A stretch of 42,000 nt of DNA from a virus (taxonomy: Duplodnaviria; Caudoviricetes), in IMG/VR virus record IMGVR_UViG_3300019124_000014, positions 1 through 42,000 of that record; one strand, written 5' to 3'. The translations under genes and the position numbers were made by a program. How positions within the stretch are numbered: the first letter of the stretch is position 1; the number at the start of each line of letters is the position of its first letter. The notes below the pieces were generated by a model, which was not told the DNA's origin, ran no database searches, and saw only the letters and a list, made by a program, of their open reading frames with translations. Below, piece by piece: positions 1-42,000 of this stretch.

Positions 1-1
1 C

Positions 2-787
2 ATCATTATCACGCCGAACGACGCAACGGACACCATGACAATCGCCGTTGACACCACGCAATTCGCACCGGCGGCACACGTTGGGGCCGGGGGAGCGGCA
101 CACGCCGTTGCAACGCAATCCGCCGCCGGATTCATGGCTGCCGCCGACAAGACCAAGCTGGACGGCATTGCAACGGGCGCTGAGGTCAACCAGAACACAT
201 TCGCAACAATCGCCGTTAAAAACAACGCCGGAACATCGAAGGGTAGCGTGGCCGCAGATTCCAAGCAGGACACAGCGACGTTCAGAGAGGGAACGGCTAT
301 CCTCATGACGGCTGATTCTGCAACGGATGAAATCACGATTTCCGTTGATAGTGCGCAATTCGCACCGGCGGCACACGTTGGGGCCGGGGGAGCGGCACAC
401 GCGGTGGCGACGCAATCCGCCGCCGGGTTTATGAGTGCCGCCGACTATACGAAGCTGCAAGGAATCCAGGCGGGGGCTACCGTGAATAAAATTGCCGTCG
501 GCACCTACACAGGCGTCCATGTGGGCGGTTCCGGAGTATACAACGAGCAGACTATCACAGTCGGATTTACGCCGATTTTCGTAATGGTCCACAGACAAGG
601 TAGCTATCGGTGGGATGGCGACGGCATCAACGGAGATCAAGAAGCCGCTTACTGCATCACGGGAGAGAGAACGACGAACAGCGATACGTTCCTTGAAATT
701 ACAACAAACGGTTTCCGAATCGGAGGAAACTATTCGTCGGATTGGAAGAAAAATAACGTTGTCTATTCGTATATTGCAATCGGATAA
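2..787 (+). CDS. Tail fibre protein, C-terminal part (5' part is at 41489-42000)
   Basis: AGFM(A/S)AADxTKLxGI fibre motifs; 99-aa internal repeat; C-terminal GTYTG...TITVGFTP...GF...YSYIAIG beta domain; frame open from window start. Confidence 0.85.
   Translation: MIITPNDATDTMTIAVDTTQFAPAAHVGAGGAAHAVATQSAAGFMAAADKTKLDGIATGAEVNQNTFATIAVKNNAGTSKGSVAADSKQDTATFREGTAILMTADSATDEITISVDSAQFAPAAHVGAGGAAHAVATQSAAGFMSAADYTKLQGIQAGATVNKIAVGTYTGVHVGGSGVYNEQTITVGFTPIFVMVHRQGSYRWDGDGINGDQEAAYCITGERTTNSDTFLEITTNGFRIGGNYSSDWKKNNVVYSYIAIG
57..428 (+). repeat. 297-bp (99-aa) period repeat in tail fibre; conserved block QFAPAAHVGAGGAAHAVATQSAAG at 57, 354 and about 41928
   Basis: cgcaattcgcaccggcggcacacgttggggccgggggagcggcacacgc is identical in all three copies. 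Confidence 0.9.
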
Positions 788-801
788 AGGAGGTATTTAG
801 T

Positions 802-1221
802 ATGTTGTTGCTTTTCAAAAAAGACGGCACATTGGTAAATGACAGACAAACATCGAGTATGTTTCCGAAAGGCAGACCGCTAACGGAAGAAGAAAAACTT
901 CTGGTTGATGCCGGGGAGTTAGTGGAATACCGCTTTGACTCTTTCGGTGACAGGGATTTCACAAATAGAATCAGCGGCGCCGAATGTGTAAAGGCAGTTT
1001 TCGACGAAAACATGAACGTCATTGATTTTGAGATAACAGAACGTCAACCGGAGACGCCTGCACCTGACAAACTGACTGTTTTGGAAACCGAATTGCAGGT
1101 GCTCAAAGAAGAAAACGCGAAGCTGAAAACGGAAAACGATGCCCTGAAACAGCGCGACTCGGCGCTGCAAGATGACGTCTTGTTCATCATGGAAACCCTG
1201 GCCGACAACGGCTTGGCGTAA
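802..1221 (+). CDS. XkdW-like tail-fibre-associated protein with C-terminal coiled coil
   Basis: AAGGAGG RBS; lies between fibre and XkdX; heptad stretch LETELQVLKEENAKLKTENDALK. Confidence 0.6.
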   Translation: MLLLFKKDGTLVNDRQTSSMFPKGRPLTEEEKLLVDAGELVEYRFDSFGDRDFTNRISGAECVKAVFDENMNVIDFEITERQPETPAPDKLTVLETELQVLKEENAKLKTENDALKQRDSALQDDVLFIMETLADNGLA

Positions 1222-1240
1222 TCGATAGGAGGAATGCGGA

Positions 1241-1462
1241 ATGGCAGAAACGCTTCGACAGCGGATGGTGCGCGGGTACGCTTATCAGATTTATATTGAC
1301 GGTTACAAGCGTTTTTCTGACATTAATGCCACGTACCACGAAGAGATCAAGCAGTACGCGGCAACGTACTTCACGCAAGAGCAGATCGACAACGCATTGG
1401 CACAGGGATGGATCACCCAGCAAGAGTACGACGAAACGATGGCTTACAAGACACCAACGTAA
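1241..1462 (+). CDS. xkdX: XkdX-family small phage protein
   Basis: C-terminal ALAQGWITQQEYDE motif; position after fibre genes. Confidence 0.7.
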   Translation: MAETLRQRMVRGYAYQIYIDGYKRFSDINATYHEEIKQYAATYFTQEQIDNALAQGWITQQEYDETMAYKTPT

Positions 1463-1467
1463 CAGGC

Positions 1468-1499
1468 AAGCACCGGGATATTTTTCCCGGTGCTTTTTT
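1468..1499 (+). terminator. Intrinsic terminator closing the tail operon
   Basis: AAGCACCGGGA-tatttt-TCCCGGTGCTT followed by T run. Confidence 0.85.
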
Positions 1500-1510
1500 C
1501 ACAGCAATAT

Positions 1511-1549
1511 CTGTCAAAATTCGACAAAAAGTGATAAAATTTTGTCGAT
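1511..1549 (+). promoter_or_regulatory. Putative lysis promoter flanked by Spo0A-like boxes
   Basis: Extended -10 TGaTAAAAT (1532-1540); TTCGACA at 1520-1526 and TGTCGAT at 1543-1549. Confidence 0.5.
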
Positions 1550-1581
1550 AGATTTCGAGGGGGAAGGAGGCGGGGCGGCAC

Positions 1582-1845
1582 ATGAATCAAAACGGATATA
1601 GCCCGGAAATGCTTGAATTGATTAAAGGGATGGCGAGGGTGGAACAAAAGTTGAACGACCTGGCAGGCGTGAAAGAAACGGCGATTGAAGCGCTGCAATC
1701 AACGCGGAGCGCACATAAGCGCATTGATGCCATCGAGGACGACCGCAAATGGTCGCGTCGAACGAGCATCGGCGCAATGATTGCGGGCGGCGTGAGCCTG
1801 CTATGCAACGTGATCCTATTGGTGTTCAAGGGGGGCGGCATGTAA
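1582..1845 (+). CDS. XhlA/hemolysin-like holin
   Basis: Coiled coil, SAHKRIDAIE motif, single C-terminal TM helix; directly upstream of endolysin. Confidence 0.8.
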   Translation: MNQNGYSPEMLELIKGMARVEQKLNDLAGVKETAIEALQSTRSAHKRIDAIEDDRKWSRRTSIGAMIAGGVSLLCNVILLVFKGGGM

Positions 1846-2621
1846 TGCAGGCGATAAGTGCAGGCAATGTCAAGGGAATCGACGTTTCCAAGTGGCAGGG
1901 GTTCATTGATTGGCCGAAAGTCGCAGCATCCGGTGTGAAATTCGCGTTTATCAAAGCGACACAAGGGACAAGCCTTGTGGATGCCTGTTTGAAGCGGAAC
2001 GCACAGGAGGCGCACGCGGCGGGAATTGCTGTCGGGTACTACCATTTTGCGACGCCGGAACAAAGCGCAGTCCAGCAGGTGGATCACTTTCTGAATACCA
2101 TCCAGGGGCTGCCTTGCGACCTGCCGTTGGTCTTGGACATTGAGCGGGAAGAAGGGCTGGGCAAAACGTACATAACAACATTCTGCTTGACGTTCTTGAC
2201 CGAGTTGGAGCGGCGCACAAACAAGCTGCCGATGGTTTACACCGGCGCGTCGTTCGCCAGCACTTACCTGGGCAAAGAATTGTCGCGGTATCCGTTATGG
2301 GTGGCGCATTACGGCGTTGACAAGCCGAAACCGAACAAGACATGGGACCGGTGGGCGGTGTTCCAATTCACCGACAAGGGCGTTGTGCCGGGGATCAAGG
2401 GGAATGTGGACGTAAACTGGATGGAGGCGGATTTCTTTATGCGCTATATGATTTCAAAGGCGGATTGTGAAAAGATCACCAAGCTGCTGGGCATTTTGTG
2501 GACGCTGGAACACAACAAGCAGATTGACGTGAAACTGTCCGAGGGCGTGGACATTACGAAAGACGAGATTCACCGGCTGGCAAATGAAGTGCGGAAAGCG
2601 GCTGGCGTGCCGACAACCTAA
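1845..2621 (+). CDS. Endolysin, glycoside hydrolase family 25 (muramidase)
   Basis: GIDVSKWQG, FAFIKATQG, GYYHF, LVLDIE, YPLWVAHY and GNVDVN motifs; start coupled to the holin stop (TAATG). Confidence 0.93.
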   Translation: MQAISAGNVKGIDVSKWQGFIDWPKVAASGVKFAFIKATQGTSLVDACLKRNAQEAHAAGIAVGYYHFATPEQSAVQQVDHFLNTIQGLPCDLPLVLDIEREEGLGKTYITTFCLTFLTELERRTNKLPMVYTGASFASTYLGKELSRYPLWVAHYGVDKPKPNKTWDRWAVFQFTDKGVVPGIKGNVDVNWMEADFFMRYMISKADCEKITKLLGILWTLEHNKQIDVKLSEGVDITKDEIHRLANEVRKAAGVPTT

Positions 2622-2637
2622 AAAGGGGGGTGAGTAC

Positions 2638-2880
2638 ATGCAAGGTTTCGAGGTAACGGACGCGCTTTTGATCGGTCTGATTATCAGTTTGGTCGAGTTG
2701 GCGGTGCGGGTCGGCCTCCCAAAACGATTTGCGCCGGTTCTGGCGATTGTTTTGGGCGTGGCAGGGGGAATTGTCTACATCTTTCCCGGAGACGCGAAAA
2801 TGGGCCTTCTAGTCGGTCTGATGATGGGGCTGGCAAGTGTAGGTATGTACAGCAGTACAAAAAACGTCATTGGCAAGTAA
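2638..2880 (+). CDS. Holin (three TM helices)
   Basis: GLPKRFAPVLAIVLG...GLASVGMYSSTKN pattern of Bacillota phage holins; follows endolysin. Confidence 0.85.
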   Translation: MQGFEVTDALLIGLIISLVELAVRVGLPKRFAPVLAIVLGVAGGIVYIFPGDAKMGLLVGLMMGLASVGMYSSTKNVIGK

Positions 2881-2928
2881 CTGGACGGCGTTGTAAGATT
2901 GAATTGTTCACTTCTTGTTTTGCGGAGA

Positions 2929-2954
2929 AAGGCGGGAGAAATCCCGTCTTTTTC
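2929..2954 (+). terminator. Intrinsic terminator after the lysis module
   Basis: AGGCGGGA-gaaa-TCCCGTCT followed by T run. Confidence 0.8.
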
Positions 2955-2965
2955 TCTGTCTTAAA

Positions 2966-2996
2966 TGTTGACAATGTACACAAACATGGGTATGAT
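2966..2996 (+). promoter_or_regulatory. SigA promoter carrying the shared TGTTGACRATGTACACA motif (copy 1)
   Basis: TTGACA (2968)-17 bp-TATGAT (2991). Confidence 0.8.
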
Positions 2997-3058
2997 AAGA
3001 ATATAAGGCGATAACATAGGCTTAACATTTTGTGTAAAGAGGAAAGAGAGGCGTGCAT

Positions 3059-3277
3059 ATGAGCGAAATCATAAAGTGTGAGTCATGCGGGAAAGAAATC
3101 TCTAACAAAACAGAAGTGGAGTATAGCCAGTACTTAAGCGCGTTTTTCTGCAATTTTGACTGCGCCGTGGAGCATTTTATGGACTATATGCAATGCACGC
3201 CGTTCTCGTTCGATCCGCACGAAATGAAAGGAAAACAAGTGAGGTTAGTCCGCGGTAAATTGCACCGAAACTATTGA
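3059..3277 (+). CDS. Small Cys-rich (CxxC...CxxxC) putative zinc-binding protein
   Basis: CESC and CNFDC pairs; GAGG RBS; first gene after the promoter. Confidence 0.6.
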   Translation: MSEIIKCESCGKEISNKTEVEYSQYLSAFFCNFDCAVEHFMDYMQCTPFSFDPHEMKGKQVRLVRGKLHRNY

Positions 3278-3345
3278 ACAAAATAGTTAGGGAGATAAGG
3301 AGCGAACGGAATGACGGGCGAAGCGGCCAGAAAGGAGGGGCGCGT

Positions 3346-3459
3346 ATGATCCAACTGAAACTGTTGGCGGTCGGGTGTGTCGGCATGGCAATCAGTGTCG
3401 TTGTCGCCATCGTTCTCATGGAAATGGACGCAAAAAAAGCAAAAGGCCCGGCGGCGTAA
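3346..3459 (+). CDS. 37-aa single-TM membrane peptide
   Basis: AAAGGAGG RBS; MIQLKLLAVGCVGMAISVVVAIVLMEMDAKKAKGPAA. Confidence 0.6.
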   Translation: MIQLKLLAVGCVGMAISVVVAIVLMEMDAKKAKGPAA

Positions 3460-3601
3460 CCGGACATTTTGCGAGGGGTAAATCAAAACTGCCGAGAACA
3501 ACAAGGCGATTGATCGACGCGGCGTTCGTCGAGGGGCTTATCCCGGCGTACTTATAATACACCGGAGGCCCGCGGAATACAAGTGAAGGGAAGTAAAAAA
3601 T

Positions 3602-3799
3602 ATGCAATCGACAGATTTTTTCACGATCACCAACCCGCAGCAGGTATTGGGCCGGTCTATCGTAGTATTCATGCGGGATGGGTCACAATTCGGGTTCAAG
3701 GTTCTGGCCGTATCCGGGGATCATATCATTGGGCACGACCATGAGGGCATAAACCTGAGCATCGACATTCACGACATATGTGTGGCGAGGTGGAATTGA
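3602..3799 (+). CDS. Hypothetical small beta-barrel-like protein
   Basis: ORF with weak RBS; translationally coupled to the next gene (TGATG). Confidence 0.55.
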   Translation: MQSTDFFTITNPQQVLGRSIVVFMRDGSQFGFKVLAVSGDHIIGHDHEGINLSIDIHDICVARWN

Positions 3800-4092
3800 T
3801 GGACAAAGAGTTATGCGAACAGATCAACAGCGTGCTGGGCAAGAAAATTTTCCCGTTGTACACGCAGCGGTCCTTGCGTGAGCGTTGGGGAGTGGGGCGC
3901 AACGTGATTACCAATCGGAAAAATCGGGACAGCGACTTCCCTAAGCCGATCCAAGGGTTGATCGTTACCGGCTACAATGACGGGGAAATTTACCCGGCAT
4001 ACGAGGTTGAGCAGTACGAGCGCGGCGAAAATTTCAACCGACCGGCAGGCAGACCGGGCAGGCCGCGTGTGGGCGGGAAGAAAAACTTGTGA
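3799..4092 (+). CDS. AlpA/excisionase-like winged-helix DNA-binding protein
   Basis: LRERWGVGRNVITNRKNRDSDFPKP...IYPAYEVEQYE pattern; basic RPGRPR tail. Confidence 0.65.
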   Translation: MDKELCEQINSVLGKKIFPLYTQRSLRERWGVGRNVITNRKNRDSDFPKPIQGLIVTGYNDGEIYPAYEVEQYERGENFNRPAGRPGRPRVGGKKNL

Positions 4093-4209
4093 TATGATGA
4101 TGAAACACTGGTTCATCTTGAACCAGTGCCAATAAACCGCATATTCCTGTATCGCATCAGAGGAAGCGCCTGGCCATGGCGCTTTTTTCTGTTTTTTCGT
4201 TGCAAACAG

Positions 4210-4238
4210 GCATCTTTTTGCAGGGGCGTGCATAGCCT
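4210..4238 (+). promoter_or_regulatory. SigE/SigK-type (mother-cell) promoter 1
   Basis: GCATCTT-14 bp-CATAGCCT, matching kmATAtt-N14-CATAcaaT. Confidence 0.55.
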
Positions 4239-4306
4239 ACTTTCAAGTAGGCTATAGGGGGAAGTACAGTCAACCGGGGAAACCCGGATTTTTTTATTTT
4301 ATCGTG

Positions 4307-4335
4307 TCATATGCCATGCCATCACATCATATGTT
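4307..4335 (+). promoter_or_regulatory. SigE-type (mother-cell) promoter 2 for the RHH/membrane/ATPase operon
   Basis: TCATATG-14 bp-CATATGTT; Spo0A box TTCGACA at 4336-4342. Confidence 0.7.
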
Positions 4336-4366
4336 TTCGACAAAGAGCAGAAAGGCGGGTGACGGA

Positions 4367-4558
4367 ATGGCGACAATGAAAACGAAATCCGTCGGATTCA
4401 ACGTAGACGACGAAAAAGAACGGTTGTTGTATGAATGGGCGGCGAGTCAACCGAATTTTTCCGAATACGTGCGGCAACTGATGCGGCAAGACATTCTCAA
4501 CAGGCAAAAGGCCCGGCAAGTGCCGAGCCAATCCGGAGGGATCAATATTCGTCTTTAG
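4367..4558 (+). CDS. Ribbon-helix-helix-type DNA-binding protein (ParR/CopG-like)
   Basis: KSVGFN strand, then helices LLYEWA and NFSEYVRQLMRQD; AAAGGCGG RBS. Confidence 0.7.
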   Translation: MATMKTKSVGFNVDDEKERLLYEWAASQPNFSEYVRQLMRQDILNRQKARQVPSQSGGINIRL

Positions 4559-4623
4559 CCAACGATGATTTTTACGAAAGTGCCGATGGCCGCGCCAATT
4601 ACTCCACCCAGGAGGAAGTACAT
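4555..4623 (-). CDS. 22-aa hydrophobic membrane peptide MYFLLGGVIGAAIGTFVKIIVG
   Basis: Minus-strand RBS AAAGGAGTGA just upstream of ATG at 4623; consensus sigG promoter upstream; GxxxGxxxG TM helix. Confidence 0.7.
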   Translation of the reverse strand: MYFLLGGVIGAAIGTFVKIIVG

Positions 4624-4656
4624 GCGGCGTTCACTCCTTTTGTTTGGTCTACAACC

Positions 4657-4686
4657 TAGTATGAACACATCACAGGCCGAATATAC
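4657..4686 (-). promoter_or_regulatory. SigG (forespore) promoter driving the 22-aa peptide
   Basis: Minus strand reads GTATA-18 bp-CATACTA, the sigG consensus. Confidence 0.75.
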
Positions 4687-4705
4687 GGCCACAGGAGGCG
4701 TTTTT

Positions 4706-5044
4706 ATGGGTGTGGTGGTAAAGATCAACGGACAATGCATAAACGCGCCTAGAACGGGCGCACAGACGGTCGCAGAGGCATTGCAGGAAATTTCCCAGCC
4801 GATCCGCAAGCACAAAGGCGAAATACTCTTTTCGAGCGGAGCGGCGTCCATGATGTCGTTGATCCGGGAATACGTTTCATTTTCGGAGTATTTGGCCATC
4901 GGGGTGCTGATGTTCGCCGGGACCATGTGGATGTTCGGGCACAGAACCAAGGCCATCGAAATGTTGATCGGCGTGGTGATCGGGTACGAAGTGATATTGC
5001 ACGCCGAGGACTTCATCGAGTGGCTGAAAGAGTTGGCAAAATAA
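4706..5044 (+). CDS. Two-TM membrane protein, VirB2/TrbC pilin-like
   Basis: AGGAGG RBS; hairpin YLAIGVLMFAGTMWMFG-HRTKA-IEMLIGVVIGYEVILHA. Confidence 0.55.
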   Translation: MGVVVKINGQCINAPRTGAQTVAEALQEISQPIRKHKGEILFSSGAASMMSLIREYVSFSEYLAIGVLMFAGTMWMFGHRTKAIEMLIGVVIGYEVILHAEDFIEWLKELAK

Positions 5045-5060
5045 AAGGGGGGCGGGCGGC

Positions 5061-5282
5061 ATGGGTGATTTCATCAAGCAAAAGTTTGGGGAAGTATTCG
5101 GCGCGTGGCTGTCGGATTTGGGGCAAGGTGCGATTGACGGTTTGACGGGCATCATGCCCGAATTGACGGTACTGGTCATGTTGGGGTGCGTGACTGTCGG
5201 CATGTTTACGAAACCAGGGCGCTGGGCGGTGCGTGCGTTCCTGGTGTTTGCGGGTGGTGCAGCATGGCTTATTTTGATATAG
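5061..5282 (+). CDS. Small two-TM membrane protein (VirB3-sized)
   Basis: Two hydrophobic segments; overlaps the start of the ATPase gene. Confidence 0.6.
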   Translation: MGDFIKQKFGEVFGAWLSDLGQGAIDGLTGIMPELTVLVMLGCVTVGMFTKPGRWAVRAFLVFAGGAAWLILI

Positions 5283-7621
5283 TCCGACCCAAAATGACCT
5301 TGTTTAAGATCACGCCTGACAAGGGTGTCACCAATAACACCAACAAGAAATTCTGGCGGATGATGCACGAATTGCTTGCCTTGGATTACTCCATCAAGGA
5401 ACGGATCGAACGGAGCGGACTGAAAATCCGATACCGCCTGCGTGACAATATATGGTTCGATGTGGTGGCCCGCGCATACCATTCCGAGGATCACCACGAT
5501 ATGGTCGAGGGGGAGAAAGAAACCAAGCACAAGGTGGAGTTTTTCATGGCGTGCCCGGCGAAGTTTGCGCCGACGATCAAAAGCAAGATGATCGACCGGT
5601 ATCCGCAAGCGACCATCGAGGAAGTGGATTTTTCCGCCGTCGAGGTCCCGGCAGACGCAGACGTGATCGAGTACCGATACAAGCGGCACGACGTTTTTTC
5701 ACTCAACTGCAACGATACCGAGCAGACGACGCCAATTTCGTCTTTGCTCAACGCTGCCTACGAATTGCAAGCGGGTGATTTCATGCGTTTTTCCGTTTGC
5801 GTGGAGCGGATCGACCGGAAGAAGTGGAAAGGGATGGCCGAGTACGGGTGGGGCCTTCTGGACCAAAAGCGGGTCCCGCAGCGCGTGCGATTCGAGCCGA
5901 GCAAGCTGCTGGAAAGCGCGGCGGACGTGGTGAAATTCTTGGCGTTTGAGGTCAAAGGGCTGCTGGACGACGTGTTGCATACGGTGCAAAATTCCTTTTT
6001 CAAGGACGACGGCAAGCGGCAGGAGCGACCAAAAATCACCTTTCACTCCAAAGAATATGACGCGCTGATGGCCAACGGCAAACTGTCTGACAACACCATC
6101 AAGAAACAGTTTGAACCGGTGTTCGCTGCGAACATTCGTCTGTCCGTTCATTCACAGGATAAGGCCCGCAAGCACATGATTGCCAATTCGGTGACGGGCG
6201 CACTGAACGAATTGAAGGGCGACAACTATTTGGAGCCGCGCAAAGTGCGGGTCAACATTCGCGCCAAGCACATCGAGGAAATGAACACGTTTCAGCGATT
6301 GACCGGGCATGATCCTGACCGCAATATCATGAGTTGCAAGGAGTTGGGCAAACTAAACCAGTATCCGGGCAGGGAGTTGCAGGCGAAATACGCTGACCTG
6401 CTGGACGTGAAACCGCATTTGGAGGTTGACATACCGGCGGAGTTTCGGGACGAACGCGGCCTATACATTGCGGACGCGGTAGTCAAAGGCACGAAAATCC
6501 CGATCCATTTACCGGCGACAAAAAGCCATTGGGATGAATTGTGCCTGCCGAAAGTGGTCATAGGCGGTCAAGGCCAGGGCAAAACTGCGGGATTTGGGGG
6601 GAATCTTGTCGTTGAGGCCGTCAAAAAGGGGTTCGGCGGTATCGCTATAGATGCGGCGAAAGGGCAGATAGGGGATGAGGTAGTGGCCGCACTCCCGGCA
6701 GACAAGGTGCGCCGGTTCAACCTGGCAAATACCGTTTTCGGTTTGGATTGGTGCGAGGTAAAGCACGCGCCGCGCGGCAGGGGGATGCTGGCGGATGCGG
6801 TCCTGGCGTTCTTTGACGACAACACAGACACCGCCGGGGCGCAAACGCAACGGTTCCTGATGGCCGCCGTTTACGGGATGCAGACCGGCAAGCTAAAAGA
6901 GATCGTGAAGATATTCCGGGACGAAAAATACAGGGCGGAGGTTATCACCAAGATGCCGGACACCATCCACCGGGAAACACTGGCCGAGTACCACGAGTAC
7001 AAACCGGACAGACAACGCCAGATTGCCGCACCGATTTTTAACCGTCTGAACGTCGTTTTGGGCGACGAGTGGCTAATGCAATGTTTTGACAGCGACCTAT
7101 CAATTGACATGGTGGAACTGATGAGTACGCCGCAGGCGGTCATTTTCGACCTTCCGAAGCGGGACGGCCTGACGGAGAAGCAGATCGACATACTCGCCAA
7201 TCTGCTGACAACGAAGATCAACTTGGCCATGCAATTGCGCCCGGAGGAAAAGCAATTCCCGTTTTTCGTTGTGTACGACGAGCCGCACCGGTTCCTGCGA
7301 TCCGCGAACCTATGGGAAAGCCTGGCGGTAGAGAGCCGCAAGTGGCGCGTGTCGTTTGTCTGGATGTTTCATGAGTGGTTGATGATCCCGCGCGAGTTGC
7401 GCCAGATCATCAAAAGTGCGCTGCCGCATTATTTCCTCTATCCGAGCGACTACCAAACATTCGCGGACCTGGCGCACTACATCCAGCCGTTTGAGCCAGA
7501 CGACGCAATCAAGTTGCAACGATTCCACGCGATCAACTGCATTCGCTTGAACAGCGTGATTCAGCCGTTTATTGCAAAGATGGCCGCACCACCTAGCCAA
7601 CGGTCGGTCCAAGCGGTATAA
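5264..7621 (+). CDS. VirD4/TraD/HerA-FtsK superfamily P-loop ATPase (785 aa)
   Basis: Walker A VVIGGQGQGKT, Walker B FVVYDEPH, ESRKWRVSFVWMFH motif, IDAAKG; no N-terminal TM segment. Confidence 0.8.
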   Translation: MAYFDIVRPKMTLFKITPDKGVTNNTNKKFWRMMHELLALDYSIKERIERSGLKIRYRLRDNIWFDVVARAYHSEDHHDMVEGEKETKHKVEFFMACPAKFAPTIKSKMIDRYPQATIEEVDFSAVEVPADADVIEYRYKRHDVFSLNCNDTEQTTPISSLLNAAYELQAGDFMRFSVCVERIDRKKWKGMAEYGWGLLDQKRVPQRVRFEPSKLLESAADVVKFLAFEVKGLLDDVLHTVQNSFFKDDGKRQERPKITFHSKEYDALMANGKLSDNTIKKQFEPVFAANIRLSVHSQDKARKHMIANSVTGALNELKGDNYLEPRKVRVNIRAKHIEEMNTFQRLTGHDPDRNIMSCKELGKLNQYPGRELQAKYADLLDVKPHLEVDIPAEFRDERGLYIADAVVKGTKIPIHLPATKSHWDELCLPKVVIGGQGQGKTAGFGGNLVVEAVKKGFGGIAIDAAKGQIGDEVVAALPADKVRRFNLANTVFGLDWCEVKHAPRGRGMLADAVLAFFDDNTDTAGAQTQRFLMAAVYGMQTGKLKEIVKIFRDEKYRAEVITKMPDTIHRETLAEYHEYKPDRQRQIAAPIFNRLNVVLGDEWLMQCFDSDLSIDMVELMSTPQAVIFDLPKRDGLTEKQIDILANLLTTKINLAMQLRPEEKQFPFFVVYDEPHRFLRSANLWESLAVESRKWRVSFVWMFHEWLMIPRELRQIIKSALPHYFLYPSDYQTFADLAHYIQPFEPDDAIKLQRFHAINCIRLNSVIQPFIAKMAAPPSQRSVQAV

Positions 7622-7628
7622 TCGACAG

Positions 7629-7723
7629 ACCAAACAATGAAAGGTGGTGAACCCACCTTTTAGGGGATGGAACAATGAGGATTTCGGCAAAATCCCGCAC
7701 CGGGCACGTCCCGGTGTTTTTTT
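7629..7723 (+). ncRNA. Candidate small RNA of about 95 nt
   Basis: TAGCCA (7594)-17-TATAAT (7617); hairpins AAAGGTGG/CCACCTTT and GGATTT/AAATCC; terminator GCACCGGG/CCCGGTGT plus T run. Confidence 0.4.
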
Positions 7724-7731
7724 ATCTAAAA

Positions 7732-7761
7732 TGTTGACGATGTACACATTTGTGGTATAGT
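7732..7761 (+). promoter_or_regulatory. SigA promoter carrying the shared TGTTGACRATGTACACA motif (copy 2)
   Basis: TTGACG (7734)-16 bp-TATAGT (7756) with extended TG. Confidence 0.75.
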
Positions 7762-7818
7762 AAAGGTGAGGGAGAAAATATTGGAAATGAGGGGTAAGCA
7801 TGGCGAGGGAAAGCTACA

Positions 7819-8001
7819 ATGACCTTTGTTGAGGCGTGCGATTTCATGGCAAGCGGCGGGATCGTGGAGAGTTGCAGGGGCCGGAGATTCACCGGGCGGA
7901 ATGGCCAGTTGTTTATGTTGGGACCAGGCGGCAAGTACATTTTCGGTTTCGGACTATTGGAAGATGAGGTTACCGGCGCGTGGCAGGCGGTCGATAGTTA
8001 A
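7819..8001 (+). CDS. Hypothetical phage protein
   Basis: Short ORF MTFVEA...W; GAGGGA upstream. Confidence 0.5.
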   Translation: MTFVEACDFMASGGIVESCRGRRFTGRNGQLFMLGPGGKYIFGFGLLEDEVTGAWQAVDS

Positions 8002-8032
8002 CAAAATGTGTAGGGAGAGAAGGAGGATAAAC

Positions 8033-8455
8033 ATGGGTTTCAAAAAGCGAGTAGAAGCATATGCCAAAACCGTTAACTGCTCGTTGAAGATGGCTCGCAT
8101 TCGCGTTCGATACTTTGAACGTCTGAGAAAGATCATGTACAACACAAGTATTTGCCCAAAGTGCGGGAAAGCTACCCTCGAAATGGAAATGGGCAGCTAC
8201 GAAGAGGGGATTAAACCCTACGTCTACTGCTCAAATGATAGGGTGCCGGAGACTGAGGACGGAGAGACATACTTCACGGATTGCGGTTTTACTGATGATA
8301 TGAAGGACGAGTACACACCTATATCCCCTTGGTTTGACTTTGACATCGTGCTTGCATTTGCAGTCAATGGGCGACCGCCAGAATACGATGTTGGCGAGAA
8401 TTGGGAGGAGTTTGTTCGAGCTGATACGGAATCGCTGCTGCAAGAAGCAATTTAA
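8033..8455 (+). CDS. Zinc-ribbon hypothetical protein
   Basis: AAGGAGG RBS; CPKC and YC...DC motifs. Confidence 0.65.
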   Translation: MGFKKRVEAYAKTVNCSLKMARIRVRYFERLRKIMYNTSICPKCGKATLEMEMGSYEEGIKPYVYCSNDRVPETEDGETYFTDCGFTDDMKDEYTPISPWFDFDIVLAFAVNGRPPEYDVGENWEEFVRADTESLLQEAI

Positions 8456-8489
8456 CACGATAGTTATTGAGAAAAATGGAGGGGTAAAC

Positions 8490-8861
8490 ATGCAGGAATT
8501 TGAGTTTCGAGCGTGGCACGAAGGGGCGCAAAAAATGCTGTACGAGGACAGAGCCGGGGAAGCGTTCATGTGGCTGTCACAGCGGCAACCCGTAAAAATC
8601 ATGCAGTTTACGGGCTTGCGGGACAAAAACGGCAAGAGGATTTTTGGCGGGGATATAGTTGTTTTCAAATGCGCTTATTGCGGAAACAAAAAAATCACAG
8701 CAACGGTGACGTATGACCGGTTCATAATGTCTTTCGTTTTCGGCAGGGGAGAAGATGGCCATTTCAGAAACGACGCAACAATAACTGACCTGGAAGTAAT
8801 CGGCAACATTTACGAGAATCCCGAATTAATACAGCTTGCGGAGGGGGACGCGAATGACTGA
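8490..8861 (+). CDS. yopX: YopX-family protein
   Basis: FRAW, MQFTGLRDKNGKRIFGGDIV and EVIGNIYENPEL motifs. Confidence 0.9.
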   Translation: MQEFEFRAWHEGAQKMLYEDRAGEAFMWLSQRQPVKIMQFTGLRDKNGKRIFGGDIVVFKCAYCGNKKITATVTYDRFIMSFVFGRGEDGHFRNDATITDLEVIGNIYENPELIQLAEGDAND

Positions 8862-9162
8862 GCAGCAGATCATTGAAACGCTGGCAACGCAGGTGATGGG
8901 GTGGAAAATAGGCGCATTCTATGACGACCATAACCGATTGCGTCATGACGCTTGCTTTGAGGACGGTCACGGGTTCGTGTTGTTTTTGAATAAGTGGAAC
9001 CCACTCCGAAACATAGCGGATGCGTGGATGATTGTGGAGAAATTCGGTAGTATGCCATACGACGATATTCGTCGTATTAGGTTCATGGCTTTGATGCCCG
9101 TCAAAATATACGACATTACTTCAAAATCCATTTGCGAGACTGCATTTAAGGCAATCGCTTAA
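8854..9162 (+). CDS. Phage ABA-sandwich-like protein (paralog 1)
   Basis: LATQVMGW...WNPLRNIADAWMIVEK...SICETA. Confidence 0.75.
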   Translation: MTEQQIIETLATQVMGWKIGAFYDDHNRLRHDACFEDGHGFVLFLNKWNPLRNIADAWMIVEKFGSMPYDDIRRIRFMALMPVKIYDITSKSICETAFKAIA

Positions 9163-9181
9163 CACAAAAATGGTGGTGTAG

Positions 9182-9205
9182 AAACCCGGAGCAATCCGGG
9201 TTTTT
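9182..9205 (+). terminator. Intrinsic terminator
   Basis: AAACCCGGA-gcaa-TCCGGGTTT followed by T run. Confidence 0.8.
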
Positions 9206-9208
9206 CTT

Positions 9209-9287
9209 TTCGACATTCGACAAAAAAATGTCGAAATCTGTCTTGACGAGTCGATTACTGGCGGTTATTATAATAACCAGTAGTAAT
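9209..9287 (+). promoter_or_regulatory. SigA promoter with three Spo0A boxes and a 34-bp palindromic operator
   Basis: TTCGACA at 9209 and 9216, TGTCGAA at 9229; TTGACG (9243)-17-TATTAT (9266); ATTACT-n3-GGTTATTATAATAACC-n3-AGTAAT at 9254-9287. Confidence 0.75.
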
Positions 9288-9314
9288 AATATACCAAGGA
9301 AACGAGGTGAGAGA

Positions 9315-9512
9315 ATGCGACTTCAAGAGTTGAGATTGGCCAAGGGATTCAAAACCCAGGAATCATTCGCAAGCGCAACCGGCCTATCTCAATCGTTTAT
9401 TGCACAAGTGGAGGCCGGGAAAAAATGGCCCAGCTTGCGAACTCTCCGGGTTATGGCGAAAACCCTGGGGTGTACGATTGACGAGATTGTAGAAGAAAAA
9501 ACGGAGGGGTAA
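9315..9512 (+). CDS. Xre/Cro-family HTH transcriptional regulator
   Basis: LQELRLAKG-TQESFA-TGLSQSFIAQVEAG-PSL-AKTLG pattern; GAGGTG RBS. Confidence 0.88.
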   Translation: MRLQELRLAKGFKTQESFASATGLSQSFIAQVEAGKKWPSLRTLRVMAKTLGCTIDEIVEEKTEG

Positions 9513-9517
9513 ACAAC

Positions 9518-10498
9518 ATGCCGAAGGTGATTGTCGAAACGGCGAACATGAGCAGGATGGAGTGGCTGGAAGCCAGGCGGAAGGTGCGGGGCCTTGGCGG
9601 TTCCGACATGAGCGTGGTTTTAGGGCTGAACAAGTGGAAAACACCGTTCCAATTGTGGCTGGAAAAGACGGGGCAAGTCGAAAGCGACGAGTTGTACATA
9701 GTCGATGAGGACGGCGCTTTCGTATCCGGCAACGAGGCGGCATATTGGGGCCACGTTGACGAGGATATTGTGGCGAAGGAGTTTGCGCTGCGGCACAAAA
9801 AGAAGGTCCGGCGGCGCAACGCGATCCTGCAACATGACGAGTACGATTTCCTGTTCGCCAATATCGACCGGGAGATTGTCGGGGAAGATGCCGGTTTGGA
9901 ATGCAAGATTACAAGCGCATACAACGCGAAGGAATGGACCGGTGACGAGATACCGGAAGCGTACATTGTGCAATGTCAGCATTACATGGCCGTAACCGGC
10001 AAAAAAGAATGGTACATTGCCTGCAAGATCGGCGGCAACAAGTTTGTTTCCAAGTTGATTTCCAGGGACGACGAGTTAATTGCCATAATCATCGAACGTG
10101 CGAAACACTTCTGGCAGCATCACGTTTTGGGCAACGTGCCGCCCGCCATTGACGGGTCAAGCGCAGCAGAAAAATTCCTCAACGAGCGATACAAGAAGGC
10201 GGAACACGGAAAAGTCGTTGAGTTAGGGAGTCAGTACAAGGAAAAGGTGGACGAGTTGTTACAACTGAAAGCGACCATCAAAGAATTGGACGAGCAGGCG
10301 ACGGCCATCGAGAACCAACTGAAACACGAACTGCAACAAGCGGAGATCGGCCTGGTGCATGGATACGAAATCAAATGGACGTCGTACAGCCAGGGCCGCA
10401 TTGATTCAAACGCGCTGAAAGAGAAGTACCCGGACATTGCGAAGGAAGTCACCAAGACCATTCAGTCACGAAAATTCCAAATTAAGGAGTTGGCATAA
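9518..10498 (+). CDS. yqaJ: YqaJ-family (lambda-exonuclease-like) recombination nuclease
   Basis: EWLEARR-GLGGSD, ANIDR, GLECK and YIVQCQHYMAVTG motifs. Confidence 0.93.
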   Translation: MPKVIVETANMSRMEWLEARRKVRGLGGSDMSVVLGLNKWKTPFQLWLEKTGQVESDELYIVDEDGAFVSGNEAAYWGHVDEDIVAKEFALRHKKKVRRRNAILQHDEYDFLFANIDREIVGEDAGLECKITSAYNAKEWTGDEIPEAYIVQCQHYMAVTGKKEWYIACKIGGNKFVSKLISRDDELIAIIIERAKHFWQHHVLGNVPPAIDGSSAAEKFLNERYKKAEHGKVVELGSQYKEKVDELLQLKATIKELDEQATAIENQLKHELQQAEIGLVHGYEIKWTSYSQGRIDSNALKEKYPDIAKEVTKTIQSRKFQIKELA

Positions 10499-10500
10499 CA

Positions 10501-11316
10501 ATGGCAACGAACAACAGCCTCAAAAACCAATTGGCGAACAGAACAGGACAGGCGTCCGCGCCGAAGCAAATGACGCTAAAAGCGTTGCTTGCCTCACCAT
10601 CAATCAAGCAACGGCTTGAAGAAACGTTGAAAGACCGAGCGCCGCAATTCACCACGTCGCTATTGAGTTTGTACAGCAACGAACGGATGCTACAAAACTG
10701 CGAAGCAATGAGCATCGTTCAATCGGCAATGACGGCGGCGGCCCTGGACCTGCCGGTGGAAAAATCCTTGGGTTACGCATACATCGTGCCATACGGTACA
10801 AGCGCGACGTTTTTGCTTGGCTACAAGGGGATCATACAGCTTGCCTTGCGTTCCGGACAGTATCGGTACATCAACGCCATTGAAATTTATGAGGGCGAAT
10901 TGGTCAAGTGGGATCGTCTGACAGAGGAATTGGCGATCGACGAATCCCGCCGGGCGTCCGATGTGGTGATTGGCTATGCCGCATCTTTCGAGTTGCTAAA
11001 CGGGTTCAAGAAAACCGTTTACTGGACGAAAGAACAAGTCATTAAGCACCGGGACAAGTATTCAAAATCAAAGAGCAAGGGGCCATGGGTGGACAATTTC
11101 GATAGCATGGCGCTAAAAACCGTACTGCGTAACATGTTGAGCAAATGGGGCATTTTGTCCGTCCAAATGCAACAGGCGTTTAAGGAGGACGAGCATATGG
11201 AGCAGGAGCCGCCCAAAGAGATTGATCCGGCAGAGATCGTGGTTGATGGGGTGGACACCGAGACCGGCGAAATCATTGACGTGCAGACGGATGAAGCGCC
11301 TGACACGTTGATATAA
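10501..11316 (+). CDS. recT: RecT-family single-strand annealing recombinase
   Basis: LGYAYIVPY, LGYKGIIQLALRSG and PWVDNFDSMALKTV motifs; adjacent to YqaJ. Confidence 0.93.
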   Translation: MATNNSLKNQLANRTGQASAPKQMTLKALLASPSIKQRLEETLKDRAPQFTTSLLSLYSNERMLQNCEAMSIVQSAMTAAALDLPVEKSLGYAYIVPYGTSATFLLGYKGIIQLALRSGQYRYINAIEIYEGELVKWDRLTEELAIDESRRASDVVIGYAASFELLNGFKKTVYWTKEQVIKHRDKYSKSKSKGPWVDNFDSMALKTVLRNMLSKWGILSVQMQQAFKEDEHMEQEPPKEIDPAEIVVDGVDTETGEIIDVQTDEAPDTLI

Positions 11317-11334
11317 CGAAAAGGGGGAAGGGTC

Positions 11335-11589
11335 ATGGAATTGTTTGTGCAGGCGAAAGTTTTCAATCCGGCACTTGTGGGAAAGGCGGTTCGCATTACC
11401 GGCTATGATGAGGACGGCGTGAGTTTGGACGGTTTGTACCTGGTCAAACACGTTGCTGGCGAGAAAATTCAATTGGTTAAGTCGAACGGAAATATGTTCA
11501 GCTTGCACATGGAAAGTTTCGAGCCTCACATCATTGAATTTACCGGAGAGGAATACCCAAGACTGATAATGACCGTTTTGGAAGGTTAA
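11335..11589 (+). CDS. Hypothetical phage protein
   Basis: ORF with G-rich RBS in the early operon. Confidence 0.6.
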   Translation: MELFVQAKVFNPALVGKAVRITGYDEDGVSLDGLYLVKHVAGEKIQLVKSNGNMFSLHMESFEPHIIEFTGEEYPRLIMTVLEG

Positions 11590-11646
11590 AGACAATCGGG
11601 CGAGGCGGCCCGGCGCGGCCGCCGGACCTTTTGCGAGGGGATAAAC

Positions 11647-11871
11647 ATGGCGAAAAGTTTGTACGAGGCGTTGAAGGGGTTGGAAACCAAGCTGAAAGAA
11701 ATTGCCCAGGAAGCGGATCACTTGGACGATGAATTGCGTTGGGCGAACAATCTTTTGGATGATGTTGCCCGGTTCATTCGTTTGGGCAAGCCGGATGATG
11801 CGCTGGAAAAGATCGAAGAAGTGCAAGGACAGATCGGCAAAGTCATGGAAGCACTCTGGAAGGCATCCTGA
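11647..11871 (+). CDS. Coiled-coil hypothetical protein
   Basis: GAGGGG RBS; heptad pattern. Confidence 0.6.
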   Translation: MAKSLYEALKGLETKLKEIAQEADHLDDELRWANNLLDDVARFIRLGKPDDALEKIEEVQGQIGKVMEALWKAS

Positions 11872-12058
11872 CGCATGGCGCGGGCCGTTGGATTCTGCTG
11901 GCTGGTGTTCCTGTTTTGTTCGCTGATGTTTGTGGCAATCAGCACGTTTGTTCATTTGGGGTATATGTGAACGTGCGGTTGCAAAAAAGTATGTTTTTGG
12001 GCAATTCAGTTGCAATTACGTTTGTCAAGGCAAAACGGAGAAGGAAGGGGAGCGGGAC

Positions 12059-12190
12059 ATGATGTACGGAATTAAAGTGGGCGAAATGATCCTGGAAACA
12101 TTCTATACGCCTTTGGAAGCATACGAGGCGGCAATGTTCGCCTATCAAGAAACAGGAGTATTCCATGAGGTTGTCGCAATAGCTGATTAA
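12059..12190 (+). CDS. Small hypothetical protein
   Basis: AAGGGGAG RBS; MMYGIKVGEMILETFYTPLEAYEAA...TGVFHEVV. Confidence 0.55.
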   Translation: MMYGIKVGEMILETFYTPLEAYEAAMFAYQETGVFHEVVAIAD

Positions 12191-12217
12191 CACAACGGTA
12201 ATTTAGATAAATGGAGG

Positions 12218-12613
12218 GTGGGGCACATGCGTTTAAAACGAAAATGGAAGATCCACAATCAGAAGTCTCTGGACACTCTATTGAAGCGTTCAGAGCGTAG
12301 AGAAAACAAACCTTACCATTGCCCGTGCTGCAACAAAGCTCTTTATCGCCATAGCTACCGCGAAGATTATTGGGGAGAAGTAGAAGGCGGCTACATGTGC
12401 GAAGTGTGTAGCTACCAGGATTATTTCAGCTACGGGGGGCATACAGTGGGAGCCGGTGTGTGGGAAGGGTATTACGGATACAACACAGATCATCGAGAAG
12501 TGACTCGTATTCGCAATGAGTTTGCGCGGCAGATTGCGATAGCAAGACGTGAACGAAAGAGAAATCGACAGTTTTATTATGCGAAGAAAAAGTCACAACG
12601 GAAGACAGCTTAA
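12218..12613 (+). CDS. Basic zinc-ribbon hypothetical protein
   Basis: CPCC and CEVC pairs; start uncertain (12218 or 12227). Confidence 0.6.
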   Translation: MGHMRLKRKWKIHNQKSLDTLLKRSERRENKPYHCPCCNKALYRHSYREDYWGEVEGGYMCEVCSYQDYFSYGGHTVGAGVWEGYYGYNTDHREVTRIRNEFARQIAIARRERKRNRQFYYAKKKSQRKTA

Positions 12614-12648
12614 CAAAACACACGATTCGTTAAGAGGGGGCAAGGAGG

Positions 12649-12915
12649 TTGAGATACTTTGTATTCAAAGATCCTTACGCGCTTATCATAGCGCCTTACA
12701 AGTCAGCGGCTCGAAAACTTTATGCTGCACAAGTGATAGGCGACATGGGAGATACAGAAGAAGTCGAAGTTATCGAAGTGGAACGAGGACATGCTATTGC
12801 GGCATTCCGGAGAGAAAACCAAGATATTCCGATGGCCGATTTTCTTAACCAATTCGATCAATACCAAAACGAAACGGATGGGTTGGTATTATTGGTTGAC
12901 AATTCCTTGATGTAG
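12649..12915 (+). CDS. Hypothetical phage protein
   Basis: TTG start with purine-rich RBS; MRYFVFKDPYALIIA. Confidence 0.6.
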   Translation: MRYFVFKDPYALIIAPYKSAARKLYAAQVIGDMGDTEEVEVIEVERGHAIAAFRRENQDIPMADFLNQFDQYQNETDGLVLLVDNSLM

Positions 12916-12953
12916 CTTTACAAAACATTACGCCCGAAAAGGAGCGAATCAGA

Positions 12954-13466
12954 ATGATTCCTGTAAAAATCAAAAAGCTGCACCCGGATGCGGTGATCCC
13001 GAAGTATGCAAAGCCCGGTGACGCCGGGTTTGACCTGGTGGCGATTGAAGACGTGATTATTCCGCCGGGAGAATCCGCAAAAGTACGGACGGGGCTGGCG
13101 TTTGCGCTGCCGCCGGGCTACGAAATACAAGTCCGTCCACGTTCGGGAGTGAGTGACAAAACAAAGCTGCGGATAAGCAATTCGCCGGGCACGATTGATT
13201 CCGGCTATCGTGGCGAGGTATGCGTGCTGATTGACAACATTGCGACGGTTCCTGCAAGTGCGGATGATTGGTTACAAACCAAGGCCATTGACGGCAAGGT
13301 TGTGTTTGGGACGAAAGCGCCGGAGGGAACCTATCTCATCCGCAAAGGCGACCGGATTGCCCAGGGCGTACTTGCCGCAGTGCCAGTTGCCGAATTTGAG
13401 GAAGTGGACGAGTTGGACGAAACAGAACGGGGCGCGGGCGGATTTGGTTCTACCGGCACGAAATAA
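12954..13466 (+). CDS. dut: Trimeric dUTPase
   Basis: Five motifs: AGFDL, RSG, GTIDSGYRGE, RIAQ, RGAGGFGSTG. Confidence 0.96.
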   Translation: MIPVKIKKLHPDAVIPKYAKPGDAGFDLVAIEDVIIPPGESAKVRTGLAFALPPGYEIQVRPRSGVSDKTKLRISNSPGTIDSGYRGEVCVLIDNIATVPASADDWLQTKAIDGKVVFGTKAPEGTYLIRKGDRIAQGVLAAVPVAEFEEVDELDETERGAGGFGSTGTK

Positions 13467-13477
13467 ACAACCGAAGG

Positions 13478-13507
13478 AAAATCCCGGAAAAAATCCGGGG
13501 TTTTTTA
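13478..13507 (+). terminator. Intrinsic terminator after dut
   Basis: AAATCCCGGA-aaaaa-TCCGGGGTTT followed by T run. Confidence 0.8.
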
Positions 13508-13574
13508 TTGCCAAGCCGGTCTGTCGATGGTATATTGGTTGTAAAGATTTTACGAACCAAAAATCCTTACAACC
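13508..13574 (+). promoter_or_regulatory. SigA promoter of the receptor gene with operator 1 over the start site
   Basis: TTGCCA (13508)-17-TATATT (13531); inverted repeat GGTTGTAAAGATTTT...AAAATCCTTACAACC at 13537-13574 (GTTGTA-N24-TACAAC). Confidence 0.75.
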
Positions 13575-13591
13575 ACGCAAGGGGGAATACG

Positions 13592-14890
13592 ATGGACAAT
13601 CAAACACTTTCTTGCTATGTGTTGGACGAAATGGGCAAGCGCGGACTGACGCAGAACAAGGTGGCTGCCATGTCCGGAATCAACAAGGGAAACTTGACGA
13701 AGTATCTCAAAGGCGCGGCATGGTACACGCTGGACGTGGTTGACAAGTTGGTTGACGCGATTGGTCTGGACCGCCTGACTGCATACGAACTGTACAGCAA
13801 AGAGGTTTTCAGATCGGATGCAAGCAAAGTCATGAAAAAGCGGGAAGATTTGCTTAAAAGGTGTATCGAGCATGGTTTCGTGGAATTGGCAGAGCGCGTG
13901 GCCAGCGCCATGCTGGAAGAAGGGTCTACGGCAATAGGTTTCTACCGCATGGCCGAGGAATACCGGCTACAAGGAAAAGAGAGCGAGGCGCTTGGCCTGT
14001 ATGACAAAGCCATGAGCCTGGAAACGGACCGATATTCCGAATTGCTGGCCTTGTGCCTCTACCGGAAATTTTCCATTTTGCGTGATAAGGATTTGAAGCG
14101 GGTCTATGACGTGGCGTTGGAATTTTCGCTGTACATCAAGAATTTACCGTCTTTTGGCCCGCAAGAGCAAGCGGAAAAATTAGAGGCGTACCGCAAACTG
14201 ATTGCGACATTCTACGAGTTGAAAAAATACGATCACATGTTGTTTTACTGCGACGAACTGGCCGAATTGACCACGAAAATGCAAGGAGCGGACGAGCGGA
14301 CAGCAAGAAAATACCACGGGTATTCCAAGGTGTACAAGGGTTTTGCTTTGAGGGCCACAAAGCGGTATCCCGAAGCGCTGGCGGTCATTGAAGAGTACCG
14401 CGACAACGACACGGATAATTTCTCGGCATGGGCTACGAGCAACAACCTATACGTTCGTGTTGAAATGGGAGAAGTTGAGGCGATCCCGGAAATGCTGGAA
14501 TTTGTGAAGAAAAATCCAATGAACAGCACAGGCGTAATTTTGTCGTTACAAACCTATTTATCCCATGGTAAAATAGTAGATGCGGGGTACGTTGTTGAAA
14601 CGTATCGGGAGCAGATCGACAAAATAATCAACTCTTGCGATATGTTCTATCAAACGTGGCAATGCGACCTTTTTGTTGCGCTTTCCGAATACTACCGGAT
14701 CGCGGGACAAAAAGAGAAGGCCAAGGCATGTTTGATAGACGCTATACGCGCAAGTTTGCGCTTGTGCCAACACGAAAAGTGGCTGCATTGCATCCAGACA
14801 TACAACGCACATTACATCGAGAAGAGCGCAGACAATGTTGATTATTTCGAGTTGCTTTCACAATCCGGCAAATTGTTCAACGGAGAGTGA
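13592..14890 (+). CDS. RRNPP-family peptide receptor (AimR/AloR-like): N-terminal Xre HTH plus TPR repeats
   Basis: HTH GLTQNKVAAMSGINKGNLTKYLKG; helical TPR-like body (EALGLYDKAM, LALCLYRKF, YPEALAVIEEY, FSAWATSNN); 432 aa; followed directly by a secreted pro-peptide gene. Confidence 0.85.
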   Translation: MDNQTLSCYVLDEMGKRGLTQNKVAAMSGINKGNLTKYLKGAAWYTLDVVDKLVDAIGLDRLTAYELYSKEVFRSDASKVMKKREDLLKRCIEHGFVELAERVASAMLEEGSTAIGFYRMAEEYRLQGKESEALGLYDKAMSLETDRYSELLALCLYRKFSILRDKDLKRVYDVALEFSLYIKNLPSFGPQEQAEKLEAYRKLIATFYELKKYDHMLFYCDELAELTTKMQGADERTARKYHGYSKVYKGFALRATKRYPEALAVIEEYRDNDTDNFSAWATSNNLYVRVEMGEVEAIPEMLEFVKKNPMNSTGVILSLQTYLSHGKIVDAGYVVETYREQIDKIINSCDMFYQTWQCDLFVALSEYYRIAGQKEKAKACLIDAIRASLRLCQHEKWLHCIQTYNAHYIEKSADNVDYFELLSQSGKLFNGE

Positions 14891-14896
14891 TTCGGA

Positions 14897-14986
14897 ATGA
14901 AGAAGCTTGCGTGCGCTGTTTTTATCTTGGCTTGTGCCATGGCAATTCCGCTTATGGCCTTTGCTGACAGTGGACCAGGACACTAA
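14897..14986 (+). CDS. AimP/AloP-like signalling pro-peptide MKKLACAVFILACAMAIPLMAFA-DSGPGH
   Basis: Not in the ORF track; Sec signal (MKK, hydrophobic core, A-F-A cleavage site) leaves hexapeptide DSGPGH; 6 nt after the receptor stop; GGAGAGTGA RBS. Confidence 0.88.
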   Translation: MKKLACAVFILACAMAIPLMAFADSGPGH

Positions 14987-14994
14987 GGGGCACC

Positions 14995-15030
14995 AAAAAA
15001 GACCTTGCCGATTTCGGCAGGGTCTTTTTT
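14995..15030 (+). terminator. Terminator of the receptor-peptide operon
   Basis: AAAAAAGACCTTGCCG-attt-CGGCAGGGTCTTTTTT. Confidence 0.9.
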
Positions 15031-15051
15031 GTTCCTCAAAAAAAGTAGAGT

Positions 15052-15088
15052 GTTGTAGAAAATTAATAGAATCAAAAAAACTTACAAC
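15052..15088. promoter_or_regulatory. Operator 2 for the receptor (AimR-box geometry)
   Basis: GTTGTA-N25-TACAAC with an AT-rich spacer; same half-sites as operator 1. Confidence 0.75.
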
Positions 15089-15173
15089 CAAATGTAAAGT
15101 AGAGTCAAGAGGAACGACAACAAAGGTAAACGGCGTGGTTGTCGGTCCCGAATTTTGCGAGGGGGAAATGAGT

Positions 15174-15590
15174 ATGACAAAGGCGATTGACATTCAAAAA
15201 GAGCAAAAGGCGGTTCTGGCAGCGGTGATCCTACATAACGCCGGGCGGCGCATGACCTACGAGGAATTGAGCGTAGAGTTTGGGGCATTGTCGGAGAGCG
15301 TCGGGCCGGTGGACATGGAGGACGTCATGCGTCGGTTCCCGGAAGTGGTGCGCGTGGCGGACAACGTGTACAAGTACGTGGACAAGCCGCGGGCGTACAG
15401 CACCGCCGAAATGATCCAGGCAGCGCAGCATGAAGATGTGTACGAGTGCGTTGGGGGCGACAATGCATTCCTTGGCAAGAAAGTGCGGCGCGGGCGGAGC
15501 GGGATCATGTGGATTACCGGATTCATGGCGGGCGAATTACTGGCGGTTGGCGACGTGGTTTTGGGCCTGGTTTGGAAGAAAGAACAATGA
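15174..15590 (+). CDS. Gene in the aimX position; possible N-terminal winged-helix (Rok-like) domain
   Basis: GAGGGGG RBS; lies between operator 2 and a terminator; VILHNAGRRMTYEEL...VMRRFPEVVRVADNVYKY resembles a wHTH. Confidence 0.55.
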   Translation: MTKAIDIQKEQKAVLAAVILHNAGRRMTYEELSVEFGALSESVGPVDMEDVMRRFPEVVRVADNVYKYVDKPRAYSTAEMIQAAQHEDVYECVGGDNAFLGKKVRRGRSGIMWITGFMAGELLAVGDVVLGLVWKKEQ

Positions 15591-15605
15591 CGCGATTTTC
15601 CAAAT

Positions 15606-15690
15606 TTCGACACGCCCAATAATTTTTTGGGCGTTTTTTGTCGAAAAATAGCGAATTTTCGTAGACAAGCTGGGCGTGTTGTTGTAAAGT
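15606..15690 (+). promoter_or_regulatory. Terminator flanked by Spo0A boxes, then a SigA promoter for the replication operon
   Basis: TTCGACA at 15606; ACGCCCAA/TTGGGCGT hairpin plus T run; TGTCGAA at 15639; TAGACA (15662)-17-TAAAGT (15685). Confidence 0.7.
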
Positions 15691-15725
15691 GAAAGAGTAG
15701 AAAACAGAAAGGAGTTGATAGACCG

Positions 15726-15944
15726 TTGAAAATTTTTGCGAAGGCAGATTTTCGCGTTGTTCGCATCAAGAATGGATTTACCATGGCGAAACTTGCCAGA
15801 ATGCTGGGAGTCTCTAGGACGGCTATGGGGCTGTTTGAACGCCGGAAAAACGGGATAAGCCCGGAGAAGTCTAGGATGCTGCTGGACATTTTGGGAGTAG
15901 AGTTTGATGACGTATTTGAATTGGTCGAGCGGGGCGGCGATTGA
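15726..15944 (+). CDS. Cro-like Xre HTH regulator
   Basis: RIKNGFTMAKLARMLGVSRTAMGLFERRKNGISP...LGVEFDDVF; AAAGGAG RBS. Confidence 0.85.
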   Translation: MKIFAKADFRVVRIKNGFTMAKLARMLGVSRTAMGLFERRKNGISPEKSRMLLDILGVEFDDVFELVERGGD

Positions 15945-15993
15945 GAGTGGTGAAAAAACAGCATGACGTTGCATTGACCGTATTTTCTCTGAA

Positions 15994-16023
15994 ATTCCCG
16001 GAACTTCCCGGAATTTCTCGGAA
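15994..16023 (+). repeat. 10-bp iteron array upstream of the initiator gene
   Basis: TTCCCGGAAC TTCCCGGAAT TTCTCGGAAC. Confidence 0.75.
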
Positions 16024-16047
16024 CCTCCGAACAAGGGAGGGTAGATA

Positions 16048-16890
16048 GTGGCGGAACGCAGGATGTTGAGCAAGATCATAAGCGTATCTGAAAGGGTCAA
16101 CCAATTGCCCGACATTTTCCACATGTTGCTTTTTACCTGGATGATCCCGCACTCTGACGATTTCGGGAGGCTGCCGGGATCGCCCATGAAAATCAAGGCG
16201 CTTGTCGTTCCGATGTTGGACAAGAGTGCCGGTGATGTGGCCGCAGCATTGCAAGCCATGCACGATTCGGGGCTTATCGTTTGGTACGAAGTAGACGGCG
16301 AAAAGTATATTCAGATCAACAATTTTGAGGCGCACCAAACCGGTTTGCACAAGCGCACAAGATCAAAATTCCCACCCGTTCCGGGAACTTCCGGGAATTT
16401 CTCGGAAATTCCCTCTGAACAGAATAGAACTGAACTGAACAGAACAGAAAGGAAGGGAACAGAAGATGAACAGAAGGGAGAGGGTCAGCAGCATCAACAA
16501 GAAAATCCTTTCGACTTCTACGAAAACAACATTGGCCGGTTGTCTCCCAAAATCCGAGAAGAGATCAACCGATGGATGGATGATTTCCCTACGGACGTGA
16601 TTGTGGAGGCAATGAACCAAGCGATTGTCAACAACAAGGCATCGTGGGGATATGCAAACAGTTGCCTGACGACATGGTTCAACAAAGGGGCGAAAACGCT
16701 GGCGGACGTGAAAGTCTTGCAAGTAGAGTTTGAGCGCAACAAAGGGGGTAAATCACATGCTGGGGATGGACGAGGTTCTAAAGCGACTGCAAGAGAAGGC
16801 GGAGCAAGCCCGTTCGACAACTTCCAAGCAACAACCAAGCGATTCCTTAACTACGAGCCAGAAGAGGGAGAGGACGACGACCTGTTCTAA
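16048..16890 (+). CDS. Phage replication initiator with C-terminal DnaD domain
   Basis: N-terminal MAERRM...HSDDFGR winged helix; FDFYENNIG...EAMNQA...WGYANSCLTTW DnaD motif. Confidence 0.88.
   Translation: MAERRMLSKIISVSERVNQLPDIFHMLLFTWMIPHSDDFGRLPGSPMKIKALVVPMLDKSAGDVAAALQAMHDSGLIVWYEVDGEKYIQINNFEAHQTGLHKRTRSKFPPVPGTSGNFSEIPSEQNRTELNRTERKGTEDEQKGEGQQHQQENPFDFYENNIGRLSPKIREEINRWMDDFPTDVIVEAMNQAIVNNKASWGYANSCLTTWFNKGAKTLADVKVLQVEFERNKGGKSHAGDGRGSKATAREGGASPFDNFQATTKRFLNYEPEEGEDDDLF
16379..16450 (+). repeat. Probable replication origin: 10-bp iterons plus 5-bp (A/T)GAA(C/T) repeats inside the initiator gene
   Basis: TTCCGGGAAC TTCCGGGAAT TTCTCGGAAA followed by TGAAC AGAAT AGAAC TGAAC TGAAC AGAAC AGAA in the inter-domain linker. 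Confidence 0.7.
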
Positions 16891-17584
16891 ATGCAACGAC
16901 CAAGAGGGGTTTTTGTTCCGGGATGAGGAAGGCGTGGAGCGGTGGAGGTTCTGCGAGTGCTACTGGCAAAAGCGCGTGCTGGCGACCAGTAAAATCACCG
17001 ACGAGTTTAAAGAGAAGGGGTTCAAGAATTTTGTCTTGGATGGACGGCCCGAAATCGTGCGCGTCATGTATGGAACCGCCATGCGCTATGTGAAAGAGTT
17101 TGAGGCGATCCGCAACGAGCGACGAAATTCCATTGCGCTATTGGGCAATCCGGGCGTCGGCAAAACGCATTTGCTCATGGCCGCCAGCAACAATCTCATG
17201 TCGAAAGGCGTTCCCGTTACATACTTCCCATGGGTGGAAACATGGAACGAGATCAAGGACGATTTTGACCTACTACATCAACGGGTGAACATGCTGAAAG
17301 GTTGCGAATTGCTGTTCATCGACGACCTTTTCAAAGGTCGCCCGCAAGATGAATATGGGCGGGGTGGACCGACGGCGTTTCAGTTGGAACAACTTTTTGT
17401 CATCGTGAACTATCGCTACATGGAGCGCAAGCCAATCATGTTGTCGTCTGAAATGACTTTCAAGCAAATTCTAAAAATCGACCATGGCATTGGTTCCCGC
17501 CTGTTTGAAATGTGCAAAGGGTTCACCGTCGAATCTGAGGGCGGCGATCCGTTCAAGATGAATTATCGGTTGATCGAGGAATGA
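16757..17584 (+). CDS. DnaC/IstB-like AAA+ helicase loader
   Basis: CSKC/CEC Zn motif; Walker A GNPGVGKT; Walker B LLFIDDL; VNYRY and IGSRLFEM. Confidence 0.92.
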   Translation: MLGMDEVLKRLQEKAEQARSTTSKQQPSDSLTTSQKRERTTTCSKCNDQEGFLFRDEEGVERWRFCECYWQKRVLATSKITDEFKEKGFKNFVLDGRPEIVRVMYGTAMRYVKEFEAIRNERRNSIALLGNPGVGKTHLLMAASNNLMSKGVPVTYFPWVETWNEIKDDFDLLHQRVNMLKGCELLFIDDLFKGRPQDEYGRGGPTAFQLEQLFVIVNYRYMERKPIMLSSEMTFKQILKIDHGIGSRLFEMCKGFTVESEGGDPFKMNYRLIEE

Positions 17585-17877
17585 GCAGGAAAGTCTACAC
17601 CGCTGGGGAGTGTTTCAACTACGAATGGACCGAGGCGCAGGTATTGGAGTTTATCGACTTGTGGGACCAAGGTGTGCGGCGTGCGCCTGAGTTGGCGGAA
17701 CACTTTGACCGGCACGAATGCGAAATTGCAATTTTGGTCATGGACATGGCGCAGCGTGGGTTTATCACCAAGGAGGGCCGGACCAAGCGGCGGGACATTT
17801 TTGCGGACGACAATCCGCATGATTTGTGGCGTGAAGAATGGAGCGAGAAAAAACCAGTGGGGAGGCCAAGGAAGTGA
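17581..17877 (+). CDS. HTH-like hypothetical protein
   Basis: WTEAQVLEFIDLWDQG...LAEHFDRHECEIAILVMD pattern common after dnaC in Bacillota phages. Confidence 0.65.
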   Translation: MSRKVYTAGECFNYEWTEAQVLEFIDLWDQGVRRAPELAEHFDRHECEIAILVMDMAQRGFITKEGRTKRRDIFADDNPHDLWREEWSEKKPVGRPRK

Positions 17878-18024
17878 ACAACAAGGCGAATGACGTTGGG
17901 ATGAATCTGCTTGTACTGAAACGGTGTGTGTGTTGCGGCGATATGTTCCAGGAGGAATTTGAACACCAACTGTTTTGTGGCGATTATTGCCGGGAACAAG
18001 TTTTCGGCGTGGGGGTGGCGGACG

Positions 18025-18159
18025 ATGGTTGCAGAGCGCATTGACAAGCTGGGCGCGTACTTTGTGTACCACAACGTCCGGGAGCGGTACGGGATCACGT
18101 TTGAGCGGTTCGTGCAATTGGTTGATTCCGGGTTGTGGCAACACTACATCGAACATTGA
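18025..18159 (+). CDS. Small conserved phage protein
   Basis: RIDKLGAYFVYHNVRERYGITFERFVQLV; GGGGGTGG RBS. Confidence 0.6.
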   Translation: MVAERIDKLGAYFVYHNVRERYGITFERFVQLVDSGLWQHYIEH

Positions 18160-18170
18160 GGGGGATAAAC

Positions 18171-18380
18171 ATGGCGAGTGATTATGCGGTGGTAAAGGCA
18201 GAACCGGATTCCAAGGTGATAAACGTGGCGGTCGTTAACGGTCGCTTGGCTCTGATTATGCCGAAGGATAGCGCTATCCAGCGTTTGGTCAAGAAGGATT
18301 CAAAGCAAGCGCAGCAGGCGTTGGAGATTTGCTTGGAGTTGTTGGAGCGTTCGAGCGAGGATTTTTTGAGGGAGGGGTAA
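18171..18380 (+). CDS. Hypothetical protein
   Basis: GAGGGGG RBS; operon continuity. Confidence 0.6.
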   Translation: MASDYAVVKAEPDSKVINVAVVNGRLALIMPKDSAIQRLVKKDSKQAQQALEICLELLERSSEDFLREG

Positions 18381-18385
18381 GCGTA

Positions 18386-18898
18386 ATGGACAAGCAGGCG
18401 GCGTTGGATTTGATAAACACGTTGGAGATCGTTGATTACGATGCAGATGGCGAGGGTCTATATTACGCCAATGTCGAAGTGGACAACAAGGCGCGCGACG
18501 TTTTGCGGAAGCTGGGCAAAACGGACGAATGGATCGACCTGCACACAGACGCGGATGGGCTGCTGGATTTAACGCATTTCGTGTGGGAATACGCCCGTTG
18601 GTTCGATGGGGAGAAGTTTTTAACCTATGAGCCGGGCGATCATCCGGCGCACTATCTAAAAACATGGCCGGAATATTTCGAGGCGGTTCAAAGCGGGCGA
18701 AAAACTTTTGAAATCCGCCGCAATGACCGCGATTACCAAGTGGGCGACACGTTGGTATTGGTGGAGTGGTGTCCGATCAAAAAAGCGTACACCGGGCAGA
18801 CCATCGAGAAAACGATCACCTATATCACAAACTTTGCCCAGGTTGAGGATTATGTGGTTATGGGGATTGCAGACCTGGCAAGAAAGGGGAAGAGCTGA
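18386..18898 (+). CDS. Two-domain protein with C-terminal ASCH/DUF3850 domain
   Basis: HYLKTWPEYFEAVQSGRKTFEIRRNDRDYQVGDTLVLVEW motif. Confidence 0.85.
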   Translation: MDKQAALDLINTLEIVDYDADGEGLYYANVEVDNKARDVLRKLGKTDEWIDLHTDADGLLDLTHFVWEYARWFDGEKFLTYEPGDHPAHYLKTWPEYFEAVQSGRKTFEIRRNDRDYQVGDTLVLVEWCPIKKAYTGQTIEKTITYITNFAQVEDYVVMGIADLARKGKS

Positions 18899-19209
18899 TG
18901 GACGAGCGGCAACTCATTGATGCGCTGGCGCAGGTGATGGGGTGGGAAGTGGATCGAAACGGATTTTTTGATGGCGAATATGTTAGGCCGAACTGGAACC
19001 CACTCCAAAACATAGCCGATGCGTGGATGTTGGTGGAGAAATTGACCGAGCGGGCGGATTTCGCGCTCGAAAAAGATTGTGATTCGAGCGGCTGGATATG
19101 TGAGGTTACTCTTGCGCTTAACTATGTGCGTGTAGGAAAAGGCGAAACTGCACAAGAAGCAATCTGCAACGCGGTCTATGCGTTGTGGGAAAGTGGGGGC
19201 GAAGCGTGA
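18898..19209 (+). CDS. Phage ABA-sandwich-like protein (paralog 2)
   Basis: LAQVMGW...WNPLQNIADAWMLVEK...ETAQEAICNA. Confidence 0.78.
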   Translation: MDERQLIDALAQVMGWEVDRNGFFDGEYVRPNWNPLQNIADAWMLVEKLTERADFALEKDCDSSGWICEVTLALNYVRVGKGETAQEAICNAVYALWESGGEA

Positions 19210-19496
19210 TGGAAAACAAATTGGTTTTATGGGCTGGAAGCGCACAGGAAAGGGATTCGCTTGCTCAAAGCATTAAGCAACACCTGGATAATGCGTATGC
19301 AATCAAGGAGAGAGAATTGACGACAACAGACGATGGATTCAGCTTCCTGTTTGACGATGAAACGCATAGCACCATTGAAATTTCTTTCGGTCAACACTTT
19401 GGGGAATTGATCGTCACTATATCCGGGTGTTGCTCATGGGACGTGGTGCGGTTGTACAACGAGATTTTGTGCATGTTGCCTGATTGGGAAAAATAA
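19209..19496 (+). CDS. Hypothetical protein
   Basis: Translationally coupled start (TGATG). Confidence 0.6.
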   Translation: MENKLVLWAGSAQERDSLAQSIKQHLDNAYAIKERELTTTDDGFSFLFDDETHSTIEISFGQHFGELIVTISGCCSWDVVRLYNEILCMLPDWEK

Positions 19497-19681
19497 AGAC
19501 TTTGACCACACGACAAAATACGCGCGCAGGTGACGTGTAGGAATGGCCGCCAGACGAACGGAAACGGGGCAAATTCGCACGAAAATGACAAAGGGGTATT
19601 CTGTATAGGGTCTGGGCAAAAATCGTCAAATTCGGGCGTATATTCGGGCATTTAGACAATCATCTAATTGGAGGGGTAAAC

Positions 19682-20092
19682 ATGATTTGCAAAACGAGAC
19701 ACCAGCATTTGACGGCGACCAGTGTAGCGGGAATTTTTCAATGCAAGGATTGCGGGTGGGTAACGGATTATGCGCGGTTTGTGGCGGACCGCGACGGGGA
19801 TGCGCCCGAAAGCATTCTGCACGCCACAAAACACGACGACGGACAAGCGGTGCTTACATACACCGTAGAACGCATTCGTGAATTGGAGAAGCAGTTGGAG
19901 CGGGCCACGCTGGATCACATCGAATTGAGCAACGAATACCGCCTGCTGGAAGAGAAATTCCGGGAATTGCAGGGAAAATCCGCATCCGTCCAGGTGGTCA
20001 TAAACGTGCAGGGGGATGCACCTACCGGCTGGCTGCAAAAAGTGTTTGCGGTGTTGGACAAGAAAATAGCGGAAGCGGTTCAGAGCAAATGA
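19682..20092 (+). CDS. Zinc-finger plus coiled-coil hypothetical protein
   Basis: C..H and CKDC; heptads RIRELEKQLE; GGAGGGG RBS. Confidence 0.65.
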   Translation: MICKTRHQHLTATSVAGIFQCKDCGWVTDYARFVADRDGDAPESILHATKHDDGQAVLTYTVERIRELEKQLERATLDHIELSNEYRLLEEKFRELQGKSASVQVVINVQGDAPTGWLQKVFAVLDKKIAEAVQSK

Positions 20093-20204
20093 CCGACGAT
20101 ATAAAGCAGATCGTGCGGCTGATTCGCCGGGTGTTCGATAAGCTGGAACGTACCCGGCGAGTGACGTACCGCAAAGCCAGGAGCAAGCGGAGGGGGCGGC
20201 GCTG

Positions 20205-20420
20205 ATGGCACGCAAGCCAGCGAAAAAAGCGGAGGACAAGCCGTTGACGCCACTCAACGAACAGGTGGGCCGGTGCGCGAATTGCGCCGGTTCCCGGTTC
20301 AAACATGCGATTGAAAAGCGGTTGCTGCTGCGCGGTTGCCAAGACTGCGGGGAAGTGTACGACATAGACAACGAGCGAGTGGTAAGACAAGGCGATCCGG
20401 CGAAGAAATGGGAGGGGTAA
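20205..20420 (+). CDS. Zinc-ribbon protein
   Basis: CANC and CQDC pairs; GGAGGGGG RBS. Confidence 0.65.
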   Translation: MARKPAKKAEDKPLTPLNEQVGRCANCAGSRFKHAIEKRLLLRGCQDCGEVYDIDNERVVRQGDPAKKWEG

Positions 20421-20423
20421 GAC

Positions 20424-20624
20424 ATGGCGGCAAGAATCGTTTTGAAGTGCGGGAAAGAGATACTGAATACGCGGGTGAAATCGGAAGATTTGGCAAAGCA
20501 AGCTGTCAACAAATGTTCGGATTTGTGGTTGGTGTTTGCTGACGATGAAAAGGGAACCAATGCCACGGTTATTCGTTGGTCGGAAATAGCCGCAATTATT
20601 CATGTGTCGGAACAGGAGGGGTAA
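20424..20624 (+). CDS. Hypothetical protein
   Basis: GGAGGGG RBS. Confidence 0.6.
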   Translation: MAARIVLKCGKEILNTRVKSEDLAKQAVNKCSDLWLVFADDEKGTNATVIRWSEIAAIIHVSEQEG

Positions 20625-20627
20625 GGC

Positions 20628-20924
20628 GTGGATCAAATGGCGTTGTTTAATGCTGACCAATTTGTTGACACCAACAAAAAGCCAGAGAACGGAACGTGCG
20701 CGGAATGCCAGCACATCATTGCGATTAAATTCGACCGGAAGATTCTGCTTTTCTGCCAGGCGCAGAAGGGCGGTCGATACGGCAAGAAAATCAAGAAATA
20801 CCAGGCGGCTTGCGGCATGAAGAAAGAGGCCGACACGCCGTTTATCGAAGTGTACGGCGGGTACTACGGCGAGAAGTGCAAACCGGCAAACAGGGGCCGC
20901 AACGAGAGGAAGGATGCGGAATGA
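20628..20924 (+). CDS. Cys-rich hypothetical protein
   Basis: CAEC...C...AC; GTG start with GGAGGGG RBS. Confidence 0.6.
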   Translation: MDQMALFNADQFVDTNKKPENGTCAECQHIIAIKFDRKILLFCQAQKGGRYGKKIKKYQAACGMKKEADTPFIEVYGGYYGEKCKPANRGRNERKDAE

Positions 20925-21226
20925 CCATGATTTGCCCGGTTCCGCAATGTGGCGGGGATATGTACGAAACATCACCAAACATGCACGTTTGCACAAAATG
21001 CGGTTCCAGACTGCGGCAATTTTCGATAGACGACAGGGCGCGAAGCAAGCTAATTGCGGCGCGTGCGCGTGCGGGGTTTTCGTCGGTGACGGAAGCGGCC
21101 AAGGCGGTCGGCTATCATCCGGTATATCTGAAAGCATTGGAGCGTGGCGCGTATCCGTTGTCTAGGAAAGCGGCGTCGCGGCTGGCGTCACATTATCGGT
21201 GCGAGGCGGTGGATTTGCTTGATTAA
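20921..21226 (+). CDS. Zinc ribbon fused to Xre HTH
   Basis: CPVPQC/CTKC, then ARARAGFSSVTEAAKAVGYHPVYLKALERG. Confidence 0.75.
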   Translation: MTMICPVPQCGGDMYETSPNMHVCTKCGSRLRQFSIDDRARSKLIAARARAGFSSVTEAAKAVGYHPVYLKALERGAYPLSRKAASRLASHYRCEAVDLLD

Positions 21227-21336
21227 GGCGGCGAAAAAGGCGTTGGTGGAGGCATTGACCTGGTTGGGGCTGCTCATAGTCGTGCCGGTCGTCCTGTTTG
21301 CAGAGGCACTTAATTGGTTCATGGAGTGGTTGGACA

Positions 21337-21756
21337 ATGACTGAGGGCCGGGTGCAGCGATTCCGTTTTGACATTGAGCCAATGGGGGCGGTGCGGACAA
21401 CGCGGCGGCAACTGCATGTGGACAAGGCCGCGATCCGTTACCGCGATTGGAAAGAGTACTGCCGCGCTGTCCTGGTGTGGGAATATCGCATGACAGGAGA
21501 GCCGACGCGGGCAGCTATCGGCATCCCGCGCATCGTGTTCCATATGCCGTTGACGAAAAACGCGACAAAGAATGGCAAAAGGCCCGGTGACTTTCATACA
21601 TACACGCCGGACACCGACAACTTGATAAAGGCGATTTTTGACGTGTTCAACGGGATTTTCTGGCACGACGATTGCCAGGTGTGCCACATTGGGGAAGTGC
21701 AGAAGATTTACGGCGACGAGCCGGGTATCGAAATCGACGTGGTGGAGTTGTTCTGA
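21337..21756 (+). CDS. rusA: RusA-family Holliday junction resolvase
   Basis: EPMGAVRT, PDTDNLIKAIFD and WHDDCQV...KIY motifs. Confidence 0.9.
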   Translation: MTEGRVQRFRFDIEPMGAVRTTRRQLHVDKAAIRYRDWKEYCRAVLVWEYRMTGEPTRAAIGIPRIVFHMPLTKNATKNGKRPGDFHTYTPDTDNLIKAIFDVFNGIFWHDDCQVCHIGEVQKIYGDEPGIEIDVVELF

Positions 21757-21769
21757 GGGGGCGGATCGT

Positions 21770-22090
21770 GTGAAAGCAGGGGATTGGGTGCGTTATAACG
21801 ACAAGTGCAATCCTGAGATTTGCGGATTTGTTGTAGAGGTTGCGGGATCGGTCATGGTTCTTTTTATCACGAAATCACCGGATGATCCCGATTTGGTGGG
21901 GAAAAGGAGGGTTGTTGATGCGGCATATGCGACAGTCGAAAATGCCGAATTGACAACCGGCGACGTGAGCGCGTTGATCGACCTGGCGTTGCAGACGAAT
22001 GACCGCCAATGGTTTGAGGAATTGACGCAGCGAACGAAAGCGCTGGGCAGCGTGAAAAAACATAAAACGGCGGCGGATCGGCGGCCATGA
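21770..22090 (+). CDS. IDEAL-domain protein
   Basis: ALIDLALQTNDRQWFEELT. Confidence 0.85.
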   Translation: MKAGDWVRYNDKCNPEICGFVVEVAGSVMVLFITKSPDDPDLVGKRRVVDAAYATVENAELTTGDVSALIDLALQTNDRQWFEELTQRTKALGSVKKHKTAADRRP

Positions 22091-22197
22091 GCCGGGACGA
22101 TTACATGGTGCTGCTGCTGGTTGCGTGGGTGTTGTCCGTCGGTATGTTTTTGTGGGGCATCATATTCGCAAATTTCGTAAGAATGGGGGTAGTCTGA
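22087..22197 (+). CDS. 36-aa single-TM membrane peptide
   Basis: MSRDDYMVLLLVAWVLSVGMFLWGIIFANFVRMGVV; ATGA overlap with the previous gene. Confidence 0.55.
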   Translation: MSRDDYMVLLLVAWVLSVGMFLWGIIFANFVRMGVV

Positions 22198-22198
22198 C

Positions 22199-22336
22199 AT
22201 GGAGAAGATCGGTTTTTGCAAACGCTGCAACCGCGCGTTGAAAACAGCCAAGAGCATCGAGAAAGGGGCGGGTCCTGCCTGCCTCAAAAAACTGGAAGCT
22301 GAGAAAGTTGTGGACGAGCCTGTGGATAAGGCGTAG
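22199..22336 (+). CDS. DUF6011-like small zinc-binding protein
   Basis: CKRCNRALKTAKSIEKGAGPAC; GGGGGT RBS; not in the ORF track. Confidence 0.8.
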   Translation: MEKIGFCKRCNRALKTAKSIEKGAGPACLKKLEAEKVVDEPVDKA

Positions 22337-22345
22337 AATGAAATC

Positions 22346-22585
22346 AACATAGCGCAACGCCCGGCTACACACCGGCGTTTGCTTATGATCGTTCATCAAG
22401 GCGCAGACCTTGGCGAATACTCGCAGGCGTGTTGCGTGGGGTTCGGGGCTATCCCGGACGTGCAATACGTCCGAGCGTACCCGGCAGCGCTCTCTCAAGT
22501 TTGTCGGGGGTTCCGGCCATACCGGATGCCTTGGTTAGGGCATGAAAATGCGTCCTTCTCCACCTAGGAGGGGCGTATTTTTATT
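22346..22585 (+). ncRNA. Candidate multi-hairpin structured RNA of about 240 nt
   Basis: TGGACG (22311)-17-TAGAAT (22334) promoter; about eight consecutive hairpins; strong terminator at 22548-22586; no convincing RBS-led ORF. Confidence 0.6.
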
Positions 22586-22627
22586 TGATCCGGTGGGACA
22601 CTACCGTAAAAAGCGAGGGTGATTTCC

Positions 22628-22723
22628 ATGCTCGGATCAACCGGCTTGTGGTTGGGCGCGTCGCTGCTGCTGATTGTCGGCCTGACTTCCCTGTACTTGG
22701 TCAATCGGAAAAACAGAGGATAA
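22628..22723 (+). CDS. 31-aa single-TM peptide with basic C-terminus, MLGSTGLWLGASLLLIVGLTSLYLVNRKNRG
   Basis: GAGGGTGA RBS; own terminator (22727-22751); sigF/sigG-like GTATT-17-GACACTA upstream. Confidence 0.7.
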   Translation: MLGSTGLWLGASLLLIVGLTSLYLVNRKNRG

Positions 22724-22760
22724 ACACCGCCTTAACCGGCGGAATTTTTTTCAAGATAAT

Positions 22761-22791
22761 TGTTGACGATGTACACAAAATTGGATATGAT
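22761..22791 (+). promoter_or_regulatory. SigA promoter carrying the shared TGTTGACRATGTACACA motif (copy 3)
   Basis: TTGACG (22763)-17-TATGAT (22786). Confidence 0.8.
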
Positions 22792-22835
22792 AATGACAGA
22801 GGGGTAAACAAAAAACACGAAAGAGGCGATTGGAA

Positions 22836-23165
22836 ATGGTAAAAAACGGAGTTCTGAAAAAGGCGGAAGTAGCAGAGGTTGTAAAATGGGTCGAGAAACA
22901 GATCCGATACACGGAAAACGCGCTTGTCGAGGTGCAAGTAGTCGAAAACTTGTTAGAAGAAGATTGCGACCATTACGCGCAAGTTCGGATCGAAAATGGC
23001 GACGCAGTAGAATTTAACGAATTTACCGATGCTGGTCTAAGTCTCCACAAAGCAACGGTGGCCGCTACACAAGTGCTGGAAGCGCTGCAAAGCGCACTCC
23101 GCTGGCAGATTGAGGACGGAGAAGTGACGTTGATTAGCGAAGTGCGGTATCAAACATACTGCTAA
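22836..23165 (+). CDS. Acidic hypothetical protein
   Basis: AGAGG RBS; first gene after promoter copy 3. Confidence 0.6.
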   Translation: MVKNGVLKKAEVAEVVKWVEKQIRYTENALVEVQVVENLLEEDCDHYAQVRIENGDAVEFNEFTDAGLSLHKATVAATQVLEALQSALRWQIEDGEVTLISEVRYQTYC

Positions 23166-23217
23166 AAAAATAAAAACGGCCCGGTTCACCGGGCCTCCCA
23201 TACAGGAGGGGTAAAGG

Positions 23218-23433
23218 ATGAGCAAGCAAATAAAAATCACCAACAACAAGCCGAACAGAAACCGAAAGGCAGGCGCAACCTTTTTCCTTTGGTTCATTGG
23301 CGAGAACGAACCTGCGTTATTTGAAAGGTTGGTTAGGGTTTACGCGAAGATCGAGGGGGCGGAGTATCCCGGCGTAAATAATCCAGTTACCTATGGGAAA
23401 TACACATTCGAGATCATCGAAGGGGAGGGGTAA
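23218..23433 (+). CDS. Hypothetical protein
   Basis: AGGAGGGG RBS. Confidence 0.6.
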   Translation: MSKQIKITNNKPNRNRKAGATFFLWFIGENEPALFERLVRVYAKIEGAEYPGVNNPVTYGKYTFEIIEGEG

Positions 23434-23577
23434 ACGATGGCGGCATTGGCAACCGAGAAGCAAAAGTTGTATTTCGAGCAGTTGGCGAAGCGTTGGGAAA
23501 AAACACACGGCCCGGCGCACTTAATGGGCCGCCGTCAATCTGAACGACAAACAGGCGGGATGATCCAATCGTGCCGC

Positions 23578-23715
23578 AGGTTCCGAAAACGGTCATTTTC
23601 GGGAAGTTGCCGGCGCGCGTCGGGGAAGCGGTGTTCCTCGGTCGTTTTTCGGTTCCAAAAACCGTTCCGAAATCAATGTCCCGTTATTGTTTCGCAAACC
23701 CGTTTGTGGTACTTT
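23578..23715. promoter_or_regulatory. Putative res site of the serine resolvase
   Basis: Imperfect palindrome TTCCGAAAAcggtcaTTTTCGGGAA followed by related half-sites (GTTCCAAAAACC, GTTCCGAAA, TTTCGCAAACC) upstream of the resolvase. Confidence 0.6.
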
Positions 23716-23748
23716 TTGTGTGTCAATTCACAACAGGGGTGAGCATGT

Positions 23749-24306
23749 ATGATTTTCGGCTATGCCCGCGTAAGCACGCAGGGGCAGAATCTTGAATCGC
23801 AGCTACACGCGCTGGAAAAATACGGCGTTGATCGGATTTTCCAAGAGAAGCTAACGGGTACATCGAAAGAGCGGCCACAACTGGACGAGTTGTTGAAGGT
23901 GCTGCGTCCGGGGGATCGGGTTGTGGTCTACAAGCTGGACCGCATTTCCCGATCCACCAAGCACCTGATTGAGTTGGCGGAGCGGTTGGAGCGGGAAGGC
24001 GTGGATTTCGTATCCATCCAGGACCACATTGACACGTCTACGGCTGTCGGGCGCTTCTTTTTTCGTACGCTGGCCAGCATTGCGGAGTTGGAACGGGACA
24101 TTATCGCAGAGCGCACTAGGGCGGGTCTGGAAGCTGCCAGAGCGCGGGGCAGGAAGGGCGGCAGACCGGCGAAGGACGCCGACAAGGTTTCCTTGGCCAT
24201 AAGCATGTACGAAAGCCGCAGGTTTACCATCGAGCAGATACGAGAGGCAACCGGGGTGGGCAAGACGACGCTGTACCGGTATCTCAACGACAACCGCCAG
24301 AAATAG
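23749..24306 (+). CDS. Small serine recombinase (resolvase/invertase family) with C-terminal HTH
   Basis: GYARVST catalytic Ser; KLDRISRS; ERTRAGLEAARARGRKGGRP; 185 aa with no integrase-type C-terminal domain. Confidence 0.95.
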   Translation: MIFGYARVSTQGQNLESQLHALEKYGVDRIFQEKLTGTSKERPQLDELLKVLRPGDRVVVYKLDRISRSTKHLIELAERLEREGVDFVSIQDHIDTSTAVGRFFFRTLASIAELERDIIAERTRAGLEAARARGRKGGRPAKDADKVSLAISMYESRRFTIEQIREATGVGKTTLYRYLNDNRQK

Positions 24307-24318
24307 GCGGTTTTTTTA
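24292..24318 (+). terminator. Terminator after the resolvase
   Basis: AACCGCC-agaaata-GGCGGTT followed by T run. Confidence 0.75.
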
Positions 24319-24374
24319 TTTGTCAAAGTGTGTCAGAATTTGTTGTAAAATGTCGGTAGAGGGGAGGGTGTCAA

Positions 24375-24965
24375 ATGGCCGAGAAAAAGGCAAGGAAAGT
24401 GGAGCCAAAACCCAAACGAAAAACAGGGCGCAAAGAGTTGTACCATGAGTTGGACATACCGAGCAAACTGGAAGCCATCACTGGCTGGGCGCGGCAAGGC
24501 ATGATCGACAAGGAAATTGCTGCTGCGCTGGGCGTGTCCAGGGAGTTGATTTACAAGTGGAAGCGGCTTTACCCGGAATTTGCCGAGGCGTTGAAGCAAG
24601 GCAAGTTCGAGGCGGACGGCGAGTTGATTGCCAAGAGTTTCCGCAATGCGGTGGGGCATTATGTGTATGAGCAGGAAGGTTTCAAGGTGAGAACCGTAAA
24701 GCCAATCACCGTAGAATACCCAAACGGACGCAAGAAAACAACGCTAGAAGAAGTCGAGGAAGTGCAGATTGTCGAGTTGCGAAAATTCGTTCCCGGCAAC
24801 GCGGCGCTGGCCATCTTTATGCTGAAAAACCGCCTGCCTGAGCATTACAAGGACAAGATCGAGGCAAACTTGGACGTGAAAAACCAAGTGGTATTCGTGG
24901 ATAACGTGCCGGTTACGGACGACGACGAGGTAACAGACGGCGACAAACCGGGCGTGGTGCAATGA
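24375..24965 (+). CDS. terS: Terminase small subunit
   Basis: GWARQGMIDKEIAAALGVSRELIYKWKRLYPEFAEALKQGK...AIFMLKNR; directly upstream of TerL. Confidence 0.85.
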   Translation: MAEKKARKVEPKPKRKTGRKELYHELDIPSKLEAITGWARQGMIDKEIAAALGVSRELIYKWKRLYPEFAEALKQGKFEADGELIAKSFRNAVGHYVYEQEGFKVRTVKPITVEYPNGRKKTTLEEVEEVQIVELRKFVPGNAALAIFMLKNRLPEHYKDKIEANLDVKNQVVFVDNVPVTDDDEVTDGDKPGVVQ

Positions 24966-26215
24966 AAAAGATTGACGTTGCCAGCATCATCGGCAAGGGC
25001 TACAACCGATTCTGGCACTTCAAAGGGCGTTACCGGGTCGTAAAAGGGGGCCGGGGGTCCAAAAAGTCGGCAACAACGGCGCTGTGGTACATCTATCACA
25101 TGATGAAAATGCCGCTGGCCAATCTGCTTGTGATCCGCAAGGCGTTCAACACGCACAAAGACTCTACATACGCGCAGCTTAAATGGGCCATTAACCGGCT
25201 GGGCGTCGCGCATTTGTGGAAGGTGACAAAATCGCCTTTGGAAATCACGTATATTCCGACGGGGCAGAAGATACTTTTTCGCGGCCTGGATGATCCTATG
25301 TCGATCACGTCCATTACCGTAGATACCGGGTACCTCTGCTTCGCTTGGTTCGAGGAAGCATACCAGGTAACAAGCGAAGATGATTTCGACAAAATTGACA
25401 TGTCCATCCGGGGTGAATTGCCGCCGGGATATTTCAAGCAGATCACGTTGACGTTTAACCCATGGAACGAAAAACACTGGATAAAGGCCCGTTTTTTTGA
25501 CGTATCTGATCCGAACATTTTGGCGATTACGACGAATTACATGCACAACGAGTTTCTTGGCGACGACGACCGGGCGTTGTTCGAGTGGATGAAGGTCCAC
25601 CGGCCACGACGTTACCAGGTCGAAGGCAAGGGGAATTGGGGTATTGCCGAAGGTGTCATTTTCGACAACTGGCAGGAAAAAGAGTTTGACCTTAATGAAA
25701 TCCGCAAGCGCAAGGGCATTGTGGCTACGTTTGGCCTTGATTTCGGTTACGTTGCCGATCCGACAGCGCTGGCTGCCGTTTTGGTGGACAAGCAGGCCAA
25801 AGAGATTTTCATTTTCGACGAGCATTACCAGCATGGGATGCTCAACAACGAGATTGCCGACATGATTAAATACAAGGGGTACGCCAAGGAACGGATCATT
25901 GCGGACAGCGCGGAGCCAAAGAGCATCGACGAAATCCGCAAGCTGGGCATTTCGCGCATTACAGCAGCGCAGAAGGGTCCGGACAGCGTTGTCAACGGCA
26001 TTCAGTTTTTGAAGCAGTTTACCATCTATGTGCATCCGAAGTGTACGAACGCGCAGGTTGAGTTGGCCAACTACGTCTGGGACACCGACAAAAAGACCGG
26101 AAAGCACATCAACAAACCGATTGACGACTACAACCATTTCATTGACGCGCTGCGCTACGCCATGGAAGCCGTCAAAAATCAGAACAAAGCCCGCGTGGGT
26201 CGCGGCTTTATGTAA
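24962..26215 (+). CDS. terL: Terminase large subunit, PBSX/SPP1 family
   Basis: VVKGGRGSKKS Walker A; WFEEA Walker B; TFNP; GLDFG; NHFIDALRY. Confidence 0.96.
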   Translation: MKKIDVASIIGKGYNRFWHFKGRYRVVKGGRGSKKSATTALWYIYHMMKMPLANLLVIRKAFNTHKDSTYAQLKWAINRLGVAHLWKVTKSPLEITYIPTGQKILFRGLDDPMSITSITVDTGYLCFAWFEEAYQVTSEDDFDKIDMSIRGELPPGYFKQITLTFNPWNEKHWIKARFFDVSDPNILAITTNYMHNEFLGDDDRALFEWMKVHRPRRYQVEGKGNWGIAEGVIFDNWQEKEFDLNEIRKRKGIVATFGLDFGYVADPTALAAVLVDKQAKEIFIFDEHYQHGMLNNEIADMIKYKGYAKERIIADSAEPKSIDEIRKLGISRITAAQKGPDSVVNGIQFLKQFTIYVHPKCTNAQVELANYVWDTDKKTGKHINKPIDDYNHFIDALRYAMEAVKNQNKARVGRGFM

Positions 26216-26230
26216 AAGGGGGCGAATGAA

Positions 26231-27712
26231 TTGCCGGACGTATGGGTGAAACTGACCGATTTTGCGGAGGCATTCCGCAGCAACACGCGCTACATTGGTG
26301 CAATCAAGGCAAACAGGGATGTGCCAACAAGTGAAATCATCAAGGCGCTTATTGACAATCACAAAGGGCTTGCCGAGTGGCAGCGCACGCTTTACGAGCG
26401 ATACAAAGCAACGTCTGATGGGGTCCCGATTTTCAACCGTCAACTGGTGCAGAACGAAAATGCCGGGAAGATCAACAACAAACTGAACAACGATTTCCCC
26501 GGTGAGATCGTGGATACCAAGGTTGGCTACTTCATTGGCAACCCAATTTCGTATGTGTCGGGCGAAGGGGAAACGCCGGAAGAAATCAAGGAGTTCAACC
26601 GGAACAACGACGTAGAGGACCTGGATGCCGAAACCGTCAAAATGGCAGCGATCACCGGATTGGCTGCAAGGCTCTTGTACATCAATCCGGAGGGCAGGGA
26701 AGCGGTCAAATGCGCGAAGCCGTGGGAATGCGTGTTTCTCTATGAGGATTCGATCATCAAGCCGGATTACGCCATGCGCTACTATGCTGGTTACGATGAA
26801 TTGGGCCGAGCAGCTACGTTTGTGGAGTGGTACACACCGGGATTTGTGGCGTTTTTCCGGGCCGTTGGTGAAAATCCGTTCACGGAGTATGCAGTACGGA
26901 AGGTCCACAGGTTCGGGGCGTGCCCGTTGTTTGGCATCCCGAACAACGAGGAATTGCAGAGCGACTTCCAAAAGGTCATTTCCCTGGTGGATGCGTATGA
27001 CCGGGCATTATCGGACGTGAACAGCGAAATCGAGCAGTTGCGCCTTGCTTACATGGTGGTACGCGGTCTGATCGTGGGTGAGAACGAGGACGAAACCCAA
27101 CAATTTCTGCGGAAACTGCAACAAACGGGCTTGATCGAGATTGACGCAGAGGGCGAAGTCAAGTTCATTACCAAGGAAATCAATGCAGAGTTTATCGAGA
27201 AGCATTTGGACCGGCTGGAAAAGCGGATCACGCAGGGGGCCAAGACGGTTAATTTCTCTGACGAGGCATTTGGCGGCAATCTGTCCGGCGTGGCGCTGAA
27301 ATACAAGCTGTTCAACCTGGAAACCAAGTGCATGTATCTGCAAAACAAACTGACAAAGGCGCTGCGCCATCAATTCCGTATGCTGGCCAATTCGTGGAAA
27401 GGGCGGACACCGTTCTATACGCAAGTCGCAAACGCGATCAAAGGGACAAAGGCGTTCGATCCGAACAGCTTGGAATTTAAGTTCACCCGGAACGTGTTCG
27501 TTGATTACAGTACCGAGGCCGACGTGCTGGGCAAGCTGACCGGATTGATTTCCACGGAAACTGCCTATTCGCTCATGTCATTCATTCCGAATCCGCGTGC
27601 GGAAATGGAGAAGAAGCAGCAGGAAATCGAGGAATTTGGCCCGGTCATTGACCTGGACGATGCGGGCGACGAGGACGACGAGGAAGAAGGCGACGACGGA
27701 AAGGCGGTGTAA
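26231..27712 (+). CDS. Portal protein, SPP1 gp6-like
   Basis: IVDTKVGYFIGNP, LVDAYDRALSD and NLSGVALKYK motifs. Confidence 0.93.
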   Translation: MPDVWVKLTDFAEAFRSNTRYIGAIKANRDVPTSEIIKALIDNHKGLAEWQRTLYERYKATSDGVPIFNRQLVQNENAGKINNKLNNDFPGEIVDTKVGYFIGNPISYVSGEGETPEEIKEFNRNNDVEDLDAETVKMAAITGLAARLLYINPEGREAVKCAKPWECVFLYEDSIIKPDYAMRYYAGYDELGRAATFVEWYTPGFVAFFRAVGENPFTEYAVRKVHRFGACPLFGIPNNEELQSDFQKVISLVDAYDRALSDVNSEIEQLRLAYMVVRGLIVGENEDETQQFLRKLQQTGLIEIDAEGEVKFITKEINAEFIEKHLDRLEKRITQGAKTVNFSDEAFGGNLSGVALKYKLFNLETKCMYLQNKLTKALRHQFRMLANSWKGRTPFYTQVANAIKGTKAFDPNSLEFKFTRNVFVDYSTEADVLGKLTGLISTETAYSLMSFIPNPRAEMEKKQQEIEEFGPVIDLDDAGDEDDEEEGDDGKAV

Positions 27713-27715
27713 TCC

Positions 27716-28639
27716 ATGGCCGGGAACCTAAACAAAGTCATGGAGCAGATCAACCGCGCCATTGGCCAACTGGTGAAGCGGAACGAACGGCAGATTGCCC
27801 GGCGGTATGCCCGCGCCATCGTGGAAATCCGCGCTGCGCTTGCCAAACTGTACGAGAAGTACGAGCGGGACGGCGTGTTGACGTGGGCTGACATGGCCAA
27901 GTATGACCGGTTGAAGCGGTTCTTGGACGAGATCAACCGGGTTGTTCTTTTGGTACACAAGGACCTTTCCAAACAGATATTTGCGGCGCTGGGGGAAGTG
28001 TACCAGGAGGGCTACTACCTGACCGCGTGGGCCGTCGAAACGGAAACCAAGACGCGGCTGGCGTACTCTACCGTTACGGCTGACACAATCGTTGCCGCGA
28101 TCAACAACCCGATTTCCGGTCTGACGCTGAAAGAGCGGTTGGAGAAGAACCGTCGGGAAATCATTCTGACGATCCAGCAGGAAGTGACGCAGGGGCTTGT
28201 AAAGGGCGAAACCTACAAGACCATGGCAGGACGCTTGAAAGTTGCATTGGAGGGCGACGCAGCCAAGGCAACGCGCATCGTGCGAACGGAGGCACACCGG
28301 GTACAGGAGAACGCCAAGCATGACGCCATGGTCCATGCGGACAACAACGGCGTGCGGATGATGAAAGAGTGGAACAGCTTGGAGGACGAGCGGGTACGCA
28401 ATAAATTGCTTGCCAATCACCGCAAGCTGAACGGAAAACGCATCCCGGTTTCCGGTATTTTTCGTCAAGGCAGAGGGGCCGGGCCGGGGCCGGGCATGAT
28501 GGGTCGGCCAGAACACGATATTAACTGCCGGTGTTTCCTCACATACACCGTTGCCAAGGTGGAGAGAAAGCAATACAATGAAATTGAATCGACAACTTTT
28601 GACAATTGGCGACAAAATCGCCTAAAAGTGTCGAAATGA
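27716..28639 (+). CDS. Minor head protein (SPP1 gp7 / Mu gpF-like)
   Basis: RIVRTEAHR, DERVR...HRKLNG and INCRC motifs. Confidence 0.9.
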   Translation: MAGNLNKVMEQINRAIGQLVKRNERQIARRYARAIVEIRAALAKLYEKYERDGVLTWADMAKYDRLKRFLDEINRVVLLVHKDLSKQIFAALGEVYQEGYYLTAWAVETETKTRLAYSTVTADTIVAAINNPISGLTLKERLEKNRREIILTIQQEVTQGLVKGETYKTMAGRLKVALEGDAAKATRIVRTEAHRVQENAKHDAMVHADNNGVRMMKEWNSLEDERVRNKLLANHRKLNGKRIPVSGIFRQGRGAGPGPGMMGRPEHDINCRCFLTYTVAKVERKQYNEIESTTFDNWRQNRLKVSK

Positions 28640-28697
28640 TTTTACATTTGGGACTTGTTGGGGAATTTCAACAGCAAGGCCGCGGAGGGGTAAATGC

Positions 28698-29282
28698 ATG
28701 AAATGGGCAGAAGTCAAGGCATGGCTTGAAGAAAACAAAGGCGAAGCGGAGGTTTCGGAGTTCCTCAAAGCACTTTCACCGGTGTCCATGGACAACGTAA
28801 AGGACTTTTTGGAGAACACCGAAGAAGGCAAGACCTATCTGCAACGTGAAAAGGACAAGCACTTCACGAAATCGCTGGAAACTTGGAAGGCCAACAACCT
28901 GACAGCTTTGGTGGATGCAAAGGTGAAAGAGTTGTACCCGGACGAAACCGAGGAATCAAAGCGCATTCGTGCATTAGAACAAAAACTTGCCGAGAAAGAA
29001 GAGGCAGAAAAGCGGCAAATGCTGCTGAACAAAGCATTGACCGTCGCAACCGAGAAGAAGCTACCAACGCAATTGGTGGAGTTCCTTTTGGGTGAGGACG
29101 AGGAAAAGACGCTGGCCAACATTGCGAAGCTGGAAGAGGTTTTCGAGCCTCATATCGCCGCAAGAGTGGACGAGCGTTTCAAGGAAAACGGGTATCAACC
29201 CGGACAAGGCGCAGGTGCAAAAGGAGTAGCGGCAGCATCCATTGAGGATATTGTGCGTGAAACACAGATTCGACAAGACTAG
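28698..29282 (+). CDS. Capsid scaffolding protein (DUF4355-like)
   Basis: Charged coiled coil; KSLETWK; lies before the major capsid gene. Confidence 0.85.
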   Translation: MKWAEVKAWLEENKGEAEVSEFLKALSPVSMDNVKDFLENTEEGKTYLQREKDKHFTKSLETWKANNLTALVDAKVKELYPDETEESKRIRALEQKLAEKEEAEKRQMLLNKALTVATEKKLPTQLVEFLLGEDEEKTLANIAKLEEVFEPHIAARVDERFKENGYQPGQGAGAKGVAAASIEDIVRETQIRQD

Positions 29283-29294
29283 GGGGGCTTTACG

Positions 29295-30212
29295 TTGACA
29301 TTCAATCCAAACAATGTCCTGTTGCAAGACGCAAAAACCGGACAGATTCCTTCTGAGCAAGGCACGCTGATTTTGAAAGACACTATTCGCGGTTCCGCCG
29401 TTATGTCGCTGGCCAAACATGAGCCAATGACCAAGCCAAAAAAGACCTTTACATACTTGGCAAGCGGCGTCGGCGCTTACTGGGTAAACGAGGGTGAGAA
29501 AATCCAGACGAGCAAGCCGCAATGGTTGACGGCCACCATGGAGGCCAAAAAACTGGGTGTAATCATCCCGGTAACGAAAGAGTTCTTGCGCTTCACCGTC
29601 GCAGACTTCTTCACCATGATGCGCCAAGAGATTGCCGAAGCGTTCTATGTGAAGTTCGACCAGGCAGCATTGTGGGACACAGATTCGCCATATGCGGCAG
29701 GTCAATCCATTTGGGCTGACATTAACGCATCCGGCAACAAACTGGAATTGAACAGCACCAACAAAGGTCTGTATCACGAGTTGAACCAAATTCTTGGCAT
29801 GATCGAAGAAGAGGACGGCACGCCGTCGGGATTCACGACGATCAAAGCCAACAACCAACTGCTGCGCGGTGTGGTTGACGCAAACGGGCGACCAATGTTC
29901 ACCGATGCAAACGCAGGCGCACCATCCTCTCTGCTGGGTCAGCCGGTCGGCTACGTGAAAAAGGCAGCATGGGACCGCACCAAGGCCGAGATCATCACCG
30001 GCGATTGGGATTACGCACGTTTCGGTATCCTGCAAAACATCGAGTATGAAGTGTCTACGGACGCAACGCTGACCACGATTGTGGATCAAAATAACGAACC
30101 AATCAGCCTGTTTGAGCGTGACATGTTCGCACTCCGCGCCACGATGCACGTTGGCTTTATGAAGCTGAAAGAAGGCAATTTTGCGGCGCTGACGCCGGAC
30201 GTAACAGCGTAG
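29295..30212 (+). CDS. Major capsid protein (HK97 fold)
   Basis: AYWVNEGEKI, KKLGVIIPVTKE and SLFERDMFALRA motifs. Confidence 0.93.
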   Translation: MTFNPNNVLLQDAKTGQIPSEQGTLILKDTIRGSAVMSLAKHEPMTKPKKTFTYLASGVGAYWVNEGEKIQTSKPQWLTATMEAKKLGVIIPVTKEFLRFTVADFFTMMRQEIAEAFYVKFDQAALWDTDSPYAAGQSIWADINASGNKLELNSTNKGLYHELNQILGMIEEEDGTPSGFTTIKANNQLLRGVVDANGRPMFTDANAGAPSSLLGQPVGYVKKAAWDRTKAEIITGDWDYARFGILQNIEYEVSTDATLTTIVDQNNEPISLFERDMFALRATMHVGFMKLKEGNFAALTPDVTA

Positions 30213-30225
30213 GTTGTCGAATATA

Positions 30226-30252
30226 GAGGCGGGAGCAATCCCGCCTTTATTT
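30226..30252 (+). terminator. Terminator after the capsid gene, preceded by a Spo0A box at 30215
   Basis: AGGCGGGA-gcaa-TCCCGCCT followed by TTATTT. Confidence 0.75.
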
Positions 30253-30277
30253 CAAGTGACGAAAGCGAGGGGAGAGC

Positions 30278-30601
30278 ATGAGAAATGGCGACGTGTTGCG
30301 CGTGACGAAAGACGGCAAGGAATTGCGTGTGACATACAAGGCGTACCGATTGGTGTATTCCAACCTGGGATGGAAACCGGTGGAGGGGGATGGCCATGGC
30401 AAAGTTGATCCTGGAACGGATCACGAAAACGCGCATGATGATTCCGCCCTGACACCGGCGAAGATCGAAGCCATGACCAAGAAGCAGGTGGAAGCCGAAT
30501 TGGACAAACTGGTGGCCGCCGGGAAGCTGGACAAAAGCGACTTCAACAAGCGCGACGGCGTGGACACTCTGAAAGCGGTGTTGCTGGATGCAATTAGCTG
30601 A
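30278..30601 (+). CDS. Head-associated small protein with C-terminal helix-extension-helix-like domain
   Basis: Position after the capsid gene; IEAMTKKQVEAELDKL...TLKAVLLDA. Confidence 0.6.
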   Translation: MRNGDVLRVTKDGKELRVTYKAYRLVYSNLGWKPVEGDGHGKVDPGTDHENAHDDSALTPAKIEAMTKKQVEAELDKLVAAGKLDKSDFNKRDGVDTLKAVLLDAIS

Positions 30602-30917
30602 GCTGGAAGCGGTGCTGCGGAAACCGCCGGGGTCCATCGTTGGAACGCCAGAAGAGCCGCAATTTCAACTGATGATGGATGCGGCCATTGACCACATCAA
30701 GCGCGACTGCAACCGCGATTTCCTCAACGCTGACGGGGAGTTGGACTTGCCTGCATCGGTGAAAATGGCCGTTGGCCTACTGGTGAAATCCTTTATGGAA
30801 AACCCAGGCGTTGCCTCTCAATCGCTGGGCGAGTTGTCCAAGAGTTTTTTTGAGGGCGGCACATACAAGGCGGCCCGGAAATTGTGGCAACCATACCGGA
30901 AAATGAGGTATGTCTGA
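30588..30917 (+). CDS. Head-tail connector (gp6/gp15-like)
   Basis: CNRDF, LPASVKMAV, VASQSLGELSKSF and QPYRK motifs. Confidence 0.85.
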   Translation: MQLAELEAVLRKPPGSIVGTPEEPQFQLMMDAAIDHIKRDCNRDFLNADGELDLPASVKMAVGLLVKSFMENPGVASQSLGELSKSFFEGGTYKAARKLWQPYRKMRYV

Positions 30918-31555
30918 TGGGTGTGACGTTCAAGAAAACCAACAACATCCCGCGCCTGACCAAGATTTTGAAGGAATTGGGCAAAAGTGAAATCCAGGTT
31001 GGGGTTTTCGGTGAAGATTCCAACGTGGATGAGGAACCGATCAACATGGTCACGCTGGCCCGCGTGCATGAATACGGCATGACGATCAAGCCGAAGCGGG
31101 CAAAGTTCCTGACCGTCCCGATCAACAAGGCGGCCAAGGGCAAGCGGGCGGCAGACTTTCCGGATTCGTTTATCGTCAAGGGCCGCGAGGGAATCAGCTA
31201 CATTGCCCGGAAGAAGGGGAAAAAGGGAAAGCTGGACCTGCTGTTCATGCTGCTGCCGTCCATCACCATCCCGGAGCGTTCCTTCCTGCGTTCCGGCTTT
31301 GACGAGAACGTGGACAAGATCACGAACAAGATTGCGCGGGAATTGAACCGGGTATTGCGGTTTCAGATTTCCGTCGATGTGTTCTTGGATGCCATCGGGG
31401 AAGAATTTGCCGGGCTTATCAAGAAGAAAATGCGCCGCGTGGGGCCGCCGAACCATTGGGCGACCGTTGCCACCAAGGGATCATCCGCGCCGTTGCGTGA
31501 CGATGGCCGCCTGATTCAGTCGGTGCGTCATAAAGTCGTGGAGGCTGACGAGTAA
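30917..31555 (+). CDS. Neck / virion morphogenesis protein
   Basis: VHEYG, IPERSFLR and KGSSAPLRDDGRLIQSV motifs. Confidence 0.8.
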   Translation: MGVTFKKTNNIPRLTKILKELGKSEIQVGVFGEDSNVDEEPINMVTLARVHEYGMTIKPKRAKFLTVPINKAAKGKRAADFPDSFIVKGREGISYIARKKGKKGKLDLLFMLLPSITIPERSFLRSGFDENVDKITNKIARELNRVLRFQISVDVFLDAIGEEFAGLIKKKMRRVGPPNHWATVATKGSSAPLRDDGRLIQSVRHKVVEADE

Positions 31556-31902
31556 TGGCGGACAAACAGTTTGAATTTGCCGATTTGATTGACGAGTTCC
31601 CGGTGCAGTTCACCGTTTCAGAGCCAAACGGGTCTACCGTCTACGCGCCGAACGGCAAAAAGACGGACGCATACGGACCGCCGCGCACCATGACCGGCAT
31701 CATCCTGCCGTTGAGATACTACGAAGTGAAATACATGCCCAACGGCACGTACACCGAGCGGGACCGGAAGTTGTACACCAAGCAGCCGATCAAGGAAAAG
31801 AGTCGTTTGGAGTACAACGGCCACGTTTACACGGTGCAGGCGTTCAAGGATTACAGCGCCTATGCGGACGTGTTTATTTATCTGGCGAAGGGGGCGGGCT
31901 GA
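31555..31902 (+). CDS. Head-closure / neck protein
   Basis: Size, position and GTYT..DRKLY motif. Confidence 0.65.
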   Translation: MADKQFEFADLIDEFPVQFTVSEPNGSTVYAPNGKKTDAYGPPRTMTGIILPLRYYEVKYMPNGTYTERDRKLYTKQPIKEKSRLEYNGHVYTVQAFKDYSAYADVFIYLAKGAG

Positions 31903-32420
31903 TGAACATTTCCGAAATTCGGGATGCCGTCATTATCCCACTCAACGCATACATTTCCGGAGCATTCCCCGGTGCCGTCGTGATTGAAGCTGACCAGGAC
32001 GGCGACATGCCGAAGGGTCCGCACGCTACATACAAGGTCACAAGCCCGCACATCAAAGACGTGGGAATGGCCGAGGAAACGGTGGAGGAAACGGCGCAGG
32101 GGGTCTATCTCAAACAGGCCAAGAGTTTCAAGGTCGTGTTTTCCATCAACGCCTACGCCAAGGACATTGACGACAGCATAGACCTGGCGACCAAACTTTA
32201 CGATTGGTTCGACTTCTACGGCCAAGAGGTTTTCGAGACGCATGGCTTGGCTTTGGTGAACCTGGGCGAAGTGGAGAACCGGGACGCATTCGTGGTGGAT
32301 GGCTACGAGCGGCGAAACGGATTTGACGTGATCCTGCGGGCGCACAAGACGTTGCAGCAGGACGTTGAGGATGCTGGGTATTTCGACAAGGTGGAGATCA
32401 ACAACAAAATTTACCCATAG
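31902..32420 (+). CDS. Tail terminator / neck protein
   Basis: YERRNGFDVILR motif; precedes sheath. Confidence 0.72.
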   Translation: MNISEIRDAVIIPLNAYISGAFPGAVVIEADQDGDMPKGPHATYKVTSPHIKDVGMAEETVEETAQGVYLKQAKSFKVVFSINAYAKDIDDSIDLATKLYDWFDFYGQEVFETHGLALVNLGEVENRDAFVVDGYERRNGFDVILRAHKTLQQDVEDAGYFDKVEINNKIYP

Positions 32421-32432
32421 GGGGCATGAATC

Positions 32433-33455
32433 GTGGGCAATCGTTATGTCAGAGTGACAATCACACGCGAAACGAGACCGGCAAGCCAGCAAGGATTCGG
32501 CACGCCGTTGATTCTGGCCACGTCCAAGGTGCAGGCGTACAAAGAATACACCGGCGACAATGCGCTGGCATCTATCGGCGTTGACTTTGGGCAAGCGTCC
32601 AGAGAATACAAGCTGGCGGAAAAGCTGCTGGGACAAGAGAACAAACCGGCAAAGGTGGCCGTTTACGGCGTTGCCTATGACGGCGCAACGGGCGATCCGA
32701 ACGACTTGAAAGCGGCGCTGGATACACTCCTGCGGGAACACAGCGATTTTTATTACCTGGTATCCCCGGAGCAGGGCGACGACGAGATTGCCGCGCTATC
32801 TGCGTGGGCGGCGGCCAATGACCGTCTGTATTTCGCTTCTACGTCAAACAAAGACCTGGTTTCTCCCAACAGCGACAACACGTTCGTCATGGTTCATCCG
32901 GATGCTGACGACCAATTCCCGGCGGAAGCGTTGGTGGGATACATTGCACCGTTGGAAATCGGGTCGTACACCGTCCAATTTAAGACGCTGAACGGCGTGC
33001 AACCGGCGAATTTCGGCGCAACACACGAAACGGACGTGAACGCGATCCATGCGAAGAACATGGCCACGTACATCCGCGAGGGTGGCGCAAACATCGTGTC
33101 CGCGGCAAAAGCAACGTCCGGGGAGTTTATCGACGTGATCCAGTCGGCGCATTTCCTGCAAGCACGCATTGCGGAAAGTGTGTTCGGCCTCCTGACGCGG
33201 GTTCCGAAAGTGCCATTCACCAACGCCGGGATTTCCATGACGGTGGCAGCCGTAGATCAACCGTTGAAAGAAGCGTACAACAACGGGATGATTGCGGAGG
33301 AAAACGGTGAGGCGCTTTACACCGTAACCGCGCCGACACGCGCTGAAGTTTCTGCGAATGACCGCGCAAACAGGCTTCTCCCGGACGTGAAATGGTCCGC
33401 AACGATTGCCGGGGCCATCCATGAGGTAGAAGTGCAAGGCGCTTTGAAAGTCTAG
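32433..33455 (+). CDS. Tail sheath protein (DUF3383-like)
   Basis: GFGTPLI, FKTLNGV, GEFIDV, KVPFTNAG and AGAIHEV motifs. Confidence 0.9.
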   Translation: MGNRYVRVTITRETRPASQQGFGTPLILATSKVQAYKEYTGDNALASIGVDFGQASREYKLAEKLLGQENKPAKVAVYGVAYDGATGDPNDLKAALDTLLREHSDFYYLVSPEQGDDEIAALSAWAAANDRLYFASTSNKDLVSPNSDNTFVMVHPDADDQFPAEALVGYIAPLEIGSYTVQFKTLNGVQPANFGATHETDVNAIHAKNMATYIREGGANIVSAAKATSGEFIDVIQSAHFLQARIAESVFGLLTRVPKVPFTNAGISMTVAAVDQPLKEAYNNGMIAEENGEALYTVTAPTRAEVSANDRANRLLPDVKWSATIAGAIHEVEVQGALKV

Positions 33456-33467
33456 GAGGGACGGCGA

Positions 33468-33674
33468 ATGCGAATCATGGACCAAAAGGATATTGACGTT
33501 CATATCGCGGAGATCGTCCACCAAAAGGAATTGCAAAACCTGACCGTTGAGCAGGTAAATGTGGTTGCTTTCTTGATGGAGTTGGCGGCGCGAAAGGCGC
33601 TAGAAAAAGAAGGGGTGAAGCAAAATGGCAAAATCAAAAAGCTACGACTTCAAAAAAGTGTCGCTCATCGTTGA
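33468..33674 (+). CDS. Hypothetical protein between sheath and tube genes
   Basis: AGGAGGG RBS; overlaps the tube start by 50 nt. Confidence 0.5.
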   Translation: MRIMDQKDIDVHIAEIVHQKELQNLTVEQVNVVAFLMELAARKALEKEGVKQNGKIKKLRLQKSVAHR

Positions 33675-34026
33675 CGGGAGGCACCACACCGGGTTCATGG
33701 ACGGGTCGCCTATCCGGGCCGAGCAAAACAACGATGGCGTGACGCCGCACGTTGGCGCTGATGGCGAAGTGGTGTTTGCGGAAAGTGCTGACCAAACCGG
33801 CACGATCACTGTCACATACAAGCACACCAGCCCGGCGTTGGCGCACGTCCGGCAGTTGTACAAAGCCCGCAAAACCTTCCCGATCATGCTGGACGACCAA
33901 AACGATCCGCGAGTGCGCGTTGGGGGCACAGAGGCGCGTGTACTCAAAATGCCGCCGTTGGAGCGCGGTACGGAAGTGACAGGTGTTGAAGTGCAATATT
34001 TCGTGGCGGACTATGACCAACGATAA
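33625..34026 (+). CDS. Tail tube protein (DUF3277-like)
   Basis: YDFKKVSLIVDG, VGADGE and GTITVTYKHTSP motifs. Confidence 0.88.
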   Translation: MAKSKSYDFKKVSLIVDGRHHTGFMDGSPIRAEQNNDGVTPHVGADGEVVFAESADQTGTITVTYKHTSPALAHVRQLYKARKTFPIMLDDQNDPRVRVGGTEARVLKMPPLERGTEVTGVEVQYFVADYDQR

Positions 34027-34054
34027 AAACCAGGACATTTTGGAGGGGTAAACA

Positions 34055-34324
34055 ATGAGTCAACGCAAGAATCCATTCATGCCTACGAAAAAATTCAAAA
34101 GTGAGATTTCCGGCGTGGAATACACGCTGCAAAAAGTCGCGCCGCGTCCCTGGCTGAAACTGATGGACGAGTGGGACGACAAAGGCAAAACCAACGAAAA
34201 GCTTACCGAGATCGTATTCGAGCATGTCGTGGTTGATCCGAAGGTGAGCATTGACGATTTCGAGGACTACGCCGAGGTAGAAGAGTTGTCCATGGCGGCG
34301 TACCGATTTCAACGCGGAAAATGA
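34055..34324 (+). CDS. Tail assembly chaperone (G)
   Basis: Between tube and tape measure; EHVVVDPKV. Confidence 0.75.
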   Translation: MSQRKNPFMPTKKFKSEISGVEYTLQKVAPRPWLKLMDEWDDKGKTNEKLTEIVFEHVVVDPKVSIDDFEDYAEVEELSMAAYRFQRGK

Positions 34325-34328
34325 TGAA

Positions 34329-34538
34329 TTGTTGGGCCTCTCTAGCATTTACGATGTGGGGGAGGCCCACATTCGCAATGCCAACCTGTTTTGGTGGGCG
34401 TATGTGATAGCGCAGGAATTTCCGGGAATCAATCCCCATGATGTGAAAGAGTGGTCGCCCGACGACATTTTGGAAACGCTGGCGCGGATCATGCTTGTAG
34501 ATAGTCACCGGAAAGAGCCGGTCTACAAACCAAAGTAA
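34329..34538 (+). CDS. Tail assembly chaperone extension (T), probably expressed by frameshift
   Basis: +1 frame is open across the upstream stop; no RBS; DVKEWSPDDILE resembles gpT-type motifs. Confidence 0.55.
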   Translation: MLGLSSIYDVGEAHIRNANLFWWAYVIAQEFPGINPHDVKEWSPDDILETLARIMLVDSHRKEPVYKPK

Positions 34539-34550
34539 GGGGGTGAGGAC

Positions 34551-36464
34551 TTGGAGACATTGCGCGATTTGATCGTCAAGATTGATTTTGACAACGTTGA
34601 CCTAAAGACGCTGGCCCGCGTGGATTCGCTCATTGACGAGATTGAGGATTCGCTTTCTGACATGGGCCATGAGATCATCGAGGCTGCCGGTGAGTTTGCC
34701 ACGCTGGGGGAAGTCGCGGAAACGGCCTTGCACGACATTCAACGCGAATCACTCATTGCCAGCGCAACCGTTGACAGGCTGGGCGACAAATTTGGATGGG
34801 CGACGGTGAAGGCGACGGCGTTGGGTGTTGCTATAACGAGCCTGCTGGCCATGACGGTCGCCGCCTCCGGACCGACGTTGGCCGCAATCGGAGCGCTGGG
34901 AGCATCATTCCTTGCAGCAGGGGCGGGCGCTGCTGCGTTCGGTGCGGTTGCCATCGGTGCGCTGGCGCAGGTGTTTGAAACAGCCAAGGAGATCGAAAAG
35001 CTGGAAGAAAAGGCGGCCAACGCAAAGACGTCGAAGGAGCGGGCCGCCGCGCTGAAAGAATTGGCTAGTGTGTATGCGGGCATCAGCGAGGAACAGAGGG
35101 CCGCGCTGCAAAGCCTGCAATCGTTCAAGGACTTCTGGCGCGGGTTCGTAAAAGGTTTCGAGAAGCCGGTTTTCAAAATGTTCACCTACGGGCTGAAAGG
35201 CGTGCAAACACTCCTGACCAAGCTGGAACCGACCATTTCCGGCGTAGCTGATTTATTCGGGAATCTGGCCCGCAGCTTAAGCGAAAAAATGGAGGGGTAT
35301 GGCGCGTTCAAGTTCTTCAAGTGGCTGGAAGCAAACGCGGTGGACAGTCTGAAAAACCTTATGGCCACGTTCGGCAACTTTGGAGCCGGATTTCTCAACC
35401 TGCTGCGTGCGTTCGATCCGATCATGGACGACGTAGAAAAAGGCTTCCTGGGCATGAGCGAGGGGTTTAAGAAGTGGACCGACGGCCTTGGCAAAAACAA
35501 GTCATTCCAGAGTTTCATCGAGTACGCAAAGGTCAATGGCCCGGTGTTCATGGATGTGCTGGGGAATCTGGCGACGATTGCGGGGTTGCTGATTAAGGAG
35601 TTGGCACCAATCGGAACGGTGGTGCTGGACGGATTCAAAGCGACGACGGGCTTCATCATCGACAATTGGGGCGCAGTCAAGGATACGGTGATAGCTGCCG
35701 GGGCCGCCGTAGGAACGTTTATCGGGCTTGTGAAGGGCTTGCAGATCATCGGGGGTATTGTCCAACTGGTGAAGGTGTGGAGAACCGGCACGCTTACGCT
35801 GACAGCCGCACAGTGGGCCATGAACGGCGCGTTGTTGGCCAATCCTCTGACTTGGATTGTGGTACTCATTGCCGGTGTCGTTGCCGCAGGTGTCGCCCTG
35901 TACCGCAATTGGGATACCGTCAAGGCAAAGGCAATCGAGTTGTGGGGCGCGTTGAAGGAGAAATTCGCTGCGATCAAAGACGCAGTAATGGACAAACTGC
36001 AACCGGTGTTTGACTTCTTTGGTCGTCTGGCCGACAAGTGGAACGCATTCAAGGATTCGATCATGTCATTCAAAATGCCGAGTTTCGGCCTGCCGAAGTG
36101 GATGGGCGGAAACGGGCTGATTCAGCCGGACGGATCACACGCAAGCGGGCTGGCCGAGGTCAAAAAGGACGGATATATCGCGGAGTTGCACAAAGGGGAA
36201 AGCGTCCTGACCGCGAGGCAATCCAACGCATTGCGGCAGGCGGGTGTGCTGGGGGAAAATGCCGGGAAGCCGACAATTGACCTGAGCAGGGCCGCAGCCG
36301 CGCCGAGCAAGACAAGCAATGTCACGACGGTTGCGCCAAGCATTGCCATTCACATCCACAACGGAGCGGGTGGCCAGCCGTTGGATGAAAACAAAATCGT
36401 TGAGATTACCAAGCGAGAATTAGCGGCCCTGTTCGAGAATTTGGCCGTCAAGTTCGGCAGCTAG
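34551..36464 (+). CDS. Tape measure protein
   Basis: Ala/Gly-rich helical repeats; LANPLTWIV; LYRNWDTVK; GSHASGL...AELHKGESVLTA. Confidence 0.92.
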   Translation: METLRDLIVKIDFDNVDLKTLARVDSLIDEIEDSLSDMGHEIIEAAGEFATLGEVAETALHDIQRESLIASATVDRLGDKFGWATVKATALGVAITSLLAMTVAASGPTLAAIGALGASFLAAGAGAAAFGAVAIGALAQVFETAKEIEKLEEKAANAKTSKERAAALKELASVYAGISEEQRAALQSLQSFKDFWRGFVKGFEKPVFKMFTYGLKGVQTLLTKLEPTISGVADLFGNLARSLSEKMEGYGAFKFFKWLEANAVDSLKNLMATFGNFGAGFLNLLRAFDPIMDDVEKGFLGMSEGFKKWTDGLGKNKSFQSFIEYAKVNGPVFMDVLGNLATIAGLLIKELAPIGTVVLDGFKATTGFIIDNWGAVKDTVIAAGAAVGTFIGLVKGLQIIGGIVQLVKVWRTGTLTLTAAQWAMNGALLANPLTWIVVLIAGVVAAGVALYRNWDTVKAKAIELWGALKEKFAAIKDAVMDKLQPVFDFFGRLADKWNAFKDSIMSFKMPSFGLPKWMGGNGLIQPDGSHASGLAEVKKDGYIAELHKGESVLTARQSNALRQAGVLGENAGKPTIDLSRAAAAPSKTSNVTTVAPSIAIHIHNGAGGQPLDENKIVEITKRELAALFENLAVKFGS

Positions 36465-36475
36465 GGGGTGCAGGC

Positions 36476-36961
36476 GTGGCATTATTGGGCGGGGTTTTGC
36501 TGAACGTCGTCTACGCAGACAAACCGGACCGACAGACAACCGTTTCGCAGCATCCGATTGAGGACGGAAACAGCGTTGCGGATCATGTGGAGAGAAAGCC
36601 GCTAGTGTTGAGCATTAGCGGCGTTGTCACCGGGCCGGATGCAGCAAGCAGACTGACAAAGCTGGAAGATATGCAAAAAAAGGGCCAACTGCTCACATAC
36701 ACCAATCGCGTGCGATACGACAACCTGGTCATTGAGAGTTTTGGCACAGAGCATGGCAAAGAAGTCGCCAACGGGTTTCTGTTTTCAATGACGTTGGTTC
36801 GCGTGCGGATCACGCAGGCGTCGCCGGTAAAGGGCATGGCGTTGCCGCAGCGCGTTCAATCCAAGCCGGTGACAAACAAAGGGCGGCAGCAAACAAAAAA
36901 AGGGCCGCCTTCGCCGATGGATCGCCGCGCGGAATTTCTGAGAAATAAAGGGTTAGAGTGA
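36476..36961 (+). CDS. Tail tube initiator / Dit-like baseplate protein
   Basis: VSQHPIEDGNSVADHV motif. Confidence 0.8.
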   Translation: MALLGGVLLNVVYADKPDRQTTVSQHPIEDGNSVADHVERKPLVLSISGVVTGPDAASRLTKLEDMQKKGQLLTYTNRVRYDNLVIESFGTEHGKEVANGFLFSMTLVRVRITQASPVKGMALPQRVQSKPVTNKGRQQTKKGPPSPMDRRAEFLRNKGLE

Positions 36962-36962
36962 G

Positions 36963-37295
36963 GTGGCGGGCGTGGAGTACATAGAGATTGACGTGGAGGA
37001 AATCCCGTTTCGTTGCGAAATCGACTTGGCCGGAGAAATTTTCACGCTGGAATTTCACTACAACCACGATTTCGATTTCTTCACCGTTGATATTGAGCGG
37101 GACGGCAACGTGCTTGTGTACGGCGAAAAATTGGTCATTGGAAGGCCGTTGTTTTCTTCCCTGACAGATTCCCGGCTGCCGAAAATGCAACTGATTCCAA
37201 AGGATTTGAGCGGCCAAGCAGCGCGTGTCGGATGGGACGAATTGGGCACAACCGTTTTCCTGATGGTGGAGCCGCCGGGAAGTGAATCCGCATGA
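36963..37295 (+). CDS. Baseplate plug-like protein
   Basis: LEFHYNHDFDFFTVDI...GEKLVIGRPLF; synteny. Confidence 0.75.
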   Translation: MAGVEYIEIDVEEIPFRCEIDLAGEIFTLEFHYNHDFDFFTVDIERDGNVLVYGEKLVIGRPLFSSLTDSRLPKMQLIPKDLSGQAARVGWDELGTTVFLMVEPPGSESA

Positions 37296-38131
37296 TAGGG
37301 GCATTGTACGGTCGGCAGATCGAATTGATTGCAGGCAACAAGCGATTCGTGAGCGGATTGGGGAAAGATGGGCCAACCATCCAGTTTGACATACCATTTG
37401 ACGACGGGAAGGAGCCGAACGTGGCAACGATCACCGTCTACAACCTATCTGACCAATCTATTCTTGCCATCAAGAAGGATACGCCAATTGTGCTGAATGC
37501 GGGCTACCAAGGCGACGTTGGCGCGTTGTTGCTTGGGTTCGTGGAGAAGGCGAAAACCGAATGGCAAGGCGTTGACAAGGCGACAAAGATTCAAGTGGTG
37601 GACGGTAACGGGCAATGGCTGAGATTACCCGTCAAAAAGACGTACAAGCCCGGCATAACCGGAAAAGCCATCCTCAACGACCTGCTGGCGCAATGCGGCC
37701 TGCATATCGGAGCGCTTAACCTGCCGAACGACCGTAAATATCTTGGCGGGAAAACGATCAACGCACCTCTTTCAAGGGCGATTGCACAGGTAGCTGCTGA
37801 TTGCGGAGCAAAGGCGCATGTCACGCGGGGGAAAATCTTTATTCGGCCCAAAAACGAGGGGCAGCCTATCGGTTTTGTGATCGACAAGGACCATGGCTTG
37901 ATCGGAAGCCCGACGCCGATTGAGACAACCGAAACCATTAAGATTCCCGACGCGAAGGACAAGAAGGTGACGCGCCAAGGCTGGAAAGTTGTTTCACTGC
38001 TCAATCACCGGATCACGACCGATGCCATCGTGCAGATCAAGAGTAAGACGGCAAACGGTCTTTTCCGGGTCGAGAAAGGCCGACACGACGGCACATCATT
38101 CTATACGGAAATGGAGGTGTACCCGGTATGA
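37292..38131 (+). CDS. Baseplate hub protein
   Basis: ATITVYNLS, LNAGY, GLIGSP and SLLNHRI motifs. Confidence 0.82.
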   Translation: MIGALYGRQIELIAGNKRFVSGLGKDGPTIQFDIPFDDGKEPNVATITVYNLSDQSILAIKKDTPIVLNAGYQGDVGALLLGFVEKAKTEWQGVDKATKIQVVDGNGQWLRLPVKKTYKPGITGKAILNDLLAQCGLHIGALNLPNDRKYLGGKTINAPLSRAIAQVAADCGAKAHVTRGKIFIRPKNEGQPIGFVIDKDHGLIGSPTPIETTETIKIPDAKDKKVTRQGWKVVSLLNHRITTDAIVQIKSKTANGLFRVEKGRHDGTSFYTEMEVYPV

Positions 38132-38721
38132 GTGAGCCAGAAAAGTTTTTCGATGATTTTGCGAATAGCTTGATTTCCGGCATACACACGTCCGCTATTG
38201 GCCAGATCGAGGCATACGACGCGGAAAAGCTAATGGCCGACGTAAAGTTGTTGCCGGACGGAGACTTGATTACCGCCGTTCCGGTGGCCGACTTACAAAC
38301 GGGCAGGTACATCATTCGGACGCCGTATAAGCGCGGGGATTATGTGTTGATTTCCTTCTGTATGCGGGACATTGACGGCATCCTGCATGGTGACAGCGCA
38401 CCGCCATCCAGCCGCATGTTGGACGTCAATGACGCCGTAGTGGTGTGCGGGATCAACCTGTTTACCCGGCCACTCCCAAAACAGGCGATTGACACGAATG
38501 ACGGCGGCAAGGTGACGCCGATCAATCCGGGCGATTTGCTGATTGCATCCAAGGACATGAAGGATCGGATTGTTTTGACGGAAGCAGGCGGCATCAAAAT
38601 GTACAGCGACAACCAAAACGGGGTTGAGATCGTCGCGCCGATGGGCGTTACTTTCCGGGCCGACAATCCGGCAGGGCGGGGCGTGCGGATCATCGGCAAG
38701 CAAGGGAGTGAATCGTGGTGA
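38128..38721 (+). CDS. Baseplate spike, Gp138/gpV-like
   Basis: PYKRGDYVLISFCMRDID...RMLDVNDAVV. Confidence 0.85.
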   Translation: MSEPEKFFDDFANSLISGIHTSAIGQIEAYDAEKLMADVKLLPDGDLITAVPVADLQTGRYIIRTPYKRGDYVLISFCMRDIDGILHGDSAPPSSRMLDVNDAVVVCGINLFTRPLPKQAIDTNDGGKVTPINPGDLLIASKDMKDRIVLTEAGGIKMYSDNQNGVEIVAPMGVTFRADNPAGRGVRIIGKQGSESW

Positions 38722-39071
38722 TTGATTTCAAAGTGGACGCAACCGGCGACCTGGTATTTGACGGACAAAATGACCTTGAGTTGGTCGAAGGCGACGACGA
38801 GTTAATGCAATGCGTGGCCGACATTCTGACAACGAACCTGGGGGAATGGTTTCTCAATCCCGAAGGTCACGGCTTCCCGCGTTATGAGGTGTTGGGCGAA
38901 AAGTTCAACCGGGAGGAAATCACCGAGAGGTTGGTGGCTGCCGTTTTGCAGGAGGACCGGGTGGAATCCGTCGAGGAAATCACATGGGAGTTTGACCGCA
39001 AAGAACGCAAGTTGTCCGGTTCATTCCGGGTTGTCAAACGAAACGGCGAAGTGGTAGAGGGGGGATTCTAG
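38715..39071 (+). CDS. Baseplate wedge / sheath initiator (gp25-like, DUF2634)
   Basis: GDLVF, TNLGEWFLN and DRVESV motifs. Confidence 0.85.
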   Translation: MVIDFKVDATGDLVFDGQNDLELVEGDDELMQCVADILTTNLGEWFLNPEGHGFPRYEVLGEKFNREEITERLVAAVLQEDRVESVEEITWEFDRKERKLSGSFRVVKRNGEVVEGGF

Positions 39072-39072
39072 C

Positions 39073-40257
39073 GTGCTGACGGCGCAGGGGTTTAAGCGGA
39101 AAAGCTACGAGGAATTTTTGGCTGAAATGCAGGAGCAAGCCCGGCAAGAGTTCGGGGCCAATGTCAACCTGTCTGACAGGTCGAAGCTGAGCAAATTGAT
39201 TAAGCTATGGGCCTATGCCCGCGCCGAAGAAAACGAGAAGGCAGAAGCGGTGTACAACGCCGGTTTCATTGATACGGCAGAGGGCGTAAGTCTTGACCGG
39301 GAAGTGGCGAAAATCGGCATTCGCCGCCGTCAAGAGCGTAAGGCGGAGGGGCAATTGAGCATAACCGTTGATCCGGGCACGACCGTTCCGGCGGGATTCA
39401 TGGCGGAGACACTTGGCGGAATCGTGTTCAAGACCGTTTCGCCGGTCACAGACAGCGACAACAACGGTGTAGTGGTAGCAGACATTGAAGCGGTAGAAGC
39501 CGGGGCGAGGGGTAACGTGCCAGTGAACACTATCACCAAGATCACCACACCGGCAGCCGGAGTGTTATCCGTTTCCAATGCGGCGCCGACAACAGGCGGG
39601 CAAGACGCCGAAACCGACGAGCAATTGCGAAAAAGGGCGTTGCAGCAAGGGGCGAAAGATGGACTGCCGACAGGCGACGGCATCCGGGCCACGATTTTGA
39701 AAGATGTTCCGGAGGTAAGGGCGGCAATCGTGGTAGAGAACGAGGGCGACGTGCCGGACGCAGACGGAAGGCCGCCTCATTCCGTGGAGGCCATCGTGCT
39801 TGGCGGTCAACCGCCGGACATTGCCAAAGCGATCCTGCGGGCAAAGGCGGCGGGCATCCGGGCATACGGATCAACGGTTGTCGTGGTACAGGACGCAAGC
39901 GGCAACAATCAGACAATTGGATTCAGTTACGCTCAACAGGTGGACGTTTGGGTGAAGGTGGACATTCGCACCAATAGCTTGTACCCGGCAAATGGGGCCG
40001 CGCTGATTCAACAGGAAATCGTGGAGTACATCGGCGGGCAAGACGCAAGCGGTAACTTCCATGACGGCCTCGGAATGGGCGAGGACGTTATCCAAGCCCA
40101 CCTTGTCGCGCTGTCGAAGCTGACCGCGCCGGGCGTCGTGGATGCAACAGTGACGATTTCGACGGATGGAACCAACTACGCCGCCGCCAACGTATCAATT
40201 GATCCGAAGAAAGTTGCACAAACAGCGCCGGGCAAGGTGGTGGTTAACATTGTCTGA
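39073..40257 (+). CDS. Baseplate J/gp47-like wedge protein
   Basis: TAEGVSLD, GGQDAETDEQLRKR, PPHSVEAIV and KAAGIRAYG motifs. Confidence 0.92.
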   Translation: MLTAQGFKRKSYEEFLAEMQEQARQEFGANVNLSDRSKLSKLIKLWAYARAEENEKAEAVYNAGFIDTAEGVSLDREVAKIGIRRRQERKAEGQLSITVDPGTTVPAGFMAETLGGIVFKTVSPVTDSDNNGVVVADIEAVEAGARGNVPVNTITKITTPAAGVLSVSNAAPTTGGQDAETDEQLRKRALQQGAKDGLPTGDGIRATILKDVPEVRAAIVVENEGDVPDADGRPPHSVEAIVLGGQPPDIAKAILRAKAAGIRAYGSTVVVVQDASGNNQTIGFSYAQQVDVWVKVDIRTNSLYPANGAALIQQEIVEYIGGQDASGNFHDGLGMGEDVIQAHLVALSKLTAPGVVDATVTISTDGTNYAAANVSIDPKKVAQTAPGKVVVNIV

Positions 40258-41473
40258 TGTGCTGCAAAAGTTTTGGGACAGATTGACCGACAATTTCAAT
40301 AAGCATCCAAATTCAAACGTAAGCAAGCTGCTGAAAATTGCCGCCGCACACATCCAAGAGAACACCGACCTGCTGGACAAAATCGAAGAGTGGCGGGACG
40401 TTGACAAGGCAGAGGGGGCGGTGCTGGACCGGCACGGGCGCAACGTGAGGCAGGAGCGCGGGCAGGCCACTGACGAGGTTTTTCGCGTTCTCATCAAGTC
40501 AAAGGTGCTGCGAAACTTTTCCAACGGGTCCATCGACACAATCATTGAGTTTCTGGCGTTCATTCTGCAAGTCGATCCGCAGGTGGTGAAGGTGCGGGAG
40601 TTGTGGCCGGATGATGATTGGTTGCTGCGGAATAACTTATTAGGTACTGATGGGAATTTCGAGGCAACAAACACCATGGCATACGGAGGCGGAACGGCAG
40701 CGCTGGACAGCACGCGAAAGACAACCGGAGCCAACAGTGTCAAGATTACAAAAACATCAACCGCAACAAACGTCGATCCTCTGGCCGCAAAACGCATTTA
40801 CCCGGCAGTTGGCGATTGTTACCTAGCAATTGCGGATGTGTACAACGAAAACGCCGCAACAAATGTGTACATGACTTCCTTGTCTACCGGAGTGACGCGC
40901 ACAGCAAAGGTCGTAACGTCAAATGTAACAGGATCGTATGCGGCGACTACGGTTGGAATATTTGTGCCAGTTGTCTATGCTTTCAAAGTAACTGCCGTTA
41001 CAACGCCCGGAGTGTCTTATATTTACCCGAGGATTCAACACACAGGCACATCCGGTCATGCGTTCAACGTGGATTCGTTCCGGATTTTCAAAATCACACA
41101 AGCGGAGTTTGATTCGTTTGTAACCGCGTCGAGCCTCGAAGTTTGCAAAGAAATTGCGAATAAATACCGCTATGTTGACGCCAATGTGGTGGCGTCCACT
41201 CCGGGCAGGTGGGCCGCGTTGCATGTGGACGTACCTGCCGGGGAAATTGCCAAGACCGGTCTTTCACTCAATCAGTTTGGCCGCCTTGTCAATGCGGTAA
41301 CGGCCCATGGGGTGAGGGCCGAAGTGTTGTTTGCCGGGACGTTCGCGTTTTCGTCCAACTACACGCAGGAGGAAATTGATCCTGCAACGGGTTTTGCGAG
41401 TGTGGACGGTACGCAGGGCGGTACATTGGGATACACATACGACCCAGAGCATGACGTGGAATTGCCAATTTAA
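40250..41473 (+). CDS. Baseplate wedge protein (DUF2612/gpI-like) carrying an internal beta-rich domain of about 200 aa
   Basis: WRDVDKAEGAVLDRHG...DEVFRVLIKSK N-terminus; AHGVR...GTFAFS...GGTLG C-terminus; NLLGTDGNFE-led insert; TTG start with AAGGTGGT RBS. Confidence 0.8.
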   Translation: MSDVLQKFWDRLTDNFNKHPNSNVSKLLKIAAAHIQENTDLLDKIEEWRDVDKAEGAVLDRHGRNVRQERGQATDEVFRVLIKSKVLRNFSNGSIDTIIEFLAFILQVDPQVVKVRELWPDDDWLLRNNLLGTDGNFEATNTMAYGGGTAALDSTRKTTGANSVKITKTSTATNVDPLAAKRIYPAVGDCYLAIADVYNENAATNVYMTSLSTGVTRTAKVVTSNVTGSYAATTVGIFVPVVYAFKVTAVTTPGVSYIYPRIQHTGTSGHAFNVDSFRIFKITQAEFDSFVTASSLEVCKEIANKYRYVDANVVASTPGRWAALHVDVPAGEIAKTGLSLNQFGRLVNAVTAHGVRAEVLFAGTFAFSSNYTQEEIDPATGFASVDGTQGGTLGYTYDPEHDVELPI

Positions 41474-41488
41474 CGGGGGTGTAAAGAC

Positions 41489-42000
41489 ATGCCATTCAAT
41501 TTCAAATTGCCGCAATGGAACAAGAGCGAACCTGATCCGCCGCAATCGAAACTGGATGCCGGATTCGGACCGGGAGAAAAGCCGTCTGCCTCTCTTTTCA
41601 ACTGGTTTTTCAACCTGGTATCCGCAGCGCTTTCTGAGATCAAAAACAACGGCGAAACGACGACAGGAGCACAGGCCAAGGTTGACGCTCACGCCAACAA
41701 CACAAGCATACACGTAACACCGGCAGACAAAACCCGGTGGGACGCTGCGGCGAATGCGAATCCGTCCATGTTCGCAAGTGTGAGCGTCAAAACTTCTACC
41801 GGGGCACAAAAAGGAAACAACTTGGCGGCAGATCAATCAGCAGACACATTGAACATCCAAGAAGGGTCGGCCATCATTATCACGCCGAACGACGCAACGG
41901 ACACCATGACAATCGCCGTTGACACCACGCAATTCGCACCGGCGGCACACGTTGGGGCCGGGGGAGCGGCACACGCGGTGGCGACGCAATCCGCCGCCGG
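41489..42000 (+). CDS. Tail fibre protein, N-terminal part (runs off the window end)
   Basis: LPQW...PPQSKLDAGF.PGEKP...FNWFF baseplate-anchor motif; AQAKVDAHANNTSIHVT; continues into the sequence seen at window start. Confidence 0.88.
   Translation, partial: MPFNFKLPQWNKSEPDPPQSKLDAGFGPGEKPSASLFNWFFNLVSAALSEIKNNGETTTGAQAKVDAHANNTSIHVTPADKTRWDAAANANPSMFASVSVKTSTGAQKGNNLAADQSADTLNIQEGSAIIITPNDATDTMTIAVDTTQFAPAAHVGAGGAAHAVATQSAA

Follow-up and report, generated by a model that had tools for sequence, protein, structure and literature searches.

A phage cassette with a VirB4-like ATPase, sporulation-type promoter motifs and a candidate antisense peptide gene: possible transfer of phage DNA into the forespore

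A four-gene phage operon encoding a ribbon-helix-helix (RHH) protein, a pilin-like protein, a small membrane protein and a large ATPase looks wired to both compartments of the sporulating cell: a sigmaE-type (mother-cell) promoter motif lies ahead of it, and a recurrent antisense unit with a forespore-type motif lies within it. The cassette has been published before with no function assigned: in SPP1 it is genes 31-32, and in 0305phi8-36/SPO1 the 'DNA translocation operon'. New here is the putative antisense peptide gene behind a sigmaG/sigmaF-type motif. We give about one chance in two to the reading that the cassette moves phage DNA out of the mother cell into the forespore, the peptide serving as an 'already occupied' signal. 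This mechanism is what we infer; the sequences themselves show which genes are present, how the motor folds, that no relaxase accompanies them, and that both the sigmaE-type motif and the antisense peptide gene, which has a sigmaF/sigmaG-type motif, are conserved.

The cassette and its family

The window, i.e. the whole 42,000-nt stretch analyzed, belongs to a tailed phage and is 94% complete. As the earlier note had proposed, an operon combines RHH, pilin-like, small membrane and ATPase genes. It is of the SPP1 gp31-gp32 type, with an ATPase of ~800 aa (Table 1); the ORFs are of 63, 112, 73 and 785 aa, each preceded by a ribosome-binding site. That note overlooked the antisense peptide gene and the hairpin and terminator downstream of the first promoter. 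Family comparisons used 99 loci, 40 of them merged at 80% identity to give 59 clusters, with loci lacking the ATPase N-terminus excluded; because these clusters share kinship, p-values overstate. The nearest relative, L014, is 100% complete and bears terminal repeats. Genes of the record under study were screened against PHROG (77 ORFs) and Pfam (42 ORFs). Rfam returned 0 matches at gathering score across 11 loci and, between positions 2800 and 9600 of the window, four weak matches only, none on the cassette leader.

Table 1. Positions of cassette features and of the only recombinase found in the record (window coordinates).
Feature	Position	Strand	Remarks
P1, sigmaE-type promoter motif (-35, 14 nt, -10)	4210..4238	+	leave-one-out matrix score 17.2
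Inverted repeat, left arm = P1 -10 box	4232..4255	.	11-nt perfect arm
Intrinsic-terminator-like site between P1 and P2	4274..4296	+	
P2, sigmaE-type promoter motif upstream of operon	4307..4335	+	14-nt spacer
Spo0A (0A) box, immediately after P2 -10 box	4336..4342	-	preserved in L014
RHH-type protein, 63 aa, ParR-like, SPP1 gp31 family	4367..4558	+	
Putative antisense gene, 22-aa glycine-rich hydrophobic peptide	4555..4623	-	strong ribosome-binding site at 4641-4634
SigmaG-type (forespore) motif (-35, 18 nt, -10) ahead of peptide gene	4657..4686	-	
VirB2/TrbC pilin-like membrane protein, 112 aa, SPP1 gp31.1 family	4706..5044	+	
Small two-helix membrane protein, 73 aa, SPP1 gp31.2 position	5061..5282	+	
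ATPase, 785 aa, SPP1 gp32 family, phrog_5156	5264..7621	+	
Small resolvase, only recombinase found in record	23749-24306		

Small proteins of the operon

The RHH protein matches RHH_9 with an E-value of 0.003, under the Pfam cut-off. Its gene was detected in 44 of the 59 clusters, often immediately downstream of parM, and was not found in the other 15. parM itself is present in 19/59 clusters and missing from the cassette of this phage, which therefore does not show the parM-beside-parR arrangement of type II partition. A complex prediction combining the ATPase with two RHH chains scored 0.00 and speaks neither for nor against their association.

The pilin-like gene is found in all 59 clusters (by a profile seeded from 10 of these loci). 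For its product, described earlier as a VirB2-like protein with two transmembrane segments, likeness to TrbC/VirB2 stays below the Pfam cut-off (E 4e-5, 24.2 bits vs 27.9), further matches being under the bar and leads only, and the single weak hydropathy peak (1.52) does not clearly give two segments. Two peaks are seen in the 73-aa protein, in line with its proposed topology. A separate small hydrophobic ORF was detected in 29/59 clusters, and in some relatives an M23 peptidase (PF01551; M23 in 8/59 clusters) is fused to the small membrane protein. The gene order of the operon resembles virB2-virB3-virB4.

The ATPase: fold and ancestry

The ATPase comprises a VirB4-like N-terminal domain (residues 1-385) and a motor domain of the VirB4/TrwB/HerA type, i.e. 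the two-domain layout of VirB4. Walker A (434-441), Walker B (669-675) and the ESRKWR motif (690-695) are all intact, as first reported, with K440 and E673 invariant and K693 nearly invariant among 107 sequences. The motor domain compares with VirB4 (Z 27.9, rmsd 3.5, 337 aligned), TrwB (Z 27.6, rmsd 4.3, 357 aligned) and HerA (Z 25.6, rmsd 3.3, 318 aligned), and more weakly with FtsK (Z 17.6, rmsd 3.2, 220 aligned), so that FtsK/SpoIIIE was rejected as the nearest fold. For the N-terminal domain, whose fold is taken from Foldseek and its second look, the best match is TrwK/VirB4 (Z 16.7, rmsd 3.9, 268 aligned), followed by an ESX-3 chain (Z 10.9). The original VirD4/FtsK-like label is supported as to a conjugation-derived ATPase and not as to FtsK, the fold being VirB4-like over the whole length.

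The TrwB match also includes the RecA-like motor with an all-alpha domain that characterizes coupling proteins, and TrwB_AAD_bind matches occur in distant relatives. The ATPase has no Pfam AAA_10 match and does not group with the VirB4/AAA_10 proteins of conjugative loci: in both trees (L012 and L019, with split ATPases, excluded) it falls with ATPases in the coupling position, apart from the five VirB4 of the same loci, on long branches. No hydropathy peak indicative of an N-terminal membrane anchor is found in the chain, nor in any of the 59 clusters.

Mother-cell-type promoter motifs and the leader

Both promoters of sigmaE geometry proposed earlier are present with the 14-nt spacer, and they are the only two strict-pattern matches on both strands of the 42 kb (0.51 expected); since 8/100 shuffles reach two matches, this count by itself is not significant. 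P1 is the top-scoring site of the window by the family matrix. P2 lies outside the top eight plus-strand sites and is preserved in L014 with one -35 change.

Across the family, a sigmaE-type motif precedes the cassette in 12/59 cluster leaders vs 1/312 controls (17/59 vs 4/312 with a leave-one-out matrix), and spacers of 12, 13, 15 and 16 nt are not enriched; the expectation of promoter conservation was thus borne out to the exact spacer. Matches within 3 kb upstream were found in 23/59 clusters vs 1/54 downstream. At best 29/59 clusters have a match, leaving about half without. The pattern is also matched in 11-12/59 on the minus strand of that DNA. The motif, set against the full sigmaE consensus, has the features of the sigmaE regulon: an ATA-type -35, a fixed spacer and a CATAnnnT -10, positionally conserved. 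The distinction between ATA and AC in the -35 element follows passages of PMC3789822.

As drivers of the sense operon, sigA, sigF, sigG, sigH and strict sigK were rejected, their patterns being unenriched in the 59 leaders relative to the 312 controls (sigA: 2/59 vs 35/312); a loose sigK pattern gave 5/59 vs 9/312 (p 0.055). The Spo0A box is located where the earlier note placed it, and Spo0A control did not hold as a family trait (3/59 leaders vs 18/312 controls).

An inverted-repeat arm of at least 6 nt accompanies 19/30 distal sites vs 67/707 other CATAnnnT sites. The terminator-like site would stop P1 RNA at ~50 nt, insulating the operon; a predicted terminator is published at the equivalent place in SPP1 (PMC6316719 Table 2).

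A candidate antisense peptide gene behind a forespore-type motif

The putative antisense gene occupies the gap ahead of the pilin-like gene. Its peptide has no PHROG match. With a strict ribosome-binding site and length matching it recurs in 33/59 clusters vs 2/312 controls, and with a loose site in 43/59 vs 13/312, the assignment in L041 looking false; none was found in SPO1 or CP-51. The ORF is also present in Ray17, of the same cluster as SPP1. Ahead of the gene lies a forespore-type -35/-10 (sigmaF/sigmaG); no other site in the window, whichever strand is read, matches the strict sigmaG pattern, for which the sigmaG consensus was used. Such motifs precede 24/47 peptides vs 18/312 ordinary genes, with the sigmaF consensus taken from a portion of PMC11599450.

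Hosts and distribution

Endospore-forming genera account for 104 of the 105 phage records and for 50/50 plasmid records; one 'Microcystis' record and two short contigs of an Elusimicrobiaceae MAG, all uninspected, are apparent exceptions. Restriction to spore-formers, which the earlier note had put forward as a check, is thus nearly complete in these records. The ATPase is present in 69 of 401 Bacilli genomes, 65 of which have sigE vs 272/401 overall (p 3e-8), an association that also covers distant conjugative forms and so may stem from the lineage of the host or the size of its genome; all 22 genomes with an ATPase match at E <=1e-50 have sigE. The sigmaE-type motif with its exact conserved spacer, these hosts and the forespore-type antisense unit together agree with the sporulation wiring suggested at the outset.

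Relaxase, integrase and channel genes

The record yielded no Replic_Relax relaxase and neither a tyrosine integrase nor a large serine recombinase, and L014 likewise has none. Other relaxase families were not recognized in the ORF scans (PHROG 77, Pfam 42), nor were VirB6, VirB8 or a separate VirB4 (the mating-pair channel) among the 77 ORFs. The claim that relaxase and T4SS genes are missing is therefore upheld within these scans. Among relatives, Replic_Relax is absent from 47/50 records and retained in SPO1 and CP-51. A Replic_Relax gene follows the ATPase in SPO1 and in 8 of 12 hand-picked distant loci, where the family ATPase adjoins a separate VirB4 and the relaxase in the coupling-protein position. 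This branch has lost the relaxase of its coupling-protein relatives; a quick tree, with 21 rows on one side of a branch (SH-aLRT 88), neither shows nor rejects a single loss.

The phage was correctly called integrase-less as far as this record goes. A link between cassette and integrase loss, also proposed, failed: 28/50 carriers encode a recombinase, and 9/34 IMG/VR records are classed as proviruses.

Interpretation

In the preferred reading, transfer into the forespore, sigmaE would activate the operon in the mother cell once the septum has formed, so that RHH protein, pilin, anchor and ATPase are made. Phage DNA would be bound by the RHH protein and the ATPase held by the membrane proteins at the membrane of the septum or of engulfment; from there the motor, perhaps aided by channel proteins of the host, would drive double-stranded phage DNA into the forespore. 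A genome that has got across would signal 'occupied' by expressing the peptide from its forespore promoter, like entry-exclusion proteins, and the antisense transcript could silence the operon there. Counted in favor are the mother-cell motif, the forespore unit, the endospore-forming hosts, the parM linkage (19/59), the Replic_Relax neighbours, the VirB4/TrwB/HerA motor and dispensability in ordinary growth. Counted against it, no VirB6/VirB8 channel, nicking enzyme or second ATPase is present, which leaves DNA crossing of two membranes without explanation, and SPO1 gp29.1, homologous to the pilin, and SPP1 31-32 (PE5) are listed as early genes; the 28/50 carriers with a recombinase may need no pump once integrated. 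More broadly, at slightly under even odds, this would be intracellular conjugation, with the mother cell as donor, the forespore as recipient and a forespore micropeptide that reports occupancy, ending transfer or sparing the spore. We extend it just as tentatively to phages of endospore formers, whether lytic or temperate, with SPP1 among them.

The main rival, itself rather unlikely, is a poison-antidote switch in which the mother-cell machine is harmful, damaging or arresting any forespore that does not hold the phage and make the peptide, so that only phage-carrying spores mature and the mother cell is otherwise kept for lytic growth. Two-compartment wiring fits it equally, it suits proviruses as well as free genomes, it requires neither relaxase nor DNA channel, and the pilin and ATPase core is steadier than the RHH gene (59/59 vs 44/59). 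However, it does not account for the ParM/ParR linkage (19/59 clusters) or the descent from a DNA-coupling ATPase, and no toxin-like gene was recognized in the operon. A tether rather than a pump, fixing phage DNA to the polar septum or to the engulfing membrane while SpoIIIE or engulfment finishes capture, would explain the ParR-like adaptor, the parM linkage and a set of parts too small for an autonomous channel. We consider it improbable: sigmaE acts only once the septum has formed, catalytic residues are invariant in 107 sequences, and the M23 hydrolase fused in 8/59 clusters suggests crossing of a wall layer.

Less probable again is handling of protein or pilin by a VirB4-like machine, whereby an exported phage or host protein alters spore development or blocks superinfection of the sporangium. 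The TrwK/VirB4 match of the N-terminal domain (Z 16.7) and the virB2-virB3-virB4-like order agree with it, but relatives in distant loci hold the coupling-protein role beside a separate VirB4 and relaxase, and there is no conserved candidate substrate gene. We assign the smallest chance to transfer between neighbouring cells, e.g. in biofilms, via host or helper mating-pair functions. This is the kind of role that passages of PMC3357382 propose for 0305phi8-36, and SPO1 and CP-51 retain the relaxase while SPO1 gp29.1 is catalogued as early (PMC13401047 Table 1). Yet 47/50 records are without Replic_Relax, the sigA pattern is found in 2/59 leaders vs 35/312 controls, and the forespore-type antisense unit is left unexplained.

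If transfer into the forespore is true, the entrapment of phage genomes in spores, itself known, would be actively driven by a motor that the phage encodes. Transfer would also put parts of type IV secretion to a new use within one cell, give phages and plasmids a route of persistence in spore banks and possibly provide a tool for loading DNA into spores. The idea can be tested in B. subtilis 168, for which sigma-factor mutants exist, since the cassette occurs in SPP1 and SPO1, both model phages, can be dispensed with in normal growth and carries motifs for the two compartments.

Comparison with known systems

The literature search, covering few subscription journals and no supplements, found no link of the cassette to sporulation sigma factors. 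SPP1 genes 31, 31.1, 31.2 and 32 are four genes in identical order, with an ATPase 31% identical and both sigmaE-type motifs visible upstream of gene 31. In the available portion of their paper (Godinho et al. 2018, PMC6316719), the SPP1 authors proposed a TrwB/VirB4/FtsK-like translocon with small membrane proteins, reported 31.2 and 32 as dispensable in ordinary growth and assigned genes 31-32 to the early PE5 unit; the word 'spore' is absent from that portion, and its account of genes 31-32 has no antisense peptide. The SPO1 gp27.3-27.9/0305phi8-36 operon has an ATPase of the same family (SPO1 gp27.4, 23% identical) and an actin-like partner. In the corresponding part of Pathria et al. 2012 (PMC3357382) it is dispensable in the laboratory and proposed for cell-to-cell spread in biofilm, and 'spor' occurs 0 times. 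Unlike the present cassette, that operon keeps a Replic_Relax/MobC relaxase.

Gram-positive conjugative systems combine a coupling ATPase, a Replic_Relax relaxase, TcpE, VirB4, a VirB6-like protein and a wall hydrolase; distant homologues of our ATPase hold the coupling position there, and the pilin-like and M23 parts of the cassette resemble VirB2 and VirB1. In contrast to these systems, the cassette is without relaxase, separate VirB4, channel protein or ATPase membrane helix, and carries sporulation-type promoter motifs. Type II partition (ParM-ParR-parC), of which AlfA of pLS32 favours forespore inheritance, is resembled through the ParR-like RHH protein, encoded after parM in many relatives. 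Here the cassette has no parM, and the proposed partner of the RHH protein is an ATPase of secretion type linked to the membrane. Host SpoIIIE, which translocates chromosome DNA into the forespore after septation, is alike in the job proposed here, delivery of DNA into the forespore at that stage, but differs in architecture: the match of our motor to FtsK is weaker and the N-terminal domain is VirB4-like.

Mother-cell-type promoter motifs precede the cassette

All four ORFs of the cassette were recovered at the positions assigned to them in the earlier note, as were the two sigmaE-type motifs and the 0A box (see table). The two motifs are the window's sole matches to the strict sigmaE pattern and, since two were also reached in 8 of 100 shuffles, their weight rests on position and conservation. 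When the 99 related loci with an ATPase N-terminus were grouped at 80% identity into 59 clusters, the strict pattern was present in 12/59 leaders versus 1/312 control windows and a leave-one-out sigmaE matrix matched 17/59 versus 4/312, comparisons whose p-values are overstated because the clusters are kin. Altered spacers and other sigma patterns were not enriched in the 59 leaders over the 312 controls. Within 3 kb upstream, 23/59 clusters carry the pattern (29 relaxed) versus 1/54 (4) downstream; the opposite strand of the same 3 kb gives 11/59 (12 relaxed), and about half of the clusters have no sigmaE match. The sigE/sigK difference at -35 and the sigF consensus follow PMC3789822 and PMC11599450, respectively; the other consensus strings are general background.

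An inverted repeat begins with the -10 box as its left arm at 19/30 distal sites versus 67/707 other CATAnnnT sites, often with a terminator next. The same hairpin, with the -10 box inside its stem, recurs at about 30 related sites; its longer versions contain TAGCGT and GCGNAGC-like motifs and it has no Rfam match. These features predict either a short transcript or a structure formed by the DNA itself.

Features of the window discussed in the text
Feature	Position	Strand	Remarks
Distal sigmaE-type motif	4210-4238
Distal hairpin	4232-4296		Arms covary; hairpin (4232-4255) followed by terminator (4274-4296)
sigmaE-type motif next to operon	4307-4335
0A box	4336-4342	minus
Cassette	4367-7621	plus	RHH, pilin-like, small membrane protein, 785-aa ATPase genes
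Peptide ORF	4623-4555	minus	22 codons, hydrophobic; strong ribosome-binding site upstream
sigmaG-type motif	4686-4657	minus	Single strict sigmaG match in window
0A-box cluster	9209-9235		Three boxes just upstream of next entry
sigA-like promoter	9243-9271		Ahead of HTH-RecE-RecT genes
460-aa protein	13508-14890		N-terminal HTH, TPR match
Small serine resolvase/invertase	23749-24306		Immediately ahead of terminase genes

An antisense peptide with a forespore-type promoter motif

The gap separating the RHH and pilin genes holds a minus-strand peptide unit, first spotted by eye in the window, its nearest relative L014 and phage D6E, all three within the 59 clusters. A hydrophobic minus-strand ORF is present in 37/59 clusters with a strict ribosome-binding site and 47/59 with a loose one (length-matched counts: 33 versus 2/312 and 43 versus 13/312), and Basilisk has an annotated 24-codon minus-strand gene at the same place. 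A sigmaF/sigmaG-type motif lies upstream of 24/47 peptide ORFs versus 18/312 ordinary genes; spacers of 15-16 nt and 19-20 nt returned 2 and 9. The cluster test did not find the ORF in SPO1, CP-51, SP10, LysYB1, Sam46 or MMB025, and among 12 distant loci three carry a hydrophobic ORF on the antisense strand, in each case lacking the promoter motif. SP10 has a short hydrophobic ORF, seemingly on the sense strand, about 110-15 bases upstream of gp201, ahead of the pilin gene.

Hosts and cassette composition

Matches were found in 105 of 50,697 phage records, 104 from endospore-forming genera, with D6E counted under its host Geobacillus, and one labelled Microcystis. All 50 plasmid matches belong to Clostridium, Bacillus or Alicyclobacillus. 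The ATPase family occurs in 69 of 401 Bacilli genomes, 65 of them with sigE (272/401 overall), a tie to which host lineage may contribute because the count also takes in distant conjugative forms; with an ATPase match at or below E 1e-50, sigE is present in 22/22. The one clear sigE-less exception is a relaxase-linked element without pilin or RHH match (L111), besides three borderline genomes.

The pilin-like gene was detected in all 59 clusters, RHH in 44 and parM in 19; a second membrane ORF stands on its own in 29, and 8 have an M23 peptidase. Where parM exists, an RHH gene belonging to the same family often follows it directly, like parR. Five loci (L010:2617-3264, L038, L041, L042, L046) fuse the second membrane protein to an N-terminal M23 peptidase without obvious signal peptide, others (L003/L017/L018, L028, L061) carry two RHH genes in a single cassette, the one behind parM and the one ahead of the pilin gene differing in their C-terminal tails, and in vB_BpsM-61 a Spo0E-like gene is annotated closely downstream of the cassette (L104:4996-5139).

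Not all that had been proposed earlier holds. The RHH and pilin-like ORFs stand, but their Pfam scores fall under the cut-off and the pilin-like protein, for which two transmembrane segments had been proposed, shows one weak hydropathy peak. Spo0A control finds no support as a family trait, the 0A box being no more frequent in the 59 leaders than in controls. As to the absence of a relaxase, no Replic_Relax was found in the record, and neither tyrosine integrase nor large serine recombinase was found there; the complete L014 record has none of the three. Replic_Relax occurs in 3/50 whole records. The suggested tie to integrase loss fails, because 28/50 whole records encode a recombinase (tyrosine in 20, large serine in 11) and 9/34 IMG/VR records are proviruses.

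The ATPase and its phage

The ATPase model is confident (pLDDT 93.8). Residues 389-782 are about equally close to VirB4, TrwB and HerA (Z 27.9, 27.6, 25.6), and residues 1-385, modelled separately, resemble the TrwK/VirB4 N-terminal domain (E 2e-7; Z 16.7, rmsd 3.9, 268 aligned). In a hand-picked set of 12 distant loci, Replic_Relax follows the ATPase in eight and a separate VirB4 is present in five (three via Pfam, two via tree position). Phage ATPases nest within the coupling-position ATPases of these loci, and relaxase-bearing SPO1 and CP-51 fall outside the relaxase-free group (support 88, not conclusive). Context thus points to a coupling role. The protein is accordingly coupling protein-like by descent and VirB4-like in build, and fully neither. 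Small elements L117, L118 and L122, with two short membrane proteins, ATPase and Replic_Relax next to HTH and RibD-like genes, may represent steps between the conjugative and the phage form.

The window, a single virus record of 42,000 bases (CheckV completeness 94%), belongs to a phage with a contractile tail: it has head and tail genes, lysis genes with the cassette following them, and RecE/RecT and DnaD/DnaC-like genes; its closest named row in the ATPase tree is a Paenibacillus genome. It is rich in 0A boxes (19 between 1254 and 40118 versus 7.25 expected; 0/100 shuffles), and the three directly preceding the sigA-like promoter suggest Spo0A repression of early genes, as in phi29. The 460-aa protein is possibly a peptide-sensing regulator of the RRNPP type, and the resolvase/invertase may resolve an episomal circle.

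A possible route into the forespore

Lysis of the mother cell destroys any phage genome that has stayed behind there once the septum has formed. Such a genome would be rescued by a motor under sigmaE control that works with membrane components and an adaptor binding DNA, and a genome already in the forespore could announce itself via the peptide. For first entry into an empty forespore the peptide would be dispensable, because its gene must arrive first; it would therefore be a stop signal or an antidote. We put transfer with exclusion at about 0.5 from sequence, and hold a sporulation-specific role of some kind to be highly probable. Counted against are the lack of a phage-encoded channel or nicking enzyme and the early class of SPO1 gp29.1 in one table row of PMC13401047.

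An antidote peptide would fit a poison-antidote system, which we consider unlikely. That the cassette tethers phage DNA seems rather improbable, and protein export a shade more so. Cell-to-cell spread is the most doubtful. Pathria et al. (PMC3357382) propose biofilm spread for 0305phi8-36 and SPO1, whose form of the cassette carries a relaxase; deleting that form had no effect.

Comparison with known systems

The cassette is real and widespread and belongs with type IV secretion-derived modules. Its ATPase shares 31% identity with SPP1 gp32, and SPP1 has the same gene order, 31-31.1-31.2-32. In the sections of Godinho et al. (PMC6316719) drawn on here, a translocon of unknown role is suggested, 31.2 and 32 are non-essential, and the genes are assigned to early unit PE5, yet a terminator is listed immediately before gene 31. 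Neither these sections nor those of PMC3357382 mention spores, and literature searches found no published account of sporulation control of the cassette. The genes themselves are thus known, the two-compartment wiring is absent from the literature found, and the function would be categorically new if transfer were shown.

Follow-up and report, generated by a model that had tools for sequence, protein, structure and literature searches.

The window analysed here, 42 kb in length, is the whole circular genome of a myovirus-type phage, its ends overlapping by 129 nt of which 126 are identical. It contains a cassette of a receptor gene, a short propeptide ORF, a terminator, an operator and a downstream gene, orf138, followed by the replication operon (Table 1). 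This order had been given in a preliminary description of the DNA and was confirmed; operator 1, at the receptor promoter, was not on that earlier list.

Table 1 Features of the cassette and of the adjoining replication operon
Feature	Position	Strand	Description
Upstream terminator-like hairpin	13477..13505	+	Behind the dUTPase gene, parts the cassette from the upstream genes; -16.1 kcal/mol, z -2.7, 2/200 shuffles as stable
Predicted sigma-A promoter, receptor and peptide genes	13508..13536	+	TTGCCA-17-TATATT, TG before the -10; 10/12 consensus
Predicted operator 1	13538..13573	.	GTTGTA-N24-TACAAC, within a 16-nt-arm inverted repeat 13536-13575
Receptor gene	13592..14890	+	432 aa, XRE-HTH and TPR, RRNPP family, AloR-related lineage (Pfam, AF2, structure search, blastp, tree)
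Propeptide ORF	14897..14986	+	29 aa, MKKLACAVFILACAMAIPLMAFADSGPGH; DSGPGH and the stop codon directly follow a predicted Sec signal of 23 aa with A-F-A at its end
DSGPGH codons	14966-14983	+	Within the propeptide ORF
Probable terminator	14994..15031	.	Strong hairpin, A-run before and T-run after; z -6.4, 0/200 shuffles as stable
Predicted operator 2	15052..15088	.	GTTGTA-N25-TACAAC, spacer 84 % A+T; predicted activating site
Candidate -10 TAAAGT	15095..15100	+	4/6 match, 6 nt past operator 2, no recognisable -35
orf138, orphan and predicted target	15174..15590	+	138 aa; no homologue, no family
Terminator-like hairpin 3' of orf138	15606..15645	+	z -4.1; flanked by perfect Spo0A boxes 15606-15612 (minus) and 15639-15645 (plus)
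Predicted replication-operon promoter	15662..15690	+	TAGACA-17-TAAAGT; GTTGTA half-site only
Cro-like HTH gene, head of replication operon	15726..15944	+	72 aa; no divergent repressor gene alongside
DnaD-like initiator	16048-16890	+	Replication operon
DnaC-like loader	to 17584	+	Replication operon

Receptor, propeptide and regulatory sites

The receptor ATG is preceded by a GGGGGA ribosome site, and the protein matches the Pfam domains HTH_3 (residues 16-60) and TPR_2 (residues 116-144), in agreement with the HTH-TPR gene initially described. The AlphaFold (AF2) model is helical throughout (pLDDT 94.3) and matches NprR (Z 19.1), RapI (Z 18.4) and AimR (Z 16.0) amid many generic TPR matches; together with the TPR_2 match, these results place a TPR fold in the receptor. 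Both LALCLYRKF and FSAWATSN are found in it. Sequence searches bore out the suggestion that the receptor is nearer to AloR than to the AimR of SPbeta, and relate it to AloR, not AimR: AloR11 was matched by blastp (E 1e-19, 21 % identity over 418 columns) and, at E 2e-59, by a profile built from the receptor's relatives, while no AimR was present among its PDB sequence matches to E 1 and no AimR model among its Pfam/NCBIfam matches to E 0.1. The canonical AloR clade nevertheless excludes the receptor in a quick tree (SH-aLRT 100), and identity to AloR11 and the pBRLA07 receptor is 21-26 %, below the criterion of at least 30 % over 80 % to an AloR reference. The same tree unites the receptor with a phage clade (SH-aLRT 88) on a long branch, which argues that it is no recent copy of any known system. 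Searching 50,697 phage records with the receptor returned only Emery and SecTim467, and named homologues are nearly all from Paenibacillus or Brevibacillus. RRNPP_detector subfam_07 contains a member at 22 % to the receptor; membership of subfam_08 was rejected, two of its listed members giving blastp E-values of 0.097 and 2.4 and a long outgroup branch in the quick tree.

The propeptide ORF starts 6 nt past the receptor stop. Its signal and cut site, assessed from the motif and against related loci, follow the RRNPP(A) pattern of a basic N-end, a hydrophobic core and a signal-peptidase motif, confirming at motif level the short ORF first described. The N-terminal HTH, the TPR superhelix and the adjoining signal-peptide ORF support assignment of the pair to the RRNPP type. 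DSGPGH is likely the signalling peptide of the system, as had been predicted, because similar hexapeptides (EDGPGW, DNGPKW and DIGERP among them) lie directly behind A-x-A in 8/9 phage-type relative loci; the hexapeptide follows residue 23 in six of these eight, the same position as here, with the A-x-A ranging over residues 22-26. Both the hexapeptide and the missing pro-region had been considered unusual, and both points are weakened. DSGPGH is typical of the receptor's own lineage (DNGPGW, EDGPGW, DNGPKW) and is two positions off DNGPGW. A direct copy behind the signal-peptidase motif occurs in the 8/9 loci, locus L044 likewise consists of signal and hexapeptide only, and release by signal peptidase alone has been drawn as the generic case (PMC9765709 Fig. 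1B). The peptide belonging to the AloR11 receptor is identical to the one listed for AloP11 in PMC7425212 Table S1. Automatic peptide calling returned a call for 30 of 45 receptor ORFs, four of which (L031, L034, L039, L046) look wrong, and the pattern A-D/E-x-G-P-G-H-stop was found at 11 viral loci, none with a signal-like ORF or receptor match.

Position 13508, the start of the region originally described, is the -35 box of the predicted receptor promoter; the sigma-A scan is expected to give ~4 chance matches in the cassette region. Operator 1 begins right after the -10 box and therefore overlaps the predicted transcription start of the receptor operon, and we infer that it is an autorepression site. 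Exact matches to GTTGTA-N24/25-TACAAC within the 42 kb are confined to operators 1 and 2, and a palindrome common to both intergenic regions appeared in 1/2000 dinucleotide shuffles. Across 11 related loci, the two places never share an exact palindrome; in L002 they share one with a mismatch. Predicted operator 2 matches the AimR-box definition of 6-bp inverted repeats with a 25-bp spacer 3' of the peptide gene (6-25-6, downstream of aimP; PMC9232636), and the 6-nt spacing from palindrome to -10 is common to 3/11 related loci (-10 TATAAT or TATGAT). The hairpin at 14994-15031 was reported by a simple terminator scan on the minus strand only and is probably a bidirectional intrinsic terminator. 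Because the GTTGTA half-site at 15681 lacks a second arm, we discounted it as an operator. Three promoters have the motif TTGACRATGTACACA in common.

No homologue of orf138 was found among proteins of near or shorter length, nor in phages to E 5, and family searches assigned it no protein family. Atlas matches below the naming bar provide leads only, the N-half being winged-helix-like and the C-half KOW/SH3-like; a single-sequence AF2 model was discarded as unusable (pLDDT 36). Profiles from 8-9 relatives gave no AimX-like hit in the genome, orf138 included. The repressor, Cro and AimX profiles of relatives match just three short plus-strand HTH genes, a minus-strand HTH being absent, and a 65-aa HTH at 9315 scores E 4e-9 on the repressor profile vs 8e-11 on the Cro profile. 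Given this score and the common promoter motif, the phage may have a non-standard repressor circuit. That orf138 could be a small nucleic-acid-binding factor favouring immediate lytic growth is a guess, and the weakest of our proposals.

Related loci and known signalling systems

The closest receptors with known context are found on Brevibacillus phages, prophages and phage-plasmids (nine loci). A repressor-like divergent gene lies downstream in 9/9 of these phage-type relatives and is absent here; where orf138 stands, relatives carry a 38-60-aa AimX-like ORF and a repressor. The nearest named receptors (24-27 % identity) are those of Emery gp60-gp65 and the phage-plasmids NZ_CP085877, NZ_CP085875 and NZ_CP150492, and a single receptor relative is closer (P0002, 36 %). 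Emery and the Brevibacillus phage-plasmids share with the cassette a hexapeptide immediately after A-x-A, and Emery and NZ_CP085875 a palindrome (6-N23-6) 6 nt ahead of the -10 box. They differ in that the peptide is present twice, its copies joined by a linker, and in having a repressor-like gene in divergent orientation and an integrase or partition genes; related phage-plasmids encode ParM or a tubulin-like protein. Loci of close relatives were not found in IMG/VR, JGI metagenomes and GTDB when queried with the receptor, P0002, P0004 and P0006. A replication-protein query returned two distant loci, with no cassette in the part of L018 viewed, and an ATPase query for related loci gave no match; the case is built on one genome. 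The nine Brevibacillus-type phage loci are a predicted AloR-based counterpart of the aimR-P-X-C-L switch, of which literature searches found no description; the rows listed in the RRNPP_detector supplement do not include the peptides, Emery or the plasmid accessions, and its classified strict table may list these systems.

The cassette resembles the Paenibacillaceae Alo system (AloR-AloP; PMC7425212) in placing a Sec propeptide behind an HTH-TPR receptor, in detectable homology to AloR11, in a Gly-rich hexapeptide and in a predicted target as the next gene. However, the receptor is just 21 % identical and outside the canonical AloR clade, the propeptide is 29 aa vs 32-50 aa, the target is an orphan where Alo has spo0E, and the cassette lies on a phage genome. 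With SPbeta/phi3T arbitrium (AimR-AimP-AimX; PMC9232636, PMC6536502) it shares the order receptor, peptide, terminator, operator and target, the 6-bp arms and A+T-rich 25-bp spacer of operator 2, and a TPR superhelix, whereas AimR sequence similarity was not found for the receptor, the arm is GTTGTA and not ATCACT, a second operator lies at the receptor's own promoter, and lysogeny genes were not found. The extended arbitrium module aimR-aimP-aimX-aimC-aimL (bioRxiv 2025.11.23.689978), whose layout is complete in the nearest relatives, likewise has the cassette 5' of a Cro-like gene and replication operon, but no aimC-like repressor is present here and the 138-aa orphan takes the place of the AimX-like ORF and repressor. 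The aimR-aimP-aimX layout of the preliminary description thus stands for the order receptor-peptide-operator-target, but not for the downstream gene, which is not AimX-like. Because AimR homology and an aimX-aimC switch are both missing, the cassette is, judged from its sequence, not arbitrium in the strict sense.

Genome plan and lifestyle

The predicted gene plan of this phage resembles that of virulent Sam46, which has an identical gene order minus the cassette and gave no lysogens (PMC8190038). The tail sheath is closest to D6E (52 %) and Sam46/112 (47 %). A single-strand genome plan, an SPP1 gp32-like module, RecE/RecT-type and DnaD genes and the lack of an integrase are shared with the virulent myoviruses Sam46/Sam112 and D6E, whereas the receptor has no match in those phages or in phi29. 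The SPP1 gp32-like ATPase is also present in 4/61 bacterial genomes and is therefore no marker of a lytic phage. The tail sheath was found in 0/401 Bacilli genomes at E 1e-80, a search with no positive control and hence not counted as evidence. The portal is 44 % identical to portals carried by B. cereus-group plasmids.

The early observation that integrase and divergent repressor are missing was upheld: no integrase was found and no partition gene is annotated among the 79 proteins, whose only recombinase is a 185-aa resolvase/invertase (23749-24306), and neither annotation nor profiles of relatives' repressors revealed a divergent minus-strand repressor in the genome. The three parS matches in the genome at 3 mismatches are at chance level, a difference from phi29. 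In the probable source sample, contigs of 37,332 and 4,283 nt carry the path of the circular genome and no joint between phage and host DNA, although rare variants are lost from contigs. Loose contig ends at 477, 764, 9551, 11768 and 30911 were rejected as att sites, each being a single record and low-depth where depth was shown, and are read as related sequences.

The genome contains 19 Spo0A boxes vs 7.25 +/- 2.65 expected, a number reached in 0/100 shuffles; 8/19 lie in intergenic DNA (8 % of the genome), and the boxes cluster at two early promoters. Temperate relatives also have such boxes, at a density of 0.06-0.33 per kb vs 0.45 per kb here. Spo0A boxes at early promoters are also a feature of phi29, which undergoes Spo0A-dependent spore entrapment (PMC2731898). 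The real oddity of the system is its setting, a repressor- and integrase-free phage of Sam46-like build.

Proposed mechanism and alternatives

We propose, with a probability of roughly 0.55, that the cassette is an AloR-related receptor-propeptide phage density sensor whose output is orf138 and not a lysogeny repressor. The proposal draws at sequence level on the receptor fold, the propeptide anatomy, the terminator, the two palindromes, the Sam46-like plan and the finding of no integrase or divergent repressor. AloR13 turns on its downstream gene and its peptide turns that gene off (PMC7425212). By analogy with AimR and AloR13, free receptor dimer would bind operator 2 early in an outbreak and activate the weak orf138 promoter, while free receptor at operator 1 would damp its own operon. 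DSGPGH would be freed in one cut by host Sec and signal peptidase, re-imported by Opp and bound in the TPR pocket, taking the receptor off DNA; orf138 would then be off, and the receptor and peptide genes derepressed. In the weakest steps, the phage might hold back in crowded, host-poor conditions once orf138 is off, most likely by leaving early promoters to host Spo0A as in phi29, and might persist in dormant or sporulating cells without integration. A more specific version, which we offer tentatively as possible but short of probable, is that this is the one-cut peptide quorum of a strictly non-integrating phage, by which it decides whether to lyse the cell at once or to wait inside a host that is dormant or sporulating; orf138, an anti-silencer of Spo0A-boxed early promoters, would be shut off by the peptide.

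The phage might instead be cryptically temperate, a plasmid-like or carrier prophage in which the resolvase resolves dimers, repression or antirepression falls to a short HTH protein or orf138, and the cassette amounts to a lysis-lysogeny switch that is ordinary but for its rewiring. The link to a repressor-like gene in 9/9 phage-type relatives, several of them on phage-plasmids, would fit such a lifestyle, as would the cassette's place directly before the Cro-like/replication operon, which is the aimL position (bioRxiv 2025.11.23.689978), the resolvase, the 65-aa HTH's score on the repressor profile, the promoter motif at three sites and the plasmid-like portal. We nevertheless regard it as unlikely in view of the genome plan of virulent Sam46, the absent minus-strand repressor, and 79 proteins with no annotated partition gene where related phage-plasmids encode ParM or a tubulin-like protein. 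In an eavesdropping or interference scenario, the receptor would serve chiefly to read D/E-x-G-P-G-W peptides made by co-resident prophages or by host Alo systems, or DSGPGH would jam these, and the target of orf138 would be a resident prophage or a host defence. This appears improbable: the phage retains both a peptide of its own and an operator at its own promoter, in keeping with self-sensing, although DSGPGH is near the DNGPGW and EDGPGW of Brevibacillus elements, cross-talk of arbitrium phages is reported, and AloP13 lowered other alo genes (PMC7425212).

A receptor-peptide pair acquired from a temperate phage could also be a relic that controls nothing of weight now, with orf138 as a passenger. 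Database searches found no second genome with the same arrangement, the propeptide resembles a shortened two-copy form, terminators bound the cassette as in an inserted module, and G+C is 48 % in the receptor gene vs 52 % in the genome; but the receptor, the peptide and the two palindromes have all stayed intact, the arm of the palindrome is unlike the ATTTCC of relatives yet retained twice, and the long receptor branch speaks against recent copying, so that we consider a relic quite improbable. The spacer of 24-25 nt exceeds the reach of a small Cro-type dimer. Binding of the palindromes by another phage protein (the 72-aa HTH or orf138), with receptor targets elsewhere, is very improbable, since this spacer suits AimR-type dimers and both sites flank the receptor-peptide operon, even though in Emery the sequence GTTGTA-N29-TACAAC separates the receptor gene from a divergent XRE gene and GTTGTA half-sites overlap further -10 regions too.

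Phage peptide communication has been described for temperate phages in the literature surveyed. With an intact system in a virulent-type genome, as the density-sensor reading proposes, phage density sensing could steer processes besides lysogeny, for instance a delay of lysis, spore persistence or counter-defence. If the sensing of earlier infections and the switch-off of orf138 hold, phage-to-phage signalling would reach beyond deciding whether to kill the host or integrate; the one-cut quorum of a non-integrating phage, if true, would be arbitrium logic minus lysogeny.

Receptor and predicted peptide signal

The cassette is, at a probability of about 90 %, a real and intact RRNPP system (a member of the peptide-receptor superfamily). 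Pfam places an XRE HTH at receptor residues 16-60 and gives a weak TPR match. The AlphaFold model of the receptor is confident (pLDDT 94.3, 105-row alignment) and its structural neighbours are TPR superhelices, including NprR (Z 19.1, rmsd 8.0, 288 aligned), RapI (Z 18.4, rmsd 5.0, 263 aligned) and AimR (Z 16.0, rmsd 19.2, 366 aligned), which supports the predicted HTH-TPR architecture of the preliminary description. Generic TPR proteins reach equal scores, and the family can therefore not be told from the fold by itself.

Homologues at E 0.001 comprised 129 representatives, the query included; those named were almost all from Brevibacillus and Paenibacillus, and only P0002 (36 % identity) exceeded about 31 %. 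The receptor matched AloR11 by blastp (E 1e-19, 21 % identity), this P. polymyxa ATCC 842 plasmid protein being assigned as AloR11 because its peptide is identical to a row of Table S1 (PMC7425212), and no AimR sequence match was found among phage records, PDB sequences and Pfam/NCBIfam models. A quick IQ-TREE phylogeny with 65 rows places the receptor and P0002 as a sister pair (support 99) on a long branch, which joins (88) a clade (95) containing phage-borne receptors; the canonical AloR clade (100) is separate from this group and the RRNPP_detector group subfam_08 is distant. The earlier impression that the receptor is nearer to the AloR type than to AimR is thus upheld and, judged from its sequence, it is AloR-related, yet outside the canonical AloR clade.

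Features of the window
Feature	Position	Strand	Basis
Tail-fibre gene across contig junction	1-480 and 41489-42000		
TTGACRATGTACACA sites	2968-2982, 7734-7748, 22763-22777		
Module with SPP1 gp32-like ATPase	4367-7621		
Three perfect Spo0A boxes and promoter	9209-9290		
Operator 1, GTTGTA-N24-TACAAC	from 13538		exact palindrome
Receptor gene, 432 aa	13592-14890	+	ORF calling
Propeptide ORF	14897-14986	+	ORF calling
Hairpin, fold z -6.4	14994-15031		
Operator 2, GTTGTA-N25-TACAAC	from 15052		exact palindrome
98-aa ORF	at 17581		PHROG match
185-aa serine resolvase/invertase	23749-24306	+	protein scan

We compared nine phage-type loci, namely Emery, three Brevibacillus phage-plasmids and five of 14 mapped loci, the rest of the 14 being one duplicate of L002, one locus without a receptor call and seven in other contexts. 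In eight of the nine the propeptide carries, after its signal, two hexapeptides separated by a linker, and the first of them (EDGPGW, DNGPKW at two loci, DIGERP, DIGERG, DGGERP, GSGIGW or HGGIGW) stands directly behind A-x-A or V-S-A. Because relatives place similar hexapeptides right after the signal-peptidase motif, DSGPGH is well supported as the predicted signal, as first proposed, and the window propeptide looks like the two-copy form truncated past the first copy. The hexapeptide had been called unusual, and is less so given the kin peptides EDGPGW, DNGPKW and DNGPGW, the last being the sequence in which the L007 propeptide ends. The missing pro-region is indeed uncommon but, on the sequences compared, not unique: the propeptide at L044 (G024:C18) has a long signal with A-A-A at its end, followed by NDGERG and a stop. 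The neighbours of L044 are not a repressor pair. At L003, L016 and L025 the propeptide gene is on the opposite strand, convergent with the receptor gene. Propeptide processing and repeated pheromones are subjects of PMC9765709 and PMC11343458.

Operators and predicted control of orf138

The two operator palindromes are the only exact matches to their pattern in the genome. As this pattern was picked post hoc, shuffled intergenic regions were searched for any 6-bp palindrome with matching spacer common to both, which occurred in 1 of 2000. The AimR box is described as having 6-bp arms and a 25-bp spacer downstream of aimP (PMC9232636; PMC6536502), and the cassette is, by its motifs, arbitrium-like at the operator level. 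No relative (0/11) has an exact shared palindrome at both operator positions. At three of 11 related loci examined, ATTTCC-N23-GGAAAT is followed 6 nt behind by TATAAT or TATGAT, and TAAAGT likewise lies 6 nt behind the operator 2 palindrome. In Emery (L001 4840-4882), GTTGTA-N29-TACAAC lies within a long palindrome between the receptor gene and a divergent XRE gene, with arms identical to those of the window operator but different spacing.

AloR13 is reported to switch on its downstream gene and its peptide to switch that gene off (PMC7425212). Here the receptor would activate orf138 at operator 2 and repress its own transcription via operator 1, autorepression being suggested because operator 1 covers the predicted point at which transcription of the receptor gene begins. 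A terminator-like hairpin stands behind orf138, so the regulated transcript is probably orf138 alone, and its receptor-on, peptide-off control is likely. No homologues of orf138 were found; weak structural leads are a winged helix and a KOW/SH3-like barrel.

Arbitrium layout in relatives and lifestyle of the phage

All nine phage-type loci carry, behind the peptide gene, a reverse-strand gene of 107-139 aa (an HTH regulator by annotation in four named records and by alignment in the rest), followed in eight by a forward Cro-like gene. They share the aimX-aimC-aimL layout with Bacillus arbitrium systems, about 75 % of which are reported to have it (bioRxiv 2025.11.23.689978). The extended arbitrium switch has an AloR-related form in these loci (L001-L004, L050 and L053-L056; Emery, phage-plasmids of Brevibacillus and prophage-like loci), made up of a receptor, a peptide in two copies, a small ORF, a divergent repressor-like gene and a Cro-like gene. 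In the literature searched, we did not find the Brevibacillus R-P-X-C-L loci described; the RRNPP_detector table may list them.

When the six frames of the window were searched with profiles of the repressor-, Cro- and AimX-like proteins of the relatives, the matches were confined to three short plus-strand HTH ORFs, with no AimX-like match and no match of any kind on the minus strand, in agreement with the initial observation that a divergent repressor is absent. The reported absence of an integrase was also borne out, since the resolvase/invertase, encoded just before the terminase genes, is the sole recombinase among the 79 plus-strand proteins surveyed; the 98-aa ORF matches a PHROG labelled transposase. 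Myovirus structural, lysis, RecE/RecT, dUTPase, DnaD-like and DnaC-like genes are present. The window is the complete record, and the genome ends overlap by 129 nt (126 identities) within a repetitive tail-fibre gene. Contigs of 37,332 and 4,283 nt from run X1, a biocrust metagenome and the probable source sample, cover the genome path, and no junction to foreign DNA was found in the run X1 contigs carrying it. The nearest relatives of the tail sheath are D6E and Sam46/Sam112, and those of the 811-aa ATPase D6E, TP-84 and SPP1 gp32. Sam46, which was classed as virulent on the basis of an immunity test (PMC8190038), has the gene order of the window but lacks the cassette. We favour a phage without classical lysogeny.

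The tail-fibre gene has internal repeats, and in a low-depth variant contig repeat units are missing and rearranged. The ATPase module (a ribbon-helix-helix gene, two membrane proteins, of which one weakly matches VirB2 pilin, and the SPP1 gp32-like ATPase) is conserved in SPP1, D6E, TP-84 and GBK2, and the Sam46 block is similar. TTGACRATGTACACA occurs at three strong promoter-like sites, a number reached in 0/100 shuffles, and is a likely site for a phage regulator.

Spo0A boxes, precedents and possible output

The genome contains 19 perfect Spo0A boxes against 7.25 expected, eight of them in intergenic DNA (8 % of the genome). The promoter in front of the 65-aa HTH and recE/recT genes has three of them immediately upstream of its -35 box and an inverted repeat around its -10 box, and no divergent repressor gene was found upstream; two more precede the replication promoter. 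Boxes of this kind are described in phi29 as letting Spo0A suppress the lytic cycle, the genome entering spores (PMC2731898). As no parS was found in the window and temperate relatives also carry Spo0A boxes, at lower density (partial loci), we treat a link between orf138 and Spo0A as hypothetical, and deferred lysis via Spo0A or dormancy is a rather unlikely output.

Phage-borne AloR-family systems and spo0E neighbours have already been reported (bioRxiv 2021.07.15.452460; PMC10075063). Among earlier cases, SecTim467 comes closest to a carrier that may be non-temperate; up to four permissive candidates are listed for it (bioRxiv 2021.08.18.456871), and it has no evidence of lysogeny (PMC4909266). 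Its AloR-like gene (L095 6634-8457) adjoins spo0E, with no clear propeptide directly behind, the following ORF being without a clear signal peptide. No peptide system in a virulent phage was described in the literature searched, which covered few subscription papers. Unreported in virulent phages within that literature, the cassette appears from its sequence to be a variation on known RRNPP systems.
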